Positions 1 through 64,000 of a stretch of DNA of 64,000 bases are shown one piece after another; position 1 is the stretch's first letter; every line of letters begins with the position of its first letter. This DNA comes from an uncultured virus (IMG/VR IMGVR_UViG_3300032050_000027) (taxonomy: Duplodnaviria > Heunggongvirae > Uroviricota > Caudoviricetes). Location of the stretch: IMG/VR virus record IMGVR_UViG_3300032050_000027. One strand, written 5' to 3'. A program made the position numbers and the translations under genes. The notes below the pieces were generated by a model. It worked only from the letters and a program-made list of their open reading frames with translations. It was not told the origin of the DNA and did not search any database.

Positions 1-236
1 CCTGCTATGTTGCCAGTGATGCCTGTGATGTTGCCTACCACAGTAACTGGCAGTGTGTTGCCTGTGAGATCAACGTTGCCTAAACTACCAATGGCTACAT
101 TGCCTACAGATACGTTGCCTATAATAGCAGCATTGGTTCGAATAAAAACATTGCCAGTCGCGTCGTCAAGCTCCAGGGCTTGATTGATATTCCGTAGATA
201 CCACGGTGCTACTTGAGTTGGGTCTGGGATTGCCAT
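1..236 (-). CDS. Partial hypothetical virion protein (runs off the window edge)
   Basis: Manual translation from ATG at 236: MAIPDPTQVAPWYLRNINQALELDDATGNVFIRTNAAIIGNVSVGNV..., open to the edge; not in the ORF track. Confidence 0.7.
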   Translation of the reverse strand, partial: MAIPDPTQVAPWYLRNINQALELDDATGNVFIRTNAAIIGNVSVGNVAIGSLGNVDLTGNTLPVTVVGNITGITGNIA

Positions 237-278
237 TAAAATCCTATCAGTGGGTTAAATTGTATCATTGATTATTCT

Positions 279-557
279 TTAAGTGTAATATACAATTTCA
301 CCAGTGGTGGGATTGTAAGCCAATTGAAAAAATCCTGCAGGAAGTCCTGAACTACCGCCGTTACTAATACCGGCAGCAATCTGTGTTAGTGCGCCAGAGC
401 TGTTGCCAATATACACTTGATCAGTACTTTGATCAACTACCAGTTCACCAGGTCTAGCATTGCCATTGTAATTTGCCAATGTTACTTGTGCGTTGTCTTT
501 CATTACAGCACGGCTTATGCCTGTGATGTTGTCGTATGGTGGGGGTGGGTTTGCCAT
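279..557 (-). CDS. Small virion-associated protein with a fibre N-terminal (Mtd_N/hyaluronidase-N-like) motif
   Basis: RPGELVVDQSTDQVYIGN resembles the GE-x-x-x-D-T...IGDG motif; TAAATA upstream at 576-581. Confidence 0.45.
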   Translation of the reverse strand: MANPPPPYDNITGISRAVMKDNAQVTLANYNGNARPGELVVDQSTDQVYIGNSSGALTQIAAGISNGGSSGLPAGFFQLAYNPTTGEIVYYT

Positions 558-594
558 TATAATTCCAATTTGAATTATTTAGCAAAAAAAAAGT

Positions 595-984
595 TTAGCG
601 AGGGTAGCCAGCAAATGCCTTTACAGGACTGGTTGTGCTTACAAAGCTGGGTTCTGTGCTGTCAGGTGTTGACACTAGTTTTTTGCCACCAGGTGTGTTG
701 GTCATTGCCAACGCTTGATCAATAATTTCAGCAACGTTAGGACCCATGCCTTCGACCACACCATGTTCACCAAATGCTGTTTCATCATGCCAATTGGGAA
801 TGTGATTGGTAATTCCATCTTTGCCAGCATCACTTCTGGCTCGTGCCAATGCCACACCAAATCTATAGTTGCGATAGGGGTCGGCTGCACTCAGTCCTGG
901 AATCACATAAGTGTAACGCATGGGGTCAGATTGCTCTGGTGGCAAAATAGCTGCTTGTTCAGTAATGAATTCTCGTGCTCTCAT
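595..984 (-). CDS. Putative internal head protein, paralog of 981..1352
   Basis: N-terminus MRAREFITE resembles the T4 capsid-targeting sequence; C-terminus TSPVKAFAGYPR is shared with the neighbour. Confidence 0.55.
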   Translation of the reverse strand: MRAREFITEQAAILPPEQSDPMRYTYVIPGLSAADPYRNYRFGVALARARSDAGKDGITNHIPNWHDETAFGEHGVVEGMGPNVAEIIDQALAMTNTPGGKKLVSTPDSTEPSFVSTTSPVKAFAGYPR

Positions 985-1352
985 CTTGGATAGCCCTGGA
1001 ATGCTTTGACTGGACTGGTGGCATTCACTGCTGGATGTTCTTGCGAAGCCAAATCGCCATGATTTAGGTCTTGGTGATGACTGCCCACTGCTTGATAGGC
1101 CTTTTTCAACATGGCCTGTTCTTCAGGAGTGTATGGTGCTGCCACATTGTTGCGACCGCTCCATGATTCGCCGTCAAGATCAGGTACAAACGTGCCATCA
1201 GTAGATGCCACTGCCATCATGATTCTGTTGAGTTCATACACGCGGTCAGCAAACTGCTTGTCTCGAAACTTGTTCAAGCCTACTGTGGCATTTTGATTGC
1301 GTTTGCTAATCGTGCCAACTTTGTCTTCTGCAATGAACTCTTGTGCTCGCAC
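981..1352 (-). CDS. Putative internal head protein, paralog of 595..984
   Basis: N-terminus MRAQEFIAE; C-terminus TSPVKAFQGYPR; ATGA overlap with the downstream gene. Confidence 0.55.
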   Translation of the reverse strand: MRAQEFIAEDKVGTISKRNQNATVGLNKFRDKQFADRVYELNRIMMAVASTDGTFVPDLDGESWSGRNNVAAPYTPEEQAMLKKAYQAVGSHHQDLNHGDLASQEHPAVNATSPVKAFQGYPR

Positions 1353-1354
1353 AA

Positions 1355-1645
1355 TCAGCTGCCTCCGCCAATCACTCCAGATGTGGCTGAACTGGCTGTG
1401 CCAAGTTCTGTTGCGGTAAACGGGGCAGTAGATATCACTGTTACTTTGTTGCCAGCACCAGAATAAGTTTGATACACAGTGTTGGCTGGGATATTAACTG
1501 GTACAGAATACAAATTGCCAACTGCGTTGGCTGTTCCTAACGCAACAGCATACACCTGCAACCAAGCATTGGCTGTACTGGTGCTGATTTCAAGTTTGTC
1601 AGTGTAAACAGTAGTATTGCTTAAGGTAGTATATACATTGGCCAT
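1355..1645 (-). CDS. Hypothetical small beta-rich virion protein
   Basis: 96-aa ORF tightly packed in the minus-strand operon; Thr/Ala/Val-rich. Confidence 0.6.
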   Translation of the reverse strand: MANVYTTLSNTTVYTDKLEISTSTANAWLQVYAVALGTANAVGNLYSVPVNIPANTVYQTYSGAGNKVTVISTAPFTATELGTASSATSGVIGGGS

Positions 1646-1815
1646 TATTTGCTATCCTGATTGGGTTGAATCACCACAGGGCGAAACAACTCACGTGTTT
1701 GATGCAACACTCCAGGAATTTCTACTGGCTGTTGTCGGTACCCACTGGTAGCAGGACTGTGAGGGTTCTGCTGTGTGGGCGTGTTCAAGTTTTCGTTATA
1801 AGGCTTGTATACCAT
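1645..1815 (-). CDS. Hypothetical 56-aa protein (below the ORF-track cutoff)
   Basis: MVYKPYNENLNTPTQQNPHSPATSGYRQQPVEIPGVLHQTRELFRPVVIQPNQDSK*; fills the gap exactly, TAATG-coupled to the next gene. Confidence 0.65.
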   Translation of the reverse strand: MVYKPYNENLNTPTQQNPHSPATSGYRQQPVEIPGVLHQTRELFRPVVIQPNQDSK

Positions 1816-1819
1816 GTTA

Positions 1820-3751
1820 TTACCCCTTGTAGGCTTTCCATTGATTGGTCAAATCAAAAATACTTTCTTCAACTTTTTTTTCTTTTTTGTCATCAACGGC
1901 TTTCTTGAAAGGTTCTTTCTTGTCGCCATCTTTGTCAACATCTAAAAAATCAGGTTTCTTGGCTTCCTTAATACCAGCAATGTCACGCATGCGCTGTAAC
2001 TCTGCTTCGTAGGTGTGTTGACGATTTTCTTGGCTGGCAATCACAGGCACAGTGGTTTGACCAGTTGACTTGGGACCGTTCAGACCGCCACTGTACATCA
2101 TGGCATCTTCTGTGCCTTCTTCTTCTGTGGGCCAATCAGGAGCATTTTCATCAATAGCCTTTTCAATATCACCGCATCCGCAATCGCCGCTGCCACAAGT
2201 TGGACAAGAAACTTTGCTGCCCATGTAACTGCCTTCATCACCACTGCCACCAAGACCTGCGTTTTTCAACAGCATGCCTAATTTAAGTGCATCTTCGTCA
2301 GACGCTGTAATGGTCAGGCTCTTGCCGCCTTCTGTGGAGTCGCTCATGTTGATGCTCATTGATTCAGCAATCATGGCTTCTAAGTCACGATTCAATGAAT
2401 CATAGATGCCTTTGCCAAACCCAAATCCGCTAGACGCTGTTGGTGTTCCAGTACCGCCTTCTTCTTTGACTTTTTTAGGTTTGTCTTCTGAAGATCCTTT
2501 TTCTTTGGCGGCCTTTTTCATAGGTTCTTTTTTGTCGCCATCGCCATCAACATCGGCAAAATCAGGCTTGCTGCCAGAAGATTTTTTCTTTGGTGCAGAG
2601 TCATTATTGCTTTCAGGCTTGCTGTCAGACTTGCTAACTTTGTAGCCAGCTTTCTTCAACAATGCCATTGCAGCTTTAAGATCGCCGTGGTCTTCACCAG
2701 GATCAATGTCGTTTTCTTTGGTCATCAACTTTGAACGACCTGATGGTCCTTTGGCGCCCATTTTGCTACCTGTTCCTGCAGGACGTCCACGGCCGCGCTT
2801 GGCTGGTTGAGCATCAGCAGTGTCATCTGCGCCCACTGAATGACCTTGGTCATCCACTCTACGAGTTACTTTACGGCCAGTGGCAGTGTGTTCAATGTCG
2901 TGTTTGTGACCGCGTTCAACTGATCCAACCTTTGGTCGATCAGCACGTGGCTTTTTCCATGATGTAAACGGATTGTTATCATCGTCTTCGGCAGTTTCTT
3001 GTTTGCCGCCTTTGCGTAACATAGCAAAGTCGTTGGCATCTAGTTTGCCATTTTTGTTCATGTCAATTTTCTTTTGCTTGGGACTAAGTGCAGCCTTCAT
3101 TGCTTCAGCAGCTACATCGCCCAAACGCTCGTCAACTTCTTTCTTGGCGCCGGCAATCTTGTCAGCAAAAGTAATTTTGTCTTTAGGTTCAGCAAGTGCA
3201 GCAAAGCTCTTGGCCTTGGCTGGTGACATTTTTTCTTTAACTTGCTTGGGATTGGGTTCTGCGCCTGGCTTCATACCAGTCTGCGGAACACCCATCTTGC
3301 GTTGTAGGTCACGCATCATGTCAGCATCGTCGCCGTGGCCTAGTTTGTTTAACACAGCGCCGCCAACTTTCTTGGCCATACCGCCAACTTTCTTGGCCAT
3401 GTCGCCCATGCTTTCTTTGGCAGTTTTTTCAGTGTCCATGCCTTTTTCAGCATAGTGACCAAGAGCAGCTCCAGCAGCGCCACCCAGCGGTCCGGCAGCC
3501 AATGCTCCTAATCCGCCACCAACAGCAGCACCAGTGGCGCCTTCGTCATACTTGTCGTATTTTTTGCGAACAGGATCTAATGCCTTGCCTTCACGTCCAG
3601 CTTTGGCCAATGCTTCCATACCTTGCTTGCCATACTTTTCATAACCCTTGGCTGCACGGCTCATGTCACGTTCGTTAAGTTGACCGTGTGTGGTTTCTGG
3701 CTTCTCACGAATGGAATCCAGCTTTTTGTTTAAGTCGTAAAAAAATGTCAT
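1820..3751 (-). CDS. Large, highly charged putative prohead core/internal protein
   Basis: 643 aa, K/E/D-rich; DxDxDG motifs, AT-hook-like KRGRGRP, many (L/I/V)xE sites. Confidence 0.55.
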   Translation of the reverse strand: MTFFYDLNKKLDSIREKPETTHGQLNERDMSRAAKGYEKYGKQGMEALAKAGREGKALDPVRKKYDKYDEGATGAAVGGGLGALAAGPLGGAAGAALGHYAEKGMDTEKTAKESMGDMAKKVGGMAKKVGGAVLNKLGHGDDADMMRDLQRKMGVPQTGMKPGAEPNPKQVKEKMSPAKAKSFAALAEPKDKITFADKIAGAKKEVDERLGDVAAEAMKAALSPKQKKIDMNKNGKLDANDFAMLRKGGKQETAEDDDNNPFTSWKKPRADRPKVGSVERGHKHDIEHTATGRKVTRRVDDQGHSVGADDTADAQPAKRGRGRPAGTGSKMGAKGPSGRSKLMTKENDIDPGEDHGDLKAAMALLKKAGYKVSKSDSKPESNNDSAPKKKSSGSKPDFADVDGDGDKKEPMKKAAKEKGSSEDKPKKVKEEGGTGTPTASSGFGFGKGIYDSLNRDLEAMIAESMSINMSDSTEGGKSLTITASDEDALKLGMLLKNAGLGGSGDEGSYMGSKVSCPTCGSGDCGCGDIEKAIDENAPDWPTEEEGTEDAMMYSGGLNGPKSTGQTTVPVIASQENRQHTYEAELQRMRDIAGIKEAKKPDFLDVDKDGDKKEPFKKAVDDKKEKKVEESIFDLTNQWKAYKG

Positions 3752-3756
3752 TTTGA

Positions 3757-4365
3757 TTATCCTCTTGGGTTGGCGCCGGTTGCAGGCTTGGGTTGACGTT
3801 TGATATTGGTCATAGGGCTCTTGTTGCCCTGGGGAAGTTGGTTAGTGGTTTTAGCAGGTGGAGTCTTTTCTCCAGCAATAGTAAAATCACTGCGGTAAGC
3901 ATTTTTCAACACAGCATGATCGTATGGACCAGTTGAGTAGTCTTTGCTAAGTGCTCGCTGAGCAGCATCAGGTGTTGGATAGTCTGTGTCAGCCAACAAG
4001 TTTTTGTTTTCAGCTTCAATCTTGTCTGCTTCATCAACCAGGCCATCAACGTGAGCTTGAGTCTGCATCACAATAAGATTGGGATTGCCACCGAGCATTT
4101 GAAACAGTTGTTTGATCTGCGGCTCAATAGCAGGATACTTGAAACTCACATCAAACATTGTCACAGCATCATTCTGATTGTTTGGAAAGTCTGTGAGGAT
4201 CTTTTGAATAGGAGTGGTCTTGGCATCGCCCAACTTAGTTGGATCAAATTGATCCAGCTTGGTTTTGAGTTGACGCACAAGATCGTCTGGAATGCGGCCG
4301 CACATTTTGATACGATAGTCGTATGTGCGTTCGCTTTCTGCTAGATATTTGGCAAATGGTTTCAT
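3757..4365 (-). CDS. Hypothetical head-associated protein
   Basis: N-terminus MKPFAKYLAE resembles the capsid-targeting sequence; late promoter motif at 4383-4389. Confidence 0.5.
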   Translation of the reverse strand: MKPFAKYLAESERTYDYRIKMCGRIPDDLVRQLKTKLDQFDPTKLGDAKTTPIQKILTDFPNNQNDAVTMFDVSFKYPAIEPQIKQLFQMLGGNPNLIVMQTQAHVDGLVDEADKIEAENKNLLADTDYPTPDAAQRALSKDYSTGPYDHAVLKNAYRSDFTIAGEKTPPAKTTNQLPQGNKSPMTNIKRQPKPATGANPRG

Positions 4366-4385
4366 GTCAGGTTCCTGTGATATAT

Positions 4386-4871
4386 TTATTCATTTTGTGC
4401 TTTTTGGTTCTTGGCACCAATAATTCTGTCCAACAACTCATTGCGACTGAGCACATGGCCTTGGCCTTGCTGTGGCTGTTTTTCTTCAGGTTGTTGCTGA
4501 TCTAATCGTGCTTTTTTCATTTGCAAATCGATCATCTTGAGTTTTTTGTCCAGCTTGGCAGTTTTGGCTGTGATTGCATGTCCCAGCATGTTTGATGCTA
4601 CTGAAAATATTTCGCTGGCAAATCGACTGTCTACCTGCATGCCAAGATCCATTAGGTCTCGGTAACTGGAAGTGGCGAGGTCACTAAGCTCGTCCATTTC
4701 TTTATCAGTAGATTCCAAGCCTCGCACAGCCGGCAAGGCCGCATCTATTTTGTCAATGGCTTGATCTAATGCAACGATGGTGTTGCGATTTTCCTCTAAG
4801 GCAGGAACAGCCAAGTCTATTTCTTTGTCAGAAGGGGGTAAATCGAAGAGTTCTTCTAGTTTTCGTGTCAT
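4386..4871 (-). CDS. Probable terminase small subunit (gp16-like)
   Basis: Helical LMDLGMQVDSRFASEIFSVASNML...KKLKMIDLQ and C-terminal SRNELLDRI pattern; size; late promoter. Confidence 0.5.
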   Translation of the reverse strand: MTRKLEELFDLPPSDKEIDLAVPALEENRNTIVALDQAIDKIDAALPAVRGLESTDKEMDELSDLATSSYRDLMDLGMQVDSRFASEIFSVASNMLGHAITAKTAKLDKKLKMIDLQMKKARLDQQQPEEKQPQQGQGHVLSRNELLDRIIGAKNQKAQNE

Positions 4872-4886
4872 GCCATATTTATGGAC

Positions 4887-5318
4887 TTACGGACGACCGT
4901 TATGAAACATGTCATTTTCGGTGATGACTCGAAACGTCATACCATTGCGTCTAGCCCATTTGGTTGCAGCGTCCCATTTGGCATAGTTGATTGCTACCAC
5001 TGCTCGGTCTCTACTGCTCATTTTTGATTCCACTACACTTTGCTTTTTGGGCTTGATTTCAATCAACTCTGCTCGCACAGTGTTGTCTCTATTGCGATAG
5101 GTAATCAGAAAATCAGGTATGTATTGGGTCATTTTACCTGTGAGCGGATGGCGGTATGGTATGGCTATGCTTTCACTGGCCCATTGCAGTATGTGATCGT
5201 TGCTGTCACAAAATCTCATAAAGCTGTGTTCCCACCCAGAACGAAATCTAGGTGTGCCCTTGCCCACGTATTTGGCAGGGTTTTGAACTACGTATTGACC
5301 TTGGGCCCAGCGACTCAT
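4887..5318 (-). CDS. gp4: Head completion nuclease (T4 gp4-like, TnsA-type PD-(D/E)xK)
   Basis: NPAKYVG..RSGWE..FMRFCD..WASE..IPY..YIPDF..EIKPKKQ..NYAKW..FRVITE. Confidence 0.85.
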   Translation of the reverse strand: MSRWAQGQYVVQNPAKYVGKGTPRFRSGWEHSFMRFCDSNDHILQWASESIAIPYRHPLTGKMTQYIPDFLITYRNRDNTVRAELIEIKPKKQSVVESKMSSRDRAVVAINYAKWDAATKWARRNGMTFRVITENDMFHNGRP

Positions 5319-5674
5319 TGCAATACGTTTCTAGCCACGTATGCGTTTGGTACCACTGCCACACCCACACCCAGCAGTGTGGCACGGCTGCGTATTTGAT
5401 TGAGGTAGTAGGCCAAGCTGGCATTTAGATTTACTCCATTGGTGCCCTGAAATTCTTTGAGCAATGTCAAGGCTGGAATGTTAGTACTTGAAGCAACTTG
5501 AAACAAACTTGATGTAAAGTTTCCAGCTGAATTTTTGTTGCCCATTTCTTTTAAGAAATAGCTGTAGACCACATCATATTCAGCAGCCGGCACGTTGACT
5601 TCAAATTTGTAAAAGTTATCAAAAACTCTTACAGTTGCATCAATGTTAGGGTTAACGGCGTTTACAGTGCTCAT
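5315..5674 (-). CDS. Hypothetical protein of the tail/head-completion operon
   Basis: 119-aa ORF coupled to the gp4-like gene. Confidence 0.6.
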   Translation of the reverse strand: MSTVNAVNPNIDATVRVFDNFYKFEVNVPAAEYDVVYSYFLKEMGNKNSAGNFTSSLFQVASSTNIPALTLLKEFQGTNGVNLNASLAYYLNQIRSRATLLGVGVAVVPNAYVARNVLQ

Positions 5675-5677
5675 GTG

Positions 5678-6862
5678 TTATGTTCCATTAGGAGTTGATG
5701 GTGATGTCTTTGGAGTTGGAATAAACACACCAGTAGGACGGTTCATCACTGATCGTGTGGCAGATGCTACTCCGCCCAACAACACTTGAGTTCCAAGTGC
5801 AGTGGCTTCGCTTTTTACCACTGCTGCCAGGCCTGGGCCCTTGTTGCCGCCAAAAGTTTGATATGTGCGCATGGCTTTTTGTGCTGCTCCAATTAGTCCA
5901 CCCACTGTGCCGCTTTGCAAATCACCAATGATGCCTGCACCTGCATCTAGCAAGCCGCCTTGACCAAAAATTGTACGATTGCCACCCGGACGAGCAATTG
6001 GACTGACTGTGGTGTCATAGTGACTGCGATCAGCAAATCCTTGCACGTTAACATCAGGTCTACTGCTGCCAACTGCGCCATCATAGTATTTTACAGTTTC
6101 ATAATCTATAGTCATGGTATTTTCCATGATGCCACCACCTTCAGTGTAGTTATAGGTATCGTGGTTCCAGTTTGATATTACAGGATTGATTAGCACATAC
6201 TCAGCAAACTTGCGCTGATCCAGGCCGTAGATTCGGATGTCTCTAAAGAAAGGAGGCTTGCCACCGCCGGTGCCTGAACCAGTGCCATCCAGCCAGCTTT
6301 CACCTGAATATCCCCAGCCGTTGCGATTTTGAATGGTATCAGAATAGATGTCTCTGGTGTTGAGACTCGATCCAGTGGTTTGATTGTTTACTGTACCATT
6401 AGTGCCGTTGGTAGCAGATGCTGCCAAATACTGTTGGGTCGGATCTTTGTAGTAGTAGGAATAGTAATAGTACCACAACTTGCGAGCATTGTCTCCACCA
6501 TCGTCATGAAAGGTGAGAGTCACTGGCTGGTAATCAATTTTGGTTTGAATTATTCTTTTGCGATTGTATTGATTCAGCGTCTCAGTGGCCATTTTGTATT
6601 TTGGCAGTTCAGCTGTTTTGACCAAGAGACTGAGGTCATTGCGTTCTTGATTTCCAAATACGCCTGCTGATCTCAAATAAGGAATGGCATCTGTGTTTAT
6701 GGTAAAACTAACGTGGAACAAGAACTTAAACCGAGGTTTAAGTTCGTAACTGTTCGTGGTGAAAGTTTTACTTGCGTGAGTGTAGTCACGCAAGGTATTG
6801 TTGCCAATGAATCCCTGAAGGATTTCATTACCAATGCCAAAAGGGCCGCCACCGTTGGCCAT
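5678..6862 (-). CDS. Tail tube-like baseplate-tube junction protein (gp48/gp54-like)
   Basis: LVKTAELPK..YQPVTLTFHDD..MTIDYE tube-fold pattern; directly after gp19. Confidence 0.6.
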   Translation of the reverse strand: MANGGGPFGIGNEILQGFIGNNTLRDYTHASKTFTTNSYELKPRFKFLFHVSFTINTDAIPYLRSAGVFGNQERNDLSLLVKTAELPKYKMATETLNQYNRKRIIQTKIDYQPVTLTFHDDGGDNARKLWYYYYSYYYKDPTQQYLAASATNGTNGTVNNQTTGSSLNTRDIYSDTIQNRNGWGYSGESWLDGTGSGTGGGKPPFFRDIRIYGLDQRKFAEYVLINPVISNWNHDTYNYTEGGGIMENTMTIDYETVKYYDGAVGSSRPDVNVQGFADRSHYDTTVSPIARPGGNRTIFGQGGLLDAGAGIIGDLQSGTVGGLIGAAQKAMRTYQTFGGNKGPGLAAVVKSEATALGTQVLLGGVASATRSVMNRPTGVFIPTPKTSPSTPNGT

Positions 6863-6871
6863 AAGTTATCC

Positions 6872-7504
6872 TTATGCGCCTTGACCAGCGCCTGTTACAA
6901 CATCGTTAATTGTGCGGCCAATTGCACTGCCAACTCCTGAGCCTTCAGGTGTCTGGTTGGCGTTATCGTAAGCAATGCTCATTTCAATTGTGGCTGCTTC
7001 GTTGGTACCATAGTTCAAGTCACCATAGTTGGCACCTTTGAGGTAGCAACCATACAACTCCCAAGTTTCAAGAACGTTGATTTCTGTTGCGCCATTGCCG
7101 CCGTCAAGCACTTGAATCTTGGTCAAGAACTTGTAGTCGATACCAGATGCAGCAGAAGCCATTTCCAAAAAGTCCATTTGCTTTTGAAGTTGCTCGCCAA
7201 TCAAGCGTGAAATTTGTCCTGATGCATCATCACGCAGCGACACTGTGATGTCGGCCCAGGTGTGCTTGCCGGCCAATTTCAATGTTGAATTATAAATTGG
7301 AATTGTAATTTCTTCAAAAGTCAAATTTGGGCGTGTGGCGCTGACAACTTGCTTTGTAAGTTCTGTAGTTGGTTTTGAAACACCAAAGTTCTCAAAAAAC
7401 ACTCGAAAGCGATATTTGAGTTTGGGCATCAACAGACCCTGAGCATTCGAGCTTTGGTCGCTTGCCAGTGGTACTGTCATTCTCTGTAGTGATGAAACTG
7501 CCAT
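6872..7504 (-). CDS. gp19: Tail tube protein
   Basis: KYRFRV..RPNLTFEEI..LAGKHTWADITVSLRDD..WELYGCY..LNYGTNE..IAYDNA; follows the sheath gene. Confidence 0.9.
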   Translation of the reverse strand: MAVSSLQRMTVPLASDQSSNAQGLLMPKLKYRFRVFFENFGVSKPTTELTKQVVSATRPNLTFEEITIPIYNSTLKLAGKHTWADITVSLRDDASGQISRLIGEQLQKQMDFLEMASAASGIDYKFLTKIQVLDGGNGATEINVLETWELYGCYLKGANYGDLNYGTNEAATIEMSIAYDNANQTPEGSGVGSAIGRTINDVVTGAGQGA

Positions 7505-7540
7505 TTGTAGTAATCTCCTATATTGTTATTTACCTGGAAT

Positions 7541-7563
7541 GGAGGCGGATTAAAACCGCCCCC
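7541..7563 (-). terminator. GC-rich hairpin between sheath and tube genes
   Basis: Minus strand GGGGGCGG-TTTTAAT-CCGCCTCC; no clear U-tract, so it may be a processing or stability stem. Confidence 0.4.
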
Positions 7564-7571
7564 AATTTGGT

Positions 7572-10500
7572 TTAGCCTCCAGCAGCGATTTCACCAGTGT
7601 TCTTGATACGCAATGGAATATAGATAAACTCCACTGCCTTCACTGGTTCTATGGCAATATCAACCCACAACTCATTACGGTCAATACGAGCTGGAGTGTT
7701 GTTACTCAAGTCGCACACTACCAAGTAGTCATAGATTGCACGTTTAGCAATCAAGTCAATCATCAAACTGTTGCAAGTGTTGGTGATCTCATTGCGTGTG
7801 ATTTCGTCATTGGGCTCAAACAAATACAGTTTACCAATTTCTTCAAGACGTCCACGCAAGAATGCAACCAGTCGTGCAACGTTGATACGATCCAATGCTG
7901 TGGTAACAGTGGTCGATGTCTTGTTACCAAAGTTGGTAATACCCACACCTGGAATAAAGGTGATTGGGTTGATGTTACGCTCATACAGGATGTCACGTAC
8001 AGCTTGTCCAACGCTGAGTTGTTCAAATTCGCCAGTTGCGGCATTGATGTAGCCGATGGCCACAGCATTGTCAACAACACCACGACGTGTGCCTGCTGGT
8101 GCCAACCATGGATAGCTCACAGCGTCTGATCGTAGAATTGTACGCATCATCATGTGACTTGGCGCACTAACCACAGTGTTTCCGCTGAGATCGCTTGTTT
8201 GGCAACTTGGGTAGAAGTTGGCGGCGTAGTTGCTGGTTGATGTCAATCCATCTTCAGTATCTAAACCAAGTCCAAGGTTGTTGGTAGCCCAGCTAACCAA
8301 GCTGTTGCCATCTGGTCCAAGACGCATTGGTGTATCACCAACCACAAACAATGTGTTGTTGCGCTCGTTGCTGAGTGCAATCATGTTTGGTGTCAACTCA
8401 GGATATGCTGTGGCAGAAATCAAGTTGAATCCATTCTGCTCTTCTCTTGCAGCAGCACTGGTATCAATACCTGACTTCATTGCTGCCACAACCATCTTGC
8501 GTTGTGCTTGACGTCCAGCAAACATTGCACCAGTATCTTTGTTGCCGCTAGCTGTCAACCAGGTATTCTTCACAGCTGGCAATGTATCATCTGGGAAGTC
8601 TGTGGCATTAAAGTAGTCGCTTTGATAGCTCTTGACATTGTATCCTGATCGACGAGTGTTCCATAACAACATGCCTTGTGGATACAGGGCAGGATCTGGA
8701 GCATCCAAGTCTAAATAGTTAGAACTTGCCAATGCTTCAATGGTTGGGAATGGATCACTGATCGGATCTGTGGTACCATTTGTGGCCCAACGAGCGTCGG
8801 CAAATAGTATACCATTTTCTGTAACTTGATCAGTGGTATTGATTGCTACCCACTGATCAACGTTGTTTACTGATTCCCAACGATAAATCAATGGATAGTT
8901 TTCAAGATCACTTGAATCAATCCACAAATCACCGTACTCCAAAGGAGATTCAGCAGCATTATTTTGTGTTGTTGGTGCAGTCGCAGCCACAATAGGTCCA
9001 CTTGCATTGGTAATTGTCAAATCGTAACCACGAACATCATTAGTTACGTTTTGATATCCAATCCAGCTGCCGTTGTTTTGAATCATGATATCAACTTGAC
9101 TTGGAGTGCTGTAATACCACAAACGTCCGTCATCTGGATCAACGTCAGGTGCAGTGTCGCTGGCTGTGTAAGTGAACAAGTCAGCTGTGACCCAGTTGCT
9201 CAAATCTAAAAACGTGTCATCAGTTTTATTAAGGCGGCATTTGGGTGTTGCGTCTGTAAATCCAGCTTCAAGAATTGGTGTCCCTGAAACTTCTTGCAAT
9301 GCAATAGATCCGCCTTGACTGTGTGAAAACACAATGTTACCAGCTGAGTTCACACTGGCTGATACATAAGGCACATTGGCAGCACTTATTGCTGCAATAA
9401 AATCAGCCACTGTTCCAGTACCACCAACAGTTGCAGTGCCTTGGTTAACTGTAGTTGCTGATCCAGCAACAGACGCTCTTATAAGAAGCGAATCACCAAC
9501 AGTAAACGATGGAGGCACAGTAGTACCAGTAACTACAGTAGCACCAAGTGCAATTCTTTCAAGGATTTCAAAATTAAATTGTGGGAATCCAGAAGCAGAT
9601 TCTACAGCTTGTGTTAGCACATAGGTCGTTCCTACTGGAATATTTTTACCACCACCAGATGGATCTAGATCATAATTGGCAGCACGGTCTGAAGTATAAA
9701 CGCCACTAACTTGACTTACCCAAGCACCCAAGGTGGTGCTGTATTTTTGCACTTTCAAACTCATGCCATTGTTGGCAGAGCTGATGTTGTTCCATATAGA
9801 TCCAGTTGGACGAGGACTTGTATCAGTGGTTCTCCAGCGTGGAGCTTGATAACTGTACCCCACAAAGTATGTGGGTGCAAGATAATCTTTAGCTTCAATG
9901 CCTAATGCTGTCAGTAATGCTGCACCGCTGGTTGGTCCAGCTTCAATTGACACAATGCCACCTGAGCCAGTAGATCCGTCATTGGTAGCGTCGCTGGTGG
10001 CAAAAATTTGTAACTTACCACTTACTGCGGCGGCTGTTACACCAGTTATAGAAGCAGCAGTAATAACTGCCGCTAGTCCAGCAACAGTATTGGTAGCACC
10101 CACTGTGATCAACGTATCGTTGATAAACATGCTTGCACCAACAGTCAATGTGGCAGGACTTGCTGTGCCTGCCACTGTGGCCCACGATGTTTTCCACTCA
10201 TCAGTACCAATTTGCACCCAAAGATTGCTAGAATTTTTGTAGTAGCCTGGTATAAACTGCGCAAATGCAATTACAGCATAGTCACCAACACTGCCAATTG
10301 ATGGCAATGGCTCATAGTCTCCGCCTGCGGCATCAACAACATCATCTTCGCTAATGATTTGAATTGGTGTTTTGACAGTGAAAACATTGGTAGTTTCATT
10401 CCACTCTTGGATGCCCCAAACTGATGTTGAAGTATCTAACCAATAGGTACCGTCAGCTGGCTCACCTACCGGACGAGTCAAACTAGCAGTAAGCTCTGTG

Positions 10501-10847
10501 AGATCAATATCACAACGTTGGATATAGGCACGATTTGTAACGCCTAGTGCCGAATAAGCAGCCAGTAGACCATATTCGTTGAGTTCGTAACCGTTGATTG
10601 GAGTGCCAGTTGTGGTAGAATAAAAGAATGGCACACCAAATGTGGCCACCAAATCTCGTTGACTGGTGATTAAATAGGTTTTGTTGGCGTTGGCAGCAGT
10701 TGTGCCAGCAGCAACAGTTACTCCATCGCCTGACACTTTGTTTTGTGCAGTGGCAATGAGGAAATACGGTACGGTGTTAACGGCTGAAGGGATATATTGA
10801 CTTTCGTCAATTACTGTTACTTCTACGCCTGGGGATACTAGAGCCAT
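7572..10847 (-). CDS. gp18: Tail sheath protein with large insertions (1091 aa)
   Basis: MALVSPGVEVTVIDES N-terminus; C-terminal PWLAPAG..RG, INPI, RINVARL, FEPND, NNTPARIDRNEL, PVKAVEFIYI. Confidence 0.95.
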   Translation of the reverse strand: MALVSPGVEVTVIDESQYIPSAVNTVPYFLIATAQNKVSGDGVTVAAGTTAANANKTYLITSQRDLVATFGVPFFYSTTTGTPINGYELNEYGLLAAYSALGVTNRAYIQRCDIDLTELTASLTRPVGEPADGTYWLDTSTSVWGIQEWNETTNVFTVKTPIQIISEDDVVDAAGGDYEPLPSIGSVGDYAVIAFAQFIPGYYKNSSNLWVQIGTDEWKTSWATVAGTASPATLTVGASMFINDTLITVGATNTVAGLAAVITAASITGVTAAAVSGKLQIFATSDATNDGSTGSGGIVSIEAGPTSGAALLTALGIEAKDYLAPTYFVGYSYQAPRWRTTDTSPRPTGSIWNNISSANNGMSLKVQKYSTTLGAWVSQVSGVYTSDRAANYDLDPSGGGKNIPVGTTYVLTQAVESASGFPQFNFEILERIALGATVVTGTTVPPSFTVGDSLLIRASVAGSATTVNQGTATVGGTGTVADFIAAISAANVPYVSASVNSAGNIVFSHSQGGSIALQEVSGTPILEAGFTDATPKCRLNKTDDTFLDLSNWVTADLFTYTASDTAPDVDPDDGRLWYYSTPSQVDIMIQNNGSWIGYQNVTNDVRGYDLTITNASGPIVAATAPTTQNNAAESPLEYGDLWIDSSDLENYPLIYRWESVNNVDQWVAINTTDQVTENGILFADARWATNGTTDPISDPFPTIEALASSNYLDLDAPDPALYPQGMLLWNTRRSGYNVKSYQSDYFNATDFPDDTLPAVKNTWLTASGNKDTGAMFAGRQAQRKMVVAAMKSGIDTSAAAREEQNGFNLISATAYPELTPNMIALSNERNNTLFVVGDTPMRLGPDGNSLVSWATNNLGLGLDTEDGLTSTSNYAANFYPSCQTSDLSGNTVVSAPSHMMMRTILRSDAVSYPWLAPAGTRRGVVDNAVAIGYINAATGEFEQLSVGQAVRDILYERNINPITFIPGVGITNFGNKTSTTVTTALDRINVARLVAFLRGRLEEIGKLYLFEPNDEITRNEITNTCNSLMIDLIAKRAIYDYLVVCDLSNNTPARIDRNELWVDIAIEPVKAVEFIYIPLRIKNTGEIAAGG

Positions 10848-10872
10848 GGTGGGTTCCTTTTCAAGTTGTAGA

Positions 10873-10880
10873 TATTTATG
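10873..10880 (-). promoter_or_regulatory. T4-type late promoter (CATAAATA) for the sheath gene
   Basis: Same nnTAAATA motif precedes many structural genes (4876, 7527, 14330, 15918, 38115, 41168, 42635, 46588, 46872, 48643, 52154 on minus); gp55 is encoded in the window. Confidence 0.75.
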
Positions 10881-10930
10881 GGTAGATTCAAAAAACGGTG
10901 TCGTAGACTGCCCTTACCGTAAGGTTTGAG

Positions 10931-10938
10931 CATAAATA
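10931..10938 (+). promoter_or_regulatory. Late promoter (CATAAATA) for the HNH gene
   Basis: CATAAATA-CACC-ATG. Confidence 0.65.
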
Positions 10939-10942
10939 CACC

Positions 10943-11287
10943 ATGAGACCCATGTGCCCGGCCTGCAATCAACGACCTCGAGCTGTAAACTGCCATAGAG
11001 ATGGCAAGATATACTATCGCAGTCGTTGCGAAACTTGCACGAAGAAAAATCGCAAAATCAAAGCACCGGTGCCGCGCTGGCAGTCAAGCGGATATAAGAA
11101 AAAACCCACATGTGATCGATGTGGGTTTAAGGCCAGACATCACAGTCAGTTGCTGGTATACCATGTGGATGGCAACCTCAATAACTGTGAGCTTCGTAAT
11201 TTAAAGACTGTGTGTATGAACTGTGTGGCGGATTTAAAACGCACAGATTCTACGTGGAAGCCCGGGGATCTTGAACCAGACTCTTGA
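10943..11287 (+). CDS. HNH-family zinc-finger endonuclease-like protein
   Basis: CPAC..CETC, CDRC..HVDGNLNNCELRNLKTVCMNC. Confidence 0.75.
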   Translation: MRPMCPACNQRPRAVNCHRDGKIYYRSRCETCTKKNRKIKAPVPRWQSSGYKKKPTCDRCGFKARHHSQLLVYHVDGNLNNCELRNLKTVCMNCVADLKRTDSTWKPGDLEPDS

Positions 11288-11900
11288 CCTGTTGATACAA
11301 GTCGTCTAGTGTGCCGTTGTTGTCTAGCACAGCATCAAATTCAGTTCCCACCCAGGCAGTTTCTGACGCATGAATTGCTAGTTTTTCCAGTTTGCGTTGA
11401 CTCAGCGCCCAGGTTGAATTGCCATTGGCACCACGATTGACACTTACGGCTGCATTATACCAAGCAGGTTCAGGACCACGCACCACACGCACCACACGTC
11501 CGCCTGCGTTCTTAATGGCTAAAATTTCATTGGGGAAACGGCAGTCTGAGATCACAACATCATCCTGGCTGTGGCGCAGTTTGTTTTCCAAGCTGGCAAT
11601 CCAAATATCATCATGAAACCCGGCTCTGCACACTTCTGTGCCCCAGTATTGTAGTATCCAACGAGGCGTTAGAGTGGGCATGTGCAAGCGTTCTGCCCAC
11701 CACGGATCCACTTGTTCTCGCCATTCACGGGCCATTTTTGTGCGGCCTTCCAGCATGGTTCTGTCCCACCCAAACACTTGTGCCACAGCATCTTTTAATG
11801 TGCTCGCAAAACTTTCTCTACGAAAGTGGTGCAAGTTTACAAGATAATCAGCTATGGTGTCTTTGCCAGACCCAATGAATCCACATATACCAATGATCAT
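11250..11900 (-). CDS. gp1: Deoxynucleoside monophosphate kinase (T4 gp1-like)
   Basis: IIGICGFIGSGKDT P-loop, SFASTLKD, TPRWILQYWGTEVCR, VVISDCRFPNE, HASE. Confidence 0.92.
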   Translation of the reverse strand: MIIGICGFIGSGKDTIADYLVNLHHFRRESFASTLKDAVAQVFGWDRTMLEGRTKMAREWREQVDPWWAERLHMPTLTPRWILQYWGTEVCRAGFHDDIWIASLENKLRHSQDDVVISDCRFPNEILAIKNAGGRVVRVVRGPEPAWYNAAVSVNRGANGNSTWALSQRKLEKLAIHASETAWVGTEFDAVLDNNGTLDDLYQQVKSLVQDPRAST

Positions 11901-12970
11901 ACAAGTTCCATAAATTTTTCTGTCAGTGTGTTTGGGGCCACTTGGTCATGCAGCATGAGAACGTCAATTGCTGATCCGTTGTAACCGTATTTTGCTAACA
12001 TGGCAGCGGCACGATCAAGTTGTTGTTGATATCGTTGCTTGTTGACAGTATAGTTATGTTCTATATCATTTGCAAGAGATTCTGGATGCTCTGTGGCCAA
12101 CTTATGCAACGCCAAAATGTTTTCATAAATTAGTTCCAAACGGATGTCATTGTTAACTTCCTGATCATACCCTGGATTGGGTAGGTGTTTTTCAAACGTT
12201 TTGTAGCCTAGCGACTGCAATCGTTCCAAGGTTCCTGCTGGGCCGGCAATCACAAAAGGATGGCGATTGTTGATTGCTTTGTAAGTTTTTTCTGTGGCCC
12301 GAGCAGTCAACGCATTGGATTGTTCAAACATGCTTTCACTGACCAAACTCACGCTGGTATCAGCAAATATTTTTGCATCATAATCACAATAATTACAAAC
12401 GTGAATGCTGGACCCACTCACTATTGGTGTCACCCCATCAGGACTGCCTTGCAGTTGCATAAACTCTTGCCATTGCTGATCAGCTGCATGAGGAATCAAC
12501 TTGCGTACTTGATTTTCAATTTGAACAGGTATAAACAACGACCAGCTCAGTTTATCCAGTTGCTCACGCTCATAAAACTTGTATAACAGTGGTGCTCGAT
12601 GTGGTCTATCAGGTTTGCCAATTAAAAATAAAATGCGACTGCCTTGCTTTGCAACAGGCGCAGGAGCATTGTGGATTGTTTTTAACAACATGAAGTCAAT
12701 ATAATCAACATCTATTCCTGGCAAATGTTCTTGAGTGTATTGAGTGTAAAAATTAAAAAACACACAAAATTTCATGCCTAGATTGTGTATGTGTTCTTGC
12801 AGTGCAAGAGTTTGAGCATAGTGCTCTAATGGATTGCAATCTTCTTCCCGACAACCTAATACCAAAACATCTTTGCTTTTTTTAGCAAGAACAGCAATGC
12901 TGGTCAACAAGTTTTCATAGGATACCGGGCTAAATTTTCCGCCAAAATCAAACGTAACCACCTGAGTCAT
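11897..12970 (-). CDS. Hypothetical protein, possibly glycosyltransferase-like
   Basis: GKPDRPHR..SLVSES..TEKTYKAI..PFVIAG..GYKTF recalls the GT-B donor-binding (E..TEK) pattern; family unverified. Confidence 0.4.
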   Translation of the reverse strand: MTQVVTFDFGGKFSPVSYENLLTSIAVLAKKSKDVLVLGCREEDCNPLEHYAQTLALQEHIHNLGMKFCVFFNFYTQYTQEHLPGIDVDYIDFMLLKTIHNAPAPVAKQGSRILFLIGKPDRPHRAPLLYKFYEREQLDKLSWSLFIPVQIENQVRKLIPHAADQQWQEFMQLQGSPDGVTPIVSGSSIHVCNYCDYDAKIFADTSVSLVSESMFEQSNALTARATEKTYKAINNRHPFVIAGPAGTLERLQSLGYKTFEKHLPNPGYDQEVNNDIRLELIYENILALHKLATEHPESLANDIEHNYTVNKQRYQQQLDRAAAMLAKYGYNGSAIDVLMLHDQVAPNTLTEKFMELV

Positions 12971-12976
12971 AGCAAC

Positions 12977-13498
12977 TTATTTCAACTCCCGAACATTGAG
13001 ATATTTAAGTGTATTTTGTAACATGCCTATTTGTCTGCGGCAGTCTTCTAGTGCATGGTGAGTGGTGGGAGGCATGGGTTGGCCGGGCCATAAACTGAAC
13101 ACTGTGCGGCTGTCTCGTACCATGTAGTACTGCCAGGGTAAGGGTTTGTTGTAGCTCTTGTAGGCATGCTCCAGGATGTTCATGTCGTATGTCGGTCCTT
13201 GCGCCCACACACGCTTGGCATGCCAAATTAATCGGCCTAGTCCATCCAGTGCTTGGTCTAATGGTATGCGATCTTCATCAGCAAAGGCTTCGTCACGCAC
13301 CACAGCAGGTTGTGTGGCCCACCATTCTATGGTGCCTTGCTGTATGCTACGAGTTTCTTGACTTTCCAGTGTGACTCTAGCATAAAATGATTGTTCGTAA
13401 CAGCCAGAGCCAAACGGATCAAACGCCTGAGCAGCAATGGTAAGAATAGTAGTGTCGGGGCCTGTTCCCAAGCCCTCAAGATCAATCATCAGGTCCAT
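12977..13498 (-). CDS. DEDDh 3'-5' exonuclease (DexA/Rv2179c-like)
   Basis: DLMIDLEGLG, WAQGPTYD, RDSRT, HHALEDC. Confidence 0.85.
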   Translation of the reverse strand: MDLMIDLEGLGTGPDTTILTIAAQAFDPFGSGCYEQSFYARVTLESQETRSIQQGTIEWWATQPAVVRDEAFADEDRIPLDQALDGLGRLIWHAKRVWAQGPTYDMNILEHAYKSYNKPLPWQYYMVRDSRTVFSLWPGQPMPPTTHHALEDCRRQIGMLQNTLKYLNVRELK

Positions 13499-13504
13499 TT
13501 GATG

Positions 13505-13533
13505 ATTATAACAGATTTATGACTATGTGTCTA
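13505..13533 (-). promoter_or_regulatory. Sigma70-type promoter
   Basis: TAGACA-17 nt-TATAAT with TG extended -10; ATG 6 nt downstream. Confidence 0.7.
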
Positions 13534-13540
13534 CTGTGTG

Positions 13541-14311
13541 TTAACCAATTACCCAAGTCAACGGTTGTGAGCCGTCTACATACATTTTGAGTTGTTCAAG
13601 AAGAGCATCCATTTGAGTTTGCGCTTCGACTTTCATGGCAGTGCCATTTAGAGTGCCGCCGCCTTGTGGGCCTGCAATTTGACCAAACTTCTCACGGGCT
13701 TCACCAATGATCATTTTGCAGTTGGCAACCATGTAGTCTTTGATCCATTGTTGGATTTGGAAATCACTCAACAAGTTGATTTCAGGTTTTAGATTGTAAG
13801 TCCACAACAACACAGCTTCGCCGGTGCCTTTGGGATCACGAATCAATTGCAGTTTTTTGGTTACAGGATTGTATGTGTAGTTCATGTAGCCACCAAACAT
13901 TCTGGCAGCCAGTTCCACATACTGTGAGTAAAAGTCGTATGTGGCCAAGCCGCCTGCCACGTTGAAGTTCATCAGATACACATTCAAGCTGGCCTGACTA
14001 AACGGATCAAAGTTTGATGCAAAGGGTCCAGTTGAGTCACCAAATGTTCTGCGAAATATCTGACGCACACTTATGACTTCTTGCGGCAGCTGGTAGATGT
14101 TTTCGTCCTTGACCAGGTACATGAAGCTGTAGCTTTCTTCATAGGCATTGTTGGCACGTTGACGATAGGTGCCAATGGTCTTTTGATATGCTGCTTCGTA
14201 ATGTTCGGGATCTAGTTCAAGATCGATAATTTGACTGCCCAGCTGAAGCTGTGCATAATCTATGAGATTTTGCTTGAGCGTGGAAAGTGTATCTTGTTGC
14301 TGTTCAGCCAT
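13541..14311 (-). CDS. gp13: Neck protein (gp13-like)
   Basis: LIDYAQLQLGSQIIDLELD..WIKDY..K..IGEAREKF..PQGGGTLNG..EAQ. Confidence 0.85.
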   Translation of the reverse strand: MAEQQQDTLSTLKQNLIDYAQLQLGSQIIDLELDPEHYEAAYQKTIGTYRQRANNAYEESYSFMYLVKDENIYQLPQEVISVRQIFRRTFGDSTGPFASNFDPFSQASLNVYLMNFNVAGGLATYDFYSQYVELAARMFGGYMNYTYNPVTKKLQLIRDPKGTGEAVLLWTYNLKPEINLLSDFQIQQWIKDYMVANCKMIIGEAREKFGQIAGPQGGGTLNGTAMKVEAQTQMDALLEQLKMYVDGSQPLTWVIG

Positions 14312-14328
14312 TGTGGACTCCGATAATG

Positions 14329-15003
14329 TTATTTACCAGGGGTTATCCATTTTTCTAGCTTGGATGCAATCAGTTCATGCCCAAGTTGATTGGGGTGTGC
14401 AAAATTAGGTCTAATAAATTCATTGTCTGCAACATTTAGTAGGTGTTCTCCGTGGTAGTCTGTTGCACCAAACCAGTCTGCGGCTGTTTCTGTTCCTTGT
14501 TTCCAAATTTTACTTGTGTCAACTCCAGGCAGCCATTCAGGATATCGCACCCATCCAGCAAAGTAAAAGTCATTGATTTTGTAATGCTTGGACCAAGATT
14601 GCAAGGCTGTTATTGTGGCCGAAGAACGCATGACTTCGTGTCCTTTGCGATGAAAGTGCATGAACACCTCACGTGCCCATTCTTTGGCGTCTGTAGGCCA
14701 GTGTTTCCACTCACGATCTTGTTCGTTCCATGTTCCAAATCTAGGCCAGTGTGTAGACCTACCTGGATTTGTTAAAAAAAACACAGCAGTGATTTCGTCA
14801 TCAGTGTTGTGATGATCAGCAATGTATTCTTGAAACTGATACAACATGTCCTCATTACTGGCTCCAGCAGATCCGTAGTTGAAAAATTTATCAAAACCCA
14901 TTTGACGTTGCAGTAGGTCGCCGTATGGTACCTCATGGGGTGGGGTTAGCTCTCCGCCTTGTGGCCAGCTGTCGCCAAATGTTAATAACGTTTTATGTGT
15001 CAT
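14329..15003 (-). CDS. SGNH/GDSL hydrolase-like protein (esterase/acyltransferase)
   Basis: FGDSW block I, G-A-SN block II, HPNQLGH block V. Confidence 0.75.
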   Translation of the reverse strand: MTHKTLLTFGDSWPQGGELTPPHEVPYGDLLQRQMGFDKFFNYGSAGASNEDMLYQFQEYIADHHNTDDEITAVFFLTNPGRSTHWPRFGTWNEQDREWKHWPTDAKEWAREVFMHFHRKGHEVMRSSATITALQSWSKHYKINDFYFAGWVRYPEWLPGVDTSKIWKQGTETAADWFGATDYHGEHLLNVADNEFIRPNFAHPNQLGHELIASKLEKWITPGK

Positions 15004-15910
15004 TGGATGCAGTGCCTTTGACTGTGGGGGTAATAATTCTATTGATTCCTTTGTCTGGACAAAATTTACATTGTGGAATTGGGTGCTTTAAACTTTCCAC
15101 CCAATCATCTTTGTAGAGTTCAAAGTTGTCCAAGGTCAGTGGTCGGTAGCTGTTCATGATCTGGCGATCTGATTCAGAAATGTCAAATTGATTTTGTTCA
15201 TCAAATTCTGGAAACAGCGCCGCGGGGCCGCATTTGTATATTTTTCCGCGAACAAAGTGATAGCATTTAAATTTAACAAATCCGCACTGTTGATGACTGC
15301 GTATAGGGTCGCTGTCATGAACAATAAATCGGCCAGTGTTGTTTAACTGCACAGCGGATGTTTGGAAATTGTTGGCTAGGTGCATGCAAACAATCACACC
15401 ATTTTTATCAACCACAGTCCAGTATGAATCCCATCCTTGCCAATTTGGTGGTGGGGGGAGGTCTAATTTAAAACCAAATTCTACTACAACGGTATCAAGA
15501 AAATCCAATATGTTTTGACGCAACATTTCAAAGTCTGCTATGTTGTGCAGACTCACTCCAATGTGATTCACTGGCCTTTCTGGCGGTCGGGGTCTGGTCA
15601 TTGCCTCATACAGTCCTGGGACATGATTCAGTCGAGTGCCATTGGTCAGTATTTCTACATCGCAATTGAATATTTCATTCAAGCCCACTACCCATTCTGA
15701 CAGTGTGGGATTTAGTGTGGGCTCGCCACCTAAGATAGTTATGGCACGTAGTTCAATTTGTTTTGCCCACTGTTGATAGATGCCTTCGTAATCGCTCCAG
15801 CGTTGCCATCCTGAAAATTTATGATTGTTAAAACGGTTGCAATTATCGCAGGTGTAGTTGCAGACATTGGTAATGTAAAATTCTACTTTTTCATCAAATT
15901 TCAATTTCAT
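14993..15910 (-). CDS. Radical SAM protein
   Basis: CNYTCDNC (CxxxCxxC), GGEPTL, TNG; C-terminal Cys cluster (YKC, CKFC). Confidence 0.9.
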   Translation of the reverse strand: MKLKFDEKVEFYITNVCNYTCDNCNRFNNHKFSGWQRWSDYEGIYQQWAKQIELRAITILGGEPTLNPTLSEWVVGLNEIFNCDVEILTNGTRLNHVPGLYEAMTRPRPPERPVNHIGVSLHNIADFEMLRQNILDFLDTVVVEFGFKLDLPPPPNWQGWDSYWTVVDKNGVIVCMHLANNFQTSAVQLNNTGRFIVHDSDPIRSHQQCGFVKFKCYHFVRGKIYKCGPAALFPEFDEQNQFDISESDRQIMNSYRPLTLDNFELYKDDWVESLKHPIPQCKFCPDKGINRIITPTVKGTASNDT

Positions 15911-15920
15911 ATAGCCATAT

Positions 15921-17057
15921 TTACCAGCTCTTGAGTATGATCAAGTTCTCTGTGCCACGGGCATTCCATGCAGTTTCTGTGGCTTTGATATCCTTGAATG
16001 CTTTGCGGGCGGCTGGCTTGCCAGCACCTGTAATACCTTTCAGTTGTTCTGCTGGTTTCCGCAGAGTTTTTTGCATGGTTTCCACAGTTGAGAACCCAAT
16101 GATTGAGTTGTTCTTCACAGTGAATGCCTGTGTGTGGCTGTCTGCCACAAGGTGGATGAGCTTGCGTTTTTTGCTGTCATACAACCAGGCTTCTGTTTTG
16201 TCCACAAGGCTTGCGGCGGGCAAACTCTTGAGTTTGAGCTCTGCAAATTCTGCCAAAATCTTGAACTTGGCCGCACGTTTTTCAGGTGGCACTGCCTTGA
16301 CCTTGCGTGGCTTGCGTTCCACTTTCTTGATCTGCACATAAGCACCACAGTCGTTGACCACAGCTTCGCAAAACTTGATCACATTGCGCAGTTGTATTTT
16401 AGAAAGGTAACTGTAGCCTTCAACCAATTGAGGGTCTTTGCCTTCTGCCACACGCTCAAACTCTGCGAGCTTGCGTTTCCAGTTGTCAGAAATTTGACTG
16501 ATCAGTTGTGGTGCTATGTTCAATCCACGCATGATTACCACAGGCTTGAAGTCAGCAGTCATCTTAGCGCCACTCAACATAAATTCATCAAATAAGCCTT
16601 CCAATTCACCGTTACACTCTGCTGCCTTTTCGCGCAGTCGGTCTTGGATGGTAATTCTTGGTGTAGCGTCTTCCACTACTGCTTCGGACGCAACTTCATT
16701 CTGCTTGCTGTCCAGGATTTCTCGCAGTTGGTTTTCCAGCTTGAGCTGTTCCTCGCCATGCAGTTCCAAGCCCACCATACTCATGCGACACAGCCAACCT
16801 GTGGTCAGTCGAATTGCTGAGTCTGGAATGCCTTTGAGTAACCGCACATCGGCTTTGCGGTCATGTGCTTCGAGATAGTTTACAATCATGTCCCGGGCAT
16901 CTTTTTTGCCGTAGAAATAGTTGTACCAAGAGAACGCTTTGCTCAGTCGACTGGTGCGATACTCTGTGGGCTGGATTTGCCAAGTAGGCTCCATACCTAG
17001 GATGTTAGTGTCAGAACTGCGAGGGTTTAGCAGTTTAATTTTGAATGTGGTGCTCAT
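15921..17057 (-). CDS. Conserved hypothetical protein of T4-like phages
   Basis: 378 aa; AWLYDSKKRKL..VKNNSIIGF..QKTLRKP; SD AAGGA upstream. Confidence 0.6.
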   Translation of the reverse strand: MSTTFKIKLLNPRSSDTNILGMEPTWQIQPTEYRTSRLSKAFSWYNYFYGKKDARDMIVNYLEAHDRKADVRLLKGIPDSAIRLTTGWLCRMSMVGLELHGEEQLKLENQLREILDSKQNEVASEAVVEDATPRITIQDRLREKAAECNGELEGLFDEFMLSGAKMTADFKPVVIMRGLNIAPQLISQISDNWKRKLAEFERVAEGKDPQLVEGYSYLSKIQLRNVIKFCEAVVNDCGAYVQIKKVERKPRKVKAVPPEKRAAKFKILAEFAELKLKSLPAASLVDKTEAWLYDSKKRKLIHLVADSHTQAFTVKNNSIIGFSTVETMQKTLRKPAEQLKGITGAGKPAARKAFKDIKATETAWNARGTENLIILKSW

Positions 17058-17069
17058 GTGTGTCCTTAC

Positions 17070-17357
17070 TTATTTTACAGGTAAATCTCGGCAGAGTTCA
17101 AACAATTCCGTAGCACGTTTGAGTTTAAAGTTTTTGTGGTTGTACATGTACTTTCTCTTGCGCTCTGCAATGTCCAAAGCCTCCATTAGACGCCATTTGG
17201 TGTCAAAGTCTGACTGCATCAAAATACGATTCATATCCACAATGTCCAGGCTGTATTCCACCCATTTTTCTGTGGCTTGTATACGATCATAAGGAACCAC
17301 TGCTTTGGACTTGTTGGCAGTAGAGTACTTTGCAACAAATTTTGCTGCCTTTTGCAT
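17070..17357 (-). CDS. Hypothetical protein
   Basis: ATG at 17357 (MQKAAK...) has AGGAG SD and a sigma70 promoter upstream; track start is 17378. Confidence 0.6.
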   Translation of the reverse strand: MQKAAKFVAKYSTANKSKAVVPYDRIQATEKWVEYSLDIVDMNRILMQSDFDTKWRLMEALDIAERKRKYMYNHKNFKLKRATELFELCRDLPVK

Positions 17358-17384
17358 ACAGACTCCTGTAGTGAACAAGTGTGT

Positions 17385-17413
17385 ATTATAGCAGATTTTG
17401 ATTATTTGGTCAA
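17385..17413 (-). promoter_or_regulatory. Sigma70-type early promoter
   Basis: TTGACC-17 nt-TATAAT with TG extended -10. Confidence 0.8.
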
Positions 17414-17671
17414 GCAGGCAGAAAGTAGTACTAAAGTAAGATCTGATTCCCTGCGGAAGGAAATCCAGAATGGACGATTGGCGCGGCCGTTGTTTTTACC
17501 AAAGTAAGCATGCCAGTCGTTGGTGGGCATGTAACCTTGGCCTCCCAGTTTGGCTTTGCATACTTGTTCAAAAGATGTGCCTTCTCCCAGCCAACTATCA
17601 CATCGCACAGCAATCACATGCCCATGCTGTTTGAATTGGCGGAATCGGTTGTTCAGTTTAACTACTTTCAT
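17402..17671 (-). CDS. Hypothetical protein
   Basis: MKVVKLNNRFRQFK...; ATG 6 nt after the TATACT -10 box. Confidence 0.6.
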   Translation of the reverse strand: MKVVKLNNRFRQFKQHGHVIAVRCDSWLGEGTSFEQVCKAKLGGQGYMPTNDWHAYFGKNNGRANRPFWISFRRESDLTLVLLSACLTK

Positions 17672-17677
17672 GCCCAA

Positions 17678-17706
17678 AGTATAGCAGGTTTGGAATTATT
17701 GGTCAA
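17678..17706 (-). promoter_or_regulatory. Sigma70-type early promoter
   Basis: TTGACC-17 nt-TATACT; spacer similar to the 17385 promoter. Confidence 0.8.
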
Positions 17707-17712
17707 CCTGCC

Positions 17713-17720
17713 CATAAATA
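17713..17720 (+). promoter_or_regulatory. Late promoter (CATAAATA) for gp14-gp15
   Basis: 6 nt upstream of the ATG at 17727. Confidence 0.7.
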
Positions 17721-17726
17721 TATGTT

Positions 17727-19097
17727 ATGCCACGCCTAAGTTTATACCGCCCAAATCGCACAAGAGACTACCAATTTTTTGACCGTACTATCAGTGAAAT
17801 GTACACTGTGGGCGGCTTGGATATCCTTGTTCACAAGTATCTAGGGCCAGAAACTGGCGGCCAAGATTCTGCATTCAGCGGCAATGCTGATGCTACACAA
17901 CCTGTTTATGAAACGCAAAGTGTACTGAACATTCAAGACTTGCTGTTGCTGGAAAACAGAGATAGAGTGTATGACACAGATGTTTATGTCATGCGTGGTG
18001 TGTACAACACACAAGATATTGACTTTGATCTCACACAATTTGGTTTGTTTTTGAACAACGACACGCTGTTTATCACGTTCCACTACAACGACATGATTGA
18101 CACATTTGGTCGTAAACTCATGAACGGCGATGTGCTTGAGATTCCAAATTTAAAAGATTACAATCCACTGAATCCTGCTATCCCAAAAGCATTTCCAAAA
18201 TACTACGTGATACAAGATGCGTCGTTTGCTTCTGAAGGATTTAGCCAAACTTGGTTGCCACACTTGTGGCGTGTGAAAGCCACGCCACTGAACGATCAAC
18301 AAGAATACAAATCAATCACTGATAAACCTTTTGTGGCTGAGTACATTTGGGATCCGGGCGATTTTTACCCCATGGGTTCTATTGTGAACTATGGAGATGT
18401 GTATTATCAAGCTCAGAAAAATACGCCAGCAGGCACAGAAATAACCAACACTGAATTTTGGGTGCCCTATACTCCTGCCACCATTAGTGATGTTCAAGGA
18501 ACTCGTGCCAAAGACACTCAGATCAATGACGCCATACTCACACAGGCCGACGCAGAAGTTCCATTGAGTGGCTATGACGTAACTAAATTTTACATTGAGC
18601 CCACACAAGATGGTCAACCTGCCAATCCAGTAGGCCTTGGGTCAGAAAGCACTGTCACAGTAGATGGCACACAAGGTGGCATGAATGTCACACCAAAGTC
18701 ATTTGGTTATACCATGGGTTACCTCACTGGCGACGATATGGCACCAAATGGCCTGCCTGTTACACCTGGCGTGAGTTTCCCAACCAATCCTGTAAGTGGA
18801 GATTATGCCTTGCGACTAGATTATCAACCAAATCGACTGTTCCGCTATGATGGCCGACGCTGGGTCAAAATTGAAAGCAATGTGCGTACAAATCTTAACA
18901 ATGGTCCTACCAATGATACTTTGCGCTCGACCTTTGTGAACAATACATACACTGTGAATACTACAGACCTGGGTAACATACCAAGTAGACAGAGTCTCAG
19001 CGAGATATTGAAACCCCGTGCTGACAACGGTGATCAAGGTGGGGACAAACCTGCTAACCCTAGACCTGGCACACAACCTGGACAAAAGTCAAGTTAA
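17727..19097 (+). CDS. gp14: Neck/head-closure protein (gp14-like) with extra domains
   Basis: DLLLLENRDRVYD..DLTQFGLFL..GDVLEIP..HLWRVK; precedes gp15. Confidence 0.7.
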   Translation: MPRLSLYRPNRTRDYQFFDRTISEMYTVGGLDILVHKYLGPETGGQDSAFSGNADATQPVYETQSVLNIQDLLLLENRDRVYDTDVYVMRGVYNTQDIDFDLTQFGLFLNNDTLFITFHYNDMIDTFGRKLMNGDVLEIPNLKDYNPLNPAIPKAFPKYYVIQDASFASEGFSQTWLPHLWRVKATPLNDQQEYKSITDKPFVAEYIWDPGDFYPMGSIVNYGDVYYQAQKNTPAGTEITNTEFWVPYTPATISDVQGTRAKDTQINDAILTQADAEVPLSGYDVTKFYIEPTQDGQPANPVGLGSESTVTVDGTQGGMNVTPKSFGYTMGYLTGDDMAPNGLPVTPGVSFPTNPVSGDYALRLDYQPNRLFRYDGRRWVKIESNVRTNLNNGPTNDTLRSTFVNNTYTVNTTDLGNIPSRQSLSEILKPRADNGDQGGDKPANPRPGTQPGQKSS

Positions 19098-19099
19098 CA

Positions 19100-20497
19100 A
19101 TGCAACAATTTTTTTACGACGAACAGATACGCAGATTCTTACTGCAATTCACTAGAATCTTTTCGGGGTTCCAAATTGAGTATGGCAGAGAAGAAGGCAG
19201 CGAGAATGCGGCCTTGCTTAGAGTTCCAATCAGATATGGTGATTCAAGTAGAAACGCACAAACCATATTGCAGGACAACTCACGCAACAGCTTGCCGTCA
19301 ACTCCGTTGATGACATTTTACATCACTGCACTAGATTATGATAGACCCAGAATCCAAGAGCCTTACCATGTGAGTAAGGTTTCTGTACGTCAACGCACCT
19401 ACGATACCAGCACTGAAACTTACGAAACCACTCAAGGCAATGCATTTACCATTGAACGCCTGATGCCTGTTCCGTACAAGCTGACTTTGAATTTAGATTT
19501 GTGGACTTCAAATACCAATCAAAAATTGCAATTGCTTGAGCAAATTCTAACGCTGTTCAACCCCAGTTTGGAAATTCAAAGCACAGACAATTACATTGAC
19601 TGGACTTCATTGAGTGTGGTAGAACTAGATGGCACCACTTGGACGTCTAGAACTATCCCCATGGGTGCAGAAAATCCCATAGATATATGCACACTGAGAT
19701 TCACATTGCCAATCTGGATCAGTTCACCTGCCAAAGTTAAAAAATTGGGTGTGGTGGAAAGAGTTATTGCCAGTGTGTTTGATGCACAAGGCGATGCTGT
19801 TGATGCTATCACAAACAATGATTTGTTGTTGGGTACTAGACAAGTGATCACACCCTACAACTATGCCACAGTGTTGATTGGCAACAAAATACAAATTTTG
19901 CGACCTCCAAGTTCTGTAGAAGAACCCAGCAACAGCAGTCTTACTCCAACTAACATTGTAGGCAACAGCAACTTGTTGTGGCCAGCAGTTATTGATGCAT
20001 ACGGTGTTCTGCGGCCCGGAATAAGTCAAATTTATTTAGAACAACCAGATGGGTCTGAGGTTGTTGGTACCATTGCCCTTGACCCAAATGATGATCGATT
20101 TGTGTTGTATGATATAGACATTGACACTGCGCCACAAAACACACTGGATGCAATTGACGCTGTGATTAACCCACAAGCAAGTGGCCCGTTAAACGGATTA
20201 GACAGTGCGCTAGAAGGGCAAAGATATTTGCTTACCGAAAGCACAGGATCTGCTGGCAATTCAGGACCTGCTGAGGCCTGGATAGGAGCCAATGGCAGGC
20301 CACTTGTTGCCGAAGCCAATGATGTAATTGAGTACTCAAACAACTACTGGCGTGTGGTTTTTAGAGCCAATGGACAACCTGCTGGCCAGTATGTGACCAA
20401 CATAACCACCAGTCAACAGTATATGTGGACTGGTGACGCATGGATGAAAAGTTATCAAGGATACTACCCGGGAGGCCAATGGAGACTGGTGCTGTAA
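19100..20497 (+). CDS. gp15: Tail sheath stabilizer/terminator (gp15-like) with C-terminal extension
   Basis: FFYDEQIRRFLLQF..F..RVPIRYG..PVPYKL...L..W..QLLEQILTLFNP. Confidence 0.85.
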   Translation: MQQFFYDEQIRRFLLQFTRIFSGFQIEYGREEGSENAALLRVPIRYGDSSRNAQTILQDNSRNSLPSTPLMTFYITALDYDRPRIQEPYHVSKVSVRQRTYDTSTETYETTQGNAFTIERLMPVPYKLTLNLDLWTSNTNQKLQLLEQILTLFNPSLEIQSTDNYIDWTSLSVVELDGTTWTSRTIPMGAENPIDICTLRFTLPIWISSPAKVKKLGVVERVIASVFDAQGDAVDAITNNDLLLGTRQVITPYNYATVLIGNKIQILRPPSSVEEPSNSSLTPTNIVGNSNLLWPAVIDAYGVLRPGISQIYLEQPDGSEVVGTIALDPNDDRFVLYDIDIDTAPQNTLDAIDAVINPQASGPLNGLDSALEGQRYLLTESTGSAGNSGPAEAWIGANGRPLVAEANDVIEYSNNYWRVVFRANGQPAGQYVTNITTSQQYMWTGDAWMKSYQGYYPGGQWRLVL

Positions 20498-20919
20498 AAG
20501 CTGTGGGTGTTTGGTTTAGAGCCAGCAACACTGGCCGTTATCTTTATTTGTTGCGCAACGATTCAAAACATCCAGGTGCATGGGGATTGCCGGGGGGCAA
20601 AGTGGAAACTGGCGAAACTCTACTGGGTGGTATGGAACGCGAATGCATTGAAGAACTGGGAAGTTTTCCTGTTTACCAACGCCTGGTTCCTTTGGAAAAA
20701 TTCACATCAGCAGATTTAAACTTTGAATATCACACCTGGGTATGTGTGGTTGCTGAAGAATTTCAACCCACACTAAATCACGAACACTTAGGATATGCAT
20801 GGATAGACAAAGGCACCTGGCCCAAGCCCATGCATCCAGGCTTGTGGTCAACTGTGAATATTGTAGCAATTCAGGACAAGATAGACATTGTTGAACGCTA
20901 TCTTGCCACTGAACATTAA
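20479..20919 (+). CDS. Nudix hydrolase
   Basis: Nudix box GGKVETGETLLGGMERECIEELG; start 20479 preferred to 20440 because it overlaps gp15 less. Confidence 0.88.
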   Translation: METGAVKAVGVWFRASNTGRYLYLLRNDSKHPGAWGLPGGKVETGETLLGGMERECIEELGSFPVYQRLVPLEKFTSADLNFEYHTWVCVVAEEFQPTLNHEHLGYAWIDKGTWPKPMHPGLWSTVNIVAIQDKIDIVERYLATEH

Positions 20920-23900
20920 GCCTGACTTTCTTGGAAGCTCAGTTGAATTTCACCCACTGGAGTTGACTGAGTTGACAGTGCAGTAATTTGTACAGCCAAC
21001 ACTTCTGGTCCATTTGGGAAAGTTCCTGTGCCAGGCACTGCACTGGTACCAATTTGTTTGACTGAGCTTAGGTTCAACACTCCTTGGTTTGTAGAACTGA
21101 CTGGAATAGCAAACAGTCGCTCGCCACCATTAATGTCAGCAGTGATAGCTTGAATTGTCAGCGTTAAATCATTAGCAGTGGTTGATCCACCTAGCGCATT
21201 ACCAAGAATTTTAATAGTATCTCCCACAGCATATCCAGTACCAGCTACTTGAACTGAAATTTGAGTGGTTGTGGTATTATATGCGGTGCCAGCAGCAGTC
21301 AGTGTCACTGTTAAATTTGCACCTGTTCCAGAACTTGATATGTTGGTTGGAGCAAGGTTAGCATACACTCTTTGGCCACTGGTGGTTACTTTTACGCCCG
21401 AGCGACTCATACCACCAGTGGTATTAAAAGGAGCACCAGTCAAACCACCAGTTGATTCTGAAGTGAAACGAGGCGCCACTGAGAATTGACTAAAGCTAGG
21501 CTGGAAGCCACCGCCCGAATTGTTCAGCCCCTGCCAAGAAGTGTTGGCAGAATCTATATTGTTGGGATTCAAAATACCTTCAATTAGATATCTACCAGCT
21601 CCCACTTGCACGTTTAGATCGATCAGTGTCAACTGCGCACGATTGATCAAATCTCTTACTCCCAAGTCACCAATGATACCATTGCTAACGCTAGGAGCCA
21701 ATCGCATGGCAAATGCCACTTGCTTTGCACCAATTGTGGCTGGCAAGCCGTAGTTTGATCTATTGTAGGTAAATTGATAGCCTTCGTCACCATCAAAATT
21801 ACCGTCCATGATCACTGAACTACCCCAGTGATTAACCAGCGGAGTACAAGTATTGCTGATCAATATCACACCAGTGTTGTCAGTATGCGAAGCAGCTGGA
21901 CCTCCTGTGAAGCTGCGACTTGCACCTTCAACCCATTGTGTAAACGTTGCATTTCGTGTGCAACCAGTTAGGTCATTGCCACTCTTACCTGAATACTTAA
22001 TAATCTCACTGTCAATCATCACATACACTGGATATGTTACGCTGGCCGCAGGATAGTCTGTTGCGTCACGTAAACTAATTGTGGTGTCTGCATCTGTAAT
22101 GCCGCCATCAAGACTGCTGGTAGCAGTTTCGTTAATGGCTTCGTATCTTGCTGGCAAGTTACCTGAACGCATGTAAGCTTCGTTGTTCAAGTTGTTGTTA
22201 GGACGACGATGTGCATGAATAAATCTGCCATCTTGTCCACGCACCATCCAAGTCACGTAGCCAGCACCGTACCATGAATACTCAATTGCCAACATCTGCA
22301 TTTTGTTGGTATCAATAGTATACCCGCTTGCGCCTGTGCCATCAATTGGATCAATGTTATAGTCACTTTGACGAACTCTAATTTCATTACGCAAAGTCAT
22401 TTTTACACGAGTCTGATTGCTCACTCCGCGGAAAGTGGGCACAATGGTCATGGCATTGTTGTCAATCACACTGGTCACTGTGTGAGTCATGCCCTTGATT
22501 ACCACTACGTCACCGTTGTTGAGTTGATCTTGGAATCTACAGTTTCCATCACCTGTAACAAGGTTGGATCCCACTCCAACTGACACAAGGCCAGCTGTTT
22601 GGAACGTGCTGGTGCGTTGAACTGCATTCAATGATATGCCATCAGATTCCCAAAATAGTCCGTTTTGATCATCAAAAATTCCAGCACGGATGCTTGAACC
22701 GTGCCAGGCTGTGATAAACAATCTTGGTTGTTGCCCTAACTCTGGTGCAACACTTCCTAGCGAGCCTTGCGCCTGTACAACAAAACTGACATCTGATGTG
22801 ATACTGGTCACAATATACCCTGAAGCATCGTAACCACTAGTAGTAATACCACTGATGGTTACTGTTGCGCCAGCATTGAGACCGTGTTCAACATCTGTGG
22901 TAACTGTGATATTGCTGTTGACTGTTGTTCCGTCAGCACTCAGAGCAGAAATGTCAAATGTTGGCTTGAGCATGGTACCAGATGAAAACAGGATACCTTT
23001 ACCAGATTGATAACGGAAATATTTTTTGGTCTGTCTAGTAGCGGAAGCACCACGTGTGGGAGTGCCTGGGCCTAATATAACGCCGCCGTCAAATGGTCTT
23101 GGTAAAAACACTGCGTTACTTCGCACATTAATTGTACCAGCCAAACTACCGCTTACTGCGGCTCCAGTTTTGGCAGTGTATGTAAATGTAGTTGTGCTGG
23201 GCACAGAAATTATAAAAAACGATCCTTCAGCATAAGCTTCGTTAGTACCTGAGCTCAGACTGACCAAGATTGGAGTGCCAGGTACCATGCCATGTGCATA
23301 GGTTGTGGTCACTGTGATTGTGCTAGGATTGCCGCCATCACTCACAATAGACACAACGTCCAAATCTGCACCAGTATACGGGAATGCCTGTCTGATTGTG
23401 GAATCAAATTGATTGATTGGATAACCAGGTGCTAGATTCAAACTTCTACGTGGATAGTAAAAGAAATTGTTGGTGTTTGCAGAATATACCAAACCAATAC
23501 CTTCAGCATTAGAACTGGCTGAATTTTGATTGCTTACATACTCGTTCACATCAATTGGAGTGTCACTTTGATTAACGCCAACTTGAGGAAGATTGTTAGA
23601 TCCTGTGGCATAAAATATTCCAGTCAATCTCACCATTGGTGATCCTGCGCCGGCTGCTGTCAATGCTGTGGTATTATTGATGCCTCTAGAAATTGTTTGA
23701 GTTCCGTTTACAGCAGTGCTGATCACAGTATGTTGCACAATTTCTACGTTACTGCTGAGTTTTTGCATGACTGTGCCTGTAGCAAAAGCATTAGCAGCAG
23801 TGGTATTGTACCAACCTCTGTTCAAGTTAATAGCTGTGCCGTTGCCCACACTCTGCACTTGCGCAATTTCTAAAGTACTTACAGGATAGATGTTTGCGCC

Positions 23901-24869
23901 AATGATGATGTTTGCGCCAGCACCGTTAGTGTTGTTGGTCTGTCGAGTAACTGTTAAAGCATTAGCAGCTACGTTAGTCACTGCCATGACTTCATACACG
24001 TTGCCAGTGATTGTTTCAGCAATAACATAAGAACCATCCACAATACCTGACGCATTGGCCACGTTAACTGTGGTTGTTGCAGTGCTGGTAATATTGGCTA
24101 CTGCAATTGTGGTACCACCAGAAGTGGGTCTGCCAATCAATATCACGTTATCCAATGCAGTGAACCCAGTGGTACTGGCCAAAGTAAATGTTCTTTCTGC
24201 TGAACTGTTGACTGCGGTTGTGAGATAGTTGCTAGTAAATGGTGTGACATTACCTTGTGTTTGACTGATGATCAACGCATAGTCATTGGCTACCCATTGG
24301 GCAGTGCCAGGATTTTGCAATTTGAGACTGGTATCAACGTTGGATGTAATAACATCATCGCCGGCTATCAAACTAATATAACCATTGGTATTGATTGTTA
24401 AATCACCTCCAATGTCTTCAAAAAACCCAGGAATGTTGTTGTTGGTTGAAACGTTTTGCCACTTGGTGTTTTGCAAACCATATTCAAAGTCAGCGTCAAT
24501 CAAGGCTTCTGGATTTGAAATACGATTACGTCCAATTGCGTCTTCGCCAAACGCCCAAGGTTCAACTACTAAACTACGTTCTTCAACATAAACTGCTAAT
24601 TTATCAGTGTTAACGTATGCACTGGTATCTAAATCCAAAGTGATAGTTGTTACACCAGCATAGGCTGTGGGGAATGTTGCAGTTGGGCCCGCTGCCCATG
24701 ACACTGTACCACCCATGGTAGGATCGGCAAAGTTGTAGATAGCAACATTGTATGTTGTATCATAGATAGCCAGAATGTCAGCCAGGTTGTATCTGTCTGG
24801 CACCTTCACTGTGCCTAAACCAGCAGTTCCTGGGGTAAACGAATACTCGTATAATCTTTTTCTTGCCAT
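20916..24869 (-). CDS. Large virion structural/fibre-associated protein (1317 aa)
   Basis: Repeated TITVTT..HG...G modules; lectin-like RQTKKYFRYQSGKG..GIFDDQNGLFWE..IEYSWYGAG region; end of the fibre operon. Confidence 0.65.
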   Translation of the reverse strand: MARKRLYEYSFTPGTAGLGTVKVPDRYNLADILAIYDTTYNVAIYNFADPTMGGTVSWAAGPTATFPTAYAGVTTITLDLDTSAYVNTDKLAVYVEERSLVVEPWAFGEDAIGRNRISNPEALIDADFEYGLQNTKWQNVSTNNNIPGFFEDIGGDLTINTNGYISLIAGDDVITSNVDTSLKLQNPGTAQWVANDYALIISQTQGNVTPFTSNYLTTAVNSSAERTFTLASTTGFTALDNVILIGRPTSGGTTIAVANITSTATTTVNVANASGIVDGSYVIAETITGNVYEVMAVTNVAANALTVTRQTNNTNGAGANIIIGANIYPVSTLEIAQVQSVGNGTAINLNRGWYNTTAANAFATGTVMQKLSSNVEIVQHTVISTAVNGTQTISRGINNTTALTAAGAGSPMVRLTGIFYATGSNNLPQVGVNQSDTPIDVNEYVSNQNSASSNAEGIGLVYSANTNNFFYYPRRSLNLAPGYPINQFDSTIRQAFPYTGADLDVVSIVSDGGNPSTITVTTTYAHGMVPGTPILVSLSSGTNEAYAEGSFFIISVPSTTTFTYTAKTGAAVSGSLAGTINVRSNAVFLPRPFDGGVILGPGTPTRGASATRQTKKYFRYQSGKGILFSSGTMLKPTFDISALSADGTTVNSNITVTTDVEHGLNAGATVTISGITTSGYDASGYIVTSITSDVSFVVQAQGSLGSVAPELGQQPRLFITAWHGSSIRAGIFDDQNGLFWESDGISLNAVQRTSTFQTAGLVSVGVGSNLVTGDGNCRFQDQLNNGDVVVIKGMTHTVTSVIDNNAMTIVPTFRGVSNQTRVKMTLRNEIRVRQSDYNIDPIDGTGASGYTIDTNKMQMLAIEYSWYGAGYVTWMVRGQDGRFIHAHRRPNNNLNNEAYMRSGNLPARYEAINETATSSLDGGITDADTTISLRDATDYPAASVTYPVYVMIDSEIIKYSGKSGNDLTGCTRNATFTQWVEGASRSFTGGPAASHTDNTGVILISNTCTPLVNHWGSSVIMDGNFDGDEGYQFTYNRSNYGLPATIGAKQVAFAMRLAPSVSNGIIGDLGVRDLINRAQLTLIDLNVQVGAGRYLIEGILNPNNIDSANTSWQGLNNSGGGFQPSFSQFSVAPRFTSESTGGLTGAPFNTTGGMSRSGVKVTTSGQRVYANLAPTNISSSGTGANLTVTLTAAGTAYNTTTTQISVQVAGTGYAVGDTIKILGNALGGSTTANDLTLTIQAITADINGGERLFAIPVSSTNQGVLNLSSVKQIGTSAVPGTGTFPNGPEVLAVQITALSTQSTPVGEIQLSFQESQA

Positions 24870-24872
24870 CTT

Positions 24873-25265
24873 TTAAACTCCAAATATAATTTGTCCGGCA
24901 GTTAGTCTAGCTTGTGTACTAGCACTGAACTTGTCATAACTCACAGCACCTGTGGCTATTTTACTGTTGATAACAGTGGCATCGCTGGGTGTGCCTGTAT
25001 ATAGTGTGTCGCCAAACAACAACGCAAAGAACGGTGTGTTGTTTACAGGTGCTACAGAAAAACTTATGGTAGAAGCTGTTACGCTGAAATCTACACCAGG
25101 ATTTAATGGAATGTTGTTTAGCACTACCAACATTGCATACGCAGTTGGTGGTGTAAAACTCACACCACCCACAGTGATGTTGAATGTCTGCGTGGATCCA
25201 TTAAAAGTCAACGCATCCATTTTACGGTATTGTCCCAATACAGGTGAATAACCTACATAAGCCAT
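24873..25265 (-). CDS. Small virion structural protein
   Basis: FNGSTQTF..VVLNNIPLNPGVDF..ISFSVAP domain, also at the N-terminus of 25265..28681. Confidence 0.6.
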   Translation of the reverse strand: MAYVGYSPVLGQYRKMDALTFNGSTQTFNITVGGVSFTPPTAYAMLVVLNNIPLNPGVDFSVTASTISFSVAPVNNTPFFALLFGDTLYTGTPSDATVINSKIATGAVSYDKFSASTQARLTAGQIIFGV

Positions 25266-28200
25266 TATAATCTTCCTACAACAATTTCAATCGTACCTTG
25301 ATCGCCATCAAAGTCTTGCAATGCTTTGCCTATCACTGTGCCCATTGCAGGAGTAGCACAGGCCTGCGCACGACCGTTGATTGCTGACACCATCATGTCG
25401 CCTTTCTTCACAGGTCCAATCACTTGCGCTGGAACTCGTCCAGTTAGTGCCACTGCCACAATGTGTTCAGCTTCCATCACACTGTTCATCAAGTGTGCAG
25501 GATTGGTAGAAACCACACCAGCCACTTTGGGGTCACTGACCTTGTTTGCCATTGTGACTTCGTTGTCACCGCCAAACACCAACACAGTGCCTGGTGCATA
25601 CACGGCATCGGCAGAATAATTTTCTGCCAAGTCAGCGTATTGTGCTGTGGTTGCTTTCAAGAAACCAGTGTTGAAATACACTGTTGAACTACCAATGTTA
25701 CCAACGCCGTTGCCGTTGCCATTGATAATGTTGCCGCCAGTAATTGATCCTGTGCCAACTGTTAATCCAGCAAATGTTGGAGTTGCACCTGTTGCTACTG
25801 ACTGTCCAATACTAATTGTAACAGCACCTGTTGCTCCACTTACGCCAACACCTGTGCCAGCCACAGCTGATGTAACACCAGTGTTGGTAATTGAAACTGC
25901 ACCAGTAGCATTGGTATTGGTGCTTAATCCACTGCTGGTGGTGATGTTTGTAACACCTGAGTGAGTGTGGTCTGCTCGGGCAAAAGTTGTACCTGTTCCA
26001 ACTGCGGCTGACCCAACTGCACCTGGTGAAGTTGAGCTGGCTTGACCAATAACAAATGCAGTAGTTGCCACTTGTGTAGTATTGGTATTTTGAGCTGCGG
26101 TTGGTGCTGCCAAGTTACCAGCAGTTGAAATATTGCCGCCTGTGATGTTGCCAACTGCACTCAATGCAAGCGTGGCATTGACGTTAGCGCCTGTGATATT
26201 GCCTGTGGTTGCTACAGCACTGATAATGTTACCGCTCAAACTCAACTGAGCTGCCAACACAGTGCCAGCTGCTGAAATGTTAGCTGCTGCCAACACGTTG
26301 GCTGTGGCACTAACAATTGATCCTTGCACTAGTGTGGTGCCTAAAATATTACCGCCAGCAATGTTGCCAGCTGATGTTATGTTACCAGTTGATGTAATAA
26401 TTCCAGCAGTAACTAAATTACCGCCTGTGACGTTGCCTGTTGCACTCACACCACCTGAACCTGCTGTGACTGCTGTGGTTGCAGTGACATTGCCACCAAC
26501 CACGTTGCCTGTGGCACTAACAGCACCACCTGCAGATATAGCACCACCTGTGATAATGTTGCCGCCTGTGATATTACCTGTGGCACTGGCAATTCCACCA
26601 GTAAGTACGTTTCCACCTGTGATGTTACCAGTGGCACTGACTGAAGTACTTTGAACCAATGTGGTTGCAATTACGTTTCCGCCAACCACATTACCTGTAG
26701 ATGAAACTATTCCACCAGTATTGATGTTACCACCAATCACATTACCCACAATTGACAATATACCTGTGCTACTTAAACTTCCAACCAGTGTTGTGCCGCC
26801 GTACCATTTGAAAAATTGCGAACCGTCATTGCCTGGCACGCTGTTCCATAGCGTACTGATGTCAATACCAATGGCATAATCTGCATTGGTTGCACCCACC
26901 GAAGGGAATAATGTAATTTTAGTACCAGCACTTCTTGTGGTATATGCCGGAGCATCGGTACCGTTTGTGTTGAAATCAATTCGATTGTTACCAGCACCAT
27001 TCAAGAAAATTTGGCCTGCATTAGCCGCTGAGCTGCCAAGTTTAGATGATATTATCTGACCAGCTGTGGTTATGTTACCACCAATTACGTTAGCAGTGGC
27101 GCTAACTACACCACCAGTTGTGATGTTGCCGCCTGCTATGTTTGCAGAAGATGTTACGCCACCGTCACCAGTGATTGTTCCCACCGCTGATATTGTGCCA
27201 CCAGCAGTGATATCTGTAGTTGCCGCAACTGTTGTGCCAGCACTAACACCATTTGCTGCACTAAAACTGTCTCCGTATACAACACCAGCTGCCGAAACTG
27301 ATCCAGCTGTGGTTACGTTACCACCAATGACGTTACCACCAGCGCTGGCTTGACCAGCTGTGCGCAAGTTACCACCTGTGACATTGCCAGTGGCCAATAC
27401 CAAACCGCCAGTGTTGACGTTTGCACCAGTAATGTTACCTGCGGCGCTGAACATGCCGCCTGTTAAAATGTTACCAGCAGATATGTTAGCTGCTGAAGTT
27501 ATGTTGCCTGTGCCAGTTACTTCGCCAGCTGTGGTTATGTTACCACCTGTGACGTTGCCAGTTACCAAAAGTGTAGTTGATCCACTTATGGCACCAGTTA
27601 CAACAAGGCCGCCTGACCAAACTGTGGCAATTGTTACTCCATTAACGTTGTTAACAATATTACCAGCTGCTGATGGAATAATAACTCGACTGGTACCATT
27701 GAAAATTTGACTGGTCTCAGTTGTAATACCACTCAGCAATGCACCGTTGCCCAAAATATATGTTCCACTAACGTTGCCTGTAGCACTCAAATTGGCCAGA
27801 ATCAAATCATTGTATGTGAAACTGGCATTGGCTGTGTCAACAACTGTGGTTGGTTTGACGATTAGATTACCAAAGAGTTTGTATTTGGCATCTGTGATGT
27901 CACGGAAATATCCAGAATAACGTGTGTTGACGCCATCAAAGTATTCAGTGATCACACCAGAATCGAATGTGTCACCCGGATTGGCATTGGCCAAGAAGAT
28001 AAACGGATCGTTTACCTCTAAACTGTCTGTGCCTGTTGTGGTAAATGTTCCATTAACTGTAAAATCGCCCACACAGGTAATGTCGCCGCCAATATTTAAG
28101 TTACCAACAATGCCTGCACCACCTGCCACAGTTAATGCGCCAGTGGTTACATTGCCACTGTTAGTAGCATTGGTAATGGTCACTGCTCCGCTGGTGTTGA

Positions 28201-28681
28201 TATTACCAGTAACGCCAACTCCACCTGTTACTGTCAACGCACCTGTTACATTGCTGGTTGATTCAACATTACTACTGAAAGTGGCACGATTGCCACCTGC
28301 CACAGTCATGACCATTGTGGTAGCATTTGGCCAATATATACCAGTGTTGTTGGCTGCTACTGAGTACACACTAGGTGCGCCAACTGTGCCAGCGCCAAAT
28401 GCGTTGGCTGTGAGATTTAAAGAGTTAAGTGCGCCTGCACGATAGGTAACCGTGATGTTGTTGGTACCACTAGGAGGTGGTGTTTGAAACAACAAACTTA
28501 CATTTTCGGCTTCGTAGTCAGTGAATGGACGTTGTAGAGTTTGGTCAATCATCACGTCCAAGTCAGACGCTGATGCAACGGCTCGACCCAAAGTGAACTG
28601 ATATGCTACCGCATTGCCACTAAAGGTCTGTGTGCTGGTGTTCAGCAGTTGTTGTTGCGGATTTAGGCCAACGTAACTCAT
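25265..28681 (-). CDS. Tail fibre with G-N-I/V-T repeats and a C-terminal intramolecular chaperone-like domain
   Basis: SATGNITGGN repeats; YADLAENY..GTVLVFGG..AGVVSTNPA..VALTGRVP..KGD..IGKAL. Confidence 0.8.
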   Translation of the reverse strand: MSYVGLNPQQQLLNTSTQTFSGNAVAYQFTLGRAVASASDLDVMIDQTLQRPFTDYEAENVSLLFQTPPPSGTNNITVTYRAGALNSLNLTANAFGAGTVGAPSVYSVAANNTGIYWPNATTMVMTVAGGNRATFSSNVESTSNVTGALTVTGGVGVTGNINTSGAVTITNATNSGNVTTGALTVAGGAGIVGNLNIGGDITCVGDFTVNGTFTTTGTDSLEVNDPFIFLANANPGDTFDSGVITEYFDGVNTRYSGYFRDITDAKYKLFGNLIVKPTTVVDTANASFTYNDLILANLSATGNVSGTYILGNGALLSGITTETSQIFNGTSRVIIPSAAGNIVNNVNGVTIATVWSGGLVVTGAISGSTTLLVTGNVTGGNITTAGEVTGTGNITSAANISAGNILTGGMFSAAGNITGANVNTGGLVLATGNVTGGNLRTAGQASAGGNVIGGNVTTAGSVSAAGVVYGDSFSAANGVSAGTTVAATTDITAGGTISAVGTITGDGGVTSSANIAGGNITTGGVVSATANVIGGNITTAGQIISSKLGSSAANAGQIFLNGAGNNRIDFNTNGTDAPAYTTRSAGTKITLFPSVGATNADYAIGIDISTLWNSVPGNDGSQFFKWYGGTTLVGSLSSTGILSIVGNVIGGNINTGGIVSSTGNVVGGNVIATTLVQSTSVSATGNITGGNVLTGGIASATGNITGGNIITGGAISAGGAVSATGNVVGGNVTATTAVTAGSGGVSATGNVTGGNLVTAGIITSTGNITSAGNIAGGNILGTTLVQGSIVSATANVLAAANISAAGTVLAAQLSLSGNIISAVATTGNITGANVNATLALSAVGNITGGNISTAGNLAAPTAAQNTNTTQVATTAFVIGQASSTSPGAVGSAAVGTGTTFARADHTHSGVTNITTSSGLSTNTNATGAVSITNTGVTSAVAGTGVGVSGATGAVTISIGQSVATGATPTFAGLTVGTGSITGGNIINGNGNGVGNIGSSTVYFNTGFLKATTAQYADLAENYSADAVYAPGTVLVFGGDNEVTMANKVSDPKVAGVVSTNPAHLMNSVMEAEHIVAVALTGRVPAQVIGPVKKGDMMVSAINGRAQACATPAMGTVIGKALQDFDGDQGTIEIVVGRL

Positions 28682-29016
28682 TATGTGATTTCCATTATGC
28701 TCATTACTGCATCAATACTGGTAGCTGCGCTACTTTGAACTTGCAATTGATCTCCTGTGACCAACACAATCTTTTGATCGCCGCCTCCTACAACCAAACT
28801 TGACCCTGCTGAAATAGGTGCATTTACTGCCAATCGAGTGGTTTGCGCTGCGTTATCTAAAATAATCACGTTGGCTGCAATTGCACTTGATGTGACATTG
28901 GTCAAAGAAAGTCCAACCACAACTGCGGTTGTATTTGCCGCAACTGTGTACGCACCAACTGAGGTAGCTGTGGTTCCAACAAGTCTGCTGAGTTTTCGTG
29001 TAAAAGTGTTTGCCAT
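28681..29016 (-). CDS. Small fibre-associated virion protein
   Basis: MANTF..YTV..VVVGLSLTN..KIVLVTGDQL..SIMEIT; coupled between two fibre genes. Confidence 0.65.
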   Translation of the reverse strand: MANTFTRKLSRLVGTTATSVGAYTVAANTTAVVVGLSLTNVTSSAIAANVIILDNAAQTTRLAVNAPISAGSSLVVGGGDQKIVLVTGDQLQVQSSAATSIDAVMSIMEIT

Positions 29017-29019
29017 TTT

Positions 29020-32000
29020 TTATCCTAATGCTATTGCCAATGCTGTTGCGTCTGCTATGGTTGCCGCCAACTGTCCAGCAATATTTATGTTACCTGTAGC
29101 TGAGATATTTCCACCTGAAATATTGCCTGTAGTGGTGATATTTGCAGTCATTGTGATTGCAGAAACCACGTTGCCACTCAAGCTCAATCCTGTGGCGTTG
29201 ACATTGCCACCAGTTATATTGCCTGTTGCAGTTATTAATCCACCTGTGGTCAAGTTGCCACCAATCACGTTGCCAGTGATACTGACTGTGGTTCCTGTGT
29301 GATTTGTAGCTGCTATGTTTCCACTGGTTATGTTACCAGTTACTGTGGCTGTTCCTGCAGTGATAATATTGCCGCCTGTGATATTGCCAGTTACGGTAGC
29401 ATATCCAGATGCTACTACGTTGGCACCAGTAGCAAGATTGCCAGTTGCTGACACTAAACCTGCTGTGGTTACATTGCCACCAATCACGTTACCAGTTGCG
29501 CTGACCGTTGCACCTTGTACCAATGCTACACTGATAACATTGCCGCCATTTACGTTGGCAGTTGCACTCAATGTGGTAGCCGAGATTACATTGGCACCAG
29601 TGATGTTACCACTTGCGCCTGCGGTAATAATGTTACCGCCAGTGATGTTACCTGTTGCACTTACTTGACCACCTGTGGTGATGTTTCCGCCCACAACGTT
29701 GGCAGCAGAAGTGATTGTACCTGTTGCAGTTATCAATCCACCTGTGACAATGTTACCGCCTGTGACGTTACCAATACCGCTAATTTGAGCACCACTCAAA
29801 ACGTTGCCGCCACTGATGTTGCCAGTACCAGTCAAAATGTTACCAGCTACTGAAATTCTGCCGCCAACGTTGATGTCTGCTGCCACACCGTTTGTGGCAA
29901 ATGTGCCAGTGATGCTGAGTGCATTGGTAGTTTTGTCAAACACCATGCCAGCAGTACCACCAACAATGCCGCCGTCATTAAACAACACTTGAGTATTACT
30001 GCCTGCTAGGGAGATATTACCTTGCAAGTTACCAATAAATGTGGTTGCTATGACATTTGCACCAGTGATGTTACCTGTTGCTGAAAGTTGACCAACTGTT
30101 CTGATGTTGCCGCCGTCAATATTGCCTGTAACACTGAGTGTGGTACCTGTATAATTTGTACCAGAAATATTTGCGCCTGTAATGGCACCAGTAGCACTAA
30201 CTTGTCCGCCAGTATTGATATTGCCACCAATCACATTGCCCACTGCACTGAGAGTGGTACTTGATAATATGCTGCCACCTGCAATTGCATTGCCTGTTGA
30301 AATATTGCCGCCAGCAATGTTAGCTATAGCTGTGATGTTACCTGTTGCTACAATCAACCCAGCAGTTGAAATATTGCCACCAGCAATGTTGGCTGCGGCT
30401 GTGATATTACCAGCTGCGCTAACAGCACCACCAGTTGTTAAGTTTCCACCTGCTACGTTAGCAGCAGAAGTGATAGTACCAGTAGCAGTGATCAATCCAC
30501 CAGTAACAATATTACCGCCAGTTACATTACCTTGCGCACTTACTGTGCCGCCTGCTGTGACATTGGTTGTTGCACTAACAATACTGCCGTTGACATTGCC
30601 ACCAGTTACATTACCTGTTGCACTTACTTCACCAGCTGTTGTGATATTGCCGCCAGTGACATTACCAGTTGCTGTTACCAAACCAACTGTGCGTAAATTG
30701 CCACCAGTTACGTTGCCAGTGATTGCAGCCAAACCACCAGTGACCAAATTGCCACCTGACACATTGGCTGTGGCTGTTACTCCACCGCTAACTGTTAAGT
30801 TGCCGCCATCAATGTTGCCTGTAGCACTAAGTCCAGCACCTTGTACCAAAGTGGTAGCAACCACATTACCACCTGCAACGTTGGCAGTAGAAACAATGTT
30901 GCCTGTGGCTGTGATCAATCCACCTGTGACAATGTTGCCACCAATCACGTTGCCAGTAGCTGATATTGCTGTTGTGGCAGAAATCAATGCACCTTGCAGA
31001 TTACCACCAAAAATGTTGCCTGTGGCTGTGATTGTGCCACCTGTCAGCAAGTTGCCACCGTCAATGTTGCCTGTGGCTGAAACTAACCCTGCTGTGCGTA
31101 GATTTCCACTATCAACGTTACCAGTTACACTCAAGCTAGGTAAAGTACCAATTGCAGTGGCAACCACGCCAGTTAACAAACTACCATTACCAGCATAGTA
31201 GCCGGCACTGATGTTGCCTGTGGTTGTGACGTTAGAAGTAGAGTTCAATGCACTCTGAACATTACCACTCAAACTCAATCCTGCGGCATTCAAATTACCG
31301 CCTGTGATGTTGCCAGTTGCCAGGATCAAACCTGCAGTTGATACATTTCCACCAACTACGTTGCCTGTGGCTGACAAAATACCACCAGTGATGTTGCCAC
31401 CAGTGATGTTGCCAGTTGCACTTACTATGCCCGCTGTGGTTAAATTTCCAGTGGCTGTGTTAGCAGTTACATTCAGTCCAGATGCACTGATTGTTCCTGT
31501 GGTGTCAATATTTCCGCCGGTGATATTGCCAGTTGCTACAATCAAACCAGTTGCACTAATTGCTCCGCCAGTAAGAATATTACCACCAGTGATATTGGCT
31601 GTTGCGCTAACTGTGGTTGCTGTTAAGATACCAGTACCAACATTGCCACCAGTGATGTTGCCTGTGGCACTAACTTGTCCAACAGTTCTAACATTACCAC
31701 CTGTGACATTGCCTGCGGCACTGATCAATCCTGCTGTGGTCACGTTGCCGGCTGCTATGGTAGCAGTAGAAGTTACAGATGCTGCTGCCAATGCACCAAC
31801 CACAAATGTACCGTAGCTGTTGACTGTGACAATTTCGTTAGCAATGCTTACGTTGCTGGCTGCAATCAAATTGCCTGTGGAGTTTTGATAACCAATAAAC
31901 GCTGAATTCTCAGCAGTGGTATAATACCACATTTGTTCGCCACGATCTTTGTTATCGTTGACTGTAAGAGGTGTGTTGTTGGCACCACGGCCTAATCCAA

Positions 32001-35000
32001 TAATTGGATCTTGAACATTTAAGTCTGTGATGTTAATGTAGATAACATTGCCATCAACAGTCAAGTCACCACCCACAACTGCATTACCAGTGATGTTAAG
32101 TGTGGCGCCGTTGACTGTTCCAACTGTGATTAAATTACCGCCAATGACGTTGGCTGCGGCACTGATCAATCCACCTGTGACCAAATTGCCACCAGTTACA
32201 TTGCCTGTAGCAGTTACTATACCACCTGTGAGCAAATTGCCACCTGTGATATTGGCCAGTGCACTGATGTTACCACCGGTGATGCCTGGTCCAACTATGA
32301 TATTTTCAGCAATAACAGTGTTTGTGCTAGTGATATTTCCAGCTGTTCCAATATTGCCGCCAGTGATATTACCAGTTGCTGAAACTGTATTAGTAGACAA
32401 CAACACACCCGAAACTGCAATATTGCCGCCGGTGATGTTACCAGTGCCTGTTACTATACCAGTGCCAAAATATACATTACCATTGAACGCCGCGCCATTA
32501 ACATTGCCGCCTGTGCTGATTTGAGTACCAACTCCGCCGCCCAATATGTTACCGCCGGTGATGTTGCCAGTTGCAGAAATCAATCCAGCAGTGGTAATAT
32601 TGCCGCCAGTGACATTGGCAGTTGCAATGATATTACTACCGCTTAATATATTACCTGTGGCACTTATGATGCTACCAGCAACAATGTTGCCAGTACCTGG
32701 GCCATTAGTAACTGTTAAATTACCAACTTGTGCATCACCATTACCAAGTAATTTGAATGTGCCAAACAAAATGTTGCCACCGGTGATGTTGCCCACGGCA
32801 CTAACTTGTTCCAATGCATTCAAGTTGCCAGTTACAGTATTGCCAGTTACACTCACACTTGGCAGTGTACCAATGCTGGTGGCCACAACGCCAGTTAACA
32901 GAGCACCATTGCCTAACACGTATCCACCGCTGATGTTGGCAGTGGTTGTGATATTTGCCGCGCTGGTCAATGCACTTACAACATTGCCACTTAGACTCAA
33001 GCCGGTAGCATTCAAATTGCCGCCAGTGATGTTGCCAGTTGCAGAAATCAATCCAGCAGTTAATAAATTACCACCAGTTACGTTACCTGTAATATTGGCT
33101 GTAGTAGAAACTACCAATGCAGCTATGTTACCAGTTCCAATAGTTACCAAATTGCCACCGGTTACATTACCAGTAGCACTGATCAGTCCAGTTACAAACG
33201 CACCAGTATTGGCAAACACTGCCACATTGGCAATACCACCAACAGAAATGTTGGCGTTACCACCAGTGACACCAATATTGGCTTCTGTAGTACCGTTAGC
33301 AATCTTTGTAGGAGTACCGGCTGCAATGCCTGACAGCAATGCACCGTTACCCAAAATGTAATTACCAGCTACGTTACCTGATGCGCTGACATTGCCAACT
33401 GTGGTCAAATTGCCACCGCTGACATTGCCTGTTGCAACAACAACACCAGTTGCACTCAATGTTGTTGCTGTGATAACGTTGGCACCAGTAATGTTGCCGC
33501 CAGCGCCTGTGGTAACAATGTTGCCACCTGTGACGTTACCAGTTGCAGAAACTACGCCAGCAGTCAACAAATTGCCACCAGTTACGTTACCAGTTACAAT
33601 TGCAGTGCCGCTTGTGACTATGCTTGCTACGTTGGCCGTACCAGCTGTTACCAAATTACCACCAGTTACGTTGGCAGTTACTGATACTGTGGTACCTGTG
33701 TGAGTGGTTGCGTTGACATTGGCGCCACCTAAGATATTGCCACCAGTGATGTTGCCAGTTACCGAGACTGTAGTACCTGTGTGAGTGGTTGCATTAACGT
33801 TAGCACCACCTAAGATATTGCCACCAGTGATGTTGCCAGTAGCACTTACTTGTCCTGCTGTGGTTAGATTGCCACCAGTCACGTTGGCAGTTACTGATAC
33901 TGTAGTACCTGTGTGGGTAGTTGCGTTGACATTAGCACCACCTAAAATATTACCACCAGTGATGTTGCCAACAGCACTAAATGCGCCAGACGCTGTGACT
34001 ATACCTGTACCATTTGGTGCCAACGCAATGTTGCCGTTGCTACCTGTAATAATTGTTAAAGCACCAGTGTCTACAATATTGCCAGCAATATTCAAGTTAC
34101 CACCAGTAATGTTACCAGTAGCACTTATTTGACCTGCTGTAGTTAGATTGCCACCTGACACGTTGGCAGTTACACTGACTGTGGTACCTGTGTGAGTTGT
34201 GGCGTTAACGTTAGCGCCACCCATGATGTTGCCACCAGTTACATTGCCTGTAGCACTTACTTCGCCAGCTGTGGTCAAATTACCACCTGACACGTTGGCT
34301 GTAGCAACAACTTGTCCTGCTGTGGTCAAATTACCACCTGACACATTGCCTGTAGCACTGATCAAGCCAGTAACATATTCGCCAGTTGCAGCATATACCG
34401 CCACATTGGCAGTTCCGCCAACCCCAACTGCTACGTTGCCACCTGAGCTTACAATAGAAACATTTGATGTTCCGCTGACAATTTGTGTGGGTGTACCTGT
34501 TGCAACGCCTGTCAACAATGCACCATTACCAACAAAGTAATTGCCAGTCACGTTGCCTGTGGCACTGACTTGACCAACTGTGGTCACGTTGCCAGCTATC
34601 ACATTTCCTTGTGCAGATACAACTCCCAACACAGTCATTGTGTTGGAGTCTGTGTTATATGTAAATCCTGCTACTGCGCCAGCATTGCCATTGGCGTTGT
34701 AAAGCACTTGTGTGTTTGAACCAGGAACAGTTAAGTTACCAGTAATGTTGCCGGCAAAGTTACCCACAAAGTAACCTGTAGTGATAATATTACCTGCGGC
34801 ACTTACTGTACCTTGAGTGCGTATGTTTGCGCCGTCAATGTTGCCTGTAGCAGTGATCAATCCTGCTGTGGTCAAGTTTCCACCAGTTACGTTGGCAGTT
34901 ACTGATACTGTAGTACCTGTGTGAGTGGTTGCATTAACATTAGCACCACCTAAGATATTACCACCGGTGATGTTACCAGTTGCACTAATCAGACCACCTG

Positions 35001-37368
35001 TGGTCAAGTTTCCACCTGACACATTGGCTGCTGAAGTAATATTGCCTGTTGCGCTTACTTGTCCTGCTGTGGTTAAATTGCCACCTGACACATTAGCAGT
35101 AGCAACCACTTGGCCGCCTGTGTTTACATTCCCACCTGTGATGTTGCCCGAAGCACTGATTACTGTGCCAGTTACGCTTTGAGTTGTATTAATGTTGTTA
35201 GCAATAACGTTGCCAGCAACGCTGACCAAACCAGTTGAAACTAAATTTCCGCCACTGACATTGGCAGTTGTGATAATATTAGCAGTTTCAGTACCACTGG
35301 CCAAGTATGTTGAAACATCTGAGTTGGCATATCCTGCTGGCAAGCCAGTCAACGCACTGCCATTACCTAAAATGTATCCGCCACTGATGTTGGCTGTGGT
35401 TGTTATATTTGCCGCAGACACTAATGCACTGACAACGTTGCCACTTAGGCTCAAGCCTGTGGCATTCAAGTTACCACCAGTGACGTTACCAGTAGCTGTA
35501 ACCTGCCCTGCTGTGCGTAGATTACCGCCATCTATGTTGCCAGTGACTGAAACATTGCCCACGGTCAATAGGTTATCATCAGTCCGGTAGGTGAGATCCA
35601 CATCCGCCCGTGCTATCTGAGCTGTGGTGCGATTCTCTACAAACGTAGGGTAGTAAATGGTTGTTAGGCCGTTTGTGTCTGTTACATCAACAGTTACGGA
35701 ATTGACCCCTGTGAGTTGTGAGCCATTACCTAAAATGTAGTTGCCTGAAATGTTAGCAGTAGTTGTAATATTGGCTGCTGAAACTAACGCACTAACAACG
35801 TTACCACTCAAGCTCAATCCTGTGGCATTTAAATTACCACCTGACACATTGCCAGTTGCTGATATCAGTCCAACAGTGCGTAAGTTGCCACCATCAATAT
35901 TGGCAGTTACACTCAATGATCCGAGTGTACCAACACTTGTGATATTAGGTTGTGCGGCTGTGCTCAATGTACCGGCAACATTGCCGCCACTGATGTTGGC
36001 AGTGGTTGTTATGTTGCCTGTTCCGCTAATAACATTTGACCCTAACGCGGCCAATAATGTTGTAACATTTGAATCTGCATAGCTGGCAGGTAAACCGGTC
36101 AGTTGACTACCATTACCAATAAAGTAGTTTGCTGTTACGTTACCAGCAACACTCATTCCTGTTGAGGCAAAAGTATAAACGTTGGTCACGCCACCAATGT
36201 TACCAACCACGTTGCCGTTGGCCACAGGAATATTAAATTCTGTTGTGCCGTTTGAAAGTTTGCTTGCTGATCCAACATTTGAGCTGGCAGTAACGCCAGT
36301 AAGTCCAGCACCGTTACCAATGAAAATACCGTTGACAACTTGTATGTTGCCGTTGGCAAGTAGTGCGCCAATGTTGCCCGAGTAGGTTGGCAAATATGCC
36401 TGAACATTAGCGTTTGAATATGTTGCTGGCAAGCCAGTCAGTTGACTACCATTACCTAATATATAACTGCCGGTGATGTTGCCTGAAGTACTAACTGTGG
36501 CAGCAGTTACTGCTCCACTCACTCCAACGTTGCCGCCACCTAGGTTACCAGTGTAGGTTGGCAGGTATGCAGCAACGTTTGAATTGCCGTATGTTGCAGG
36601 CAAGCCAGTCAGTTGGCTACCATTACCAAACACATATCCAGCAGTGATGTTACCAGTAGTTGATATTGGGTTGGTGCCTAGTGCAGCCAAATTAGCCACA
36701 ACATTGGCATTGCCGTATGTTGCAGGCAAGCCAGTCAGTTGTGAACCATTACCTAAAACATAAGTGCCCTGAACATTGCCAGTAGTGATAATGTTGCTAG
36801 TGTCTGCGCCACTGGCAAGATAAGATGCCACATTGGCATTGCCATAACTTGTGAGCGTACCGCCACCGCTGATTACAGTTTGTTGACCACTTTCGTTGGT
36901 CATTATAACAGCAGTTGAGTTGGCACTGATTGTGGCATTGCCTAGGAAAATAGTGCTGTTGGAAAGATAAAGATCGTTGAACTGTGCTGTTGGGCTGCCA
37001 AGGCTGTAGGTTAGATTGGCAGCAGGAAGAATATTGGCTTTGACTGTGACTGTGTTGGTTCCAACCACAACCACATTACCGGTGCCAGCAATACCAACAG
37101 TGACATTGCCGCCTGAACTTACAACAGCAACGTTAGATGTTCCACTTTCAATAGCAGTTGAATTGCCGGTGGCAAGCCCAGTTAACTGTGAACCGTTACC
37201 AATAAAATACGTACCGTAAACATTGCCACTAGCAACAATGTTATTGGCAGCAGTGATACTGCCTACACCCAAAATATCATTGTTGGTCAACAGCAAATTA
37301 TCGCCACTGGCCAGCTCTTGAATCTGTGCGCTACCTGTGTTTACTACTAACGGAATCTTGTTTGCCAT
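29020..37368 (-). CDS. Giant repetitive fibre protein (2782 aa)
   Basis: Long runs of ~18-aa SATGN(I/V)TGGN(L/I)xTxG repeats, about 12 (Y/F)xGNGxxL(T/S)G motifs, C-terminal ALAIALG. Confidence 0.85.
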   Translation of the reverse strand: MANKIPLVVNTGSAQIQELASGDNLLLTNNDILGVGSITAANNIVASGNVYGTYFIGNGSQLTGLATGNSTAIESGTSNVAVVSSGGNVTVGIAGTGNVVVVGTNTVTVKANILPAANLTYSLGSPTAQFNDLYLSNSTIFLGNATISANSTAVIMTNESGQQTVISGGGTLTSYGNANVASYLASGADTSNIITTGNVQGTYVLGNGSQLTGLPATYGNANVVANLAALGTNPISTTGNITAGYVFGNGSQLTGLPATYGNSNVAAYLPTYTGNLGGGNVGVSGAVTAATVSTSGNITGSYILGNGSQLTGLPATYSNANVQAYLPTYSGNIGALLANGNIQVVNGIFIGNGAGLTGVTASSNVGSASKLSNGTTEFNIPVANGNVVGNIGGVTNVYTFASTGMSVAGNVTANYFIGNGSQLTGLPASYADSNVTTLLAALGSNVISGTGNITTTANISGGNVAGTLSTAAQPNITSVGTLGSLSVTANIDGGNLRTVGLISATGNVSGGNLNATGLSLSGNVVSALVSAANITTTANISGNYILGNGSQLTGVNSVTVDVTDTNGLTTIYYPTFVENRTTAQIARADVDLTYRTDDNLLTVGNVSVTGNIDGGNLRTAGQVTATGNVTGGNLNATGLSLSGNVVSALVSAANITTTANISGGYILGNGSALTGLPAGYANSDVSTYLASGTETANIITTANVSGGNLVSTGLVSVAGNVIANNINTTQSVTGTVISASGNITGGNVNTGGQVVATANVSGGNLTTAGQVSATGNITSAANVSGGNLTTGGLISATGNITGGNILGGANVNATTHTGTTVSVTANVTGGNLTTAGLITATGNIDGANIRTQGTVSAAGNIITTGYFVGNFAGNITGNLTVPGSNTQVLYNANGNAGAVAGFTYNTDSNTMTVLGVVSAQGNVIAGNVTTVGQVSATGNVTGNYFVGNGALLTGVATGTPTQIVSGTSNVSIVSSGGNVAVGVGGTANVAVYAATGEYVTGLISATGNVSGGNLTTAGQVVATANVSGGNLTTAGEVSATGNVTGGNIMGGANVNATTHTGTTVSVTANVSGGNLTTAGQISATGNITGGNLNIAGNIVDTGALTIITGSNGNIALAPNGTGIVTASGAFSAVGNITGGNILGGANVNATTHTGTTVSVTANVTGGNLTTAGQVSATGNITGGNILGGANVNATTHTGTTVSVTGNITGGNILGGANVNATTHTGTTVSVTANVTGGNLVTAGTANVASIVTSGTAIVTGNVTGGNLLTAGVVSATGNVTGGNIVTTGAGGNITGANVITATTLSATGVVVATGNVSGGNLTTVGNVSASGNVAGNYILGNGALLSGIAAGTPTKIANGTTEANIGVTGGNANISVGGIANVAVFANTGAFVTGLISATGNVTGGNLVTIGTGNIAALVVSTTANITGNVTGGNLLTAGLISATGNITGGNLNATGLSLSGNVVSALTSAANITTTANISGGYVLGNGALLTGVVATSIGTLPSVSVTGNTVTGNLNALEQVSAVGNITGGNILFGTFKLLGNGDAQVGNLTVTNGPGTGNIVAGSIISATGNILSGSNIIATANVTGGNITTAGLISATGNITGGNILGGGVGTQISTGGNVNGAAFNGNVYFGTGIVTGTGNITGGNIAVSGVLLSTNTVSATGNITGGNIGTAGNITSTNTVIAENIIVGPGITGGNISALANITGGNLLTGGIVTATGNVTGGNLVTGGLISAAANVIGGNLITVGTVNGATLNITGNAVVGGDLTVDGNVIYINITDLNVQDPIIGLGRGANNTPLTVNDNKDRGEQMWYYTTAENSAFIGYQNSTGNLIAASNVSIANEIVTVNSYGTFVVGALAAASVTSTATIAAGNVTTAGLISAAGNVTGGNVRTVGQVSATGNITGGNVGTGILTATTVSATANITGGNILTGGAISATGLIVATGNITGGNIDTTGTISASGLNVTANTATGNLTTAGIVSATGNITGGNITGGILSATGNVVGGNVSTAGLILATGNITGGNLNAAGLSLSGNVQSALNSTSNVTTTGNISAGYYAGNGSLLTGVVATAIGTLPSLSVTGNVDSGNLRTAGLVSATGNIDGGNLLTGGTITATGNIFGGNLQGALISATTAISATGNVIGGNIVTGGLITATGNIVSTANVAGGNVVATTLVQGAGLSATGNIDGGNLTVSGGVTATANVSGGNLVTGGLAAITGNVTGGNLRTVGLVTATGNVTGGNITTAGEVSATGNVTGGNVNGSIVSATTNVTAGGTVSAQGNVTGGNIVTGGLITATGTITSAANVAGGNLTTGGAVSAAGNITAAANIAGGNISTAGLIVATGNITAIANIAGGNISTGNAIAGGSILSSTTLSAVGNVIGGNINTGGQVSATGAITGANISGTNYTGTTLSVTGNIDGGNIRTVGQLSATGNITGANVIATTFIGNLQGNISLAGSNTQVLFNDGGIVGGTAGMVFDKTTNALSITGTFATNGVAADINVGGRISVAGNILTGTGNISGGNVLSGAQISGIGNVTGGNIVTGGLITATGTITSAANVVGGNITTGGQVSATGNITGGNIITAGASGNITGANVISATTLSATANVNGGNVISVALVQGATVSATGNVIGGNVTTAGLVSATGNLATGANVVASGYATVTGNITGGNIITAGTATVTGNITSGNIAATNHTGTTVSITGNVIGGNLTTGGLITATGNITGGNVNATGLSLSGNVVSAITMTANITTTGNISGGNISATGNINIAGQLAATIADATALAIALG

Positions 37369-37390
37369 TATCTTAATCCAATTTTATCAT

Positions 37391-38092
37391 TTATGTGGTA
37401 TACACAACCACGTTGCCGGTGCGAGTCAAAACATTAAAACTGTTGTTACTGGACAATGGTACGGATACCGGAGTGGTTCTAGTGCCCACAGTTAGTGTTC
37501 TAGTAAAAACAGTGTTACCAATGTAAATATTGCCAGTGGCATTGATATTGCCGCCAGTAACGTTGCCCGAAGCACTGACCAAGCCAGTGCTGAAAATATT
37601 TGCAGCTTGTAGGTTGCCGCTGAGAGTGAGGCCGTTGTTGTAAAACACAGCCACATTGCCAGTTCCGCCAATGCCAATTGTGACATTACCACCTGAACTG
37701 CGAACAGCTACATTTGATGTGCCGTTAGCAATGGCTGTGCCGTTGCCAGATCCACCAGCAATACCTGTAAGCAGGCTGCCGTTGCCCACAAAATACGAAG
37801 CATAAACTGTGTCAATTCGTTTGGTTGGCGATCCTATGTCATACACAGCATCAATTGAAGGCATGATGGAACTATTGGCCTGAATGTTTCCAATACCATT
37901 GGCAGCCAGCACCAAATTGGAATTAAGACCGTTGACAGAAATTACATTGTTGGCAATAACAACATTGCTGCCAACAGGACCTGCGGCATAAATTTCTGTA
38001 AAATTGTCATTTACAGCATCGAATGCATCACGCAACGGCTCGCCCGTGCCATCATTGGCCGCGGCGCCGGTGTCAATTATTTGTTGTGCCAT
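37391..38092 (-). CDS. Baseplate/fibre connector with a gp9/gp10-like N-terminus
   Basis: IDTGAAANDGTGEPLRDAFDAVNDNFTEIY. Confidence 0.65.
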   Translation of the reverse strand: MAQQIIDTGAAANDGTGEPLRDAFDAVNDNFTEIYAAGPVGSNVVIANNVISVNGLNSNLVLAANGIGNIQANSSIMPSIDAVYDIGSPTKRIDTVYASYFVGNGSLLTGIAGGSGNGTAIANGTSNVAVRSSGGNVTIGIGGTGNVAVFYNNGLTLSGNLQAANIFSTGLVSASGNVTGGNINATGNIYIGNTVFTRTLTVGTRTTPVSVPLSSNNSFNVLTRTGNVVVYTT

Positions 38093-38142
38093 AGGTTTAC
38101 AGGATCCTCTGGTGTATTTACCATAAGACCCAGTTTACCGTT

Positions 38143-39657
38143 TTAGGCAACTTTGGTGAAAGTAAGGTAAGAACCTGTTTTAGCGGTTATTATACCGGTG
38201 GAATTTTGCAATCTCAAGGTCACTGCGGTATCTACTGTGTTGAAGAAAGTACCCGAAATTCTCAGTGTTCTAGCAACGGTGCCGGTGCTGGCATAAGTGG
38301 TTGCCACGTCATCACTTGTGGTTTTTGTAGCTGTGGCAAATGCAGACGTACCAGTGGTTTGAGTTTCTGTAGTGAAGTTACAGGTGCCTGATGAAAAATT
38401 AACGCTTGGAGAAATGGTCATTGATCCGTCTGGGACCAGTGTAACATAACTCACAAAAGAATATCGATTGTTAGCAGCGGCTGTAAATGTCAATGTTCCA
38501 ATGTTGGCCGGGGTAGCTGAAGAAATTGGAGCATCGCTAGATTGCACAACAAAATTTGGTACTCCAATACCGTTACCAGTCAGCAGGGTTCCAATACTGA
38601 CGTTGGCGCCAGAAACATTTGATGTGATAACTGCGTTTCCAGCATTGACATTGGCTGTCAAGCTGGCTGTGGTACCAATAAACACGTTGCCGCTGGTAAT
38701 GTTACCAGTTGATGTGATAACACCTTGGCTGACCAAATTACCACCTGTAACGTTGCCAGTTGTGCTGATGCCGCCGGCTCCTGCGCCAATTGCACCAACA
38801 CTGATCAAATTGCCGCCGGTGATGTTACCTGTAGCTGTTATCAATCCAGCTGTGGCCACATTACCACCAGTTACATTGCCCGTGGCTGTTACCAACCCGG
38901 CTGTGCTTAGATTGCCGCCATCTATGTTGCCAACTATGGTCAATGTGCTGGATCCGTACATGGTGCCACTAACTGCAAATGTGTGCAATGGTGCAGTGTT
39001 GGCAATACCAACGTTGCCAGATGCTCCAATGATAGCAATACGAGTGGCTGCTGTGGTGTTGGCTGTTTGAATTAAAATATTGGCATTGCCAAGAGAGTCG
39101 GAGTACACAGCTCTGATGGCAGCGGTAACTCTAGATCCTGGTGCTGCATCAGATGTAAACCATTCAATTGCTCCAATGTTGGCACCAACTGTGGTAATAG
39201 CAGTATTTGCATCAGAAAAACGCAGAATTCTGTCTGTAGTTGCACCTGAAGTATAACTTAAAATAATATTGCTTGATGCAACAATATTTCCACCACTGAC
39301 ATTGCCTGTTGCTGAAATCAATCCAGCAGTTAATACGTTACCGCCTGTGACATTGCCAGTCACAGATTCTGTTCCTGTGATAACCACACCAGTGGTTGAC
39401 CAAACTGCCACATTGGACACACCACCTACTGAAATTACTGCATTGCCACTGGCAGTGGGAATAGCAATACTGGTGGTTCCGTTAAAGATATTATCGCCAG
39501 AAATATTACCTGTGAGTGCGGCATTGCCAGTCACTGAAAGGTTACCGTTGATCACAACCGTGGCTGCATTGGCTGTCAAGCCTTCAAAAGTTACTGTGTC
39601 GGTATTTCCTACGGATTGGAATACCAAATTGCCTGCGACACGATTGTAGGTAGTCAT
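38143..39657 (-). CDS. Fibre-like virion protein with G-N-I/V-T repeats
   Basis: Same repeats as the giant fibre; GNVGIANTAP motif. Confidence 0.7.
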   Translation of the reverse strand: MTTYNRVAGNLVFQSVGNTDTVTFEGLTANAATVVINGNLSVTGNAALTGNISGDNIFNGTTSIAIPTASGNAVISVGGVSNVAVWSTTGVVITGTESVTGNVTGGNVLTAGLISATGNVSGGNIVASSNIILSYTSGATTDRILRFSDANTAITTVGANIGAIEWFTSDAAPGSRVTAAIRAVYSDSLGNANILIQTANTTAATRIAIIGASGNVGIANTAPLHTFAVSGTMYGSSTLTIVGNIDGGNLSTAGLVTATGNVTGGNVATAGLITATGNITGGNLISVGAIGAGAGGISTTGNVTGGNLVSQGVITSTGNITSGNVFIGTTASLTANVNAGNAVITSNVSGANVSIGTLLTGNGIGVPNFVVQSSDAPISSATPANIGTLTFTAAANNRYSFVSYVTLVPDGSMTISPSVNFSSGTCNFTTETQTTGTSAFATATKTTSDDVATTYASTGTVARTLRISGTFFNTVDTAVTLRLQNSTGIITAKTGSYLTFTKVA

Positions 39658-40245
39658 TTAAAGATCCTTTGTGTTATTTATGCGGTTTTGAAAGTCTTCC
39701 ATTTGCATGGCAGCTAGATTTTTAATGCCCCGTAACTCAGCAATTGCCGCTGTGGTTTTGCCCATTACCCGGAAAAATCCAACGTCTGGAAAGTCCTTGC
39801 ACACTCTTTGCAGTTGTTTGACCCAATTTCCTGTGTAAGTTGGGCGGGCAGAGCTTTTTTTATAGAACTCAGTGTCTGCGTACACATTGTTAAATCGGTC
39901 CCCGGCTGTGGGACCCATATCAAATCCAATGAGATACACTGCACGATTTTGATCTATAGCCGCAAGAGCCACTGCAATGGGTCCTGAACTGAATCCAAAA
40001 TAATCATCCGGGACTCTATGTGCTCCTAGTCCCGGTATGGGTTTTCGAGTGTACATCCTGTGTTCACTGGCATATCCACTGTGTTGAATGGATTCGCTAA
40101 TGGGCTTGTCTGTGCTGACCAAAACCGTGGGTGCAAATTCTCGATACAATGCATTACATCCATAGATTGGACCAAGCTCTTTGAGAGTTTGCAAATTCAA
40201 TTCTAACCGACTGACACCATTGCCTAATACAAAACCAAAACTCAT
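39658..40245 (-). CDS. Maf/DUF115/sialyltransferase-like putative glycosyltransferase
   Basis: VLGNGVSR..IYGCNALY..VSTD..SSGPIA..VYLIGFD. Confidence 0.55.
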   Translation of the reverse strand: MSFGFVLGNGVSRLELNLQTLKELGPIYGCNALYREFAPTVLVSTDKPISESIQHSGYASEHRMYTRKPIPGLGAHRVPDDYFGFSSGPIAVALAAIDQNRAVYLIGFDMGPTAGDRFNNVYADTEFYKKSSARPTYTGNWVKQLQRVCKDFPDVGFFRVMGKTTAAIAELRGIKNLAAMQMEDFQNRINNTKDL

Positions 40246-40277
40246 AAAAAATCCTCCTAGTAGTTATCTAGGAGGAT
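40246..40277 (-). terminator. Hairpin plus U-tract that also contains the downstream SD
   Basis: ATCCTCCTAG-ATAACTA-CTAGGAGGAT-TTTTT-ATG; perfect 10-bp stem. Confidence 0.7.
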
Positions 40278-40293
40278 CCAGGGGTTAAATCAA

Positions 40294-41079
40294 TTAAGAA
40301 GTAACGTTGTCAACAATGGCCAAGTCAAGCAGATTTTGTTGTCCGCTTTGTACTGTGCCTGAGTTTGCTGCACCAGTGGTACCTGATTTGATAACTGTAC
40401 CTTCGTCTGTAAAGAAGTTGGTTGCATAACGCTTGTCAGCCACAACGCTGGCAGGGTCATAGTTTGCGCCGCCAGTCCAATCCAACAAGAACTTGTTGGT
40501 CAATTTGGAGATAGTAGTAGCAGTAGAATCAGTAACTGTAAATGTGATAGCCATCAATCCAGCTGCTGGAGTAGTGTCATCGGCCAGTACACAAACACCC
40601 ACTGAGAATGCTGCGCCGTTGCCAGATCCACCAACAGAAGTTGCTGTGAAAATTGTGCCTAATCCAAAGTTACTAGGAGCACCGGCTGCGGTCCAGTTAG
40701 TTGTTGTTCCAACAACACTAATTTGATATGCTTGCCCAACTACAAAACTGCCGTCGTTAACGCCATTGGCATCACCAACTAGGTATTTGTGTGAACCTTT
40801 TTGACGGATAATATATCCATTAGCAACGCCAATACCGCTGCCGTCAGGGGCTGCAATGTTCACAATTACGTCAATTCTAGGATTGGTTGCCGAAGGCGTA
40901 TCAGTGGGGGCTGCACCACCCACCACGCCAAGATATTCAGTAGCACTGAGTGTGTCGCCTGTGTTGGTCACAGGGGCAGTTAATGATCCAAAATTTGGAA
41001 AGCCAATGTCAACGCTAACGGCTGCGCCGCCGTTGCCTGAACCAGTGCTTGTTTTTTGTATTTTAAGAGGACGTCCCAT
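40294..41079 (-). CDS. Virion structural protein (possible head decoration)
   Basis: MGRPLK N-terminus, GYIIRQKGSHKYLV; strong SD AAGGAG; own late promoter; near gp23. Confidence 0.55.
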   Translation of the reverse strand: MGRPLKIQKTSTGSGNGGAAVSVDIGFPNFGSLTAPVTNTGDTLSATEYLGVVGGAAPTDTPSATNPRIDVIVNIAAPDGSGIGVANGYIIRQKGSHKYLVGDANGVNDGSFVVGQAYQISVVGTTTNWTAAGAPSNFGLGTIFTATSVGGSGNGAAFSVGVCVLADDTTPAAGLMAITFTVTDSTATTISKLTNKFLLDWTGGANYDPASVVADKRYATNFFTDEGTVIKSGTTGAANSGTVQSGQQNLLDLAIVDNVTS

Positions 41080-41102
41080 TTTTGTTTCTCCTTACAGAAG
41101 TC

Positions 41103-41152
41103 CGATGCGAGTTCTAGTCGCTACGCGGCGGGTTAAACCGCATAAAACACCG
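41103..41152 (-). ncRNA. Candidate cis-regulatory three-way-junction RNA in a 5' UTR
   Basis: P1 CGGU/AUCG, P2 AUGCGG/CCGCGU, P3 GCGA-CUAGAAC-UCGC; lies between late promoter and SD. Confidence 0.5.
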
Positions 41153-41159
41153 TATTGTG

Positions 41160-41188
41160 TTGACAAGTATTTATGGAAATGTTAGAAT
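41160..41188 (+). promoter_or_regulatory. Sigma70-type promoter for the TPR-glycosyltransferase
   Basis: TTGACA-17 nt-TAGAAT with TG extended -10; spacer contains the divergent late promoter. Confidence 0.65.
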
Positions 41189-41215
41189 GTAGTCATATAG
41201 CCATTAAATAGTACC

Positions 41216-42367
41216 ATGGAAACTGATTTTTTAATTTCACAAGGCAACCAACATCGAGCTGACCGACAATACGGTGAAGCCCTGCAATGTTATGCATTGG
41301 CATTTGCCAAAGACATGGATTCAGCAGCGGCATTCAACAACTACGGCAATGTCATGCGAGAAATTGGACATCCTCAACGAGCCATACCGTTCTTGCAACA
41401 TGCTGTTCTCTTGGATCCAAATAACGTAACTGCTAGATTCAATTTGGCAGTGGCACTGTTGTTGATGGGCGACTACACCAATGGATGGCCAGCTTATGAA
41501 GCCAGATGGCAATACGAACATCTTGCTGGCACTGAACCCAAACACCAACAGCCTCGCTGGCGTGGCGAAGATCTCAAAGACAAAACTATTCTTGTGGTAG
41601 GCGAACAAGGCCACGGAGACAACATTCAGTTTTGCAGATTCTTGTACAACTTGCATGTGGCTGGAGCAAAAATCAAGCTTCAGGTTACCGACGGATTGAT
41701 TCCTTTGTTGCAATCTAGCGACGTCATTCAGCAGTTGGGAACATACACTGACGACATGGGTGAGTTTGATTATTGGATTCCTATCATGAGCATCCCTGGC
41801 ATACTTGGAGTAACGTTGGAAAATTTGCCCAGGCCAGTGAACTATCTCAACGTAGATCAAGGCCGTCAGCAAGAGTGGTTGCAGATACTGGGTCCTAAAA
41901 CCCGCATGCGTGTGGGTTTTTGTTGGAGTGGGCGCAGAGATTCTTGGCTTAATCAACACAAGAGTGTGCCGTTCCCTGTAATGCTGGACATGATCAAATC
42001 TAATCCTCAATACGAATGGATCAATTTGCAAGTTGACGCCGATCCTGAAGAAGAAGAAGCAGCCTTGCTTGAAGCAGGAGTGCAGGCCTATCCTGGCAGC
42101 GTTAAAAGTTTTGTAGACACTGCGGCATTAATTATGGCCATGGACGTTGTTATTGGCGTAGACACTGCTGTGTCACACTTGAGTGGCGCATTAGGTCGGC
42201 CCACATGGATAATGCTACAAAAATTCAGCACAGACTGGCGTTGGTTGTTGAATCAAGATTCTAGTCCTTGGTATTCAACTGCTAGACTTTTTAGACAAGA
42301 AAACTTTGATGACTGGACAGCAGTTACCAAAAAAGTCAGCCAATATCTAGGGTGGATGAAAGTTTAA
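41216..42367 (+). CDS. TPR-repeat glycosyltransferase (GT9-like C-terminal domain)
   Basis: N-terminal TPRs; EQGHGDNIQF; DTAALIMAMDVVIGVDTAVSHLSGALGRP; DWRW..SPWY. Confidence 0.88.
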   Translation: METDFLISQGNQHRADRQYGEALQCYALAFAKDMDSAAAFNNYGNVMREIGHPQRAIPFLQHAVLLDPNNVTARFNLAVALLLMGDYTNGWPAYEARWQYEHLAGTEPKHQQPRWRGEDLKDKTILVVGEQGHGDNIQFCRFLYNLHVAGAKIKLQVTDGLIPLLQSSDVIQQLGTYTDDMGEFDYWIPIMSIPGILGVTLENLPRPVNYLNVDQGRQQEWLQILGPKTRMRVGFCWSGRRDSWLNQHKSVPFPVMLDMIKSNPQYEWINLQVDADPEEEEAALLEAGVQAYPGSVKSFVDTAALIMAMDVVIGVDTAVSHLSGALGRPTWIMLQKFSTDWRWLLNQDSSPWYSTARLFRQENFDDWTAVTKKVSQYLGWMKV

Positions 42368-42630
42368 TTTAGATCTTGCCAGGCGCCAACTACGCCATTA
42401 TATCCACGAAATTTACCTGTGTTAATGTTGTAGTAAATCAAGCCTGCTACACCTGCAGGATCAGCTACCAATCCTAATAACTGCATAGTACTGGAAGTAG
42501 TTTTGCCAACCGCACTGACATTGCCTACATTTATAATGTCGTTATTACTTAAATTAAGATTGTCACCAACTGCTATTTCTTCAATTTGACTGCTCGCTGA
42601 GTTGACAACCAGCGGAATTCGATTAGCCAT
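42364..42630 (-). CDS. Small protein paralogous to the giant fibre N-terminus
   Basis: MANRIPLVVNSASSQIEEIAVGDNLNLSNNDI vs MANKIPLVVNTGSAQIQELASGDNLLLTNNDI. Confidence 0.75.
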   Translation of the reverse strand: MANRIPLVVNSASSQIEEIAVGDNLNLSNNDIINVGNVSAVGKTTSSTMQLLGLVADPAGVAGLIYYNINTGKFRGYNGVVGAWQDLN

Positions 42631-42649
42631 GAATTATTTATCAGAGGAC

Positions 42650-42675
42650 AAAAAAGCACCCCTCGGGTGCTTTTT
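42650..42675 (-). terminator. Rho-independent terminator after gp23 (potentially bidirectional)
   Basis: AAAAAAGCACCC-CTC-GGGTGCTTTTT. Confidence 0.85.
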
Positions 42676-42707
42676 CGTTCCTTCCCATCCCTGGGTTGGT
42701 TCTCTGA

Positions 42708-43904
42708 TTAGGAGAATGACAAGTTAGATACTGCGATCTCACCCACATAGTCACCGGCGTTACCGAATGACGATGCAGTGTTGGTCAACTCAATGTAACC
42801 ATAACGTGTCATGAATGACACCACTGGTTCAAAGGTTGATGGATCCAACACAACACCACTGCTCATCAACGGAATGTATGGGCAGTAGAATGCAGGAGCG
42901 TCAGCTTCTGAAGAGCCTTTGTAGCCAACCAGAACTGGAGTTGTATCGCTGGCATAGCTGTCAACGAACACACGCATAGCGCCGTTTAATGTGCCAACAA
43001 ACTTGGTGTTTGTAGGTGCTTCGAAGGTGCCTTCTGTGGTACGAGCAAAAGCTGAAGTTGTTGCTGATTGCAACACTGTCAGAGCAGCTGAACTCACAAC
43101 AGCGTAGTTACCAGCGCCACGACGAGTACGTTGGGCGATCAAGTTAGCAACACGGTTGATCAAAACTGCCAATGCGGCATGTTCGTCACCAACGAATGTA
43201 GCTGTACCTGAAACGGTAGCTTGGTTGTATGTGAACTCAGTGGATGCCAATGAGCGCAAGCTCAAAAGAATCTCTTGGTCGATTTCAGCGGTAATCTCTT
43301 GAGCCAGAGCAGCCATGATTTCTGCTTCAACGTCAATACCATGCATGGCTTGTGCGTCTTGTGCAGATTCAAAAGTCCAGCGAGCTTGCAGCTTGCGGGT
43401 CTTGGCTTCAACAGCTTGTTTCAAGATTTGAACGCTGATTTGCTTACCGCCGGTACCTTCCATGCTGGCTGTTGAGCCGCCGGTGTAGGTAGTAGCTGTA
43501 GCTGTGCCTGCTGGCACAGTAGAGTAAGCAGTTGCAATTGTGAATGGGCTCAATGCTTCTTGACCAGCTGTAACGCTTGTAGCGGCAGCTGAGTTGTCAG
43601 TCAAGCTGTTGGCGTAACGCACACGCAAGGTGTGAATTTGGCCAACTGGGCCTGTCATGGGCTGAACGCCAACCAACTCGTTAGCAATAACGGTAGGCAT
43701 AACACGACGAATCACTGGCAGAATCACACGGTTAAGTGTGGCGATGTTGCCAGAAACAGTACTTCCAGAAGAAGCATTCTCTTTCAAATAGCGACGAGTA
43801 TTCTCAAGAATAACTTTCATGCTATTGCGTTTGGTGCCTTGGAGGCCTTCTAACAGGGCCTCTTTGGTCTCATCCCAACGACTTTCTAATAGATCTTGTG
43901 ACAT
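42708..43904 (-). CDS. gp23: Major capsid protein
   Basis: RRVMPTVIANELVGVQPMTGPVGQI, VEAKTRKLQARWTFE..QD, EITAEIDQEI, YCPYIPL, FMTRYG. Confidence 0.97.
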   Translation of the reverse strand: MSQDLLESRWDETKEALLEGLQGTKRNSMKVILENTRRYLKENASSGSTVSGNIATLNRVILPVIRRVMPTVIANELVGVQPMTGPVGQIHTLRVRYANSLTDNSAAATSVTAGQEALSPFTIATAYSTVPAGTATATTYTGGSTASMEGTGGKQISVQILKQAVEAKTRKLQARWTFESAQDAQAMHGIDVEAEIMAALAQEITAEIDQEILLSLRSLASTEFTYNQATVSGTATFVGDEHAALAVLINRVANLIAQRTRRGAGNYAVVSSAALTVLQSATTSAFARTTEGTFEAPTNTKFVGTLNGAMRVFVDSYASDTTPVLVGYKGSSEADAPAFYCPYIPLMSSGVVLDPSTFEPVVSFMTRYGYIELTNTASSFGNAGDYVGEIAVSNLSFS

Positions 43905-43923
43905 TTAAGTCTCCTAAAAAATT

Positions 43924-45018
43924 TTAAAGCCCTGCCAGGCGCTTCAAGTCAATCACATTGCTGCGATCTTCCTGGGCGGTCTGCTGGTTCGAAACATTTT
44001 TATCACCAGTAACTGCGGTGACGTTTTCTGTGATCACTTTATGGGCTTTCACGGAACGGTCTTCCAACACTGCTGGTAGATACTTTTCAAAAGCGTTTTT
44101 CAAACGGTTAGTTTGGACGCTTTCGAGCAAATTACGCATGACTTCTTGCTTTTCCTTGTTCAAGGGACGTAGCAATTCATCCAATGAGCTGTCACGCTCA
44201 TTAGATTCTTTAATCATACGCAGTTCGCGCTCTTTATTCTCAACCAGGACTTTTGCTTTCATGGTGAGTTTAATTGCCTCAGACAATTTCTTGTCCTTGT
44301 GCGCAATTGTGTTATGCAACTTACGAACTTCGGCTTTCTCATTCAAGTGAGTAGCACCAAATTCGGTAGCATATGCTTCAAAGATACGACGACCAAAATT
44401 GTTCTCGCGAGCAACTTTGATGTCTTCTTGCAACTGGTTTAATTCAGCCTTAAGATGTTTGCTAACAGCCTGGCTCATTTTGTTGGCACTTTCTTTAACA
44501 AATCGTGCTTTCAAAGTTTCAAGTTTGTTACGTGCTTCACTAACTAAACGCACTTTGGTTTCCACCAAGTCACGTTTGTCAGCAGCAAATTCTTGAATTT
44601 CTTTTGCCAATGCATGCACCACGAAGTTCTCAAGTTTTGCAACTCCTTCTGTGTGCATCTTACGGTCTTTGCGCAGTTCAGAAATTTCTTCAGCAAGTTT
44701 AGTAACCAAGAAGCTGTTAAACTTAGTGGCTGACTCTTTCATCTTGTGTTGAAACTTCACACGGTCTTCAGCCAATGCTTGCTTTTCAGTAGCAATGCTG
44801 GCTAATTCTCCTGCGAGACCTTCTGTTACCATCTTATCTAGGGCTTCTACCATCACTGTTTTGTCATGCTCATAGCGTTGTGCAAACTCCTCGCGAAGTT
44901 CTGCACGCACAATCTCACGAGCTTCTGTCAGTTTAGATTCCCAAGCTTCGTTGAGTTCTTTACTAACATCTTCGTTGATTAATCCGCTGTCAAGCAATGG
45001 TTTAATAGCATCAAACAT
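43924..45018 (-). CDS. gp22: Prohead core scaffold protein (gp22-like)
   Basis: Coiled-coil, E/K-rich; between protease and major capsid genes. Confidence 0.8.
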   Translation of the reverse strand: MFDAIKPLLDSGLINEDVSKELNEAWESKLTEAREIVRAELREEFAQRYEHDKTVMVEALDKMVTEGLAGELASIATEKQALAEDRVKFQHKMKESATKFNSFLVTKLAEEISELRKDRKMHTEGVAKLENFVVHALAKEIQEFAADKRDLVETKVRLVSEARNKLETLKARFVKESANKMSQAVSKHLKAELNQLQEDIKVARENNFGRRIFEAYATEFGATHLNEKAEVRKLHNTIAHKDKKLSEAIKLTMKAKVLVENKERELRMIKESNERDSSLDELLRPLNKEKQEVMRNLLESVQTNRLKNAFEKYLPAVLEDRSVKAHKVITENVTAVTGDKNVSNQQTAQEDRSNVIDLKRLAGL

Positions 45019-45030
45019 GCCTGGTTCTCC

Positions 45031-45669
45031 TTAGATTTTGAGTTCTCGGATAAGGCGTTTAACCTCACCTGCGAGATACTTCTTCACTTTGTCGTCCTGA
45101 CCAGACTCTCTAGCCATCTCTAAGATCTTATGACCGTTTCTCATATTCATGAGACCTTCATAGATTGCTGTAGGATACGCATTAGGAGCACTGGGTTGGG
45201 CAACCACATCTATAGTGACTATTTCAAAGTCACTTACATGTCCGGTTCTGTCATCGACATTACCTGATCCACGACTGCTAACACCCAGCTTCACGCCTGA
45301 TGTCAACAGAGTCTTTATCAATTCACCCATTGGGGTTGGCAGAATTTTCAACTTGCCGCAACCGGCATGTCCGTCCATCCACATGCCTTCAACTGTGTGA
45401 CACACACGATCTAAATTGATTTTTAAATCATCTGGATGGTCCACTTCACCTAAAACGGAGTTACCGTCACGGATCTGCTCGTTGATAGTTTCTACTGCTT
45501 TGATAATTTCGTGTCGGGGGTAGATACGCTCATTTGCATTGCGCTTGTCGCCTTCAATGCAGATGCCTTTGAGATAGAGATGCTTTTTGCCGCCAACATC
45601 AGCTTCTTCCAAAACTTGGATGTTGGCCTGGCTAAAAGTAAGATCTTCTCTTAGGTACTTAGATGACAT
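45031..45669 (-). CDS. gp21: Prohead protease
   Basis: NANERIYP, LGEVDHP, LGVSSRGSG, DVVAQPSAPNAY. Confidence 0.95.
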   Translation of the reverse strand: MSSKYLREDLTFSQANIQVLEEADVGGKKHLYLKGICIEGDKRNANERIYPRHEIIKAVETINEQIRDGNSVLGEVDHPDDLKINLDRVCHTVEGMWMDGHAGCGKLKILPTPMGELIKTLLTSGVKLGVSSRGSGNVDDRTGHVSDFEIVTIDVVAQPSAPNAYPTAIYEGLMNMRNGHKILEMARESGQDDKVKKYLAGEVKRLIRELKI

Positions 45670-45673
45670 CTAA

Positions 45674-46555
45674 TTAACCCTTACGACCGCTTGGTAGTGG
45701 GCTTTTGGTGTTTACACCACTGGCTTGACTCTTTACAGGCGCAGGAGCAGCAGATTTAAATGCTTTCTTTCCAGCGTCTTGAGTGGGAGTTACGCCAAGT
45801 TCTTTTACTGTATTACGATATGCGGCACTGTCATGCACGCCGCCCATGCTGGTGCCAGTGTGTACTGGCTTGCTGGCCATACCAGCTGCACCTGAGTTAA
45901 ATGCTACAGGACCTGCTTTGCCGTTGCCTTGTTCAGCGGTAACTGGCTTTGGGGCTGCTTTCATGCTGATGGCTTCCATCATGCCTGGTTCCATTTCGCC
46001 TGTGTCGTCCATTTCAATGGCATCGCCACCTTCTTCGGGACCAAACCCGTCGCCGTCGCCCATGTCACCCATGTCGTCGCCGCCCATCAAGCCTTCAAAC
46101 TCGGCCATCAACTCATCTAGTTTGTCTTCTAGATTCATAACGTCATCTTTGGTTGCTGGCTCATCGCTGCCGCCCATGTCGTCACCGCCCATGTCGTCAC
46201 CGCCCATGTCGTCGCCGCCAAAATCTCCGCCTTCGTCATCATCGCCCATGTCATCATCGCCTTCGGCTTCCATGCTCATGTCTTGTTCTTCGTCAGCTTC
46301 AATTTCGTCAATTAAATCATCGCTAGCATCGCCGCCCATTGCACCTTCGTCGAGTTCTTCGTCGTCAGTTTCTTCGTCGTCGGAATCGTCAGCTTCGTTT
46401 ACTTCTGCTTCGTCAAGGTCTTCATCAGCCTCTTCTTGCATTAGATTTTCGTAGATTTCACGGCTTTTGGCCACCACGATGTCATGGAAAAGCTCGCGAG
46501 CTTTTTGGTCTTCGTCGTTGATCACGTATTCAATCAACTGTTCAAATTTGTTCAT
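45674..46555 (-). CDS. Very acidic prohead core-like protein
   Basis: D/E-rich; between portal and protease (gp67/gp68 position); ARELFHDIVVAKSREIYE. Confidence 0.6.
   Translation of the reverse strand: MNKFEQLIEYVINDEDQKARELFHDIVVAKSREIYENLMQEEADEDLDEAEVNEADDSDDEETDDEELDEGAMGGDASDDLIDEIEADEEQDMSMEAEGDDDMGDDDEGGDFGGDDMGGDDMGGDDMGGSDEPATKDDVMNLEDKLDELMAEFEGLMGGDDMGDMGDGDGFGPEEGGDAIEMDDTGEMEPGMMEAISMKAAPKPVTAEQGNGKAGPVAFNSGAAGMASKPVHTGTSMGGVHDSAAYRNTVKELGVTPTQDAGKKAFKSAAPAPVKSQASGVNTKSPLPSGRKG
46171..46215. repeat. 15-bp tandem repeat x3 encoding GGDDM
   Basis: CGCCCATGTCGTCAC, CGCCCATGTCGTCAC, CGCCCATGTCGTCGC. Confidence 0.9.
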
Positions 46556-46647
46556 AAGGGAAAACTCCTATAGGTAAAGTGTGCTGTTATTTACATAACA
46601 ACCAAAAACTCTGCTGTTTAAGGAGTCAAAATGGCGATAAATGCCAA

Positions 46648-46866
46648 TTAAGCCATTGGGGCTGGGGGAGGTGAGTATTGTTGGCGCACTAGTTTGAGTT
46701 TTTCTTTGTACTCAAATGCACGGACGTCATTCATTTTTCTCAACTTGTTTAGTTGTCTCAAAGTCAAACGAGTTTTGCGCAGATCACCCAGTTGCGGTTG
46801 ACTGTTGTCTTGCGATAGATCTTGATAGGCCTCAGGATCTTTTTTGAAAAATTCTTGTAGCAGCAT
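46648..46866 (-). CDS. Small basic head-assembly protein
   Basis: 72 aa, RKTRLTLRQLNKLRK; canonical TATAAATA at 46872-46879. Confidence 0.65.
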   Translation of the reverse strand: MLLQEFFKKDPEAYQDLSQDNSQPQLGDLRKTRLTLRQLNKLRKMNDVRAFEYKEKLKLVRQQYSPPPAPMA

Positions 46867-46874
46867 GATTATAT

Positions 46875-48635
46875 TTATACTCCGCCAGGTGCAGCCCCAG
46901 GTGCAGCCGCGCCAGGGCCAACCATTTCGCCTGCGCCAGGCTGTTGCATTTGCCCAATTTCTTCGCCAGTGGTAATATCAGTTTCCATGCCGCCAGGCGT
47001 GATACCCACAGAACGTAAGTCAGCACCGCCTGAATTTTGCATTTCAGGGCTATCACGTTCTTCTCGCCAGAGTTCTTCGTTTTCTTTGATTTCGTCTTCA
47101 CTCAATCCCAAGAAACGCTGTAGCATAAAACGTTTTGACATGTAAGGCAGTTGCTCCATGGCTGTGAATGCTTGAATTCTTGTGTTGTCTAGTTCGCTTT
47201 GACGATAACTTGCAAAGTTTTGAGGCGGTGAAAACTTCAAATTAAACAGGCTAGAGTCTATGTTAAACCCACGCCATTTCAAAAACATCTTGAATTCGTC
47301 GTCTAATTTTTGTGAAATATGCCCTTGCAAACGCTCACAATACTGGTTGAATCTGTACTCTTGTATAAGAGCTGTGCCTACTTTTCCGTCTGAAAAAGCA
47401 CGGTCTGAATCGTCAGGACCAGTGGGCAAATAGCTCGATGGCACACGCAGACCACGGGCCATTTTGTTGTTAAAGTACTTTAAGTCGTCAATTTCGCCTA
47501 GGTTTTGACCGCCTGGCAATGTCTCAACTGAGCTTCCGCGGCCGTCTTGTCCTTGTGGGAAAAAGTAGTCTTCGTTGATTGACAGTGGATTGTAACTGCT
47601 ATCCATCATGTTGGCTCCGCCACCTGATACCGTGGGGATTCTACGTTGATGCATTTCGTTTTTAACACGTTCCACAAACGCCATGGCCAAGTGTGATGGC
47701 ATGTTGCCTACGTCAATTTTAAAGATTCGTCGTTCAGGAGCACGGCTCACACGATAAATCAAGATTGCATCTTCCAGCAGTTCTTTTTGCTTGAATACTT
47801 TGTAAATCTGTTCTAGTACACTGCGTCCAAACGGCCAAAATACGTCTAGGCCTTCGTTCAAGCTCATGTGTATCACATGCTTGGCATCTAAACAAGTTTC
47901 GTTCATGGCAGTCATAAAGCGACTGTTGCCCACGCCGCCACCTGACCCACCATTGGGCATGGTGTAGTTGGCAGCGCCAGATACACTGCCTGTCACAGGA
48001 TTGGTCATGTAGTCTGTGGTGGTCTTTGCTGCCACAGTCATGTTTTGGAAGTTGGGGTTGATGTCACGGATCACATATTGTTCAGGACGTTTGCCTTCAG
48101 ATTCGTTCACAATAACTCTAGCAACTTTGGTCATGTCAACCCAGTACATTTCAAATGTTTCTGGATCACGCACAAACACCTGATCACCATACTTGATGGT
48201 GTTACGGAACAGTTTAAATATGCGCTGATCTAGTTTGTTCAGCTTGACCCACTGTTGCAGTTGTTTTTTAATGATGTCAACTTCGTGGTCTGTGGGTGTT
48301 TCGTTGTATTGAATGTCAAACGGGGTGGCGTTTGACTCGTTGATCTGTGTGGAAAACTCAGCAATAATATCCAAGCAGGCATTGATCTCTGAGTCCATGT
48401 CCATGTTCTCATACTGATTGTAACGCTCTACTCTGTTGGGATGGCCTGAATAAACTTCGGGCAATCTGCTGGCATAGTTTCGAAAAGTAAAATCATTTAT
48501 CATCGAATCAGAGCCGTCGTTTTTGCCGTAGTTGGACAATCCAAATTGATTTTGTCCAGAAATTGGACTCATCACTCCGGATGTGTCTGCAACTTTGAAA
48601 TATTTGCGCCAGCCTTGTTGTTTGGGTTCTGCCAT
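46875..48635 (-). CDS. gp20: Portal protein
   Basis: LEDAILIYRVSRAPERRIFKIDVGNMP, EDYFFP, ETLPGGQNLGEIDDLKYF. Confidence 0.97.
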   Translation of the reverse strand: MAEPKQQGWRKYFKVADTSGVMSPISGQNQFGLSNYGKNDGSDSMINDFTFRNYASRLPEVYSGHPNRVERYNQYENMDMDSEINACLDIIAEFSTQINESNATPFDIQYNETPTDHEVDIIKKQLQQWVKLNKLDQRIFKLFRNTIKYGDQVFVRDPETFEMYWVDMTKVARVIVNESEGKRPEQYVIRDINPNFQNMTVAAKTTTDYMTNPVTGSVSGAANYTMPNGGSGGGVGNSRFMTAMNETCLDAKHVIHMSLNEGLDVFWPFGRSVLEQIYKVFKQKELLEDAILIYRVSRAPERRIFKIDVGNMPSHLAMAFVERVKNEMHQRRIPTVSGGGANMMDSSYNPLSINEDYFFPQGQDGRGSSVETLPGGQNLGEIDDLKYFNNKMARGLRVPSSYLPTGPDDSDRAFSDGKVGTALIQEYRFNQYCERLQGHISQKLDDEFKMFLKWRGFNIDSSLFNLKFSPPQNFASYRQSELDNTRIQAFTAMEQLPYMSKRFMLQRFLGLSEDEIKENEELWREERDSPEMQNSGGADLRSVGITPGGMETDITTGEEIGQMQQPGAGEMVGPGAAAPGAAPGGV

Positions 48636-48651
48636 GGTTGTTTATTTACCG

Positions 48652-51600
48652 TTAGTTTGCACTCACCTGGAGTATCTTCTTGCTGATGTCGTTGGCTTCA
48701 CTCTGCTTGGCAATTAGTGCATCAATGCCGGCAATCAGCGCATCTGTTTCTGGGGAAGCGTTTTCTTTGGCTATTTTATTTGCCATTTCTGTTCCCAATA
48801 CTGTCATAGCTTCTTTGAACTCTGCAAACATTAAATCAAATGCTTCTTTCTGATTCACACCGTTTTCGGCCACAATATCATTCAATCGTTGACCTAATAG
48901 GGGGCCTGCGCCGTCAAACATTTGAGTGCCTATTTTCATAATATTAGTATCAAAATTTGTTGCAATGCCTGAATTTATAATTTCTTTCCAGGTTGCTGGA
49001 TCAGTGATGGTTTGTGATGCTTTATCAAAAGCCCCCATGGCTGTTGCAATTTCTTTAACTGCGGCAAGATCAGTACTTACTGCTCCTGTATTGTAACCCG
49101 TATATTGATTGTAGCCCATGACTGATGGGCCAATGCCGCCTTCGGCCATTACATCTTTGAAATCCAGCTTGATCGGAATTGGCTTGGATATATTCAGTGG
49201 AATTTCTTTGCCATCCATGGGAATCACAGCTTCTGGACCTTTTTCACCAATCAACGCCAGTGTGGCTTTGTCCACCATGCCGCCATCACCAAATGCCGGG
49301 ATCTGTGCATGGAAGTGGCCACCTGTGGCATTTTTAGTGGCGTTGTGGTACTCATCTATAGCAAGACTGGCTCCTGACTGTTTGAGCCAACTAACAATGC
49401 TTGCACCTTCTTCTCGTGTGGGCTTTTTGTTCAGCACAAAGTCCATGGCCTGGCCTTTGGTATGCAAGCTATTTGGACTTTTTTCATTGTGGAATTGATC
49501 GTTAAATCCTGTAAATGCTGAAAATCCAGGCACTAGACTTTGAACATTTTTAGCCAGCTCAATCAGCTTAGGGCTGATTGCCGCGCCTTCAGCTTGTACA
49601 TCACGATTGGGATCAAATTTGAGGCCCATGGACAACAAATTGTTTTCATTGGCAGTTTTCATGCCTTGGCCGCCACCTGGGCTAACACCGCTACCTCCGC
49701 CCATGCCCCCAGCTGGTGGTGCTGCTGGAATTTTTAGGCCAGTGCCTCCACCCATGCCTGGCGCACCGCCTGAACCCGCAGAACCACTTTGTTCAGATTG
49801 TTCTTGCAGTAGCTCTAAGTTTTCACCCAATATCTGGGTGACACTGTCAAGATATTTTTTGTGAAAATCCACAAACTCTTTTGTGCGTTTGGTGTCTTGA
49901 TCAGTGTAACGTTCAATGCGTTGTATGTCTGTCAAAGTATCACGTTGAGCTACAATTACTGATTCTGTTGTTTTTTTGTTTTTATCGTTTAGCTCGTCAA
50001 CAGATCTCAGTATTGCTTGATATGTGCTACCAACGTTTTGTGTGGTTCTCAAATTGTTAGTCAGTTCGTCATTGGTGTTAGTAACCACAGTTACAGAACT
50101 GCCCATCACTTGAGATATCATATCAACACTGACTTGTCCTGAAGATACAGAAGAAGCCATTGACTCAAACATCTTGCTTAGTTTGTCATTGTTTATAATT
50201 TTTCCTGATTGCTCAGGCACCATGAGCTCTGGACCACGTTCGCCCACAATGTAGGGATTTCGTCTGCTGACAGGTCCGCCAGCGGCACGCCCAGGAGGAG
50301 TTAATGCGGTACCTAATGCATCAGCGCCCATGCCTAAATATTTGCCAAGAACACTACCAAGGGCAGTGGCAATATATGGGCCAATCTTTCCACCTATAGC
50401 GGCTCCAGCCACAGTGCCCGCAGGTCCAAAAAGAGAGCCAACTATTCCACCTGCATAAGTACCAGCTATTTTACCACCCGCCGCACCAGCTAATGCACCA
50501 ACACCAGTTCCAACCATTTCACTGCCGCCAGATCTGTAAAATCCGCCCATGCCGTCTTTTTGTGTGGCTTCTACCACATCAACAGTTTTACCAACAATGA
50601 ATCCTAGTTTTTCGGCAATCCAGTCTGTGAGTTTGACCATTTGTTTCATAAACTTGTCCATCACTGGTTGCAGTTCTTTAAATGCAGTGGCAATAGGTTC
50701 AGTAACTCCGACCAAAGATTTGCTCATGGCAATGGCAGTGCTGATTGATTGCGACACTGTGGTCTCAAATTTTTCATTGGCATTGCGCTGCATTTCACGC
50801 AGTTCAGCCATGGCCCGAGTGTTGGCATCACCCAGGCCACTCATCTGTTTGTTTTGTTCAACGACAATTTCAGCAGCTATCTTACTGATGTCTTGCTGGG
50901 CAAAAATAGCCAGTTTTTGTCCCTGTGCATAATCAATTGCAAAATCATTCAACAGGCCCAGCTGAGCCGTAAAGTTCAAGTCCTTATTGAATTGGCCAAT
51001 TGAGGTACCAATTTGTTTGACAGCTTGATTGGCATCAATTTGACCTGACTGCAATGCTTCACTTGATTGCATCAACTGACCTTGAGTGCTGATCACGCCC
51101 TTGACAGCAGCATCGCTGGTAAGAGCTCCAGATTGAATGTCTCTAAATGCTTGTCCTAACTCTGGAGCCTGCTTGCTCAACATAAGATTAGCTCTCATCA
51201 GTTGATCAGCAGCAGCCATTTGTTGAGGATCCTTGGTCGCTCGCATGGCATCCAGCTTGGCACGGAATCTCTGTTCGCTGAGAGCAGATTCCATTTGCTT
51301 TTCAATTTCTTGACGTTGCATGCCTGTGAGCTTGCTGAGGCCGTCCATTTCAACAAGATATTTTCTAGCACCAGTAGCCAGTTCTTGGTTGGTTTTGTTT
51401 TGACTCTGACCAATCAAAGTTTGCAGTCTCAAATAGCCAGCTGTTCCTTCAATCTGATCTTCCAGACTGATACCAGCTGCCTCTAAGCTGACCCGGAAAG
51501 GCTTCATGGCCGCACCAATGTTGGCAAATGCCTGACGTCCTTCAAATGCTGTGCCTTTGAACAAGGCCAATTCTGCGCTGTTGGCTGCTACTGCATTGGT

Positions 51601-52128
51601 GTATACACCCAGCTCTTTCATGCTCAAGCCAAGCTTCTTGGCGTCGCGGAAGATGCCCATCATGCCATCTGAACCAGCCAGGCCAGCTTTGGCCATTTTG
51701 GTATTGGCAGCAAACAAGTTGTCGGCCATGTCGTTGGCCGCCTGAGTCATCTTAATACTAGCGCCAACTGCGGCTGTGCCCAGACCAATTAGAGCTTTGA
51801 TCAAGAACCCGCCAGGCACCAAGAAAGTCAACGCAGCACCGGCTGCGGTAACTGCTTTGCTCATGCTGTCAAGTGAACTGTTAAATGCTGCGGCGCCTTT
51901 TTGGCCATCGTACATGGCTTTGCCGGCTGCAAGACCTGCACCTGCTAGGTTTCCCAGCGCACCTGCTGTTAACGCACTGGCCTTGTCAAGTTCTTTTGCT
52001 CGACGGAAACTTCCTGCTGCCAGTGCTGCCTGGGTATCTTCAGTAACTCGCCCAAAATTTCTAAGGTCGTCAGAAACTCGTGCTATGACTTCAGCCATTT
52101 CTTGTGATGCTTGATTTACGTCCGCCAT
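48652..52128 (-). CDS. Tape measure-like protein with a C-terminal M15/LAS-type peptidase module
   Basis: Ala/Gly helical body; GERGPE and GEKGPE repeats; SLHTKGQAMDF..GGHFH. Confidence 0.75.
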   Translation of the reverse strand: MADVNQASQEMAEVIARVSDDLRNFGRVTEDTQAALAAGSFRRAKELDKASALTAGALGNLAGAGLAAGKAMYDGQKGAAAFNSSLDSMSKAVTAAGAALTFLVPGGFLIKALIGLGTAAVGASIKMTQAANDMADNLFAANTKMAKAGLAGSDGMMGIFRDAKKLGLSMKELGVYTNAVAANSAELALFKGTAFEGRQAFANIGAAMKPFRVSLEAAGISLEDQIEGTAGYLRLQTLIGQSQNKTNQELATGARKYLVEMDGLSKLTGMQRQEIEKQMESALSEQRFRAKLDAMRATKDPQQMAAADQLMRANLMLSKQAPELGQAFRDIQSGALTSDAAVKGVISTQGQLMQSSEALQSGQIDANQAVKQIGTSIGQFNKDLNFTAQLGLLNDFAIDYAQGQKLAIFAQQDISKIAAEIVVEQNKQMSGLGDANTRAMAELREMQRNANEKFETTVSQSISTAIAMSKSLVGVTEPIATAFKELQPVMDKFMKQMVKLTDWIAEKLGFIVGKTVDVVEATQKDGMGGFYRSGGSEMVGTGVGALAGAAGGKIAGTYAGGIVGSLFGPAGTVAGAAIGGKIGPYIATALGSVLGKYLGMGADALGTALTPPGRAAGGPVSRRNPYIVGERGPELMVPEQSGKIINNDKLSKMFESMASSVSSGQVSVDMISQVMGSSVTVVTNTNDELTNNLRTTQNVGSTYQAILRSVDELNDKNKKTTESVIVAQRDTLTDIQRIERYTDQDTKRTKEFVDFHKKYLDSVTQILGENLELLQEQSEQSGSAGSGGAPGMGGGTGLKIPAAPPAGGMGGGSGVSPGGGQGMKTANENNLLSMGLKFDPNRDVQAEGAAISPKLIELAKNVQSLVPGFSAFTGFNDQFHNEKSPNSLHTKGQAMDFVLNKKPTREEGASIVSWLKQSGASLAIDEYHNATKNATGGHFHAQIPAFGDGGMVDKATLALIGEKGPEAVIPMDGKEIPLNISKPIPIKLDFKDVMAEGGIGPSVMGYNQYTGYNTGAVSTDLAAVKEIATAMGAFDKASQTITDPATWKEIINSGIATNFDTNIMKIGTQMFDGAGPLLGQRLNDIVAENGVNQKEAFDLMFAEFKEAMTVLGTEMANKIAKENASPETDALIAGIDALIAKQSEANDISKKILQVSAN

Positions 52129-52169
52129 TGAAAAACACCTATAAGTAGAAGTATATTTATGGGTACACT

Positions 52170-53015
52170 ATGAACCAAAATCACAATCCACTTAGACAAT
52201 TTTTTAGACAACCAGCAATTTACTTGCGGTTGCCCAGCCAGGGCAAATACTGGCCCGAAGGCAGCTTAGACGTGCCTCAAAACGGTGAGCTGCCTGTTTA
52301 TCCCATGACAGCCATTGACGAAATCACCTATCGCACGCCAGATGCGCTGTTTAGCGGGCAAGCTGTGGTCAATGTAATACACAGTTGTGTGCCGTCAATT
52401 AAGAATGCCTGGCATGCTCCTGTGGCAGATTTGAATTCTATCCTAGTTGCTATTCGTATTGCCAGCTACGGGCATGAGCTTGAAATTGAAACTACATGTC
52501 CTGCTTGCAAACACATTGAGAGTTTTGCGTTAGACTTGCGCAATGCACTGGATCAGTTGACCATGCCGGACTTTTCTGCCACAGTAACTTATGGTGATTT
52601 GGAAATTTATTTTCATCCCATGAGTTACGAAAAGCAAAATGAAATCAATCTTGAGCAGTTTGAAAATCAACGCATGATGCGCAACATCAGCATGGATACT
52701 GAGCTCACCGAAGACGAAAAGTTACAAAAACTAGCAGAAGTGATGAAAATACTAACTCAGCTGACCATGCGAGCTCTCAAGTACTCAATTTCAGCAATTC
52801 GTACACCAAATGCTGTTGTGTCAGAGACTGAGCACATTGATGAATTTTTGCAAAACTGCGATCGTCAAATTTTTGTTGCTGTTAGAGATCACGCAGTTGA
52901 CTTGCGCAATCGTACAGAACTGAAACCTGTGCATCTCACTTGCAGTGAATGCAATCACGAACATGATCAAGCACTAAATCTGGATCTTACAAATTTTTTC
53001 GAAGCCGCCTCCTGA
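52170..53015 (+). CDS. gp26: Baseplate hub assembly protein/tail assembly chaperone (gp26-like)
   Basis: YLRLPSQG..PMTAIDE..D..LVAIRIASYG..CPAC..CSEC..NFF; divergent from the tape measure gene. Confidence 0.8.
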   Translation: MNQNHNPLRQFFRQPAIYLRLPSQGKYWPEGSLDVPQNGELPVYPMTAIDEITYRTPDALFSGQAVVNVIHSCVPSIKNAWHAPVADLNSILVAIRIASYGHELEIETTCPACKHIESFALDLRNALDQLTMPDFSATVTYGDLEIYFHPMSYEKQNEINLEQFENQRMMRNISMDTELTEDEKLQKLAEVMKILTQLTMRALKYSISAIRTPNAVVSETEHIDEFLQNCDRQIFVAVRDHAVDLRNRTELKPVHLTCSECNHEHDQALNLDLTNFFEAAS

Positions 53016-53067
53016 TCCTCCCAGTAGAGGAAATTGGCGAGTACATTGACAGCCTTGATCAGGAGGC
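52991..53067 (+). promoter_or_regulatory. Programmed -1 ribosomal frameshift signal
   Basis: A_AAT_TTT_TTC overlapping slippery heptamers, 6-nt spacer, 11-bp stem GCCTCCTGATC (53007-53017) / GATCAGGAGGC (53057-53067). Confidence 0.75.
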
Positions 53068-53230
53068 CAACGCAATTAGATCAAACAGTTTAAGATTGGC
53101 TTGGTTAATGCGCGGCGGACTCACCTACGATCAGGTGTTGGCACTAAGTTTCACTGAAAGAAAAATGATCAGCAAGATAGCCGAAGAAAACATGGAAACC
53201 ACCAACAAAACTAAACTGCCGTATTTCTAA
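53000..53230 (+). CDS. gp51-like segment in the -1 frame of the gp26-like gene (not in ORF track)
   Basis: 76 open codons RSRLLILPVEEIGEYIDSLDQEANAIRSNSLRLAWLMRGGLTYDQVLALSFTERKMISKIAEENMETTNKTKLPYF*; TAATG-coupled to the next gene. Confidence 0.75.
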   Translation, partial: RSRLLILPVEEIGEYIDSLDQEANAIRSNSLRLAWLMRGGLTYDQVLALSFTERKMISKIAEENMETTNKTKLPYF

Positions 53231-53730
53231 TGGACTTAGATACAGTTAAACAAGATATTGAAAACTGGATTGTGAACTTTGTAGAAGTTCCACATCCTGC
53301 TCTTGGAGGCTGGGCTCCTTGTCCATACGCACGCTCAGCACGCATGAAAAAAAGCTACGATGTACATGTTGGCGTAGATCCTTACTTTGATCTTAAAAAT
53401 CGAGCACGATGGGGCATGGGCGATAAGGAAGTTATTATCTATGCTTACGATCCTGTGGAATGGCCATATGAATTGTTCAGTGACAGTTTGAAAAATGCCA
53501 ACAAGGAACATTTGTTACGCAACGATCTACTTGCACTAGAGGATCATCCCGCAGACGTTGAGATGGTGAACGGTGTGTGTATGAATCAAGGCAAGTATGC
53601 TCTAGCTCTAGTGCAAAGTCTCAGCGACTTAAACAACAAAGCCAAACTTATGGCTGAGAAGGGATTCTATCACAACTGGCCAGAAGAGTATCTTGCGGGA
53701 CTGTTTGAACATCGTAAGGATCCAAGATGA
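53230..53730 (+). CDS. Hypothetical protein (DUF1415-like CPYA motif)
   Basis: W...FVE.PHP.LGG.APCPYA; DHP. Confidence 0.55.
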   Translation: MDLDTVKQDIENWIVNFVEVPHPALGGWAPCPYARSARMKKSYDVHVGVDPYFDLKNRARWGMGDKEVIIYAYDPVEWPYELFSDSLKNANKEHLLRNDLLALEDHPADVEMVNGVCMNQGKYALALVQSLSDLNNKAKLMAEKGFYHNWPEEYLAGLFEHRKDPR

Positions 53731-54161
53731 GCTATCAGTTTGCCAGAATCGATCTCAGCCAGACCAACTACACACCAAATGTAAAGTGGGAGTATTTGCG
53801 TGAGCCCAACATCAAACAGCTAAACTCTATCTACAGAGACTATTGCAAATACAAACATTTTGCAAGTGTGATGCCTATATTTGACTGTCGTTACACAGAC
53901 CCAATGACAGATGTAATAGGATATTACGATCAAAATCGATTGGTTGCATTCAGTTTGATCCGACGCTATGATGATCATAACGCACTGTGCGATCAATTTG
54001 CATGGAACTACAACAATCCTAAACTACGGTTGGGAATTGAAACAATGAAAACAGAGTGTGCTATCTACAAGGAACGAGGATTCCAATACTTGTATCTTGA
54101 GCAAGCACACCTATACAAATCCAACATGGACGGATTTGAAATACTAGGACCACTGGAGTAA
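53727..54161 (+). CDS. GNAT-fold protein resembling the arginyl-tRNA-protein transferase (ATE/Bpt) C-terminal domain
   Basis: YYDQNRLVAFS..FAWNY..PKLRLG..E..Y..GFQYLYL..YK. Confidence 0.55.
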   Translation: MSYQFARIDLSQTNYTPNVKWEYLREPNIKQLNSIYRDYCKYKHFASVMPIFDCRYTDPMTDVIGYYDQNRLVAFSLIRRYDDHNALCDQFAWNYNNPKLRLGIETMKTECAIYKERGFQYLYLEQAHLYKSNMDGFEILGPLE

Positions 54162-54163
54162 CT

Positions 54164-54499
54164 ATGGATTTATATACAATTTGGGCAGACAAAGAAGGCG
54201 ACATCTCAGACTTAGACTGGGTCAACGGAATGAAAAGTTTCTTTGATCATTTGATATCAGAAGACAAGATGGTAGACTATCGTATCACAAGATGCAAGAT
54301 GGGATTCCGTTCAATTGCGGACATGCCTGAATGGATGATTATCATGGAGTTCCGAGACATGGGTCAAATGGACTCGGCTTTCAAACGAGTAGCACCGCTT
54401 GAGGGTGAACTTGAAGTCAAACACAAGTCATTCAATCAATTTGTGTCAGGCAATATTCAACATGCTTTATTTAGAGACTGGCCAGACACATTTGTATGA
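54164..54499 (+). CDS. Hypothetical dimeric alpha/beta-barrel-like protein (DUF6614-like)
   Basis: YTIW..FFDHL..YRITRCKMGF..EWMIIMEF..QMDSAF..H..FRDWPD. Confidence 0.5.
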   Translation: MDLYTIWADKEGDISDLDWVNGMKSFFDHLISEDKMVDYRITRCKMGFRSIADMPEWMIIMEFRDMGQMDSAFKRVAPLEGELEVKHKSFNQFVSGNIQHALFRDWPDTFV

Positions 54500-55020
54500 A
54501 CATCCTCGATCATGTACCTGTAGTACCTGATTGGCCCAAACCAGGTATTAACTTTTTTGACGTAACTGGCATTCTTGCCAATCCAGAAGCATTTGATTAC
54601 TGCTGTGGATGGTTAAAGCATCAAGCACATTGGTATAATGCTTCCAGTCTTGTGGCTGTGGAAAGCCGTGGCTTTGTGTTTGCGGCACCTGTAGCAAGAC
54701 AATTAGGACTTCCACTAATCCTAGTACGTAAACGTGGCAAATTGCCCGGCCCCACAATACAACACAGCTATCAAACTGAATACAGCACTGATACCATTGA
54801 AATGCACCCACACGCTCCAGTAGGCGCACATCCATTGATTGTGGATGACTTGCTAGCCACTGGAGGCACTATAATGGCCACAGCAAATCTAATTCGCAGT
54901 CATTGGATTGACACTAAAATTTCTGCTGCTGTGATTATAAACTTGCAGAACTTGCCTGGAGGGACAGCATTGACTCGGCACAATATTATGTGGGAAGGAA
55001 TGGTCAATGTTGATGAATGA
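54496..55020 (+). CDS. apt: Adenine phosphoribosyltransferase
   Basis: PDWPKPGINFFD, ESRGF, RKRGKLPG, EYS, IVDDLLATGGT. Confidence 0.93.
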   Translation: MNILDHVPVVPDWPKPGINFFDVTGILANPEAFDYCCGWLKHQAHWYNASSLVAVESRGFVFAAPVARQLGLPLILVRKRGKLPGPTIQHSYQTEYSTDTIEMHPHAPVGAHPLIVDDLLATGGTIMATANLIRSHWIDTKISAAVIINLQNLPGGTALTRHNIMWEGMVNVDE

Positions 55021-55549
55021 TATTATTTTAATAGCTATTCGAGCAGAAGCACCAGATCTCAGCCACATGATGAACTTGTTTTACACTGGTGTGGGCAAGG
55101 TTAACGCTGCCATCACTGCCAGTGAAGTTATCACAAAGTATCGTCCCCGGCGTATCATTAACTTTGGCACAGCTGGTGGTATAACAGTCGCACCAGGATT
55201 CTATCAATGCACTCAGTTTGTGCAAAGAGACATGACTTGTGAAGCATTAGGGTGTACCCCAGGACAAACACCTTTTGAAACTAGCACACACATTGGCAAC
55301 TCTACTGGCTTAACTTGCAGTACTGGTGACAACTTTGTGATGAATCCCATACTACAAATACCAGCAGATGTTGTAGACATGGAAGCCTATGCCATTGCCA
55401 AAGCATGCGAGAAATATGGAGTTGAGTTTGTGTGTTGGAAATACATCAGCGATCAAGCCAACCAACACGCACACAATGATTGGCAACAACAAGTTGCTCA
55501 AGGACAATCACATTATGTCAACAAACTCAAAGAGTTAAACTTATTATAA
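55013..55549 (+). CDS. mtnN: MTA/SAH nucleosidase-like (PNP_UDP_1 family)
   Basis: GVGKVNAA, INFGTAGG, STGDNFV, VDMEAYAIA, KYISD; alternative start 55007. Confidence 0.85.
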   Translation: MNDIILIAIRAEAPDLSHMMNLFYTGVGKVNAAITASEVITKYRPRRIINFGTAGGITVAPGFYQCTQFVQRDMTCEALGCTPGQTPFETSTHIGNSTGLTCSTGDNFVMNPILQIPADVVDMEAYAIAKACEKYGVEFVCWKYISDQANQHAHNDWQQQVAQGQSHYVNKLKELNLL

Positions 55550-55619
55550 GACTTGCTACGCAAGTCTATTAACTTCGCTTGCGCTCGTTAATTGATTGAT
55601 TTTCAAGAGCGAAGCGATT

Positions 55620-56007
55620 AAGTATTCATGTAGATAGATCTAGTCAGACGGAACCGTTTTGCGCGGTTCCGCTGTTGTCTTCATGTGAGTATCACTAGCC
55701 AAGACATTGGAAGTAGGTAATTTATTATACACCGTATGCTAAAGGACTCTGTGCTTTTCCTTCCTACCACGATACACATATTTCTACGTGCTCTAAACCT
55801 CGTTCCTAGTGTTTAGATTTTTATAGCCGGTGTTCTCGTATGCTAACATTCATACTATATCAATGCGTCGGCCCTATTGTTCTAGCCTCAGACTCACTTC
55901 CAATTTTTCAGGATAGTCAGATTTACTGACGGGAGTGCCTCAATATGTCACGTGTCCGGTTATTCCCCGGTTTTTCCACAGCGGTATTACAAACTGGCCC
56001 GCCAACC
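55620..56007 (-). ncRNA. Candidate large structured non-coding RNA
   Basis: No ORF of 60 aa or more; at least 10 short stems, including CACGUA-GAAA-UAUGUG and CGGAACCG/CGGUUCCG. Confidence 0.5.
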
Positions 56008-56274
56008 TTAAGTGTTAGGTAAAATATAACCTTTTGGAATCCAATTAACAAATTTTCCACCGCAAGTGTTGCAAACTATTTTGCCTGCATGCGGTCCGGT
56101 AGGTTTGTTGACTATTTCCCATTCATGATTTTCGTGTATGCCTAATTGTTGCCTGAGTTTTTTTCGTTGTTCGTGCCATGCTTTATCAAATCCTGTCTTT
56201 GGATTAGTCCAATACGGATCATTCAAAAAGCCAGTGTCGCTTTTGTTAGTTTTACTGTAGTCAAGTTTAGTCAT
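56008..56274 (-). CDS. Small protein with a zinc-ribbon-like motif
   Basis: H..PHAGKIVCNTCGGKFVNW; coupled to the GIY-YIG gene. Confidence 0.6.
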   Translation of the reverse strand: MTKLDYSKTNKSDTGFLNDPYWTNPKTGFDKAWHEQRKKLRQQLGIHENHEWEIVNKPTGPHAGKIVCNTCGGKFVNWIPKGYILPNT

Positions 56275-56699
56275 AATTTTCCTACGATGTGTGAGCCATG
56301 CACACGAACTTGAATATGGCCGTTATAATAATCTGTTGATTCCAATACTTTTCTTGTGAACTGTTCTCTTGCTTCAATGTACGAACATTCTGATTTTGAT
56401 TTACAATAGTAAAGTATTTCTCTGGTAAAGTTTTCGGTGCCTAAAGTGATTACGTCTGCGGTTAATTCTGGGCTTGACCCGTAGTACTCTCTCCAATCTG
56501 AATCAATCTTTGATCGTATCTTCTTCCGCTTCTTTGTGCCGTTCTTTTGTTTGACTATTTTGTATGTTGTTTTGCTAAATTTTGCTAATTTTTTGCCTAT
56601 GTACTTGCGTCCAGATAGATTATTTGTGATTAGATAAACAAAACCTACACATTCTTCGGGCAGAGTCTCAACTGGGGTGTCTTGATGTAGCCATGTCAT
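56271..56699 (-). CDS. GIY-YIG endonuclease (single-domain, EndoII/Seg-like)
   Basis: GFVYLITNNLSGRKYIGKK..SDWREYYGSS..FTREIL..E..YYN. Confidence 0.85.
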   Translation of the reverse strand: MTWLHQDTPVETLPEECVGFVYLITNNLSGRKYIGKKLAKFSKTTYKIVKQKNGTKKRKKIRSKIDSDWREYYGSSPELTADVITLGTENFTREILYYCKSKSECSYIEAREQFTRKVLESTDYYNGHIQVRVHGSHIVGKL

Positions 56700-56732
56700 G
56701 TGCGTTTAGTGGGTTTGCCTTTCGTGTTATAG

Positions 56733-57323
56733 TTATGATTTATGATCAAAGTTTACGTAAAAAGTTGCCTCTTCTATCACTGTGTTTGGACCAACAGAGA
56801 TAGCGTATGTTATAAAATTGCTAATATCTTTTAAATTAATGCCGTTTCCTGTCCAGGTGGGCCGTCCACGACTTAGTTCTGTGTCCAAGCGATCAGGTGT
56901 GATTAGCGTGGTTCTGAACTGCACCAGATTTTGTTTGAATGACTGGGTGCCCTGCCTGCTGGCATGTGCCAGTGCCGCCTTGGCCACGCGGTACGTTTCA
57001 AATCTAGGCTCAGCAGCAACAATATGATGCTCGCCCACTGATCCAATATTAAAGATGTGCCCACTTTTGCCAGCGTTTTTCCACTTGTCGTATACTGCCA
57101 TGTACAAGTTTGTTTGTGCAAAGTTGGCCCAGGCTTCTTGTGGTGGCCCATCAAATGCATTGTTTACAAACACATCATAATTCAAACTTTGTTGAGCAAT
57201 CAATTTGACTGCTTGGTCATCAGTGATATCCAAGTTTGTGGATCTGCTGACACTGTCAGCACCAAACACATCCACTAGGTGTTGCCCCAGTCCTCGGTTA
57301 CCGCCTGTAACTAACATTTTCAT
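56733..57323 (-). CDS. Short-chain dehydrogenase/reductase
   Basis: TGGNRGLG, FVNNA, NIGS, YRVAK; start at ATGA overlap with SD GGAGG. Confidence 0.88.
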   Translation of the reverse strand: MKMLVTGGNRGLGQHLVDVFGADSVSRSTNLDITDDQAVKLIAQQSLNYDVFVNNAFDGPPQEAWANFAQTNLYMAVYDKWKNAGKSGHIFNIGSVGEHHIVAAEPRFETYRVAKAALAHASRQGTQSFKQNLVQFRTTLITPDRLDTELSRGRPTWTGNGINLKDISNFITYAISVGPNTVIEEATFYVNFDHKS

Positions 57324-58408
57324 CTTTTGCTTCCTCCTTGATCCCAAACTTTTGTAAATTTTTCACCGCATGTCATAGCACATTCAAACAATCGATCACG
57401 AGTAAACGATTCAACTAAATCACTCCACATGGGATTTTCAAAAACACCTTCGAGGCTATTGTTATGAATGTTGAGATTATCTAATCCGTAACACAACAAA
57501 AAGTCTCGTACTTGATTGCGACCACCGGGCTGACTTAATGCATTTGCTCCTGGCATTGATCCATCATAAAATCTTGCATCATACAAATTGTGATTGAAAA
57601 AGTTGCATGGTAATACAACACCTTCGGCGTTGATAGCTACTTTGCGTCCTTGCAAGGCATCACATTTGATAGTAGTAGTAGCAAAGTAGTTCTGTTGCTT
57701 TTTTAACTCAGGTAAAAATGTCATACTGCGATTCTTGTACTGTGCATCACTAGGTGGTTCAAGTACATAGTCACTTTTGGCCACTGGCCACACAGGCATC
57801 TCTTCCAGGGTGGTGTGATTCAAAAATCTACCAGTGTTTCGAATTAGTATGTTAAAAAATTTCATACTGCTGGCCAGTTGTTTGGCCTGCTCAACTTGGT
57901 GCTCGTTGTGTTTGAATACAATATAGTTCCATTGTGCTCGTCCTCCAGCATTTATAAACGCAGCGGCGTTTTCAATAACTTTGTTGTATTTTACATTTTT
58001 TCTATACAAATGTAAAGTATCTTCTAGTCCGTCAATACCAAAGTCAATTTGTCCGTAGCCGTTCATGATACTAGAAACTTCTGCCCAGTAATCAGGATCG
58101 TGTACTCCGCCATTGGTATGGAAGTATAACCAAAGTGTAGGAGCTTTCTTTCTAAAGTCACGTAGTATGTCTAAAAAGTCTGGATGCATGATGGGATCGC
58201 CATAACTGCCGCAAAAGAATACTTGACGTAATCTACTGCACAATTCTTCAGAGAATGCACGGTCAATTACTTCACGTGATAAGTGTGTTAACGGCATGTA
58301 AGGATTGATACCATGTCCGTTGAGGTTGCGAGGACACTGGGGACAGGCAGCATTACAATAGCTGGTGATCTCTATCTGATACTCGTCAATAGTTTTATAA
58401 TCAAACAT
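57320..58408 (-). CDS. Radical SAM protein with SPASM/twitch domain
   Basis: CNAACPQC, GSYGDP, TNGG, IDG, C..INAEGVVLPC..CAMTC. Confidence 0.9.
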   Translation of the reverse strand: MFDYKTIDEYQIEITSYCNAACPQCPRNLNGHGINPYMPLTHLSREVIDRAFSEELCSRLRQVFFCGSYGDPIMHPDFLDILRDFRKKAPTLWLYFHTNGGVHDPDYWAEVSSIMNGYGQIDFGIDGLEDTLHLYRKNVKYNKVIENAAAFINAGGRAQWNYIVFKHNEHQVEQAKQLASSMKFFNILIRNTGRFLNHTTLEEMPVWPVAKSDYVLEPPSDAQYKNRSMTFLPELKKQQNYFATTTIKCDALQGRKVAINAEGVVLPCNFFNHNLYDARFYDGSMPGANALSQPGGRNQVRDFLLCYGLDNLNIHNNSLEGVFENPMWSDLVESFTRDRLFECAMTCGEKFTKVWDQGGSKR

Positions 58409-58895
58409 TTATTTTAAAAAAGTCCAAAGTGTCTTTGAGTATGTCATTGCCACTGCGATCCAGTGTTTGTTCTGGACTCACGCCTGCAGGATTGATTGTT
58501 TTAATAATCCAATTCAATACTGGCGCATCAAAATTCAAAATCCATGTACCGTTGTTGCCCAACCAATGACATGGCGTAATGCACTCCAAACTGTAATCTG
58601 GGTACCAACGTCCTTGATGCGTTAGCATGCAATGTTCATGATGATCTAAATCTACTCCGTCGACCACAATAGATTTTAATTCAATATGACGATCATGTTC
58701 GGCATTCTGATGTTTCCAGGCATGCTTACCAAAGTGTTCTATAGTCAATGTGTGAGTACCTGGCACTAACTCTGTGTTCACAACAATTTGTTTTTTCACT
58801 GTGTCTTGATACAAGCATTGTTGATCAATAAAAATTTTGACTGTAGGGATACCAAAATAATCATCGTAATCAAACTCAAACAAAAATTCAGACAT
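58401..58895 (-). CDS. Hypothetical protein of the radical SAM operon
   Basis: 164 aa, overlaps both neighbours; LGNNGTWILNFDAP. Confidence 0.6.
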   Translation of the reverse strand: MSEFLFEFDYDDYFGIPTVKIFIDQQCLYQDTVKKQIVVNTELVPGTHTLTIEHFGKHAWKHQNAEHDRHIELKSIVVDGVDLDHHEHCMLTHQGRWYPDYSLECITPCHWLGNNGTWILNFDAPVLNWIIKTINPAGVSPEQTLDRSGNDILKDTLDFFKINV

Positions 58896-60369
58896 TGGCC
58901 AACTCCGTAAGATATCGATCTTTGATAATACTCAAGTGATCATCACCTTTCCAGATAGTATATCCCAGATCTTCGGCCAACTTGTGCAGTTCAATGCGTC
59001 GACGCACACGTTCTGCATAGTCAAGTTCAGGTGTTGTGGTACAAATCCAATTGATGCCTTTGGCGGTGTCGCCCTTGATTGGAACAATGTTAAATTTTGC
59101 AGGATTATCAAACATAGGTGTTCCTTGTTCTACTGTCAATCCTGTGCCTAAGTTGCATCCAATAATAGTTCCTAGTGCAACATATTTCTGCCAGCGTCGT
59201 AGCAAGTTCTTGGTCTCTTCAAAGTCGGTTTGTGTTTCATTTGGAAACCCTACCAGCAACAACAAGAAGAATTTCATTTTGTACTTGCTGAACTGCTGTA
59301 TGTTAAACTCAAGATCTGCGTTTGAAAATCCCTTGTTCATGATGTTTCGCAAACGTTCGCTACCAGTCTCAACTCCAGTTTCAAACATTTCTCCTCCGGC
59401 ACGACTTAGCAGTTCAAAATTGTGCTCTTTGAATTGAGTTTCACTTCGCACAATCCAATAACCACTGAATGTAAAGAATCTGTCAGGTAAATTGTTTTGT
59501 TGATAAAACTCAATGATGCAGTTCAAAAATAGTTTAAAATCTTTGACGCTGCCGTTCATCAACGCATCGTTAAAATAAAAGTTACGCACACCATACTGTT
59601 GGTAATAGCCAATCATTTCATTAGCTAGTACCTTTCCGTTTTTGTATCTATATCCTCCAGCATGTGTGGGGATGTCACAAAACGCACAGCTTCTAACACA
59701 TCCACGACTGCTTTCAATTGGCAATACCCCGCCGGGGTAGGCAGTTACATATTGTTCTATTGCAAAGTCACTATAATCTGCGATGTTGTTAGTATCAAGA
59801 TCAACATCATTGACCAACACATCACTGTCTAATCCAGGTACATTGCTACCAGTTAAAAAATTGTAAAAACTGTTTTCAGCTTCTCCAGCAATCCAATGAT
59901 CAATTAGTCCTTGATTTTTTAACTTGTGTGCAAAATGCATCTTGGTACTAAAGCTACCGTTTTGTTCATTGATAAGACCTTGTCCGCCTACAATGATTGT
60001 GCCTGTAAAATTTTTACGCAACAATGGAAAAAAGTCAAGACAAAATCGTTGACTTTCCCAACTGAATACACTTACTGCAATGATCTTGCAATCAAAAGCC
60101 ATTAATTTTTCAACCCATGCTTGCAACCAACTAGAGTAAGTTGTTTTCTCCTCAGGCAACAGATTTTTGTTCCATTGTATCCAATATTGATCAATGGCAT
60201 TGGCAGTTGACGGATTAGAAGATTTAAAATTTTGATAAAAGTCCAAATTAATATCAAAAACTTTTGAAGTAACGCCCGCACGATTGCAAATTGATTTGAG
60301 TATGCCACAGGCACTTTGAGGCCGAGTGGCACTCAAACGTGGTATACTTAAAATCAAAACATCAGTCAT
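58888..60369 (-). CDS. B12-binding-domain radical SAM protein
   Basis: IIVGG..GEAE, SSRGCVRSCAFC, FNDALMNG, GVETGS, LVGFPNET. Confidence 0.88.
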   Translation of the reverse strand: MTDVLILSIPRLSATRPQSACGILKSICNRAGVTSKVFDINLDFYQNFKSSNPSTANAIDQYWIQWNKNLLPEEKTTYSSWLQAWVEKLMAFDCKIIAVSVFSWESQRFCLDFFPLLRKNFTGTIIVGGQGLINEQNGSFSTKMHFAHKLKNQGLIDHWIAGEAENSFYNFLTGSNVPGLDSDVLVNDVDLDTNNIADYSDFAIEQYVTAYPGGVLPIESSRGCVRSCAFCDIPTHAGGYRYKNGKVLANEMIGYYQQYGVRNFYFNDALMNGSVKDFKLFLNCIIEFYQQNNLPDRFFTFSGYWIVRSETQFKEHNFELLSRAGGEMFETGVETGSERLRNIMNKGFSNADLEFNIQQFSKYKMKFFLLLLVGFPNETQTDFEETKNLLRRWQKYVALGTIIGCNLGTGLTVEQGTPMFDNPAKFNIVPIKGDTAKGINWICTTTPELDYAERVRRRIELHKLAEDLGYTIWKGDDHLSIIKDRYLTELANV

Positions 60370-62447
60370 GCCACTTCTATATCTGTGTTGTAGCTGGTAA
60401 AGCCATTCTCTTTGATCACTTTGAGAATGTTTTCAACTCTGCTAGTAAGTTCATCTCTATGACTAACCAGCCAGATTGACTTGTGGCGTTCGCGACTCAT
60501 CTTCTTCAACAGGCCTAGTGCATTTTCCACACCTTGTGTGTCCAACCCGTTGTCAATCATCTCGTCAATAAACAACAAGTTGATGGGCGAGTACAAACTT
60601 TCCCAAACATCACGGAATGCCCAGCTCATGCTTAAGATCAATCGATTGCGTTCGCCACGACTCAAGTTGTCAAAATCCAGTTCACGACCCAGTTCTTCAA
60701 TGCTCACTGTCAAGTCGTTCATGAACTTCACTGTGTGTGGTAAGCCAATTCTATCCAAGTAGTGTGTGAGACGTTGATTCAAATAGCTCAAGTTCTGTTC
60801 AATAATCTTCTTACGCACAAACGAGTCTTTTGAGGTCAAAAGTTTGAGCAAGAAGTCCTGATGGTCTTGCACTCTAGTAAGTTCGTTTAAGTGATCGTAA
60901 CTCACAACCTGTAGGGCCTGTTGTTGCATTTCGGTAATTTGTTCTGTATACGGATCGGTCTCTAGTGCTTTGCCATTGATCTGTGTCAGCAGGGTGTTCA
61001 TGCGACTGCGATGATCGATTGCCTGTGTTTCGGTATCATAATGTGTGACAGGTTGTGTGCCAACTTCTACAGGTGTGTGTTCTGCTAACTGTTCAGCATA
61101 GGGATCTGTTTCTGCACGTTTGGCATCAATCTTGTGTTGAATGTTTTCCAACTCACTAGAATGTCGAATAGCTTCTGTTTCTGTTTGGTAGTGTGTTGTG
61201 GGTTTGGCACCCAACTCGCCCAATGCGGTTAACGCATCTGTATTTTCCATCCACTGAGTATTGATAGACAATGCTTGTAGTGCTGCCTCTTGCAAGGCCT
61301 TTTCTTTTGTTGCCAATACTGTTTCGTGATTGGTATCATGGAAGTCTTGCCCGCAAGCATAGCACTTGTGATTTTTTAATTCTTCAATTTCGGCTTTGAG
61401 TTTGTTGATGACCTTTTGTTCTTTGGCCTCGTCTGCTACACATCGAGCAATGTATTTTTCTAAGTCTGTAATGTCTTTGGCTTTTTGAATGTAAGCAGCC
61501 AAATCTGTGTGTGCTTGAAGTTCTGCCAAGATGTCGATATGACTGAGTTTGTTGTAGGTTGATTCTAGCTCACCAATGTCTTTGTGTTGTTTTTGTTTCC
61601 AAGCAGTTTGTCGACCAACAAGAGCAGTATATGCATCTTGTTGTTGTTTTCTTGCAGACCACACAGCTAGATCTTTGTGAGCCAGCAGTTCTAGTTCAAT
61701 ATCAATCTTTGCTAGATCGTCATACTGACCAACTAGATAAGCCACGTCACTGTCGTACTTCTTTTGCCAAAGCACTTGCCTACGCTTTAGACTCTCAATC
61801 TGTTCTTCGATGCGTTTGTTGGCTTCTTGCACAGCACGAATTCTAAACTCTTCAGACTGGATAGCATCTTTGGTTTGTCGGTTGAGTTCTTTGATGCGGT
61901 CCGCACGTTCACTCAACAAGGTAATACCTAACAACTGCTCAATGATTGTGCGCTGGTCATTGGCCTTCAAACTTAGAAACGGTTCTGTGTAGGTGTTCAG
62001 CGCCAGCACATGTTTGAACATGTCATGGCTCATGCCAATAATACGCTCTATGGCGTCTTGTGTCTCTCTTGAATCTCCCTGTGCCTCATCCTCTGCGGCC
62101 TTGTGTTCGTTGTTTACATAGAACTTGAGTACGTTGGGTTTGCGCCCACGTTCAATTTTGTAGTCTGTGCCGTTGATATGAAAGTCTAAGCTGACCAACA
62201 TGTGTTTGGCATTGGTTTTGTTTACTAGATTGTCTTTGCGGATGTTTGACAGTGCTTGGCCATATAATGCATAACTTAGTGCATTGATGATTGTGGTCTT
62301 ACCTGTGCCGTTTCTCGATCCATCGCCACCCAAGTCTAAGTTTTCACCCAGCACCAGTGTAAGATCATTGCGGTCAAAGTCAATGGCCTGTGTGGCTGCG
62401 CCTACACTCATGAAGTTTTTAACAGTGAGATTTCGTATTTGTATCAT
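60366..62447 (-). CDS. gp46: Recombination endonuclease ATPase subunit (Rad50/SbcC-like)
   Basis: KNFMSVG, NGTGKTT Walker A, CYAC hook, LSRGE signature, LFIDE Walker B, VSH. Confidence 0.95.
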   Translation of the reverse strand: MIQIRNLTVKNFMSVGAATQAIDFDRNDLTLVLGENLDLGGDGSRNGTGKTTIINALSYALYGQALSNIRKDNLVNKTNAKHMLVSLDFHINGTDYKIERGRKPNVLKFYVNNEHKAAEDEAQGDSRETQDAIERIIGMSHDMFKHVLALNTYTEPFLSLKANDQRTIIEQLLGITLLSERADRIKELNRQTKDAIQSEEFRIRAVQEANKRIEEQIESLKRRQVLWQKKYDSDVAYLVGQYDDLAKIDIELELLAHKDLAVWSARKQQQDAYTALVGRQTAWKQKQHKDIGELESTYNKLSHIDILAELQAHTDLAAYIQKAKDITDLEKYIARCVADEAKEQKVINKLKAEIEELKNHKCYACGQDFHDTNHETVLATKEKALQEAALQALSINTQWMENTDALTALGELGAKPTTHYQTETEAIRHSSELENIQHKIDAKRAETDPYAEQLAEHTPVEVGTQPVTHYDTETQAIDHRSRMNTLLTQINGKALETDPYTEQITEMQQQALQVVSYDHLNELTRVQDHQDFLLKLLTSKDSFVRKKIIEQNLSYLNQRLTHYLDRIGLPHTVKFMNDLTVSIEELGRELDFDNLSRGERNRLILSMSWAFRDVWESLYSPINLLFIDEMIDNGLDTQGVENALGLLKKMSRERHKSIWLVSHRDELTSRVENILKVIKENGFTSYNTDIEVA

Positions 62448-63460
62448 AAGTTTTGATAAATCTTTAACAGTAACTTGTTGTCGTAGAATTCTGATTCAAT
62501 GTTAGTGAGTTGGTCTGTGACAATTTGATCCACTGACTCAAATTTAATCTCGCCTGGCGCCATATCTGTGTCTACATCTGAGTTTTTGTTTGGAATAAGC
62601 GACATCTCACGTAGGTCGTAGTCTTTCACAAACGTTTCTTTGATGAAGTTGGCTTCTTCATATGAAATCTCAATGTCTAGTCCAACACGCACATGCATTT
62701 TGGGCTTAAGAAGAGCCGGAGCGTTGTCAATAAGGTTGGCGAGTCCGTATACTCTATACGTCGGTTGAGCAGGCCAAGCATGAAAAACAGGCGCTGCTCC
62801 CCACTCCAATATAGTAAGTCCTCGTTCGTCGTCACCAGCATCTGCATAATTATGAGGGAACGCATTACCGATGTAGGTAATATTCTTTTTAGTCTGTCGC
62901 TTGTGGAAGTGTCCGGTGAATACATGTTCAAAATTCTCAAAGTCTTCTCTGCGCACTTCGCCATGGTCTGGCATCTCTACCATGGCATTCATCAAGTAGC
63001 CGGGCAGTTCAAAGTGTCCAAACATGTACTTGCCAGTTAGTTTAGGAATACGTTTATGGTCATCGCCGCAAAGCCAAGGAGCAATAACGACGTCACCGCT
63101 ACTAAACCAATCGTTACATATTTCCACATTGGGGAGATGACGTGCCCACTCCACGCTCTGAATATCACGCTTGTCGCGATAATAAAGATCGTGATTCCCA
63201 GGTATAAAATACACACGGTCAAAATTAGCATTTAGGTGCTCTAATGATCGAAGGCTATAGTTTAGGGTAACAATATTTAGGCTGGCTCGATTGTTGTGCC
63301 AGTCACCCAGAAACATGGCAGTTTCGCACCCTTCCTCTTTGGCCTTAGCAGTGGCCCATTTTACAAAGGCCAAACAATCTTCATTGTGCAGAGTTGAATT
63401 GCTTTTGAGTCCAAAATGTATGTCAGTGAAGATTGCGGCTTTGCGGAATAGATTAGTCAT
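62444..63460 (-). CDS. gp47: Recombination endonuclease nuclease subunit (Mre11/SbcD-like)
   Basis: FTDIHFG, LGDW, GNHD, GHFE, TGHFH. Confidence 0.95.
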   Translation of the reverse strand: MTNLFRKAAIFTDIHFGLKSNSTLHNEDCLAFVKWATAKAKEEGCETAMFLGDWHNNRASLNIVTLNYSLRSLEHLNANFDRVYFIPGNHDLYYRDKRDIQSVEWARHLPNVEICNDWFSSGDVVIAPWLCGDDHKRIPKLTGKYMFGHFELPGYLMNAMVEMPDHGEVRREDFENFEHVFTGHFHKRQTKKNITYIGNAFPHNYADAGDDERGLTILEWGAAPVFHAWPAQPTYRVYGLANLIDNAPALLKPKMHVRVGLDIEISYEEANFIKETFVKDYDLREMSLIPNKNSDVDTDMAPGEIKFESVDQIVTDQLTNIESEFYDNKLLLKIYQNL

Positions 63461-63466
63461 CCTGCT

Positions 63467-63495
63467 AGTATACTACTGATCCAGACTAGATACAA
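63467..63495 (-). promoter_or_regulatory. Sigma70-type promoter for the gp47-gp46 operon
   Basis: TTGTAT-17 nt-TATACT; ATG 6 nt downstream. Confidence 0.55.
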
Positions 63496-64000
63496 CCGGT
63501 CCGGACATGGCAGCCATGCCAGCTTTGCCGGAGTTCTGTCTAGTCCACGATGGGTTCAAGCCGTTCATCTCCAGGATGTCATCTCTGATATTTTGATTTT
63601 TCTTTTCAATGTTAAGAATCCGTGTAAAGCTATTAGTGATAGCAGCGGTATAGTAAGCAAAGGGGTTTTGCGATTTAGATTCGTCAAATTGTAAACCAAT
63701 TTGACTAAGTTGAAGTAGAGCTTGTCCACGCATTTCCTCGTTGTAGGTGTAGCCACGCCAGTTGGAACGAGTGGCATAGCGTTCACACAGTTTCATAAAC
63801 ATCATGGCCAGCTTCTTGGTCATGTTGCCGTGATCCTTTGAAAACTCTCCTGTGGCCAAATCGCCACGCCAATGACTCTTGCCCACCAAAAACGGTACCT
63901 TTTGCTCGTCAAGTCTGTAGTGAAAAAACGGGGGAAAATTCACACGCACATGTGTGGGGTCTAGCACAGGTTCATCTATTAAATCTGCCAGCGGATCTTC
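63473..64000 (-). CDS. gp55: Late-transcription sigma factor (partial; start lies outside the window)
   Basis: RSNWRGYTYNEEM..FDESKSQNPFAYYT..F.R..EKK; frame open to 64000. Confidence 0.88.
   Translation of the reverse strand, partial: EDPLADLIDEPVLDPTHVRVNFPPFFHYRLDEQKVPFLVGKSHWRGDLATGEFSKDHGNMTKKLAMMFMKLCERYATRSNWRGYTYNEEMRGQALLQLSQIGLQFDESKSQNPFAYYTAAITNSFTRILNIEKKNQNIRDDILEMNGLNPSWTRQNSGKAGMAAMSGPVVSSLDQ

Follow-up and report, generated by a model that had tools for sequence, protein, structure and literature searches.

A pseudoknotted RNA with twin seven-base repeats in T4-like giant phages and small tailed phages, and its possible role as a replication primer

The stretch of DNA analysed here (64,000 nucleotides of an uncultured virus, hereafter the window) is a piece of a T4-like giant phage, with PHROG matches to tail sheath, portal, prohead protease, major head, gp46 and gp47 proteins and with the late sigma factor (gp55) encoded just before gp47. 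A genome of 364,404 bp with terminal repeats (G001) has a nuclease gene and an RNA identical to those of the window. As the initial annotation had stated, the gap considered here is the largest non-coding one; it spans 55550-56007 (458 nt) and ranks first among the gaps between ATG ORFs of at least 70 aa in the window. It is located 3' of two minus-strand genes. These are a 142-aa SegE-type GIY-YIG nuclease gene (56271..56699; PF19835, E 1.4e-32; phrog_447), which is a usual, dispensable neighbour, and the gene for an 88-aa His/Cys protein (56008..56274), which is optional, has 53 homologues, is found only with the RNA class described below as class A, and has no Pfam or PHROG match and only atlas hits below 0.9. 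On the other side, the gap faces a convergent nucleosidase-family gene (55007..55549, plus strand; PF01048), a variable neighbour outside the element, as the downstream gene differs between loci. The search for tRNA and tmRNA returned none, and the scan for sigma-70 promoters and terminators gave matches at chance level only.

Some features of the surrounding genes were also observed. Positions 53230-55549 (plus strand) hold a variable cassette of DUF6875-like, ATE_C-like, DUF6614, phosphoribosyltransferase and nucleosidase genes, and between gp46 and the nuclease there is an insertion (56733-60369, minus strand) of two radical SAM genes and a short-chain dehydrogenase gene. The GIY-YIG family phrog_447 carries the label 'NAD synthetase' in PHROGs and in many phage records, which conflicts with the Pfam match.

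The minus strand of the gap carries, with high confidence, a structured RNA. Its core (class A, ~396 nt, 55622..56017, with putative ends), which at its 5' edge overlaps the final codons of the 88-aa gene, has about 20 helices and at least four crossing pairings, as supported by covariation among 52 distinct class A homologues, which were collected by DNA patterns and are 61-100% alike (mean 78%). In most of 80 loci fetched through the nuclease, a gene-free stretch of ~400 nt is kept 3' of the nuclease, and the next gene varies. The folding energy is modest (z -2.08 for the minus strand, -0.64 for the plus strand), and 11 of the 52 homologues gave z from -1.3 to -3.2 in sense versus 0.1 to -2.1 in antisense. 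The covariation check suggested in the initial annotation bears out the fold, with 97.2% of 1828 cells paired and 38 of 99 pairs changed on both sides among 19 aligned sequences, the 99-pair structure having been derived from the 52 homologues and counted on 19 of them. The 38 both-sided changes compare with 24.9 in shuffles (0 of 500 as high) and with 3-6 when the partners are slid, a control which is lenient because the structure was fitted to the same sequences. The preference of G-U pairs for the minus strand, already remarked on from the sequence, is confirmed by 210 G-U versus 38 A-C on that strand.

Among the individual stems drawn in the initial annotation, compensatory events on the 52-sequence tree support P1 (56002-55999/55984-55981; 7 events), CCGG/CCGG (15), GUCAG/CUGAC (27), UCUAAAC/GUUUAGA (22), the CACGU hairpin (30), GUAGG/CCUAC (6) and AAGGA/UCCUU (6). 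The GUAUG/CAUAC and CGGAACCG/CGGUUCCG stems are kept with hardly any change. The GGCCG/CGGCU (71% paired), GUGA/UCAC (63% paired) and UGUCUU/AAGACA (80% paired, 0 compensatory events, 27 breaks) stems are unsupported and the proposed GNRA loop is not conserved among homologues. The repeat CGTATGCTAA is indeed present at 55733 and 55837; however, its copies are identical in 13 of the 52 homologues only, which corresponds to chance. The repeat that matters, the ACATGAA pair, was missed.

The 5' domain P1-P7 (55838..56017, minus strand) is exchanged among RNA classes. The RNA 5' end (56017-56013) pairs with the P7 loop (55848-55844; 100% paired, 1 compensatory event), and the P1 loop (55998-55994) could pair with 55702-55698 (92% paired, no compensatory event). 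In the central knot (55709..55832, minus strand), P8 (55832-55824/55741-55730; 12 compensatory events) crosses P12 (55767-55763/55717-55713; 6 events), and the loop of P13 (55762-55758/55746-55742) pairs back with 55772-55768, with 6 events for P13 and 12 for the loop pairing. P9 has 22 compensatory events, and its loop (55806-55803) may pair with 55712-55709 (TTCC), a pairing which, being invariant, is a predicted one. Hairpin P14 (55649..55671, minus strand), located between the two repeats described below, is 93% paired and has an equivalent in every class. Contigs of four metatranscriptome runs contain the RNA at low depth, like the neighbouring genes, and are uninformative on strand, ends and level; part of the stretch is present in 20 of the 23 listed runs and half of it in none.

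The initial annotation could assign the RNA to no known class, and the gap has no Rfam match either at gathering or at E <= 10, the window otherwise having at this E-value only freshwater-2 and a chance microRNA match (E 4.9). The freshwater-2 motif (41077-41162, minus strand, 68.6 bits) is directly 5' of a 261-aa gene and is the sole Rfam match in the window at gathering. Likewise, blastn of the gap against 50,697 phage records gave none. The novelty that had been claimed is to be qualified, as sister RNAs at the same place, 3' of the same nuclease, match RF01718 (Polynucleobacter-1) in 15 of 20 loci with 75-122 bits, whereas 0 of 20 class A-like loci match RF01718 at its threshold of 37 bits. 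Class C, which corresponds to the RF01718-matching RNAs, and class B differ from class A in the 5' domain, and the class A profiles gave no cross-match to classes B or C. The three classes have a common 3' module of ACTC, 7-mer, hairpin, TGAC, ATCT and the same 7-mer, which was parsed in 72 of the 80 loci (6 cut short, 2 unparsed), with identical 7-mers in 69; of the three non-identical modules, one is a mis-parse. Some marine sequences have a B-like 5' end joined to an A core.

As judged from its site and 3' architecture, the window's RNA is a sister class of the RF01718 RNAs and not a member; these share the 3' twin-repeat module with it, but the RF01718 model consists of only 141 nt of the exchangeable 5' domain and leaves it unmatched. 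In our reading, classes A, B and C are one superfamily with exchangeable front ends, and Rfam covers 141 nt of one of them. The Polynucleobacter-1 motif was tabulated as a possible cis-regulator (Weinberg et al. 2010, PMC2864571); in the literature searched, it was found by name only in that paper, whose supplement may describe the motif further, and no paper was found on this RNA element or on the small phages described below. A scan of bacterial genomes gave seven matches, of which two distinct ones are real, both in metagenome-assembled genomes and one of them beside a nuclease gene; these are probably binned phage. A group I/II intron or a known small ribozyme was considered and rejected, as no Rfam core matches and the element sits between whole genes.

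The twin repeats of the window are ACATGAA at 55680..55686 (copy 1) and at 55625..55631 (copy 2), both on the minus strand. Copy 1 is likely a single-stranded grip, and the template-strand complement of copy 2 its predicted landing site. In a first set of 256 distinct modules, anchored on the hairpins and from which five matches were dropped (four cut, one chance), the 7-mers are identical in 254, corresponding to 46/46, 88/89 and 120/121 per class, whereas within-class shuffles reached no more than 28, 35 and 35. They are ~55 nt apart, the spacing ranging from 47 to 65 nt among modules, and they changed 10+26+40 times in the three classes on trees built from the upstream part, counts which whole-module recombination may inflate. 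A difference confined to the repeat was seen in just 1 of 239 module groups. A second set, which partly overlaps the first (247 loci, 244 parsed, 189 distinct, 8 under the profile cut-off excluded) and in which copy 1 is constrained by the search pattern, has identical 7-mers in 179 of 181 modules.

A Watson-Crick complement of the repeat on the RNA strand was found in 2 of the 256 modules only, and no third copy or complement occurs at a fixed place within the loci. That the two copies stay identical through joint changes, while the RNA offers neither of them a partner, suggests pairing of one copy with the DNA complement of the other. The mismatches just 3' of the repeats, at position +9, agree with this, with U/C (copy 1/copy 2) outnumbering C/U by 39 to 2 (10 versus 2 origins) in the first set and by 41 to 0 (8 versus 0 origins) in the second, a bias in the direction that pairing of RNA copy 1 with the copy 2 template would produce. 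The opposing evidence is that the invariant positions -1 and -3 would fit the reverse direction better, and that the wobble pattern is weak in the freshwater set that includes the window, with many mismatches at +8 and +9; at +8, the 46 members include 18 with G/T, 14 with G/G and 9 with G/A, and the window itself is mismatched there. A reading of the repeats as kink-turn or box C/D elements was discarded, since several repeat variants break the required GA pair.

The GIY-YIG gene is upstream of the RNA in 63 of 63 class C, 60 of 62 class B and 29 of 47 class A loci (those found by RNA pattern with 1.1 kb of upstream sequence), and in the second set it is upstream in 79 of 95, downstream in 2 and not found in 14. 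A partnership with the nuclease had been suggested; an obligate one is not supported, as 18 of the 47 RNA-found class A loci lack an upstream GIY-YIG gene, and neither is one with the 88-aa protein, its gene being present in 18 of 47 class A loci and in 0 of 125 class B or C loci. In two of the small phages described below (G006 and G007), the GIY-YIG gene is downstream of the RNA, with 55-60% identity, and in three others (G008, G009 and G012) it was not found. Moreover, the nuclease family is present in 462 phage records where the RNA has no match, and nucleases that are 96% identical accompany RNAs of different class and repeat. Given the strong linkage, the nuclease may still have a processing role. 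An RNA-guided nuclease system of the OMEGA or HEARO type was rejected, because the linkage of RNA and nuclease is not obligate and there is no variable 15-20 nt guide at an RNA end, only a 7-nt self-matching repeat that co-varies.

Upstream of the nuclease gene, a late-promoter-like box (ATAACTATA, 56728..56736, minus strand) is the likely source of a transcript comprising nuclease and RNA. By eye it is of late type and not a MotA promoter. A relaxed form of this motif, chosen after inspecting the sequences, is present in 65 of 68 intervals upstream in the giants, against 8 in antisense and 1 in control intervals. The box (A/C)TAAATA, which we take to resemble the T4 late consensus, is found 5' of 24 of 408 and 27 of 397 giant-phage ORFs (2.2-2.4 expected, 7-9 in antisense), and in loci without an upstream nuclease it lies 43-65 nt 5' of the RNA itself in 16 of 18 cases, versus 0 of 24 other loci. 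On the 3' side, the RNA is followed by an A+T-rich tail (55550..55617, minus strand) with small GC-capped hairpins (55617-55607, 55586-55573 and 55566-55550). The first 60 nt of the tails are 65% A+T, GCGNNAGC occurs 142 times in sense versus 2 in antisense in 249 tails, and the tail is also kept in small phages whose next gene is not convergent. This tail is a candidate for an unwinding or loading region, or for a terminator.

Of the 18 class A loci that have no nuclease upstream, eight could be assigned to records, with an RNA identity of 78-86%. These are small phages, two of them with terminal repeats (G006, 31,125 bp, and G009, 28,909 bp), two 98-100% complete (G007 and G008) and four further ones 71-86% complete. 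They are siphovirus-like, the complete genomes measuring 29-31 kb, with head, portal, terminase, tail, methylase, glycosyltransferase and HNH or GIY-YIG genes, and their head and terminase systems are unrelated to those of the giants, with which they have the RNA in common at ~80% identity. No replication protein, sigma factor or integrase was found in PHROG and Pfam scans of 51 + 27 ORFs of G006/G009 and of 44 selected ORFs of G007, G008, G012 and G013, in which many ORFs were unmatched. A genome-wide search, covering five families only, found polymerase B, DnaB helicase, a 5'-3' exonuclease (RNase H type) and gp55 in 4/4 giants and 0/8 small phages, and gp32 in 2/4 giants and 0/8 small phages. 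The (A/C)TAAATA box precedes the scaffold gene in G006, G007, G008, G009 and G012, whereas in the cultured Pelagibacter phage HTVC111P, whose capsid protein is 47% identical and which has a DnaD-domain gene, no box is present before the scaffold gene. The small phages thus have no recognisable counterpart of these functions of the giants, yet carry the giants' late-promoter motif and RNA, and from their gene content they look like tailed satellites using the late transcription and replisome of a giant.

Further observations concern these small genomes. Their T4-type late boxes are mostly on the coding strand (8/2, 13/1, 9/2 and 7/3). In five of six, a conserved Cys-rich gene of 157-176 aa is located just upstream of the RNA promoter (L517:10976-11452, minus strand, and homologues); its protein has no family, atlas hits below 0.9 and one CxxC only in common with the 88-aa protein, and it is a candidate partner or hidden initiator. 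The tape measures have a stretch of 30-70 aa with 44-62% identity to a 1158-aa protein of G001 at ~267.7 kb, and an 80-aa small-phage protein matches G001 at 171.7 kb. A related lake phage of 29.8 kb, DSL-LC06 (OR003941; L779), has no annotated replication gene and a late box before its scaffold gene. Its 750-nt gap (572-1328) has ATCAGTC twice around a hairpin, with a weak profile match (E 0.12) to the 121Q-type element.

This last element comes from cultured phages. By gp55, the nearest cultured giants are PA5oct-like and 121Q-like phages, and the gap at the syntenic position in 121Q has 293 matching places in 72 records. The 121Q genome (NC_025447) has four copies of the element on one strand, at ~90.3, 192.8, 247.5 and 326.6 kb, while the four freshwater giants have one RNA copy per genome, no extra copies being found by profile or descriptor. 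In 12 aligned 121Q-type copies, the core resembles the B/C knot by eye and twin repeats are present around a hairpin, these being CGTCAA or CGTCAG in 11 rows and CTTCAAG in RaK2; no GIY-YIG gene is annotated beside the 121Q element. As the profile of the cultured-phage element gave 0 matches among 241 freshwater RNAs, homology between the two is suggested by site and build. No clear twin module was seen in the PA5oct and Phosso gaps, and none of the four PA5oct ncRNAs is at the syntenic site by the table coordinates (PMC7318152).

Here it is proposed that the element is a cis-acting R-loop primer origin, similar in function to those of ColE1 and T4 and borrowed by tailed satellites, a reading toward which the evidence leans, if slightly. 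Of the three roles put forward in the initial annotation, the origin transcript is the one that fares best. The RNA would be made by RNA polymerase with the phage late sigma factor, or by readthrough from the gp55-gp47-gp46 operon. Its knots would hold copy 1 unpaired beside the polymerase, where it would capture the template strand of copy 2 leaving the transcription bubble, and the captured hybrid would nucleate an R-loop extending into the A+T-rich tail. The phage polymerase would then be primed by the 3' end of the RNA, which the phage RNase H may have trimmed, and the displaced strand would load helicase and primase. The small phages would be satellites carrying the element so as to be copied by the giant's replisome. 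That they keep the RNA while lacking recognisable replication genes is an argument for cis action at an origin, and cis action is also favoured since an RNA acting in trans and supplied by the helper need not be kept by a satellite. Against the primer reading, 7 base pairs would make a short hybrid unless a protein assists, a late promoter would be an unusual choice to drive the first round of replication, an unrecognised initiator among the unannotated ORFs of the small phages is possible, and the GC skew of four giant and four small genomes follows gene direction, with no turn at the element.

Other functions may be considered for the same features. The pairing of copy 1 with the template could instead pause, release or move the polymerase, as a cis signal of transcription or maturation that marks a site for packaging or concatemer processing. 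This is unlikely, even though it needs the same cis action and repeat pairing, suits the late-promoter motif upstream, and agrees with the polymerase hybrid being 7-9 bp in size and with packaging in T4 and T7 being coupled to late transcription. The RNA is ~80% identical across unrelated head and terminase systems, and since the small phages own a terminase, a shared packaging signal is unlikely; the giants' RNA ends an operon facing a convergent one, so antitermination would be useless, and the small phages would be left without any origin candidate. The strong linkage to a GIY-YIG gene upstream, or downstream in G006 and G007, and the nested pseudoknots, which are typical of ribozymes, would suit an RNA-directed DNA nick, in which copy 1 guides the RNA to its own gene over 7 bases, the cut being made there by the GIY-YIG nuclease or by the RNA itself for rolling-circle or recombination-dependent replication. 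Such a nick is nevertheless quite unlikely, given the absence of a GIY-YIG gene among the finds in G008, G009 and G012 and in the annotation beside the 121Q element (although a helper could supply the nuclease in trans), the 462 records with the nuclease family but no RNA match, and the 96% identical nucleases with RNAs of different class and repeat.

The repeats could also be twin sites, of the kink-turn or box C/D kind, for a dimeric protein or a target in trans, the RNA being a scaffold or trans-acting. A TGA-like word precedes each repeat in an approximately two-fold arrangement, and RNA contigs are present in metatranscriptomes; however, this too is quite improbable, because the repeats switch as a whole between close relatives, with intermediate forms almost absent, and several variants have lost the GA that a kink-turn needs. 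The asymmetry of the wobble mismatches is what base pairing would give, the small phages, poor in genes as they are, keep the RNA as expected for action in cis, and the contigs do not show the very high abundance typical of stand-alone phage RNAs. It is hardly credible that the RNA serves as a reverse-transcriptase template, with cDNA jumping between the repeats, presumably as in the DRT2-like family: direct repeats do flank a hairpin, and a cDNA jump from copy 2 to copy 1 would give the same wobble direction, but none of 12 genomes, of which 8 are at least 90% complete, has an RVT_1 match.

Returning to the primer reading, its closest functional parallels are ColE1 and T4. As described in PMC5043065, ColE1 RNA II is a long folded transcript with no encoded initiator, which forms a persistent cis hybrid dependent on RNA structure. 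The window's element is likewise a folded transcript, with no recognised initiator in the small phages and with a predicted cis hybrid; however, ColE1 is a plasmid, while the element belongs to phages, has ~400 nt and several pseudoknots, and likely uses the phage replisome where ColE1 uses host Pol I. It also has variable 7-base repeats 47-65 nt apart in place of the G-rich tract of ColE1. The likeness to ColE1 is functional only, as no Rfam match to RNA II or RNA I was found in the gap. In T4, oriF and oriG prime from R-loops, and oriC may need a late promoter, according to PMC3016281. The element would resemble oriF and oriG in the phage's own replisome, in the order of a putative promoter, transcript and A+T-rich region, and in several origins per genome, 121Q having four copies of the similarly built element. 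In that account (PMC3016281), the T4 R-loops are driven from MotA middle promoters and require no particular sequence or fold, whereas the element has a fold and repeats under strong selection and a late-type box upstream. By these comparisons, it appears to be a member of neither ColE1 RNA II, T4 oriF/oriG nor RF01718, and would work most like the first two.

Phage satellites such as P4, PICIs, PLEs and tailed satellites have small genomes dependent on a larger phage. The small phages are like them in an apparent reliance on the transcription and replication proteins of a larger phage, but differ in having a full head, tail and terminase set, in having no recognisable initiator or integrase, and in having an RNA element in common with the presumed helper. 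Put more broadly, and with rather less than even confidence, a widespread family of giant T4-like phages may start replication with a ribozyme-sized RNA of several pseudoknots whose 7-base template grip is reprogrammable, and a lineage of fully tailed 30-kb satellites, which would have shed every replication gene and the sigma factor, may hijack it through the RNA and the helper's late promoter. If true, this would give a function to an RNA family part-catalogued in 2010 and unexplained in the literature found, and would provide a large group of giant phages with a candidate origin. Folded RNA primers are known from ColE1, and their phage counterpart, a knotted primer whose 7-base grip can be swapped, would be of a new kind, amounting to a compact programmable R-loop device. 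The small genomes would point to tailed satellites of T4-like giants, a class previously undescribed.

The cultured E. coli phages 121Q and PBECO4 have a similarly built element at the syntenic site, so that the idea is testable there. In 121Q the element measures 500-600 nt and is unannotated, some genomes having short spurious ORFs annotated over it. In Sinorhizobium phage Phosso (L778), the syntenic site is a gene-free gap of 1 kb (19560-20573), which is immediately followed by an RNase HI gene.
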